DNA of 24,000 nucleotides from positions 32,615-56,614 of the forward strand of contig JAEZJF010000020.1 in the NCBI GenBank assembly GCA_023415825.1, written 5' to 3'. The stretch is from Bacillota bacterium (GTDB lineage: Bacteria > Bacillota > Clostridia > DSM-8532). This document shows positions 1 to 24,000 of this stretch, in pieces. The notes under the pieces are model-generated. The model saw only the letters and a list, made by a program, of their open reading frames with translations. It was not told the origin of the DNA and made no database searches. The translations under genes and the position numbers were made by a program. The number at the start of each line of letters is the position of its first letter. Positions within the stretch are counted from its first letter, which is position 1.

Positions 1-10
1 GATAAAACAT

Positions 11-46
11 GAGGTGCGTTCCTTTCGAAACGCACCTCTTTTTGTT
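11..46. terminator. Rho-independent hairpin, probably bidirectional. It would end the abrB-like gene on the - strand and a + strand gene lying left of the window.
   Basis: Perfect 10-bp stem GAGGTGCGTT (11-20) / AACGCACCTC (29-38), followed by TTTTTGTTTG on the + strand. It lies 16 nt beyond the - strand stop codon at 55-57. Confidence 0.6.
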
Positions 47-54
47 TGCTTTGC

Positions 55-297
55 TTATTCCTGTTTTAATGATGCTAAGCAATCGGGACAAATATTCTTG
101 CCTTTGTAAACCTTGATATCTTTCGCATTATCGCAGAAAATACAAGCAGGCTCATATTTTCTCAGGATGATGGTTGCTCCATCCACATAAATTTCAAGAG
201 CGTCCTTCTCTGCGATATCAAGAGTTCGCCTGAGCTCGATGGGTAAAACAACTCTACCTAGCTCATCAACTTTTCTGACAATACCGGTCGATTTCAT
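55..297 (-). CDS. abrB: AbrB/SpoVT-family transition-state regulator, 80 aa, with a C-terminal CxxC...CxxC tail
   Basis: MKSTGIVRKVDELGRVVLPIELRRTLDI is the classic AbrB swapped-hairpin N-terminus. I trimmed the 122-aa track ORF to the internal ATG at 295-297, which is preceded by GGGGGGAG (complement of 303-310) at normal RBS spacing. The upstream extension has no regulator-like sequence. Confidence 0.9.
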   Translation of the reverse strand: MKSTGIVRKVDELGRVVLPIELRRTLDIAEKDALEIYVDGATIILRKYEPACIFCDNAKDIKVYKGKNICPDCLASLKQE

Positions 298-338
298 TGA
301 AACTCCCCCCCAGTCTAAATTTTTATGTACCAATTGAC

Positions 339-368
339 ATGATACCATAAAATTGTAATACCGGTCAA
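339..368 (-). promoter_or_regulatory. Putative sigma-A promoter for the abrB-like gene
   Basis: On the - strand: TTGACC (complement of 363-368), an 18-nt spacer, then TGgTATCAT, an extended -10 (hexamer is the complement of 339-344). It lies about 40 nt upstream of the ATG. Confidence 0.35.
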
Positions 369-527
369 CAATTATACTACTTAATTTATTATATTTGTTA
401 ATTTTTGCTTGATATATTAACAAATTTGTCGATTCAAGATAAGATTTATCAGCATATTTCGTATGAATAAATGTGAAGTTTTTCTATATTTATTAAAAGA
501 GAAACAGCGAATCAGAAGGTATTTACA

Positions 528-1145
528 ATGCTCAATATCATCTGGGTCATTATGATTTTTGCCGGTGTTGTGACCGGACTCTTGACCGGAAGGGTTAAGG
601 AAGTGTCCGATGCTGTCCTTTTGAGCTGCAGTAATGCAGTCAGTTTATCCATTACTATGCTGGGCGCCATGTGCTTGTGGTGTGGCATTATGAAGGTCGC
701 ACAAAAAGCCGGTCTTGTGGAGTTTATGGCAAAGCTTCTTAAGGGAGTGTTTAAATTCCTTTTTCCCGGCATTCCTAAGGGGCACGCGGCCAACGGTGCT
801 ATTGCCATGAGCATCAGTGCTGATCTTTTAGGCTTGGGGAACGCCGCCACTCCTTTAGGAATAATAGCCATGAAAGAGCTGTCTGCCGTTAACGGTCATT
901 CGCCTGTTGCCAGCAATGCCATGGTCATGTTCGCGGTGGTTAATGCAGCCTGTATTCAAATCATTCCTGCCACTGTTTTGATTATTCGTCAACAGGCCGG
1001 GTCCACGGATGTTGCTTCTATTATTCCCTGTGTGTGGATAGCTTCATTGGTTTCGACTTTCTCCGGCATTTTGGCTGCCAAGCTGCTTGAAAAGAGAACA
1101 AGGGAACCCTCCATGTCATTGCATACGCCTGTAAACATTTGGTGA
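528..1145 (+). CDS. spmA: Spore maturation protein A (nucleoside-recognition/Gate-domain membrane protein)
   Basis: A 205-aa polytopic membrane protein. The N-terminus MLNIIWVIMIFAGVVTG and the motif GLGNAATPLG are typical of SpmA. It is immediately followed by a SpmB-like partner. Confidence 0.8.
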   Translation: MLNIIWVIMIFAGVVTGLLTGRVKEVSDAVLLSCSNAVSLSITMLGAMCLWCGIMKVAQKAGLVEFMAKLLKGVFKFLFPGIPKGHAANGAIAMSISADLLGLGNAATPLGIIAMKELSAVNGHSPVASNAMVMFAVVNAACIQIIPATVLIIRQQAGSTDVASIIPCVWIASLVSTFSGILAAKLLEKRTREPSMSLHTPVNIW

Positions 1146-1156
1146 AAGGGTCTGTT

Positions 1157-1675
1157 ATGTTTGATTTTATTGCAAACTTCTCTATTCCAGGCATTATTCT
1201 GATCATTGTTTTAGTGGCCTATTTTAAAGGGGTTCCGGTTTTCGACACGTTTGTCGAGGGTGCCAAAGAGGGAGCTAAAACAGCCTTTGAGATACTACCC
1301 GTTATGGTGGGTATTCTTGCAGCTGTTTCTATATTAAATGCGTCGGGGCTTATCAGCATCTTGACAAATCTGATTAAAGGTCCTGCCCAGCTTGTGGGGA
1401 TTCCACCCGAGACCATACCTATACTTTTGATCAGACCCTTCTCAGGAAGCGCATCTCTGGGGCTATTTACCGAGCAGATCAAAGCCTACGGTCCGGATAA
1501 GTATCTTGGCAGAGCCCTATCGACCATTATGGGTTCCAGTGAAACAGTTTTGTATACATTGGCACTTTATTTCGGGGCTACAAGTGTAAAGAATACACGT
1601 CATGCGCTTGTAGCCTCTCTCATATCGTCCTACGCGGGAATGCTTGCGGCCATTTATATCAGTAAAATTCTATAG
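1157..1675 (+). CDS. spmB: Spore maturation protein B
   Basis: A hydrophobic protein of about 172 aa containing RPFSGSASLG and SETVLYTLALYFG, adjacent to spmA. I chose the ATG at 1157, which follows GAAAGGG (1144-1150). The track instead starts at TTG 1139, overlapping the spmA stop. Confidence 0.8.
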   Translation: MFDFIANFSIPGIILIIVLVAYFKGVPVFDTFVEGAKEGAKTAFEILPVMVGILAAVSILNASGLISILTNLIKGPAQLVGIPPETIPILLIRPFSGSASLGLFTEQIKAYGPDKYLGRALSTIMGSSETVLYTLALYFGATSVKNTRHALVASLISSYAGMLAAIYISKIL

Positions 1676-1778
1676 GGGCTTTTGTCCTTTCACCTTCCTC
1701 TCCCATACGCAATATGATGTTAATACAGAATGCGTAAAAACCGCCTTAGAAGGGGTTGTTCAAAAGAGGAGGGTTACT

Positions 1779-2549
1779 ATGTCAAAAGAAATTGTTGACG
1801 TGCAAAAGGTTGGTATGAAGTATCAGTCCTTGAATGGTGAAATTAACGCCATTGAGGAGATATCATTCACGGTAGACAAAGGAGAATATGTAAGCCTTGT
1901 GGGTCCCAGCGGCTGCGGCAAATCTACTCTTCTTTCAATTATTTCGGGTTTGCTGAAAGCTACCCAGGGACGCGTTACCATAGACGGAGAAATCGTAGCA
2001 AAAACAACCGATAAAGTGGGATATATGCTTCAAAAGGATTATCTTTTTGATTGGCGTACTATCTACCAAAATGTCATTTTAGGACTGGAAGTCAGAAAAA
2101 TACTTACACCTGAAAACAAGTCTTATACCCTGGAGCTTCTTAAAACCTACGGTCTTTATGACTTTAAAGATAAATATCCCAGTCAGCTATCGGGAGGAAT
2201 GCGCCAGCGTGCTGCATTGATTAGAACCCTGGCCGTGAAACCGGAAATTCTTCTTCTGGATGAGGCTTTTTCAGCCTTGGATTATCAGACACGGCTTGCC
2301 GTAACCGAGGATATTTACAGTATCATCAAAAGTGAAAACAAAACGGCTATCATGGTTACCCATGATATCGCCGAAAGCATCAGCATGTCGGATCGGGTTA
2401 TTGTTTTGTCAAAGAGACCTGCAGTTGTCAACAGCATTCATTCCATAGATTTTGATTGTCCCATGCGTACACCGCTTAAATGCCGGGAAGCTCCTAATTT
2501 CCGCAATTATTTCAACGACATTTGGAAGGAGCTTGATGTGCATGTCTAA
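1779..2549 (+). CDS. ABC transporter ATP-binding protein (NitT/TauT nitrate/sulfonate/bicarbonate-type family)
   Basis: Walker A GPSGCGKST, signature LSGGMRQR, Walker B LLLDEAFSALD and H-loop VTHD. The start was trimmed to ATG 1779, preceded by AAGAGGAGGG (1764-1773). Confidence 0.9.
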   Translation: MSKEIVDVQKVGMKYQSLNGEINAIEEISFTVDKGEYVSLVGPSGCGKSTLLSIISGLLKATQGRVTIDGEIVAKTTDKVGYMLQKDYLFDWRTIYQNVILGLEVRKILTPENKSYTLELLKTYGLYDFKDKYPSQLSGGMRQRAALIRTLAVKPEILLLDEAFSALDYQTRLAVTEDIYSIIKSENKTAIMVTHDIAESISMSDRVIVLSKRPAVVNSIHSIDFDCPMRTPLKCREAPNFRNYFNDIWKELDVHV

Positions 2550-3366
2550 GACAGATGCAAACTTGTCACCCGAAAGAAGAGCGTATCTTAAAAAAGTTCA
2601 GATAAAAAAAATTGCCACCTGGCTGGTTCGTCTCTTAATACTAGTCGTTTTCTTTGCAGCCTGGGAGATTGCGGCACGCCTTAAGCTTATCGATGCTTTT
2701 ATAACCAGCCAGCCCTCTCGTATGCTAAAGACTCTTAGTAACCTTTATCAGGAGGGAGAGCTTTTTGTACACATCGGTGTGACCTGCCTAGAAACCATAG
2801 CAGGTTTTGTTATCGGAACCCTTATCGGAACACTATTTGCTATTCTATTGTGGTGGTCCGACTTCACTGCTCATGTTCTGGAGCCTTATTTGGTTGTTCT
2901 GAACAGTTTGCCCAAGATCGCCCTCGGCCCTATCTTTATCATATGGATTGGAGCCGGGCCGTCTGCCATTATCGTTATGGCTTTGGCCATTTCACTTATA
3001 GTAACCATACTGGAGGTCTTAAACGGCTTTATCCAGACCGATGAAGACAAGATTAAGCTGGTGCAGACCTTCGGTGCCAATCGTCTGCAGGTTTTCACGA
3101 AAGTGGTGCTGCCCTCAAACATTCCTGCTATGATCAATGCCTTGAAAATTAATGTTGGTTTGTCCTGGGTAGGCGTCATTGTGGGCGAGTTCCTGGTATC
3201 CAAAGCCGGTTTGGGCTATCTCATCGTTTATGGTGGTCAGGTTTTCCAATTGGATTTAGTCATGACAAGTGTGATTATTTTGGCTATTGCAGCCGCTGTT
3301 ATGTATCAAGGTGTGGTTTGGATAGAAAAGAGACTTGTGGGGAACCAAGCCACTCAAAAACATTAA
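2536..3366 (+). CDS. ABC transporter permease (BPD_transp_1 type, NitT/TauT family)
   Basis: A six-TM-like hydrophobic protein with the EAA-like segment QTFGANRLQVFTKVVLP. ATG 2536 (or 2542) overlaps the upstream ATPase stop at 2547-2549 and follows GGAAGGA, which suggests translational coupling. Confidence 0.85.
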   Translation: MCMSKTDANLSPERRAYLKKVQIKKIATWLVRLLILVVFFAAWEIAARLKLIDAFITSQPSRMLKTLSNLYQEGELFVHIGVTCLETIAGFVIGTLIGTLFAILLWWSDFTAHVLEPYLVVLNSLPKIALGPIFIIWIGAGPSAIIVMALAISLIVTILEVLNGFIQTDEDKIKLVQTFGANRLQVFTKVVLPSNIPAMINALKINVGLSWVGVIVGEFLVSKAGLGYLIVYGGQVFQLDLVMTSVIILAIAAAVMYQGVVWIEKRLVGNQATQKH

Positions 3367-3405
3367 GAAGATTCTAATAAATAGGATATAGGAGGGTGAT
3401 GATTT

Positions 3406-4404
3406 ATGAAAAGAATGGGGCTTCTTCTCATGGTGTTACTTCTGGTAATGGCTTTAATTTTAGGCTCCTGCGGTACTCAGAATAAGATCAAAGTTACACT
3501 TAGTGAAGTAACACACTCAGTTTTCTACGCACCTCAGTATGTGGCAATCAACAAAGGATTTTTTGAAGAAGAGGGAATTATACTTGAATTGAGCAATGGT
3601 CAGGGTGCTGACAAGGTTATGACGGCAGTCTTGTCAGGACAGGTGAACATTGGTTTTGCCGGTCCGGAAGCCAGTGTGTATGTCTATAACGAAGGTAAAG
3701 AGGATTATGCCGTAGTCTTTGCCCAACTCACAAAAAGGGACGGCTCCTTCCTTGTAGGCAGAAAACCGGAACCCGATTTCAATTGGGGAAAATTAAAAGG
3801 CAAGTACATTATCGGCGGCAGGAAGGGCGGAGTACCTGAAATGACGCTGGAGTATGTCCTGAGAAAGCATAAGCTGGAGCCCAATGTGGATTTGACGGTA
3901 GATACCAGCGTACAATTTGCTGTGATGGCAGGGGCGTTTACCGGTGGTACCGGCGATTATGTCACGCTTTTTGAACCCACTGCCACAATGCTTGAGAAAG
4001 AGGGCAAGGGCTATGTGTTAGCTTCCATAGGTCAGGACAGCGGAGAAATACCTTATACGGCCTATTTTGCTAAAAAGAGCTACATCGAAAAGAACAAGGA
4101 TCTCATACAACGCTTCACCAATGCCATCTACAAGGGACAAAAATGGGTGGATAGCCATACGCCGAAAGAGATTGCAGAGGCTATCAAGGATTCCTTCCCC
4201 GATACCGACATAGCTGTTTTGGAAAATGTTGCAAAGCGCTATCAGGACATTGACGCCTGGAACAAGGACCCTGTTATGAATGAAGCTTCATTGGAGCTTC
4301 TTCAGAAGGTCATGGAGGAAGCCGGAGTTCTTGACACCAAAGCGCCTTACGGCAAGCTTGTCAACACCGATTTTGCCCAAAAAGCCATTGATAAGGTGAA
4401 GTAA
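3406..4404 (+). CDS. ABC transporter substrate-binding lipoprotein (NMT1/THI5-like, SsuA/TauA-type)
   Basis: Signal peptide with lipobox LILGS-C. The mature part has NMT1-like features (HSVFYAPQYVAINKGFFEEEGI). RBS GGAGGG at 3391-3396. It is the last gene of the ATPase-permease-binding protein unit. Confidence 0.85.
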   Translation: MKRMGLLLMVLLLVMALILGSCGTQNKIKVTLSEVTHSVFYAPQYVAINKGFFEEEGIILELSNGQGADKVMTAVLSGQVNIGFAGPEASVYVYNEGKEDYAVVFAQLTKRDGSFLVGRKPEPDFNWGKLKGKYIIGGRKGGVPEMTLEYVLRKHKLEPNVDLTVDTSVQFAVMAGAFTGGTGDYVTLFEPTATMLEKEGKGYVLASIGQDSGEIPYTAYFAKKSYIEKNKDLIQRFTNAIYKGQKWVDSHTPKEIAEAIKDSFPDTDIAVLENVAKRYQDIDAWNKDPVMNEASLELLQKVMEEAGVLDTKAPYGKLVNTDFAQKAIDKVK

Positions 4405-4416
4405 TTCCTTTCTTAT

Positions 4417-4456
4417 AAAAAGCGAGTGCTGATTTCTTTACGGCACTCGCTTTTTG
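4417..4456. terminator. Bidirectional rho-independent terminator shared by the convergent ABC operon and the minus-strand exported-protein operon
   Basis: AAAAAGCGAGTGC (4417-4429) ... GCACTCGCTTTTT (4443-4455). The core is a 9-bp GC-rich stem with an A-tract on one side and a T-tract on the other. Confidence 0.75.
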
Positions 4457-4468
4457 CTGCAATGTCTG

Positions 4469-5302
4469 TCATTCTTCAAAAGTGAAGTAGAGCATCCACT
4501 CATTACCTCCATTATTTTCAAAGAATGCACTGAAGGACTTATATAGCTTGCCCTTGTGCTTAAAGTCATGCAATGTGTAGGATCTTGACTCTACCTCAAA
4601 GCCCTTGCTTTTAAGTTCTGCCTCCCATGCATCAATAGCCTCTTCTGTCAGTTCAATGAAGTATAAATCTCCATAGTTACCCGTGTCTTCACTGGGTGGA
4701 TTAACTGAAGTCAGGTATCCATCTGTGATGGGAGGAACAAAGCCCAGAAGATCATCGGGCCAGTCTGTAACATCTTCTTTATAGGAATCAATGTCAAGGG
4801 TATTACCATAAAGATCTAATTCGATACTAAAGGTATCCTTGCAGTATCGACCATTATTTTCATAAAAGCCATTTTTCTCAAGCTCTTTGATATATTCATC
4901 CAGGTCTTGCTGATTGGTGTCTTTAATCCGAATAAAGACATTAAATTCACCCTCTGAATTATTCCAAACCACAATCTTCCCCTTAGTATATGGGGGTATG
5001 TCTGGGGAAAGGCATTCCTTGGGCCAATTGGTTTTTCCACCGCTCAGGAAGCCTATGGCGTCGTCCAAATCCATTTCGGGAAAAGGAGTTGATGGGGTAG
5101 GCGTCATAACCTCCTCTTCATTGAAGGAATTTACATAAAGGAGATAAGCCATATTATCACCAATAGGGTATTCGGCTACTGTTTTAAAATCATTGGAAAA
5201 TGCCTGCTCCTCTTTGGGCAGATTTTTTAGTGTCTTTTCTCCAGGCCCGCAGCCTGCAAGGAGAACGCTTATGATTAAGAGAATGATTGCAATACGTTTC
5301 AT
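4469..5302 (-). CDS. Lipoprotein of unknown function (277 aa) with an internally duplicated domain
   Basis: Signal peptide MKRIAIILLIISVLLAG-C with a lipobox. RBS GGAGG 9 nt upstream. I recognise no catalytic motif. Two homologous modules of about 85 aa are visible (WP..PP.T.G...EL...GF). Confidence 0.7.
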   Translation of the reverse strand: MKRIAIILLIISVLLAGCGPGEKTLKNLPKEEQAFSNDFKTVAEYPIGDNMAYLLYVNSFNEEEVMTPTPSTPFPEMDLDDAIGFLSGGKTNWPKECLSPDIPPYTKGKIVVWNNSEGEFNVFIRIKDTNQQDLDEYIKELEKNGFYENNGRYCKDTFSIELDLYGNTLDIDSYKEDVTDWPDDLLGFVPPITDGYLTSVNPPSEDTGNYGDLYFIELTEEAIDAWEAELKSKGFEVESRSYTLHDFKHKGKLYKSFSAFFENNGGNEWMLYFTFEE

Positions 5303-5339
5303 TGCTCATCGCCTCCGGATTTTAATATTACTTACTGCT

Positions 5340-6719
5340 TTACCCCGGGAAAAAATCTGGTTCTTCCGGGGTTCCACCTGTGGTCAGGGGAGTAAGAGGC
5401 ACAATTTCAGGGGTATTAATGGGCTCCAAAGGTACAATTTCAGGGGTATTAATGGGTTCCAAGGGTACTATTTCAGGAGTGGTAATGGGTTCTAAGGGCA
5501 CAATCTCGATCTCAGTTTCTTCGCCCTTTTTGCTCTCTTCATCTAATTCTTTTTCCATGCCTTCCTTCATTTTTTCTTCCCATTCCTTGAGAGCCTTTTC
5601 TTGCTCTTCCTTGGCCTTCCTGCGCTGCTCTTCCTGAAGCTCTTTTTGCTTGCGTTCACGCTCGGCCTTGGTGATATCGTCCAACGGGAATTTCTCCAGC
5701 ATGGAAGGGAAGGAAAGATCCCCGCCGCCGGGACGCATATTGAGCACGAGGAGCTTATATTCTCCGCCGCTTCCCACCAGTTTCAAATCCAGGGGGGCGA
5801 CCCGTTCATCTCTGAACATTTCTCCTCCTGCTTCAATATTCATGTTATCGTCAATGATTTTAGGATCTAGAACAGAGGTTGTATTTGTCATGATGGATAT
5901 GATGGTATTGGTTCCGTTATCGGCCTGGGAATCTATTTTAAACCGCGCGTTATGGTTGACGGCATCAATACTTGTACCGCCAAAGCCCTTTAAGAAGTCC
6001 AGATTACTTCCGTCCAGCATATCCTGCATCTTTTGTTTCATGCTTAAGGACACGTATCCCACATAGGGATTACTGACCCCGTCATTGTAGACCGGGAGTG
6101 AGCTGGCCGAATAGCCTCCGAATTTCATGGCGTACAGGCCAAAACGGCACACATACCTCATGCCTTCTCCCAGGTCAACGGTTAACTGGCAGACACCCGG
6201 AGTACGGATAATCCAATCATACTCCATCAAATCCTCGGTTGCAGTCTCAGAACTTTCAGGTTCATCGGGCTTCGTTGTTGCATCCCCTGTCGGTTCGGGT
6301 GTTGCAGAGCCGCCAGGGGATGGTTTTTTAGGCTTCTTCCCTTTTCGCTTGCCCGGTCCCGTTTCGGCTTTCTTTGATTTTTCTCCTTTAAGGGGCGGCT
6401 CGCACAATACATCCTCACGTTTCACATAACCATAAAAGGAGTGGGAAACTGTGGAATTGTTATAGGTAATATAAGTATCATATAAGGTTAAAACCCAGTC
6501 CTTGTCATACTCATAAATATCTATTTCTTCATTCATGTACAAGGTCCCTATGGTAGGGAAAATTTCATTTTTCCCCCAGTATACCTTGGATGCGGTTTTC
6601 ATCTTACCCTTTGCAATGGGAGGGGAGGTGCCTGTATCCTCAGCCAATGAGCTGGGAAGGCAGAGGACGAAGGAAAGCATAATACAGGTAATAAGGCTTA
6701 AAATACGCTTCGTTTTCAT
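5340..6719 (-). CDS. Secreted multidomain protein of unknown function (459 aa): signal peptide, SH3b-like module, K/P/E-rich linker, unknown central domain, E/K coiled-coil, 11-aa proline-rich tandem repeats
   Basis: Type I signal peptide MKTKRILSLITCIMLSFVLCLPSSLAED. The segment GTLYMNEEIDIYEYDKDWVLTLY resembles a bacterial SH3. A charged segment follows (ERERKQKELQEEQRRKAKEEQEKALKEWEEKMKEG), then the C-terminal repeats (EIVPLEPINTP)n. RBS GAGGT 7 nt upstream of the ATG. Confidence 0.75.
   Translation of the reverse strand: MKTKRILSLITCIMLSFVLCLPSSLAEDTGTSPPIAKGKMKTASKVYWGKNEIFPTIGTLYMNEEIDIYEYDKDWVLTLYDTYITYNNSTVSHSFYGYVKREDVLCEPPLKGEKSKKAETGPGKRKGKKPKKPSPGGSATPEPTGDATTKPDEPESSETATEDLMEYDWIIRTPGVCQLTVDLGEGMRYVCRFGLYAMKFGGYSASSLPVYNDGVSNPYVGYVSLSMKQKMQDMLDGSNLDFLKGFGGTSIDAVNHNARFKIDSQADNGTNTIISIMTNTTSVLDPKIIDDNMNIEAGGEMFRDERVAPLDLKLVGSGGEYKLLVLNMRPGGGDLSFPSMLEKFPLDDITKAERERKQKELQEEQRRKAKEEQEKALKEWEEKMKEGMEKELDEESKKGEETEIEIVPLEPITTPEIVPLEPINTPEIVPLEPINTPEIVPLTPLTTGGTPEEPDFFPG
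5398..5513 (-). repeat. In-frame 33-bp tandem repeat, three full units plus a partial one, encoding EIVPLEPI(N/T)TP
   Basis: + strand units GGCACAATTTCAGGGGTATTAATGGGCTCCAAA (5398-5430), GGTACAATTTCAGGGGTATTAATGGGTTCCAAG (5431-5463) and GGTACTATTTCAGGAGTGGTAATGGGTTCTAAG (5464-5496), plus a partial unit at 5497-5513. A degenerate copy extends toward about 5380. Confidence 0.9.
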
Positions 6720-6734
6720 TACACGAACCTCGCT

Positions 6735-7352
6735 TTATTTATATTTAAGTCCGTCAGGTAATTCAAAAAAGCCGGCTTTATAATCGATAATCTCAAAAGA
6801 AAAGGTCTTGATGCAGAAGAGAGGTGCATCACAAAAAAGGATGGAGCCGGTCTCTTCATCTATATAGAGCCGGAGATCCTCAGTATCATCGCCATTGCTT
6901 ATTCCATAGACGCGGCATGTTCGTCCGCAGTACTCGTAGGATTCACCGGCAGTGACTTTATACTCTGTCATATTCAACATCTTGGCAAAATCCAGAGAAA
7001 GAATGGGGCTGGACTCATGTTTCTCGGCTTCCAAAGTCCCAGGGTTATAGCTCAGGTACGTATCCTTGATGTCAATCATGATCTGTATGGTATTGTCATC
7101 CGAGTCAAGTTCATGGCAGATTCTTTGGTCCTTTGCCACAAAAAGCTCAAAATATCGGGGGATTGGGTTATTTTGTGCATCATAGAATTCTATAACCTGC
7201 TTAATGTGAAACATTTTATTATCGGAAAGAAGGTCTTCCGTTTTATCGAATTCTTTTGAAAGAGACGGAAGAGCTGTTCTTTGACATGCTGTTATAACCA
7301 GCATAAGCCCAAGCACCATTAAAACGACTTGAAATCCCAAACGCTTAGTCAT
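6735..7352 (-). CDS. Lipoprotein of unknown function (205 aa)
   Basis: Signal peptide MTKRLGFQVVLMVLGLMLVITA-C with a lipobox. It is the first gene of a tightly packed three-gene minus-strand unit, with a 15-nt gap to the next gene. No motif recognised. Confidence 0.7.
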   Translation of the reverse strand: MTKRLGFQVVLMVLGLMLVITACQRTALPSLSKEFDKTEDLLSDNKMFHIKQVIEFYDAQNNPIPRYFELFVAKDQRICHELDSDDNTIQIMIDIKDTYLSYNPGTLEAEKHESSPILSLDFAKMLNMTEYKVTAGESYEYCGRTCRVYGISNGDDTEDLRLYIDEETGSILFCDAPLFCIKTFSFEIIDYKAGFFELPDGLKYK

Positions 7353-7542
7353 AGAAATCTCTGCACCCTCCTAAACCTTTTATTGGTAATTTAACCTTAT
7401 CATATCATGAATGATAGGAAATAATAAATAAGGTTTTGTTTATAAGGAGGATTCATAAAGGGTCTTGATATGATTCTTTGGCATGCAACATCCTTCATAA
7501 AAAACGAGATGAAATTTATTTGCAATTTATGATCAATAACAC

Positions 7543-7570
7543 TTGAATCTCGATGCCTGTATGATAAAAT
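7543..7570 (+). promoter_or_regulatory. Putative sigma-A promoter for the purine permease gene
   Basis: TTGAAT (7543-7548), a 16-nt spacer, then TAAAAT (7565-7570). This would give a leader of about 155 nt. The region is AT-rich, so a chance match is possible. Confidence 0.3.
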
Positions 7571-7733
7571 AAGTTTGTTATTTTTTCGACATCTTCTTGT
7601 TATCTTTTCCTAATTCTATGCCTAAACACCAAAAAACGTACCCTTTAAACGATGCATTGGTTTAAGGTCGGTGCTTTATTTGATTTTTTGGGTCATAGAT
7701 GGGAATTATAAAAATATGACGGAGGGAAAACAA

Positions 7734-9164
7734 ATGGGATTTCTTGAAAAGCAGTTCCAACTCAAGGAGAAGGGTACCAATGTAAGAACCGAAGCAGTAG
7801 CTGGTATTACGACCTTCTTCACCATGGCCTACATCATCTTTGTTAATCCAACCATGCTCGGTCTGACCGGTATGCCAGAGGGCGGCATCTATGTTGCCAC
7901 AATTTTAGCGGCAGCAATTGCTACATTGATTATGGGCCTTTTCGCAAATGTCCCCTATGCTCAGGCTCCCGGTATGGGCATGAACGCTTTCTTTACCTTC
8001 ACAGTATGCTTCGGTCTCAAGTTTACATGGCAACAGGCTTTGGCAATGGTATTCATCTGCGGTGTCATTAACATTATCATCACAGCAACCCAGATCAGAA
8101 AAATGATTATCAAAGCTATTCCTCTATCTCTCCAATACGCCATAGGCGGTGGTATTGGACTTTTTATTGCCTATATCGGCTTTAAAAGTGCCGGCTTCCT
8201 TAAGTTTACTTCTGAAGCAAAACCCTGGGCTCCTTTATTTGTGCTACCTCCCGAAGGAACACCTGCTACTGTTGTCGCCAATGGCGCTAATGTTGTTCCT
8301 GCACTTGTTAACTTCACCGACGCCGGTGCTCAGCTGGCTCTCATTGGTCTGGCAATCACCGTCATACTGATGATCATCAAGGTTAAGGGTGCTATCTTGA
8401 TCGGTATTGTCGCCACTACCTTAATCGGTATTCCTATGAATGTTACAAGTCTTGACATGTCCACCCCTTATAAGATCTCTGATATTTCCCAGACCTTTTT
8501 CGCTCTTGATTTTTCCGGTCTTTTCGCTGATCCCGGCAAGATTTTGATTGTTATAACAACTATCTTTGCCTTCAGCCTGTCCGATACCTTTGATACCATC
8601 GGAACCTTCATTGGTACCGGTAGAAAAAGCGGTATCTTTGATGACAAGGATGAAGCGGAGCTGTTCCAGGGCAAAGGCTTTAAGTCCAAGATGGACAAAG
8701 CGCTCTTCGCTGATGCTACGGCTACCTCCATCGGTGCTCTTCTAGGAACCTCCAATACCACTACCTATGTTGAAAGTGCAGCTGGTATCGGTGCAGGTGG
8801 TAAAACCGGTTTGACCAGTGTCTTTACTGCAGTACTCTTCCTCATCTGCCTTGTTTTCGCGCCTGTTGCCGGAATCATCCCCGCAGCTGCCACCGCTCCG
8901 GCCCTCATCGTTGTAGGTGTTCTCATGATGAGTTCCTTTGCAAAAATTAATTGGGAAGATTTTGATGAAGCGCTGGGTGCTTTCTTTACCGCAGTGGTTA
9001 TGCCTTTCTCCTACAGCATAGCTAACGGTATCGCAGTAGGCTTTATCTTCTACATCATCATGAAGGTTGCTAAAGGTAAGTTCAAGGACGTCCATCCCAT
9101 TATGTATATCGTAACCGCATTATTTGTTGCCAACTTCGTTATAAGCGCATTGCTGAAATTGTAA
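7734..9164 (+). CDS. NCS2/AzgA-family purine permease (guanine/hypoxanthine/adenine type)
   Basis: MGFLEKQFQLKEKGTNVRTEAVAGITTFFTMAYIIFVNP is the characteristic AzgA/PbuG-type N-terminus, and the protein has about 12 hydrophobic segments. The start was trimmed to ATG 7734, which follows GGAGGG (7721-7726) at 7 nt. Confidence 0.9.
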   Translation: MGFLEKQFQLKEKGTNVRTEAVAGITTFFTMAYIIFVNPTMLGLTGMPEGGIYVATILAAAIATLIMGLFANVPYAQAPGMGMNAFFTFTVCFGLKFTWQQALAMVFICGVINIIITATQIRKMIIKAIPLSLQYAIGGGIGLFIAYIGFKSAGFLKFTSEAKPWAPLFVLPPEGTPATVVANGANVVPALVNFTDAGAQLALIGLAITVILMIIKVKGAILIGIVATTLIGIPMNVTSLDMSTPYKISDISQTFFALDFSGLFADPGKILIVITTIFAFSLSDTFDTIGTFIGTGRKSGIFDDKDEAELFQGKGFKSKMDKALFADATATSIGALLGTSNTTTYVESAAGIGAGGKTGLTSVFTAVLFLICLVFAPVAGIIPAAATAPALIVVGVLMMSSFAKINWEDFDEALGAFFTAVVMPFSYSIANGIAVGFIFYIIMKVAKGKFKDVHPIMYIVTALFVANFVISALLKL

Positions 9165-9204
9165 CATTGCATTAACTAAAATAATCAGACATCATTGGAT
9201 TTTA

Positions 9205-9252
9205 GAGCCATGTGTGGATGTAATATTTAATACATTTGCCATGGCTTTTTCC
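9205..9252 (+). terminator. Probable rho-independent terminator of the permease gene
   Basis: AGCCATG (9206-9212) pairs with CATGGCT (9240-9246), with inner ATGTA/TACAT pairing, and is followed by TTTTTCC. It begins 41 nt after the stop codon. Confidence 0.5.
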
Positions 9253-9301
9253 ATATGTTACATTAAAAGAGTCAATCTTTTTGGCAGGGAGTCAGACCGC
9301 C

Positions 9302-10552
9302 GTGAAAAACAAGCTTTGGAACAGAAACTTCATTTTAGCATATATCGGTATGATTATTTCCGCCGCAGGCGGCATTGGCTTAAGTGTTGCTCTGAGCGTG
9401 GTGGTGTTTTCAGAAACAAAATCCACCGTGCTGTCTGCGCTTTTTGGTGCGCTGTCTATGGTTCCGCAGTTCGTACTTCCACTCATCATCGGCCCCGTTG
9501 TTGACAGGCGCGATCCTCTGAAAGTGCTTGTGCGAAACGAAGTTATTCTTGCGATCCTGTTTTTTATAGCGGCAGGCTACACCTATTTTTACGGATTCAA
9601 CTACACCGTTTATATGCTGTTTTCTTTTTTGATAAGCAGCTTTGGTGTTGTTTCACAGCTTGCCTCTTCCAGTGTCATTCCGCAGATTATGGCGCGTGAA
9701 AACTATGTGCGCGGCAACGCCATTTTAAGCGTGATTTATCCGCTGTGCAGTGTTGCGGTAACACCTGTCGCCATAAAGCTTTTTGACAGGTACGGTCTGC
9801 CTCTTATCCTTGCTGCGTACGGTGTCGCAAGTCTGATTGATGCCGCTCTTGAAAGCCGTATCAACGTAAAATTTGAGTTTATAGAGGCTCAAAAGACAAG
9901 CCTCAAGGAATACGGAGCAGACCTTCGCGAGGGCTTCCGTTATTTCCTTTCGGATCCCGGTATCCGCTCGGTTTTCCTGCTGTTTGCCATTGTCAACTTT
10001 TCGGACGCATCACCCAGAGTGCTGATGTACCCGTTTTTTAACCAAAGTACCACCCTGACAAACGACCATTTTGCTCTTATGACCTCTATCGCAAGTGCGG
10101 GGTATCTGGTGGGAGGGCTTTTGCACTATTTTGTAAAGATACCTGAAAACAAGCGGTTTTCCATTGCTATTGCAGTCTATTTTATCTTTTCGTCCTTAGA
10201 TGGTGTTTTCTTCCTTATGCCCTTTACTGTGATGTGCGCCGTCCGCTTCCTGCTGGGTATTTTAGGTATGAACAGCGCCAATATCCGTATAAGCGCCGTA
10301 CAGAGTCATGTTCCCTATAACCTGCGTGCCAAGGTAAATGCGCTGTTTTTCGTTCTCGTTTCCGCCATGTCCATGCTTGGCCAAATTTTAGCGGGAGCGC
10401 TTGGCGAGGTACTTCCCTACTGGTTGATACAGTTGAGCTTCCAGGCCGCCTATCTTATCAGCGTCATCGTTTTTGCCCTGCCCAAGCGCAACAAGGTGCG
10501 CGAGCTTTACAATTACTCCTCGTCAGAAGCTGAACAGGGCGCAGTATGCTGA
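9302..10552 (+). CDS. MFS transporter (MFS_3/EntS-like efflux-type topology)
   Basis: About 12 TM segments, an N-terminus KNKLWNRNFILAYIGMIISAAG and the motif PLIIGPVVDRRDP, all typical of this MFS subgroup. The track start, TTG 9236, lies inside the upstream terminator hairpin. I prefer the in-frame GTG at 9302, 10 nt after GGGAG (9287-9291). TTG 9281 is an alternative, so the start is uncertain. Confidence 0.7.
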   Translation: MKNKLWNRNFILAYIGMIISAAGGIGLSVALSVVVFSETKSTVLSALFGALSMVPQFVLPLIIGPVVDRRDPLKVLVRNEVILAILFFIAAGYTYFYGFNYTVYMLFSFLISSFGVVSQLASSSVIPQIMARENYVRGNAILSVIYPLCSVAVTPVAIKLFDRYGLPLILAAYGVASLIDAALESRINVKFEFIEAQKTSLKEYGADLREGFRYFLSDPGIRSVFLLFAIVNFSDASPRVLMYPFFNQSTTLTNDHFALMTSIASAGYLVGGLLHYFVKIPENKRFSIAIAVYFIFSSLDGVFFLMPFTVMCAVRFLLGILGMNSANIRISAVQSHVPYNLRAKVNALFFVLVSAMSMLGQILAGALGEVLPYWLIQLSFQAAYLISVIVFALPKRNKVRELYNYSSSEAEQGAVC

Positions 10553-10731
10553 TATTCACAGAAAATTCACTTCTCCTTCATAGTTACTGACTTGAATTTT
10601 TAGATAAGTTAAGTAATAATGATGTCAATACTTTGATAAATCCGGAAATAATTATCGGATACAATAGAGTGCGTGAAACGCACAACAAGACTCGACCCGT
10701 AATAAGAACTGAGGAAGATTGGGTGAAAGGC

Positions 10732-11415
10732 ATGAATACTAACGCACATGTCCTGATCGTGGATGATGATATTAATATCTGTGAGCTCATAAGAATTTAC
10801 CTTGAGAAAGATAATTTCAAGGTTTCTCTTTCCCATGATGGCAAGAAAGCTGTCGAGGTATTTAAGGAACAGGCTCCGGATATTGTTATTCTTGATATCA
10901 TGCTCCCAGGCATGGATGGCTGGCAGGTGTGCCGGGAGATTCGAAAGCTCAGCAGCATCCCCATTATTATGCTTTCAGCCAAGGATGAAACCTTTAACAA
11001 GGTTTTGGGGCTGGAGCTGGGGGCTGATGATTACATGGTAAAGCCTTTTGAGCCCAAAGAGCTGATCGCAAGAATTCGCGCTGTTCTAAGGCGCTATGAC
11101 CGCCATGATGAGCATCCCCAGCAGCTTGTTTTTCCTGGACTTGTTATAAATAAATCTGATTACACAGTCAAGCTTAACGGCAATGATCTTGAGCTTCCTC
11201 CAAAAGAACTGGAGCTTCTGTTCTTCCTTGCCTCCAATCCCAATAAGGTCTTTACCCGGGAGCAGCTTTTGGAGAATGTTTGGGGGTTTGACTTCTACGG
11301 AGATACAAGAACAGTGGATGTGCATGTCAAAAGGCTCCGGGAAAAATTCGAGGGAGAGTATAAATGGCAGATAAAAACAGTGTGGGGTGTCGGTTACAAG
11401 TTTGAGGTGAGATGA
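10732..11415 (+). CDS. OmpR/PhoB-family response regulator (receiver plus winged-helix domains)
   Basis: HVLIVDDD, the phospho-acceptor context VILDIMLPGMDG, then KPF, and a C-terminal trans_reg_C segment (TVDVHVKRLREKF ... GVGYKF). The start was trimmed to ATG 10732. Confidence 0.9.
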   Translation: MNTNAHVLIVDDDINICELIRIYLEKDNFKVSLSHDGKKAVEVFKEQAPDIVILDIMLPGMDGWQVCREIRKLSSIPIIMLSAKDETFNKVLGLELGADDYMVKPFEPKELIARIRAVLRRYDRHDEHPQQLVFPGLVINKSDYTVKLNGNDLELPPKELELLFFLASNPNKVFTREQLLENVWGFDFYGDTRTVDVHVKRLREKFEGEYKWQIKTVWGVGYKFEVR

Positions 11416-12896
11416 TGATCAGAACAATGTTCGGAAAGATTCTTACAATTATATTATTAGTTCTCATCATCAGCTTTACCGTAACAGGCGTTCTCATGAA
11501 TGCCGGTATTCGCGAAATGGTCTCGGATCAAAAGGCTCAGCAGCTAAAGACGACTTCTGAAAAAGTTATAACGGCTCTGGAGGCCTATCTGAACAATAGT
11601 CAGTTTGGGAATGACATACTTTTTAAAAGCTTTCTTCAAACCCTGGCCTCCAACACCGATAGCCTTATTTGGATTGTTCGGAATGACGGAACCATTCTTC
11701 TCTATTCAAGTATTCCTCATTTCCTAAATGACAAGCTGACGACCTCGGAGGAAGGATGGCCGCGTCTTCCTGATGAACGGCAATATGGGAATAGGCTTAA
11801 AGGCAAGAACAAGACGGGAGATTTCTACGGCCTTTTTGCAGGCACGGGGGTTGACTGGCTTACAGTAAGCCAGCCCTTTGAATTAGATCATATTTCTCCT
11901 TATGATATTACGGTTGAGGGCTCTATTCTTATCCATTCTCAAATTCCAGCCATCAATAGAACCAAAACCTCCATATTGTTTATTTTCCTTGTGTCAGGAG
12001 CAGTGGGTGCCATCATTGCCCTGTTCTTTGTTACGCTTCTCACCCGCTATACGGTAAAACCGCTTAATCAGATGAAACTGGCTGCTCGACGTGTGGCATC
12101 TGGTGAATTTACACAGAGGATTGCCGTACGGGGAAAGGATGAGATAGCCGATCTTTCTGAAAGCTTTAACAGCATGGTGGTGGCCCTGGAGAACCTGGAG
12201 CAGATGCGCCGGGACTTTATCGGGAATGTAAGCCATGAGCTTCGCACACCCATTACAACAATCAAAGGCTTCATTGAAGGAATATTGGATGGTGTCATTC
12301 CTCCCGAGCGTCAAGAGGGATATTTATTGATAGTACGAGACGAGGTTCGGCGTATGCAGAATCTTGTCAATGATCTCTTGGATCTCGCCAAAATGCAGGG
12401 GGGAGAGGTCACTCTTAACCAATCTGATTTTGACATGAATGAATTGATTCGTCGCTGCGTCATTGGCCTTCAGCAGATGCTGGTGGAAAAAAACCTGGAA
12501 TTCAAAGCTGATTTTGAGACTGAGAGAATGTTTGTTCATGCAGATCGGGAAGCTATACAGAGGGTCATTATCAATTTGTTCCATAATGCAGTCAAGTTTA
12601 CCTCTCAAGGTGGCGAGATACGCGTCAGGACATATGTAGAAAAGGAAAAAGCATATATATCGGTAGAAGATACTGGAAAAGGTATATCCAAGGCTGAGCT
12701 GCCCTACATTTTTGAAAGATTTTACAAGGCAGATAAATCCAGAAGTATTGATCGGACAGGTCTTGGCCTGGGCCTTGCCATCGCGCGGAATATCATCGTT
12801 TCCCACAATGAAACCATAAAAGCGGAAAGTGAGGAAGGTTGTGGCGCGCGATTCATTTTTACCCTGCGTAGCGCACCTAAGGTTGAGTCATACTAA
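11412..12896 (+). CDS. Sensor histidine kinase (2 TM, extracytoplasmic loop of about 150 aa, HAMP, HisKA, HATPase_c)
   Basis: H-box SHELRTP, N-box NLFHNAVKFT and G-box GLGLGLAIARNI. The start ATG (11412 or 11415) overlaps the regulator stop codon (ATGATGA). Confidence 0.9.
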   Translation: MMIRTMFGKILTIILLVLIISFTVTGVLMNAGIREMVSDQKAQQLKTTSEKVITALEAYLNNSQFGNDILFKSFLQTLASNTDSLIWIVRNDGTILLYSSIPHFLNDKLTTSEEGWPRLPDERQYGNRLKGKNKTGDFYGLFAGTGVDWLTVSQPFELDHISPYDITVEGSILIHSQIPAINRTKTSILFIFLVSGAVGAIIALFFVTLLTRYTVKPLNQMKLAARRVASGEFTQRIAVRGKDEIADLSESFNSMVVALENLEQMRRDFIGNVSHELRTPITTIKGFIEGILDGVIPPERQEGYLLIVRDEVRRMQNLVNDLLDLAKMQGGEVTLNQSDFDMNELIRRCVIGLQQMLVEKNLEFKADFETERMFVHADREAIQRVIINLFHNAVKFTSQGGEIRVRTYVEKEKAYISVEDTGKGISKAELPYIFERFYKADKSRSIDRTGLGLGLAIARNIIVSHNETIKAESEEGCGARFIFTLRSAPKVESY

Positions 12897-12979
12897 AGTT
12901 AACATTTTATTCATACCTTCGTCAAAAATCGAAGCTATAATAAGACTCATCAAGGATCATGAAGGAAGGAGACTGTAAT

Positions 12980-14470
12980 ATGGATGAGTTTAATAAGGAA
13001 AACAACCAAAATAACGATAAAGAAGACAATAGCTGGGGGTTCACTCCTAGTTTTAACCCCGAGAACCATGACTATTCATCGGATGAAAAGACAAACGATA
13101 AAAGCACCGAGTCTCAAGGTTCTGAGGCCCCGCCGGAAATCTCCGATTTCGTTGGCGGGTCAAGTTCTTATAACGAGAGCAAGCCCGAGTTTCATTCAGG
13201 TTCTTACAATAGACCCAATGATTCGGAAGATCTTAAAACTTCCCAGTTTTACAACGAAAGCTATAAAAAGCCCGCAAAGGGAAGGCTAAAGGGGCTTCTT
13301 GTCCCAATGCTCATTGTTGCACTTTTGAGCTCTCTTCTGACAGGTGGTATTGTGGGGGCCTATTTTACCTTTGGAATGCCTCAAAACTATAACGGAGGTA
13401 AGGGCTATAAGAACAATCTGGTCAATGAAAATGGGGGTATTAAGCAGATTGAGATTGTGGATAAAACTACCGCTGCCTCAGCTGAACAGGCTGTGGCTGA
13501 AAAGGTCGGTATCTCAATTGTTGGCATCAATGTGACCTTTGAATACAGTGATATGTTCTTTGGTACAACCAAAAGCCAGGGGCAGGGGTCCGGGATTATT
13601 TATCGAAATGACGGCTATATTATAACCAATAATCATGTTATTGAGAATGCCATGCTGGGAACAAACGGTAATAAAGTATCTCCCGGCTCCAAAATTGAAG
13701 TTATTCTGCCAAACCAGGTGGATAAGCCTTATGAGGCCACTGTTGTCGGTCGTGATTCAAAAACCGATATTGCCATTCTAAAAATAAATGCTTCAGAGCT
13801 TCCTGCTGCAGACTTTGCCGATTCCGACCAGGTTAAAGTCGGAGAGAAGGCCATCGCTATCGGAAACCCTGCAGGGCTTGAATTTATGGGATCGGTAACC
13901 TCGGGTATTATAAGCGGACTAAATCGAAAAATAGAGTTCGATAACGGTAAAAGCATGCGGCTTATTCAAACCGATGCGGCTATCAACCCGGGGAATAGCG
14001 GCGGTGCCCTTCTGAATTCAAAAGGTGAGGTTATAGGCATCAACACTTCAAAAATCGGTGGAGAGGGCTATGAAGGACTGGGATTCGCCATTCCCTCCAA
14101 CCATGCTAAAGAAATTGCTGAGAGCCTGATTGAAAGCGGGTATGTTAAAGGCAGACCACAGCTTGGGATTAGCGTTAATACAAGTTTTAATAAAGAAATA
14201 GCTGATAAAAACAAAGTTCCCGAAGGTATTCTGGTAGCTGAAGTTACACCTTTGAGCGGTGCGTTTAAAGCAGGCATACAAGCCGGTGACATCATTACCA
14301 AGTTTAATGGTGTTGATATTAAAAGCTTTGAAGCTCTCGAAACTGAAAAGAATAAATTCAAAGCAGGAGATAAGGTGGAAATAACTCTTTATAGGATACC
14401 TAACAATGGGCCTGCCGACGAGGGCGTCTACAGAACTGTTGAAGTAACATTGGGTGAGGATACTCAATAG
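12980..14470 (+). CDS. htrA: HtrA/DegP-family membrane-anchored serine protease (S1C trypsin-like domain plus PDZ) with a low-complexity N-terminal extension of about 100 aa
   Basis: Catalytic contexts TNNHV (His), DIAILK (Asp) and GNSGGAL (Ser), followed by a C-terminal PDZ (GILVAEVTPLSGAFKAGIQAGDIITKFNG). There is a single TM, LLVPMLIVALLSSLLTGGIVGAYF. ATG 12980 lies 7 nt after GGAGA. No terminator separates it from the kinase gene. Confidence 0.9.
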   Translation: MDEFNKENNQNNDKEDNSWGFTPSFNPENHDYSSDEKTNDKSTESQGSEAPPEISDFVGGSSSYNESKPEFHSGSYNRPNDSEDLKTSQFYNESYKKPAKGRLKGLLVPMLIVALLSSLLTGGIVGAYFTFGMPQNYNGGKGYKNNLVNENGGIKQIEIVDKTTAASAEQAVAEKVGISIVGINVTFEYSDMFFGTTKSQGQGSGIIYRNDGYIITNNHVIENAMLGTNGNKVSPGSKIEVILPNQVDKPYEATVVGRDSKTDIAILKINASELPAADFADSDQVKVGEKAIAIGNPAGLEFMGSVTSGIISGLNRKIEFDNGKSMRLIQTDAAINPGNSGGALLNSKGEVIGINTSKIGGEGYEGLGFAIPSNHAKEIAESLIESGYVKGRPQLGISVNTSFNKEIADKNKVPEGILVAEVTPLSGAFKAGIQAGDIITKFNGVDIKSFEALETEKNKFKAGDKVEITLYRIPNNGPADEGVYRTVEVTLGEDTQ

Positions 14471-14522
14471 AATCTTTAATTACAATAAATAATATGTATA
14501 ACAAATACCAATAATTTTCCAT

Positions 14523-14559
14523 AAAAAAAGCTGTCATACAATTTCTGACAGCTTTTTTT
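14523..14559 (+). terminator. Rho-independent terminator after htrA
   Basis: AAAAAAAGCTGTCA (14523-14536), a 10-nt loop, then TGACAGCTTTTTTT (14547-14559). Confidence 0.8.
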
Positions 14560-14563
14560 GCAT

Positions 14564-14637
14564 GTTTACCGCAGTTATTACATTAAAAACCGCAGTTATT
14601 ACATTTCGCGTCATAAGCCTCAATTTTTTGATATAGT
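14564..14637 (+). promoter_or_regulatory. LytTR/AgrA-type operator (two direct repeats at 21-bp phasing) plus a -10 hexamer. An activator-dependent promoter, here called P-orphan.
   Basis: ACCGCAGTTATTACATT occurs at 14568-14584 and again at 14589-14605. The GCAGTTATT core resembles the AgrA half-site ACAGTTAAG, and 9 bp plus a 12-bp spacer gives the 21-bp period. TATAGT at 14632-14637 lies 26 nt after the second repeat. There is no recognisable -35. Confidence 0.7.
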
Positions 14638-14643
14638 AAAAAC

Positions 14644-14866
14644 AGATTTAAAACTCCTCCAGCCACCCTAGAGCTGCTCATTTTATAATCCCTGTACCAA
14701 TTATAAAATGAGCAATGCGTTGGATAATGGAGCATAAAGACAAAATGAAGGAAGGCTATAGGTCCCCCCATATGAAGCATTCTTAATTTTGAGACTTTAA
14801 TGGCCTTATCACGCAGTAATCCACTATTATTGAAAAAGCACCGTGCCTGCACGGTGCTTTTTCAAT
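14644..14866 (+). ncRNA. Candidate agr/LytTR-dependent small RNA of about 220 nt. A very short peptide gene is an alternative. The 5' end is predicted, not observed.
   Basis: It is bounded by P-orphan and a strong terminator. The longest ATG ORFs are 9-23 aa and lack an RBS. It contains CTCCTCC (14654-14660), a perfect 12-bp hairpin TCATTTTATAAT/ATTATAAAATGA (14678-14711) with a loop beginning CCC, and a CCCCCC run (14764-14769). Confidence 0.4.
14829..14866 (+). terminator. Strong rho-independent terminator (symmetrical A/T tracts) ending the orphan transcript
   Basis: ATTGAAAAAGCACCGTGC (14829-14846) pairs with GCACGGTGCTTTTTCAAT (14849-14866). Confidence 0.8.
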
Positions 14867-14978
14867 AGTATGGGTGAAACTTGAGGTGTGTTCTTTCCCC
14901 TACGTACCTCTGGATTTTTTATGACAAAAGCCGCCTAATATAGGTTTAATATTACCAAATATACCAATTATATAGTGG

Positions 14979-15052
14979 GTTTACCGCAGTTATTACATTT
15001 CAAGCCGCAGTTATTACATTTCGCGTTTTTTCTTGTTGTTTTTTGCTATACT
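14979..15052 (+). promoter_or_regulatory. Second copy of the LytTR/AgrA-type operator plus a -10 hexamer. Autoinducible promoter of agrBD (P2-like).
   Basis: ACCGCAGTTATTACATT at 14983-14999 and GCCGCAGTTATTACATT at 15004-15020, again with a 21-bp period. TATACT at 15047-15052 lies 26 nt after the second repeat. The -35 is poor. The agrB ATG is 28 nt downstream of the -10. Confidence 0.75.
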
Positions 15053-15079
15053 GAAGCGGAAGAAAAGGGGGGCAAGATC

Positions 15080-15664
15080 ATGCTTCAGCAGGTTGCCAGT
15101 GATTTGACAGAGCTCCTCCTTAAGAAGGAGATTGTCAAGGAGCAAGATAAAGAAATCTATACTTATGGCTTTGAGGCTATGTTTTCTACAATCATCAATA
15201 CCATCCTCGTTTTGACTATAGGTATACTGGCAGGGACACTTCTTGAAACCTTGATTTATCTGATATGTTTTGCTCTGCTTAGAGTTTATTGTGGTGGATA
15301 TCATGCCAAAACTCATGTGGGCTGCATACTAATGTTTGTTGGGCTTTACGGATCGGCTATGTTTATTCCTCATCTCATACCTGCACAGTACAATGGCTTG
15401 TTATCCATAGTCATTGGCGGTATTTCTCTTACGGCGATATTTCTGTATGCACCTATTGAGCATCAAAACAGACCGTTTGTAGGAAACGAGTATAAGACCT
15501 TTCGTAAGCTTGCCCGAATTATTGTGCTTTTAGAAGCCGCACTTATTGTTTTCATTTCAGCCATCTATCAAAATTTCTCGAAAATAGCCTTGATTATCTC
15601 AATGGCCATGATTAGTGTTGTGTTCATATTGGCTTTAGCCAAAATTATAGAAAGAAAGAGGTGA
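15080..15664 (+). CDS. agrB: AgrB-family membrane endopeptidase that processes the autoinducing peptide (AIP) precursor, 194 aa
   Basis: A polytopic protein with the AgrB signature region LLRVYCGGYHAKTHVGC, which carries the catalytic His and Cys contexts. ATG 15080 follows AAAAGGGGGG. The track extension from 14975 runs through the operator repeats and was rejected. Confidence 0.9.
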   Translation: MLQQVASDLTELLLKKEIVKEQDKEIYTYGFEAMFSTIINTILVLTIGILAGTLLETLIYLICFALLRVYCGGYHAKTHVGCILMFVGLYGSAMFIPHLIPAQYNGLLSIVIGGISLTAIFLYAPIEHQNRPFVGNEYKTFRKLARIIVLLEAALIVFISAIYQNFSKIALIISMAMISVVFILALAKIIERKR

Positions 15665-15687
15665 ATCATGTGATTAGAGGTTTTGCA

Positions 15688-15813
15688 ATGTTTCTGGGTA
15701 AGCTTCTGGCAGCAATAGCATTCTCAACAGCCTTCTTAAGTAACTTCACAAGCTGTGTCATATTCGTGAATCAGCCTCAGATGCCTGAGAAAGTAAGAAT
15801 GCTCAAAAAATGA
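15688..15813 (+). CDS. agrD: AgrD-like AIP precursor, 41 aa (47 aa if it starts at GTG 15670). It is below the ORF-track size cut-off.
   Basis: My translation is MFLGKLLAAIAFSTAFLSNFTSCVIFVNQPQMPEKVRMLKK. It has an amphipathic leader, a Cys (15754-15756) followed by four residues (CVIFV), then an N-Q-P-x-x-P-E-K tail like the recognition tail of clostridial AgrD. AGAGG lies 7 nt upstream of the ATG, and the gene starts 24 nt after agrB. Confidence 0.75.
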   Translation: MFLGKLLAAIAFSTAFLSNFTSCVIFVNQPQMPEKVRMLKK

Positions 15814-15895
15814 TCCTATTGCGTATGCTTAATGGACACATTTTTTACAATTGAGCAGCGGACAGTAACTTGGCTCGCATTCCTTATACCCTGAA

Positions 15896-15936
15896 TATCC
15901 CAGCTTGGTAACTGTATCAGGCTGGGATACTTTTTC
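15896..15936 (+). terminator. Rho-independent terminator after agrBD
   Basis: TATCCCAGC (15896-15904), a 16-nt loop, GCTGGGATA (15921-15929), then CTTTTTC. Confidence 0.7.
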
Positions 15937-16056
15937 ATATAGAGAATGCCTACCAACAGGGTTACCGAAGCGTAAATTTGCTTTCTTTTTTTCTCAATAC
16001 ATAGAAGCAGATAAGTAATACAATAATCCCCCCAAAAAAGAAAGTGAGGAAAGCAA

Positions 16057-16086
16057 TTGAAAAAACATAGAAAATTCTGGTATGAT
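16057..16086 (+). promoter_or_regulatory. Putative sigma-A promoter (extended -10) for the LytTR regulator and kinase operon
   Basis: TTGAAA (16057-16062), an 18-nt spacer ending in TGg, then TATGAT (16081-16086). It lies about 80 nt upstream of ATG 16168. No LytTR repeats are seen here. Confidence 0.4.
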
Positions 16087-16167
16087 GATTTAGCCAAGAG
16101 TTTTTTTAACGGGCACAAAAATAGAAAAAATGAGCTGAATTTGATTCAATTACTTTCGGGGGAGAAT

Positions 16168-16896
16168 ATGCAGATTGCAGTTTGCGACGATGAAAAGGTC
16201 TTTTTAGATCTTTTTTCAGGTTATATTAAAAACTGTATGGCAACTTGTGAAGAGTACAATAATGAAGTTACCATTGATGCATACTCCTCGGGAGAACTGC
16301 TGTTAGAGGCCTATAATCAAGGACAGACCTATGATATTATTTTCCTTGATATCAGAATGGACGGGCTCAATGGTTTTGATACGGCAAAAATGATAAGAGA
16401 ACTTGACAGCAGGACCATGATTGTCTTTATTACCTCATTATCAGATTATATTTTCAACAGCTTTGAATACCGGCCCTTTTGGTTCCTGATAAAGCCTGTT
16501 TCCGAGGAGAAGTTCAGGTATGTATTCTTTAAAGCACTAACCGAACTTAAGCATATAAGGACAAGGGAATTTTCCTTCTTTACCAGAGAGCATGGGCTGC
16601 TAAGCTTGGAAATCAGCAAAATTTGCTATTTGGAAAGTGTACTGAGAAGAATCATTATTCAAACAACTATGGAGCAATATACTTATTATGCCAATATTTC
16701 ATCAGAAGAAGAAAAGCTTATAAAGTACGATTTCGTAAGGATTCACAAGGGGTACCTTGTGAATATGGCATACATACAAAGAATCAACAAAAACAATGTT
16801 GTCTTGAAAAACAGTGTGGTGCTCCCCTTGAGCGAACACCGCTATAAAGCTGTATTTGATAGCTTTACTAGTTATCTTGCGAGGTGCTCGGTATGA
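16168..16896 (+). CDS. agrA: LytTR-family response regulator (AgrA-like), 242 aa
   Basis: Receiver domain MQIAVCDDE ... IIFLDIRMDGLNG, and a C-terminal LytTR DNA-binding domain (ICYLES ... FVRIHKGYLVNMAYI). ATG 16168 follows GGGGGAG. The in-frame 37-codon track extension was rejected. Confidence 0.9.
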   Translation: MQIAVCDDEKVFLDLFSGYIKNCMATCEEYNNEVTIDAYSSGELLLEAYNQGQTYDIIFLDIRMDGLNGFDTAKMIRELDSRTMIVFITSLSDYIFNSFEYRPFWFLIKPVSEEKFRYVFFKALTELKHIRTREFSFFTREHGLLSLEISKICYLESVLRRIIIQTTMEQYTYYANISSEEEKLIKYDFVRIHKGYLVNMAYIQRINKNNVVLKNSVVLPLSEHRYKAVFDSFTSYLARCSV

Positions 16897-18206
16897 TACA
16901 TAGCTTTGGTTGGTTATCGGTTGAGGCGGGAACATCCCTGTTTGAAATCATACTCATTCTAACATTTTTAAATGGATTTCTTACCGTTAAAGAAATGTCG
17001 GTAGTAAAAAAAACAATTATATTCGTCGGAGCATATGTCATTTTATTTTTTGGAAGTACCTTCTTGTTTGATATTCCCGGCGCTCTTCTGATCAATTTTT
17101 TCACTGTCACTATGATCCTTTCATTTACTTTATACACGGGAAAGCTCACAAACCACTTCTTCTCGAGTATACTATTACTAGCCATGCTTGCTGTGGTGGA
17201 GCTTATAGCCATGTGCATAATTGTTATAAGCCTGAATATAGACGCCGCCAGAATTCAAGCTGAACCCCTCCTCAGATTTATCTGCGTTTTATTAAAAAAT
17301 ATTCTTTCCTTTGCCATCATTAAGCTTATCTGCAATTTCAGAAGATCTAATGTCAGAGAAGTGGGACGTGTCTATTTTGCTTTTCTCCTGGTCGTTCCTA
17401 TTATTTGTGTGGTTGTCACGCTTTTGATACTGAATCTTATTCTATCCTATGAGATAATGGACTTATCCATCTTCCTGGCAGCTTTTTTAGGATTAATGTA
17501 TGTTAATGCCATTGTTTTTGCCATCTTTGAAGGCCTGATGCGTCAAATGGACAAGGAGCATAGATATAAAATGATTGAAAAGCAATTGGAATTGCAGCTC
17601 AATCACTATAATAAATTAGCTGAGAACCGAGCAATGCTTTCGGAAGTCCTTCATGATTTTAAGAACCATCTCAACTGCATCTACAATCTTTATAAGTATA
17701 ATAATAGTCAGGACCTGGGCCGATATATAGAAAATCTCATTAATGTGTCCGAGACCGAAAAAGTGATCGATACAGGGAACCCTGTTATAGATGCCCTACT
17801 TAATGATAAATACTCTATAAGCCAAAAAATAGGAATTGATTTTAGAAAAGAGCTTAATCTACCTTCAAATCTTAAGATTGCGCCTACAGATATCTGTGCA
17901 ATTCTCGGAAATTCTCTTGATAATGCCATTGAAGCCTGCAAACGCATAAAGAACAGTGCCATAAGAAGGGAAATAGCCCTATCAATGACCTATCGTGATT
18001 CCTATCTCATCATAGTTGTTGTCAATACAATTGATCAGGTTCCTCTAAAGGAGGGTAAGTTCTTTCGTTCATCGAAGCCTTCTCCGGAATTACATGGCTT
18101 GGGTATGCACAGCATAGAAAGAACTGTAAAGAAATATGCCGGCAATATGGTTGTAAAATGTGATGAAGGACTTTTTAAGCTGGAAATCGTCATGTCGACA
18201 GCCTAA
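16893..18206 (+). CDS. agrC: AgrC-like (HPK10, GHKL) membrane sensor histidine kinase, about 437 aa
   Basis: The N-terminal half has about 6 TM helices. H-box LHDFKNHLNCI, N-box LGNSLDNAIEA and G-box HGLGMHSIERTV. The ATG at 16893 overlaps the regulator stop (ATGA). Confidence 0.85.
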   Translation: MIHSFGWLSVEAGTSLFEIILILTFLNGFLTVKEMSVVKKTIIFVGAYVILFFGSTFLFDIPGALLINFFTVTMILSFTLYTGKLTNHFFSSILLLAMLAVVELIAMCIIVISLNIDAARIQAEPLLRFICVLLKNILSFAIIKLICNFRRSNVREVGRVYFAFLLVVPIICVVVTLLILNLILSYEIMDLSIFLAAFLGLMYVNAIVFAIFEGLMRQMDKEHRYKMIEKQLELQLNHYNKLAENRAMLSEVLHDFKNHLNCIYNLYKYNNSQDLGRYIENLINVSETEKVIDTGNPVIDALLNDKYSISQKIGIDFRKELNLPSNLKIAPTDICAILGNSLDNAIEACKRIKNSAIRREIALSMTYRDSYLIIVVVNTIDQVPLKEGKFFRSSKPSPELHGLGMHSIERTVKKYAGNMVVKCDEGLFKLEIVMSTA

Positions 18207-18278
18207 GGTGCAATCAAAACCTCGATCATCCCTAAGGTGCGCCATTTTGTACCAACACGACTCAACCTTTAGAGCCTA

Positions 18279-19403
18279 TCACCCCTCATTTTTGGGCGAC
18301 AGAGTACCTGTATACGCTAAAATACGTTCAATAAGGCTATCCCGGAATTGTGTTAGACCTTCAAAATCCATGTTTTTAATATAGTGCTTTTCGAGATCGT
18401 CATGAAAAGCCTTCGCATCGGCTATGCATTCAATGGCTCTCTGAAGCAGGGCTTCGGTATAGAGCCGATTGAAGCCAAGCTGTTTACCGTGATCTTCAAT
18501 TACAGTCTTATCATAAAAGTCATTGATAAAATAGGTCGTACAATTTTCATTGTTTATATCGCTGATATCGTGATATTCATTGGCGGTCAGTACAGAGACC
18601 TTGAGCTCGGGAATAACCATATGCTCAATATTCAGGGGAGCCATGGGGCAAAAATAGGTCTCGCAGTCGAAACCTCTAATGAGAGCTTCATTTTTCAGAG
18701 TATCTAAAATACGGTGGGTAGTGCCTCCGGCAGGAGCACTTAGCCTAATGATCTTTTGGGTGGAGCAAATGCTGTCAAGGAAGTCAGAGAAGCCACGGGG
18801 TGTAATTGCGCTTGCAAACAGGCACCGCTGCTTTCCAGGTATTTTGGATGGGGCTCCCTTATCAAATAGCATATCTTTTAGATCATGGATGAAAAGAGCT
18901 TCGCGGCCTCTGTCCAGAGCTTCTTCAAAAATAGTTTCGGTGTCTTCCTTAAGGGAGGCGGCTGCACGTAAATAGCGGTAAGCTCTTGCAAAGCAAACCT
19001 TGATTTTCTTATTGAGGATCATGATATCCTCTCTTGATTCAGAGAATCCCTCTTCTCGCCAAAACTGCCCCAGATTGATGATCTCATCGACTGCTCCCGG
19101 GTATACGGGATCAACTACGTGAGGAGAGGTTCCGTCAAGCATGGCGACCATAAGCTCAGGGATGACCAAGCCGTCCAGGCTGTTGTTATCACTGGAGCAA
19201 TGCATAAACTCTACATTAAAGCCTTGTTTGGCAAGCTCCAGGCCGACTCTTCGCATCAGGGTGCTCTTGCCGGTGCCGGGGCCGCCTTTTAAAACAAAGA
19301 TTTTCCTGGCTTTTGTATTGTCGATAATGTATCTATAATAACTAAAGAAGCCACCGGGTGTATTACCTCCCGGATACATGTGTCTAATATTCCCCTCAGG
19401 CAT
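18279..19403 (-). CDS. Conserved P-loop NTPase of unknown function, about 374 aa
   Basis: Walker A VLKGGPGTGKST and a Walker B-like ELMVAMLDGT. The start was trimmed to the ATG at 19401-19403, 7 nt after GAGG; the track begins at TTG 19424. From memory it resembles the uncharacterised PRK06851-type Firmicute ATPases, but I could not verify this. Confidence 0.75.
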   Translation of the reverse strand: MPEGNIRHMYPGGNTPGGFFSYYRYIIDNTKARKIFVLKGGPGTGKSTLMRRVGLELAKQGFNVEFMHCSSDNNSLDGLVIPELMVAMLDGTSPHVVDPVYPGAVDEIINLGQFWREEGFSESREDIMILNKKIKVCFARAYRYLRAAASLKEDTETIFEEALDRGREALFIHDLKDMLFDKGAPSKIPGKQRCLFASAITPRGFSDFLDSICSTQKIIRLSAPAGGTTHRILDTLKNEALIRGFDCETYFCPMAPLNIEHMVIPELKVSVLTANEYHDISDINNENCTTYFINDFYDKTVIEDHGKQLGFNRLYTEALLQRAIECIADAKAFHDDLEKHYIKNMDFEGLTQFRDSLIERILAYTGTLSPKNEG

Positions 19404-19478
19404 CAGATCAACCTCGTAAACCAAAATACACGCCCTATAGTTTACTCCAAATTTTCACACATTATGATTGCTTTCCAG

Positions 19479-19497
19479 AAAGTCGTACAACGACTTT
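19479..19497. promoter_or_regulatory. Perfect 19-bp palindrome (8+3+8) in the divergent ATPase/purL intergenic region. Candidate operator.
   Basis: AAAGTCGT-ACA-ACGACTTT, flanked by T-runs on the + strand. It lies 75 nt upstream of the ATPase ATG and 175 nt upstream of the purL ATG. Confidence 0.3.
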
Positions 19498-19672
19498 TTT
19501 CTGCAATTACTGAATCTAGGGTATCAAGCGACTGAGACCCTGTAAATTGTCACAACCGCCCATTTATGTAAAGCCCATCTCTTGGCAGTTTAAAGCTTTT
19601 TTTTAAGGTCATAATCCTATATAATGGGGGTATATTACTTTTTTCAACAAATTTTTAGAATGGAGCTTGACG

Positions 19673-22600
19673 ATGGCCGTAAGAAGAGTATTTGTGGAAA
19701 AAAAGCCGGGCTATGATGTAGAAGCTGATAAGCTATATTCAGAGATTAAAGAAAATCTCCTTATAGGAGGACTAAAAAAAGTTCGAATTCTTCAGCGCTA
19801 TGATGTCGAGGGGATAACCGACAGCGACTATGAAAAAGCCAAGATCATGGTTTTCTCTGAACCACCGGTTGATGATGTCTGTGACGAAGAGCTTCAAATG
19901 CATGAAAACGAACGTCTTATTGCCATTGAATATCTGCCTGGCCAATATGACCAGCGCGCGGATTCTGCTGCTCAATGCATTCAATTGATTACCAGAGGGG
20001 AAAGACCCGATGTCAGGGTTGCAAGAGTCCTGGTACTGTCAGGCGACCTTTCAGAAGAAGATTACCAAAGAATTCTCAATTACGTTATCAATCCTGTTGA
20101 AACACGTCAGGCCTCTCCCAAAAAGCCCTTAACCCTAAGTGAAGCTTATCCTGTTCCACAGGACGTGGTTAAAATTGAAGGCTTTACCGAAATGGCGCTG
20201 GAAAAGCTGAAGGCACTTATGGAAGACATGGGATTTGCCATGTCACTGGAGGATCTGGCTTTCTGCCAGGACTATTTCAAGGATTTGGAGAACCGTGATC
20301 CTACCATCACAGAGCTTCGCATGATCGATACCTATTGGTCGGATCATTGCAGGCATACGACCTTCCTTACACAGATCGATGAAGTGAATTTTGACTCAAA
20401 CCCCGTGGCGCAAAAGGTTAAGGAAGCTTACTCTTTTTACCTGGAAACGAGAAAAAAAGTATATGGGGAACGTGATAAGGATATTTCCCTTATGGATATT
20501 GCCACCCTGGCTATGAAATATCTTAAATCTACGGGGGATCTTGATAATTTGGATGAATCTGACGAGATCAATGCCTGCAGCATTGTTGTCAACGCTATGG
20601 TGGAGGGGAGATATGAGGAATGGCTCGTTATGTTCAAAAACGAAACCCATAATCACCCTACGGAGATTGAGCCCTTCGGCGGTGCTGCAACCTGTCTGGG
20701 AGGCGCCATCCGTGATCCTTTATCGGGCCGTTCCTATGTTTATCAGGCTATGCGCGTAACAGGGTCTGCTGATCCTCGCACACCGCTTGCAGAAACCCTG
20801 CCCGGCAAGCTGCCCCAAAGGGTCATTACCACAACGGCAGCCCACGGGTATAGTTCCTATGGCAATCAAATAGGCCTGTCAACAGGTATGGTTACCGAAA
20901 TATACCATCCTGATTATGTTGCAAAGCGAATGGAGATCGGAGCGGTTGTAGGAGCGGCACCCCGGTTAAATGTAGTAAGAAAAACTCCCGAAGCAGGGGA
21001 TATTATTATTCTTCTCGGGGGCCGGACAGGACGAGACGGATGCGGCGGTGCTACAGGCTCCTCCAAGGAGCACACCGAGGAATCTCTCACTAGTTGCGGT
21101 GCAGAGGTGCAAAAGGGTAATGCGCCTACAGAGCGGAAGATCCAGCGCCTCTTCAGAAAAGCCTCTGTTACCCGAATGATAAAAAGATGCAATGACTTTG
21201 GAGCAGGTGGTGTCGCAGTGGCCATCGGGGAACTGGCTGATGGATTGGATATCAATCTCGATGCTGTTCCCAAAAAATATGAAGGCCTTGACGGCACGGA
21301 GCTTGCTATTTCAGAGTCCCAGGAACGGATGGCTGTGGTTGTTTCTCCTGAAAATGTAGAGTTGTTCATAAAGGAATCATCCCAGGAGAACCTTGAGGCT
21401 ACCAAGGTGGCTGTTGTTACCGATACCGGGCGTTTGCGCATGAGCTGGCGCGGAAAAAATATTGTGGATTTAAGCCGTGATTTTTTAAATACCAATGGAA
21501 TTAAGCAAAGCATCTCAATAAAGGTTAACGGTGCAAAGCTATCGGAGAATACTTTATTGAAGCTTTCACCTGAATTGGAAGCCCTTCAAGGCGAGCCCCG
21601 AAAGGCATGGCTGAAGAACCTTGAAAGCTTGAATGTCTGCAGCCAAAAGGGGTTGATTGAGCGTTTCGACAGTACCATCGGCGGTGGAACGGTTCACATG
21701 CCTTTTGGCGGAAAGCACCAGTTAACACCCACGGAAGGTATGGCTGCCAAGCTCCCTGTTGAAAGTGGAGATACCACCACAGGAACTGTGATGACCGCAG
21801 GTTTCAACCCTGATATATCCAAATGGAGCCCTTTCCATGGAGCGGTTTATGCCATTGTTGAATCCCTTGCCCGGTTGGTGGCTATGGGGGGAGACTACCA
21901 AAATGCCCGGCTGACGCTTCAGGAGTATTTTGAAAAGCTTGGAAAGGACGCTCAAAAATGGGGTAAGCCCTTCGAAGCTCTTTTAGGTGCCTTCTATACC
22001 CAGTATATGCTCAAAGTTGCTGCAATCGGGGGGAAGGACAGCATGTCAGGTACCTTTAAGGATATTAACGTACCTCCCACGTTGGTTTCCTTTGCATTAG
22101 CGCCTGTTGAAGTCACACAGCTTATTTCACCCGAGCTTAAAAAAATTGGCAGCAAATTGGTTTTGCTTTCTGTCAAAAAAGATGATTTGCTGCTTCCTGA
22201 TTTTGATAGCTTGAAGACTGCCTTCTCTACGCTCACCCGCTGTATCCGGCAGAATAAGATCCTAGCCGCTTCTTCTCTAAAGGTAGGGGGTCTTGCCGAG
22301 GCTATCTGTAAAATGGCATTCGGAAATGGTATAGGAGTTAAGACATTAGATATAAGCTTTGATCGTCTCTTTGGCCTTGATTATGGCGCCATTCTCGTGG
22401 AGATTGAAAAGGAAGCCCATGAGGCGGAATTATTTGCCGGTCTTGATTATACCCTGGTAGGAGAGACAATTGAAGAACCTGTGATCCAAACCAATGGCAC
22501 AGCGATTTCATTGAGCGACTTATCCTCTGCATGGCAGGGAACTCTTGAAAAGATCTTCCCCACTCAAACTGATGGTAATACAGAAAATGTAAATTCCGTA

Positions 22601-23443
22601 AGCTTTCTTTCACAAAGCCCGGTAAGAAGAAAAGCACAGGTTGCCCGTCCACGGGTACTCATACCCGTTTTCCCAGGTACAAACTGTGAATATGATGTTA
22701 AGCGGAAATTTGAAGGAGCCGGAGCCATAGCTGAGGTTCTGGTCCTAAAGAATCTTTCAGCCAGGGAAATTGACGAGTCCATTCAGGAGATGAAAAAACG
22801 TATTGACGAAAGTCAAATCATCATGCTGCCTGGAGGCTTCAGTGCCGGTGACGAGCCCGAGGGCTCGGGCAAATTCATTGCCACAGTTTTCAGAAATCCG
22901 TATCTGTCCGATGCCGTAATGGACTTGCTCAATAAACGGGATGGTCTTATTCTGGGTATATGCAACGGTTTCCAGGCGCTTGTCAAGCTGGGGCTTCTTC
23001 CCTATGGTGAGATAAGGCCGCTGGATGAATCTTGTCCGACTCTCACCTTCAATACATTGGGAAGACATGCATCCGCATTGATCCAGACCCGTGTTGCCTC
23101 CAACCTCTCCCCATGGCTATCCAAAGCCCGGGTCGGGGAGGTTCATACCATCGCAATCTCTCATGGAGAAGGAAGGTTCGCTGCAAGCGCCTCTGTGCTT
23201 GAGGAACTGGAGAGGAACGGACAGATTGCCACCCAATATGTGGACCTTGACGGCAATCCCACTATGGATATACGGTATAATCCCAATGGCTCTGTTATGG
23301 CCATTGAAGGAATAACCAGCAAGGACGGCAGAATTTTTGGGAAAATGGGCCATGATGAGCGTTTTACTTCCCATACCTTCATGAATGTTCCGGGAGACAA
23401 GGACCAAAAAATATTTGAGGCAGGTGTGGAATACTTCCTATGA
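19673..23443 (+). CDS. purL: Phosphoribosylformylglycinamidine (FGAM) synthase, single-chain large form (PurS-like, PurL and glutaminase PurQ domains fused)
   Basis: A protein of about 1256 aa. It contains DTYWSDHCRHTTF, NETHNHPTEIEPFGGAATCLGGAIRD and SESQERM, and a C-terminal class-I amidotransferase with the nucleophile context GICNGFQ and HGEGRF. ATG 19673 lies 7 nt after GGAG. Confidence 0.95.
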   Translation: MAVRRVFVEKKPGYDVEADKLYSEIKENLLIGGLKKVRILQRYDVEGITDSDYEKAKIMVFSEPPVDDVCDEELQMHENERLIAIEYLPGQYDQRADSAAQCIQLITRGERPDVRVARVLVLSGDLSEEDYQRILNYVINPVETRQASPKKPLTLSEAYPVPQDVVKIEGFTEMALEKLKALMEDMGFAMSLEDLAFCQDYFKDLENRDPTITELRMIDTYWSDHCRHTTFLTQIDEVNFDSNPVAQKVKEAYSFYLETRKKVYGERDKDISLMDIATLAMKYLKSTGDLDNLDESDEINACSIVVNAMVEGRYEEWLVMFKNETHNHPTEIEPFGGAATCLGGAIRDPLSGRSYVYQAMRVTGSADPRTPLAETLPGKLPQRVITTTAAHGYSSYGNQIGLSTGMVTEIYHPDYVAKRMEIGAVVGAAPRLNVVRKTPEAGDIIILLGGRTGRDGCGGATGSSKEHTEESLTSCGAEVQKGNAPTERKIQRLFRKASVTRMIKRCNDFGAGGVAVAIGELADGLDINLDAVPKKYEGLDGTELAISESQERMAVVVSPENVELFIKESSQENLEATKVAVVTDTGRLRMSWRGKNIVDLSRDFLNTNGIKQSISIKVNGAKLSENTLLKLSPELEALQGEPRKAWLKNLESLNVCSQKGLIERFDSTIGGGTVHMPFGGKHQLTPTEGMAAKLPVESGDTTTGTVMTAGFNPDISKWSPFHGAVYAIVESLARLVAMGGDYQNARLTLQEYFEKLGKDAQKWGKPFEALLGAFYTQYMLKVAAIGGKDSMSGTFKDINVPPTLVSFALAPVEVTQLISPELKKIGSKLVLLSVKKDDLLLPDFDSLKTAFSTLTRCIRQNKILAASSLKVGGLAEAICKMAFGNGIGVKTLDISFDRLFGLDYGAILVEIEKEAHEAELFAGLDYTLVGETIEEPVIQTNGTAISLSDLSSAWQGTLEKIFPTQTDGNTENVNSVSFLSQSPVRRKAQVARPRVLIPVFPGTNCEYDVKRKFEGAGAIAEVLVLKNLSAREIDESIQEMKKRIDESQIIMLPGGFSAGDEPEGSGKFIATVFRNPYLSDAVMDLLNKRDGLILGICNGFQALVKLGLLPYGEIRPLDESCPTLTFNTLGRHASALIQTRVASNLSPWLSKARVGEVHTIAISHGEGRFAASASVLEELERNGQIATQYVDLDGNPTMDIRYNPNGSVMAIEGITSKDGRIFGKMGHDERFTSHTFMNVPGDKDQKIFEAGVEYFL

Positions 23444-24000
23444 GGCGTTCTATTGCATTACTTATTCGGCATATAGTGAAGTTGAGAAAAGGGATGGCTT
23501 GCATCAGAGGAGTTGCTTTAAGCTTGGCTCTCTTATTTTTAATCACCCTTTCAACTGGCCTAACGGTCTCTTGTTCCAAAGCAATGACCGGGATTGTCGA
23601 TCCCTATAAGCGTTATACTTATGATCAGATGATGGCAGAAGGCAAGAAGCTTTCGGAGCAATATTCCGATATTGTGGCATTGGATAATATAGGGAGCTCG
23701 GTAGAGGGACGGGATCTCCTTTTGGTCAAGCTCGGGAAAGGTGAAAAGAAGATAATTCTATGCGGTACCCATCATGCACGTGAGTATATTACAAGCTCAT
23801 ATCTCATGAAAATGACCGAAGAATATGCCAAGGCCTATAAGGGAACCGGCAAATTCGGAAAGTATAATGTTAAGGATCTCTTAAACAAGGTCACGCTCTA
23901 TATCGTACCCATGGTAAATCCGGATGGAGTCACCCTGGTCAATGAGGGCCTTAAAGCTGTAGCAGCCCGAGAGGCTGTTGAGGCCATGACGCTTGTCAAG
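23440..24000 (+). CDS. M14-family zinc carboxypeptidase (gamma-D-glutamyl-meso-diaminopimelate peptidase-like), N-terminal 187 codons. It is truncated by the window edge and absent from the ORF track.
   Basis: My translation is MRRSIALLIRHIVKLRKGMACIRGVALSLALLFLITLSTGLTVSCSK...LCGTHHAREYITS...YIVPMVNPDG. It has a signal or lipoprotein-like N-terminus, the HxxE zinc motif HAREY and the NPDG motif of M14 peptidases. The frame stays open to position 24000. The ATG overlaps the purL stop (ATGA). An alternative start is the ATG at 23494. Confidence 0.8.
   Translation, partial: MRRSIALLIRHIVKLRKGMACIRGVALSLALLFLITLSTGLTVSCSKAMTGIVDPYKRYTYDQMMAEGKKLSEQYSDIVALDNIGSSVEGRDLLLVKLGKGEKKIILCGTHHAREYITSSYLMKMTEEYAKAYKGTGKFGKYNVKDLLNKVTLYIVPMVNPDGVTLVNEGLKAVAAREAVEAMTLVK

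Follow-up and report, generated by a model that had tools for sequence, protein, structure and literature searches.

Organization of the agr locus

The window, by which we mean the whole 24-kb stretch of DNA analyzed here, harbors an agr-type locus in which a gene for an HtrA protease and its terminator are followed by a LytTR-type operator, a -10 hexamer and a stretch predicted to give a short RNA (hereafter the RNA unit), and then by a further operator, agrB, agrD and the genes for a LytTR response regulator and a GHKL histidine kinase (Table 1). Judging from their sequences, agrB and agrD (15080..15813) would make the autoinducing peptide. The RNA unit is co-oriented with agrBD and its operator recurs in front of agrBD, with the regulator and the kinase encoded nearby (16168-18206); the LytTR regulator is presumed to bind both operators.

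Table 1. Features of the RNA unit and of the neighboring agr genes, in window coordinates
Feature	Position	Strand	Remarks
htrA terminator	14523..14559	+	Inverted repeat of 14 perfect pairs, then a T-run; upstream boundary of the RNA unit
LytTR-type operator of the RNA unit	14564..14611	+	Direct repeats CCGCAGTTATTACAT at 14569-14583 and 14590-14604, 21 bp apart
-10 hexamer TATAGT of the RNA unit	14632..14637	+	No good -35; predicted start ~14644-14645
5' tail of the RNA	14643..14674	+	Predicted single-stranded, C/U-rich, CUCCUCCAGCCACCCUAG
Hairpin 1	14675..14714	+	15 perfect pairs, 14675-14689 with 14700-14714
Central domain	14722..14808	+	Long imperfect hairpin with the C6 run in its apical loop, enclosed by a helix of GAUAAUG with C(C/A)UUAUC
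Intrinsic terminator of the RNA	14825..14870	+	Arms 14825-14846 and 14849-14870, 22 nt, 95% complementary, then TTTTT
agrBD operator and -10 TATACT	14979..15052	+	Operator 14979-15026, -10 at 15047-15052; presumed to drive agrBD
agrB	15080-15664	+	Pfam AgrB, E = 2.7e-42
agrD	15670-15813	+	GTG start; TIGR04223 AgrD, 27.1 bits against a cutoff of 19
LytTR response regulator	16168-16896	+	Pfam Response_reg plus LytTR
GHKL histidine kinase	16884-18206	+	HATPase_c_5

Operator and promoter of the RNA unit

The 48-nt block that forms the operator of the RNA unit is 94% identical to the agrBD operator, and within it ACCGCAGTTATTACATT occurs twice, at 14568-14584 and 14589-14605, with a period of 21 bp. 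Four perfect copies of the 15-mer CCGCAGTTATTACAT exist in the 24 kb, every one of them within the two operators, and even with up to three mismatches the chance expectation over this length is 0.63. The second box and the -10 hexamer are 26 nt apart both for the RNA unit (TATAGT) and for agrBD (TATACT). The preliminary description of this DNA had reported a second copy of the agrBD operator with two repeats in the same orientation and this very distance, and every coordinate of it was reproduced. The offset between the end of the operator pattern and the -10 is constant (27-28 nt) in 20/20 loci of the comparison described below, and equal in the agrBD copy.

No complete -35/-10 promoter was found at the RNA unit by a generic sigma-70 scan, and a good -10 lacking a good -35 marks the promoter as activator-dependent by prediction. 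The arrangement of two direct repeats about 21 bp apart, upstream of the -35 and at a fixed distance from the -10, is that of promoters of LytTR-activated RNAs. In VirR promoters, two direct repeats that together span 34 nt directly precede the -35 position (PMC2838878), and the RgaR-dependent promoter PspoZ has critical Gs at -51 and -72 (PMC10602386); in the RNA-unit operator the Gs of CAGTT at 14574 and 14595 fall near -71 and -50, if transcription starts at ~14645. As read from the sequence, the geometry matches that of VirR and RgaR promoters.

Structure and coding potential of the predicted RNA

An ORF-poor stretch of 224 nt lies 3' of this promoter and is closed by a 22-bp terminator, in agreement with the roughly 220 nt and very strong terminator noted earlier; the predicted RNA of ~220 nt would run from about 14644 to a 3' end at ~14866 on the + strand. 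Folding of the 223-nt RNA gave -66.7 kcal/mol (z = -5.3 against shuffles). The 5' tail, with a mean unpaired probability of 0.70, contains CUCCUCC (CTCCTCC in the DNA, 14654-14660), in which CCUCC complements the Shine-Dalgarno core GGAGG exactly. Both this motif and the C6 run at 14764-14769 had been pointed out beforehand and are indeed there, the latter in the apical loop of the central hairpin. The hairpin previously placed at 14678-14711 is likewise present, with a stem longer than the 12 bp assigned to it (Table 1); its loop is CCCTGTACCA in the DNA, given as CCCUGUACCA for the RNA.

The longest + strand ORFs in the RNA are of 23 aa (14715-14786) and 22 aa (14800-14868) and, as claimed before, neither has a Shine-Dalgarno sequence; an ORF of 89 aa lies on the - strand, and Pfam found no match in it. 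Among the 20 RNAs compared, no ORF is conserved by position, length or sequence, and none is preceded by a Shine-Dalgarno sequence. The length of the C-run varies from C6 to C10 among loci, which shifts the reading frames on both strands; in the locus L001, whose DNA is 94% identical, C7 in place of C6 throws the 23-aa ORF as well as the antisense ORF of 89 aa out of frame. The coding hypotheses for either strand were ruled out by this ORF comparison together with the frameshifts. With no conserved ORF, the folding z-score given above and the covarying helices described below, the RNA appears non-coding and structured, and ends at an intrinsic terminator.

Conservation among relatives

For comparison, we assembled the window and 19 further distinct loci from digester or fermenter metagenomes and MAGs, with AgrB 40-92% identical; among these sources are JAEZTB01, JAAYNO01, DULR01 and the Ga0134xxx and JGI247xx reactors. 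The unit was found at the same place next to agrB in 19/19 of the further loci, in the layout htrA, operator, -10, RNA, 3' hairpin, agrBD, regulator and kinase. The RNA-unit operator is kept in all 19, a hairpin equivalent to the htrA terminator occupies the same place in all relatives, and the regulator/kinase pair is syntenic throughout. The length of the RNA is 200-233 nt in 18/20 loci where it could be delimited; L005 has just a 76-nt version. Six look-ups through AgrB homologues extended the set by a single RNA sequence, that of L056: the contigs of L050, L051, L052 and L053/L054 are short and begin at or inside the agrB-adjacent operator, and the L055 contig has just 15 nt 5' of agrB.

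The RNA is more conserved than its surroundings, with 180/184 positions identical to L001 against 183/203 in the neighboring spacers, and 52-82% identity to L002 against 37%. The 5' tail segment is identical to that of L001 at 32/32 positions, and similar tails (CCUCC, CCACCCU) occur in L002, L047, L056 and L005. In clade A, the loop 1 motif (C/U)UGUACC is kept and unpaired in 8/8 RNAs, on stems of unrelated sequence. Across the 19-sequence alignment, no block other than the C6-C10 run is nearly invariant; the run is located in an apical loop, with an unpaired probability of 0.67-1.0, in 19/20 RNAs; the L041 RNA is without a C-run. Elsewhere, runs of C6 or longer are rare, at 0.07 per kb per strand.

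Compensatory changes are present in the terminator as well as in other helices. The terminator helix shows them at 10/16 pairs in clade A and at 6 in the five-sequence set, and the closing helix of the central domain is invariant across five clade A sequences; in L047 and L056 the 3' hairpin has no U-tract. In clade B the central hairpin comprises 20 pairs, some with compensatory changes, and 93% of cells are paired in this clade as compared with 35-45% in slid controls, while the covariation score of 0.214 versus 0.145 was reached by 0/500 shuffles. These results came from clade-wise alignments, since the two clades are too divergent for whole-family alignment: MAFFT with RNAalifold (alignments A1 and A4) recovered just the terminator or nothing. 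Between the clades, an nhmmer profile of clade B found no clade A RNA. The covariance model R1, built from clade B, had its best matches on the correct interval in L056, L047, L004, L003, L002 and L031, all of them weak (E 0.003 to 3), and in the window it matched generic terminators only. Since neither search links the window RNA to clade B, their direct homology is unproven and is argued from the intermediates and from synteny. No C-run RNA was found at the more distant agr loci L007-L029 (Ruminococcus, Lachnospiraceae, Lacrimispora, Anaerocolumna), where direct repeats lie directly 5' of agrB, so the RNA element is specific to the lineage with htrA-agr synteny.

Taken as sequence data, this conservation marks the interval as a real, selected unit. 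The earlier suggestion of a separate, non-coding unit driven by a LytTR operator and exposing C-rich motifs is thus, as a prediction, strongly supported by synteny over some 20 loci, the apical C-run and the covarying stems.

History of the two operators

At 16/20 agr loci there is no operator besides that of the RNA unit, leaving agrBD without a dedicated one. The second, agrBD-adjacent operator is present in the window, L001, L002 and L005 only, and probably also in L050-L053, whose contigs start at it. Since the sole operator precedes the RNA in these 16 loci, the agrBD copy of the window lineage looks derived, and the labels "orphan" and "second copy", under which the RNA unit was first described, likely reverse the actual history. 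We searched the spacers between the 3' hairpin of the RNA and agrB, which are 60-160 nt long, for other sources of agrBD transcription. No operator-like site was found there in the 16 loci (best match ≤13/26, the random level), and no sigma-70-like promoter above chance between terminator and agrB, the matches in L006, L039 and L004 being at chance level. It follows that agrBD autoinduction in these 16 loci must pass through the RNA.

Search for targets

The C-rich apical loops of RNAIII pair with Shine-Dalgarno regions in staphylococci, and the preliminary description had likewise expected the C-rich motifs of the window RNA to pair with ribosome-binding regions. When the 5' tail, loop 1 and the C-loop were compared by duplex energy with 19 translation-initiation regions of the window, no pairing rose above the background distribution, and hence no target for this idea emerged. 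Local G-runs do occur at ribosome-binding sites, namely G6 at agrB and G5 at the regulator gene, and are not conserved across the family. An 8-nt match of the RNA, UGAAGCAU, to the agrB start region was dismissed on inspection because its order with respect to the G6 run rules out a single duplex that also takes in the C-loop.

Comparison with known RNAs

Rfam 15 gave 0 matches in the 24 kb at gathering thresholds, and a search of 14500-15100 at E up to 10 returned no RNAIII, the sub-threshold matches being generic terminator look-alikes. The likeness to RNAIII (RF00503) lies in design: as predicted for the window RNA, its transcription depends on the LytTR regulator of an agr system, acting at tandem direct repeats with a CAGTT core; it is encoded immediately beside agrBD(CA) and is a structured RNA with an intrinsic terminator and C-rich apical loops, which in its case pair with Shine-Dalgarno regions (PMC12312760). 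The differences are equally clear, as its covariance model is unmatched and neither sequence nor structure corresponds; RNAIII measures 514 nt as against ~220 nt, encodes delta-haemolysin (hld) whereas the window RNA has no hld-like ORF, and is divergent from agrBDCA, whereas the window RNA is co-oriented with and upstream of agrBD and in most relatives shares a single promoter with it.

Closer in host are the RNAs of Clostridium perfringens, in which VirR-box promoters drive the sRNAs vrr, virT and virU (PMC4877802) and VirSR is responsive to the Agr peptide (PMC4877802, PMC2838878). VR-RNA (vrr), VirT and VirU resemble the window RNA as clostridial regulatory RNAs from promoters with two LytTR-type VirR boxes (34 nt) (PMC4877802, PMC2838878), and are set apart by size, context (PMC10602386, PMC4877802) and their position away from agrBD; Rfam gave no match to them. 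VR-RNA acts partly via cleavage of the colA 5' leader (cited in PMC10602386), unlike the C-rich-loop design found here. In Clostridioides difficile, RgaR directly drives both agrB1D1 and the sRNA SpoZ (CD630_n00620) via VirR-like direct repeats (PMC10602386), so that one regulator again serves the autoinducer genes and an sRNA, with critical Gs almost exactly where ours are predicted. SpoZ differs in being ~530-560 nt long, antisense to the small ORF CD16671 (no antisense gene faces the window RNA) and distant from agrB1D1, whereas the window RNA is locus-linked, and the RgaSR system is not activated by AgrD1 (PMC10602386). The putative C. perfringens sRNA SR14, a short RNA 3' of a LytTR operator/promoter and 5' of the regulated gene, resembles the single-operator relatives (PMC4877802); it is compared by position only, and its downstream gene is the toxin gene pfoA instead of agrBD.

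LytTR regulators of agr-type systems that directly drive RNAIII, vrr, virT, virU and SpoZ thus provide a precedent (PMC4877802, PMC10602386), and the concept as such is already known from these RNAs. The earlier statement that no equivalent had been described has to be narrowed in view of vrr, virT, virU (PMC4877802) and SpoZ (PMC10602386), and it holds in that none of them is physically at a clostridial agr locus. The known clostridial RNAs VR-RNA, VirT, VirU and SpoZ are unlinked to agrBD. A 2025 primer gives regulatory RNA as absent from clostridial agr loci (PMC12312760), and no published description of an RNA physically linked to such a locus is known. The RNA family and its tandem layout with agrBD, often under a common promoter, appear to be undescribed.

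Discussion

We think it rather probable, though far from certain, that the interval encodes a LytTR-activated, trans-acting regulatory RNA of ~220 nt with C-rich seeds of the anti-Shine-Dalgarno type, a functional analogue of RNAIII. In such a scheme, AgrB would process AgrD into a secreted cyclic peptide, which at high cell density would activate the GHKL kinase and, through it, lead to phosphorylation of the LytTR response regulator. The regulator would bind the two 15-nt direct repeats at about -50 and -71, 21 bp apart on the same helical face, and recruit RNA polymerase to a promoter with a good -10 and no usable -35; transcription would stop at the strong intrinsic terminator. The start, the 3' end and the regulator dependence of this transcript are predictions. 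The RNA would display a 5' tail that includes CUCCUCC, loop 1 (CCCUGUACCA) and the apical C6 loop, and these C-rich seeds would most likely pair in trans with G-rich ribosome-binding regions of target mRNAs and alter their translation or stability. The RNA would then be the post-transcriptional output arm of the agr-like system, comparable to staphylococcal RNAIII and to the VR-RNA of C. perfringens. In most relatives, one promoter would also have to supply agrBD by read-through, and in the window lineage the second operator may have uncoupled the RNA unit from agrBD.

The main rival of a trans-acting RNA is a 5' leader or attenuator acting on agrBD in cis, whose terminator would gate agrBD output from a single autoinduced promoter; a factor might bind the C-rich loop, or the loop might sequester the agrB ribosome-binding site, and the separately terminated copy of the window would be a relic, or a leader released by duplication of the operator. 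The position of the RNA in 16/20 loci, between the sole operator and agrBD with neither operator nor promoter above chance in the short spacers, is just as compatible with a leader. In L047 and L056 the RNA, lacking a U-tract at its 3' hairpin, is probably simply a 5' UTR. The G6 at the window agrB ribosome-binding site is complementary to the C6 loop, and SR14, between VirR boxes and pfoA, offers a parallel (PMC4877802). We nevertheless regard a cis-acting leader as unlikely, if well worth keeping in mind. In the window, L001 and L002, agrBD has an operator and promoter of its own 3' of a 17-22-bp terminator, and yet conservation of the RNA, of its promoter and of its exposed motifs exceeds that of the flanking spacers; an intact unit in these loci argues for a function independent of cis control of agrBD. 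Besides, an alternative anti-terminator pairing is not evident, and G-rich ribosome-binding sites at agrB are not conserved. The two roles are also compatible, leader-derived sRNAs with additional action in trans being known.

Two other explanations fare far worse. Staphylococcal AgrA directly drives peptide genes, as is generally known, and the interval might be a small-peptide gene (a toxin or second signal) like the delta-toxin gene inside RNAIII or the AgrA-driven psm genes, for which the ORFs of 23, 22 and 89 aa would be candidates; given that none is conserved or has a Shine-Dalgarno sequence, that the extra C of L001 breaks two of them and that Pfam is silent on the longest, a peptide gene is very improbable, and among the available sequences effectively already refuted. 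It is scarcely credible, too, that the unit has no function and arose as a by-product, with a duplicated promoter fragment transcribing a spacer that holds hairpins by chance. The 94% identity of the two operators is what a recent duplication would leave; against this, the unit holds its place in 19/19 further loci over an AgrB identity of 40-92%, its length and loop motifs are conserved, its stems covary, and its operator is the sole one at most loci, so that the comparative data already contradict a by-product.

Going beyond the window, we tentatively propose, as a possibility on which we remain divided, that the agr autoinduction promoter in this family-level group of uncultured digester clostridia primarily transcribes the C-loop RNA, with agrBD supplied by read-through, and that the RNA is the ancestral main output, an RNAIII-type effector of independent origin that is physically integrated into a clostridial agr locus and was freed in the window lineage by operator duplication. 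If true, this would contradict the textbook statement that clostridial agr is without an associated regulatory RNA. It would also constitute a second, independent design in which a LytTR regulator is followed by an RNA with a C-rich loop, informative on the convergence of quorum-sensing outputs, and the relatives would show, as successive stages, a 5' leader, a terminated RNA with read-through and an independent sRNA gene, a route to sRNA genes that is rarely documented. More practically, the analysis provides a defined operator consensus and the seed of a covariance model with which these MAGs can be annotated. Agr-type peptide signaling is widespread in Firmicutes, and the route from the signal to target genes is poorly understood outside staphylococci; the RNA described here would, if the proposal holds, be a concrete candidate quorum-sensing effector for abundant uncultured digester clostridia.

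Conservation of the unit among agr loci

Sequence comparison indicates that the stretch upstream of agrBD is a real, conserved non-coding unit with predicted transcription under LytTR operator control, and its RNA family appears undescribed. An AgrB search of species-representative genomes gave six close agr loci (L001-L006); 19 loci (L031-L049) came from scanning metagenomes for a degenerate operator pattern, and a look-up of AgrB homologues added L056. With duplicates removed, the RNA was delimited in 20 distinct loci including the window, L056 being the 21st; since L032 and L042 are near-duplicates of L004 and L035, about 19 sequences are clearly different. All loci share one order: kinase, htrA, htrA terminator, operator, -10 hexamer, non-coding stretch and 3' hairpin, followed by agrB, agrD, LytTR regulator and GHKL kinase. 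The orphan unit proposed in the preliminary description is found in the same place in every relative, at AgrB identities to the window of 40% to 92%, the latter for one 'Bacillota bacterium' MAG; a Logan contig is identical to the window over the compared stretch (AgrB product plus 610 nt of upstream DNA). The RNA measures 200-233 nt in 18 of the 20 loci. The two exceptions are atypical: L005 (3753-3828, 76 nt) has a C7 run in its 5' tail, a GC-rich hairpin and a second operator, and L041 (11367-11557, - strand, 191 nt) has a CUGUACC loop and lacks the C-run.

Features of the window and loci with a single operator
Feature	Position	Strand	Remarks
HAMP/HisKA kinase	11412-12896		upstream of the RNA
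HtrA-type protease	12959-14470		upstream; own terminator 14523-14559
-10 hexamer TATAGT	14632-14637	+	26 nt past second box of operator 1
CTCCTCC	14654-14660	+	in predicted RNA, near 5' end
Hairpin 1	14675-14689 paired with 14700-14714	+	15 perfect pairs, loop CCCTGTACCA
C6 run	14764-14769	+	in predicted RNA
Terminator	14825-14846 with 14849-14870	+	arms of 22 nt each, then TTTTT
-10 hexamer TATACT	15047-15052	+	26 nt past second box of operator 2
agrB	15080-15664		downstream; Pfam AgrB, E = 2.7e-42
agrD	15670-15813		downstream; TIGR04223 above cutoff
Response_reg + LytTR regulator	16168-16896		downstream
GHKL kinase	16884-18206		downstream
Single-operator loci	e.g. L006:3617-4000		L003, L004, L006, L031-L043, L047, L049, L056

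In the distant agr loci (L007-L029), direct repeats stand immediately before agrB and no such RNA was found. Lacrimispora-type members of this set (L014, L020, L022, L024-L028) have a different candidate operator some 255 nt before agrB: a direct repeat (A/T)AATTTTGGCAC(T/-)C with 22 bp spacing, whose TGGCAC core recalls the sigma-54 -24 element. The only operator match away from an agr locus lies in L044 (3773-4859), where the same direct-repeat operator and TATACT precede a pair of small ORFs next to a tyrosine integrase. The ORFs, of 160 and 144 aa, have no Pfam match, and the N-terminus of the first resembles a signal peptide; this unit may be a mobile member of the regulon.

The two-component kinase and HtrA-family protease (window 11412-14470) directly precede the RNA-agr module in all relatives. 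The linkage persists with the kinases 63-98% identical and so suggests a functional tie; the pair resembles a module for secretion or envelope stress. The regulator gene starts 355 nt after agrD, and in this interval another C6 run (AATCCCCCCAAAAAAG, 16028-16033) stands just upstream of the region's best sigma-70-like promoter (16057-16086, TTGAAA-18-TATGAT, extended TG).

Operators and promoter geometry

The operators of the RNA (14564-14611) and of agrBD (14979-15026) are 48-nt direct repeats with 94% identity, each formed by two CCGCAGTTATTACAT boxes with a 21-bp period. Exact matches to CCGCAGTTATTACAT number four in the 24-kb window, all within the two operators; chance expectation, even with up to three mismatches permitted, is 0.63. 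All features lie where they were first placed, with the repeats in the proposed orientation and the distance from box to -10 hexamer equal in both copies. A generic sigma-70 scan found no complete -35/-10 promoter at either operator, as would be expected if the promoters were activator-dependent. The spacing between the operator pattern's end and the -10 is constant, at 27-28 nt, in every locus. These features support a LytTR-type operator, of the same kind before the RNA and before the autoinducer genes, and the fixed geometry agrees with that of VirR/RgaR promoters, in which a 34-nt repeat pair lies just upstream of the -35 (PMC2838878). In PspoZ the critical Gs are at -51 and -72 (PMC10602386); given a predicted start near 14645, the Gs at 14574 and 14595 lie at about -71 and -50.

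Structure and coding potential of the RNA

The preliminary description placed CUCCUCC, a C6 run and a strong terminator in the RNA, and all three are present; its first hairpin is likewise real, and was understated at 12 bp. For the 223-nt RNA the predicted folding energy is -66.7 kcal/mol, with z = -5.3 relative to dinucleotide shuffles. The C-run is the only near-invariant block of a 19-sequence alignment, and in single-sequence partition-function folds 19 of 20 RNAs carry it at the tip of a long hairpin, in the apical loop, with a mean probability of being unpaired of 0.67-1.00; elsewhere, runs of C6 or more are rare (0.07 per kb per strand). For clade B, the second, divergent RNA group (nine sequences), RNAalifold gave a hairpin of 20 pairs with the C-loop at its tip and a 15-pair terminator, with 93% of cells paired versus 35-45% when partners were slid, and a covariation score (0.214 versus 0.145) reached in 0 of 500 shuffles. 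In clade A, that of the window, 10 of 16 terminator pairs show compensatory changes and an invariant closing helix, GAUAAUG/CAUUAUC, encloses the C-hairpin. The loop motif of clade A hairpin 1 (window 14675-14714), (C/U)UGUACC, is kept unpaired in 8 of 8 RNAs on stems of unrelated sequence; it contains the palindrome GUAC and could serve in loop-loop pairing between RNAs, as a second seed or as a protein-binding site.

Between L001 and the window, 180 of 184 positions are identical in the RNA body and 183 of 203 in the flanking spacers. L002 retains 52-82% identity in RNA segments, 37% in the spacer from terminator to operator 2 and 90% in operator 2; an insertion in L002 distorts the identity printed for operator 1, whose two boxes are unchanged in the alignment. 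Neither nhmmer nor the clade B covariance model directly detected homology of the window RNA to clade B. The best matches of that model fell on the correct interval in L056 (E = 0.003) and L047 (0.04), as well as in L004, L003, L002 and L031, and L047 and L056 align to the window through common motif blocks. With these two loci as intermediates, and with the support of synteny, we treat all the RNAs as one putative family through a transitive link.

As initially described, the window RNA holds only short ORFs on the + strand (the longest 23 and 22 aa), both lacking a Shine-Dalgarno sequence. A conserved short ORF was sought across 20 RNAs, and none was common in position, length or sequence; none of the ORFs has a Shine-Dalgarno sequence. 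The C-run varies from C6 in the window through C7 (L001), C8 (L003) and C9 (L032) to C10 (L004), so that any reading frame across it is shifted; in L001, with DNA 94% identical, the 23-aa ORF and an 89-aa antisense ORF are both frameshifted. Among these sequences a protein gene is effectively ruled out.

Relation of the RNA to agrBD

The main rival explanation is that the RNA is a cis-acting leader of agrBD. A second operator is confined to the window, L001, L002 and L005; in the single-operator loci, agrBD starts 60-160 nt after the RNA's 3' hairpin. No operator-like sequence lies between this hairpin and agrB in 16 of 20 loci (best at most 13/26, a random level), and sigma-70-like matches there are at chance level. 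Autoinduction of agrBD in single-operator loci presumably needs read-through, and in such relatives the leader explanation is well supported. Furthermore, in L047 (7346-7569, - strand) and L056 (1222-1445) the 3' hairpin, TTTAGTAATAGCGTTG...CAACGCTATTACTAAA, has no U-tract, so that the RNA is probably the 5' UTR of agrBD and not a terminated transcript. For the window the explanation is weakened, as the unit persists under apparent constraint though a separate promoter serves agrBD. It is plausible that the RNA plays both roles, as cis leader and as trans RNA.

The family would thus comprise three layouts, namely a 5' leader, an RNA with a terminator that has to be read through and, in the window, two independent operator-driven units. 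The preliminary description took the RNA's operator for a second copy of the agrBD one, an order that should be reversed: the RNA's operator, the sole one in 16 of 20 loci, looks ancestral, and the window's agrBD copy derived. Four short Logan contigs with AgrB 58-81% identical to the window (L050:1-100, L051:1-83, L052:1-70, L053:1-97) start at or inside the agrB-adjacent operator, which hints at assembly breaks at a repeated operator and at a two-operator layout common in the window's sub-clade.

Possible action and known counterparts

The C-rich loops of RNAIII pair with ribosome-binding regions. In the scheme favored here, the adjacent LytTR regulator, once the AgrD-derived peptide has triggered its phosphorylation, would bind the operator and drive the transcript of about 220 nt, whose 5' tail CUCCUCC, loop 1 and C6 loop may pair with G-rich ribosome-binding regions. 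A duplex scan of the RNA motifs against 19 translation-initiation regions in the window gave nothing above background. The ribosome-binding site of the window's agrB contains a G6 run (15067-15072, AAAAGGGGGGCAAGATCATG), the exact complement of the C6 loop, and that of the regulator a G5 run (16158-16162). Both runs lack conservation in the family as a whole, so feedback pairing of the C6 loop with these sites is possible in the closest relatives only.

The RNA has no Rfam match. RNAIII is driven by AgrA. VirR boxes lie ahead of vrr, virT and virU; the region from the VirR boxes to pfoA contains SR14, a putative sRNA (PMC4877802). RgaR activates both agrB1D1 and SpoZ, in a paper which states that a regulatory RNA is generally part of Agr regulons (PMC10602386). 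The earlier claim that no equivalent is known must accordingly be narrowed: the class is established (vrr, virT, virU, SpoZ), and our literature searches returned no clostridial RNA described upstream of agrBD. By analogy, the RNA of these uncultured hosts may work like the AgrA-, VirR- or RgaR-driven sRNAs while belonging to none of them by sequence; what is new is its tandem layout with agrBD, often under one common promoter.
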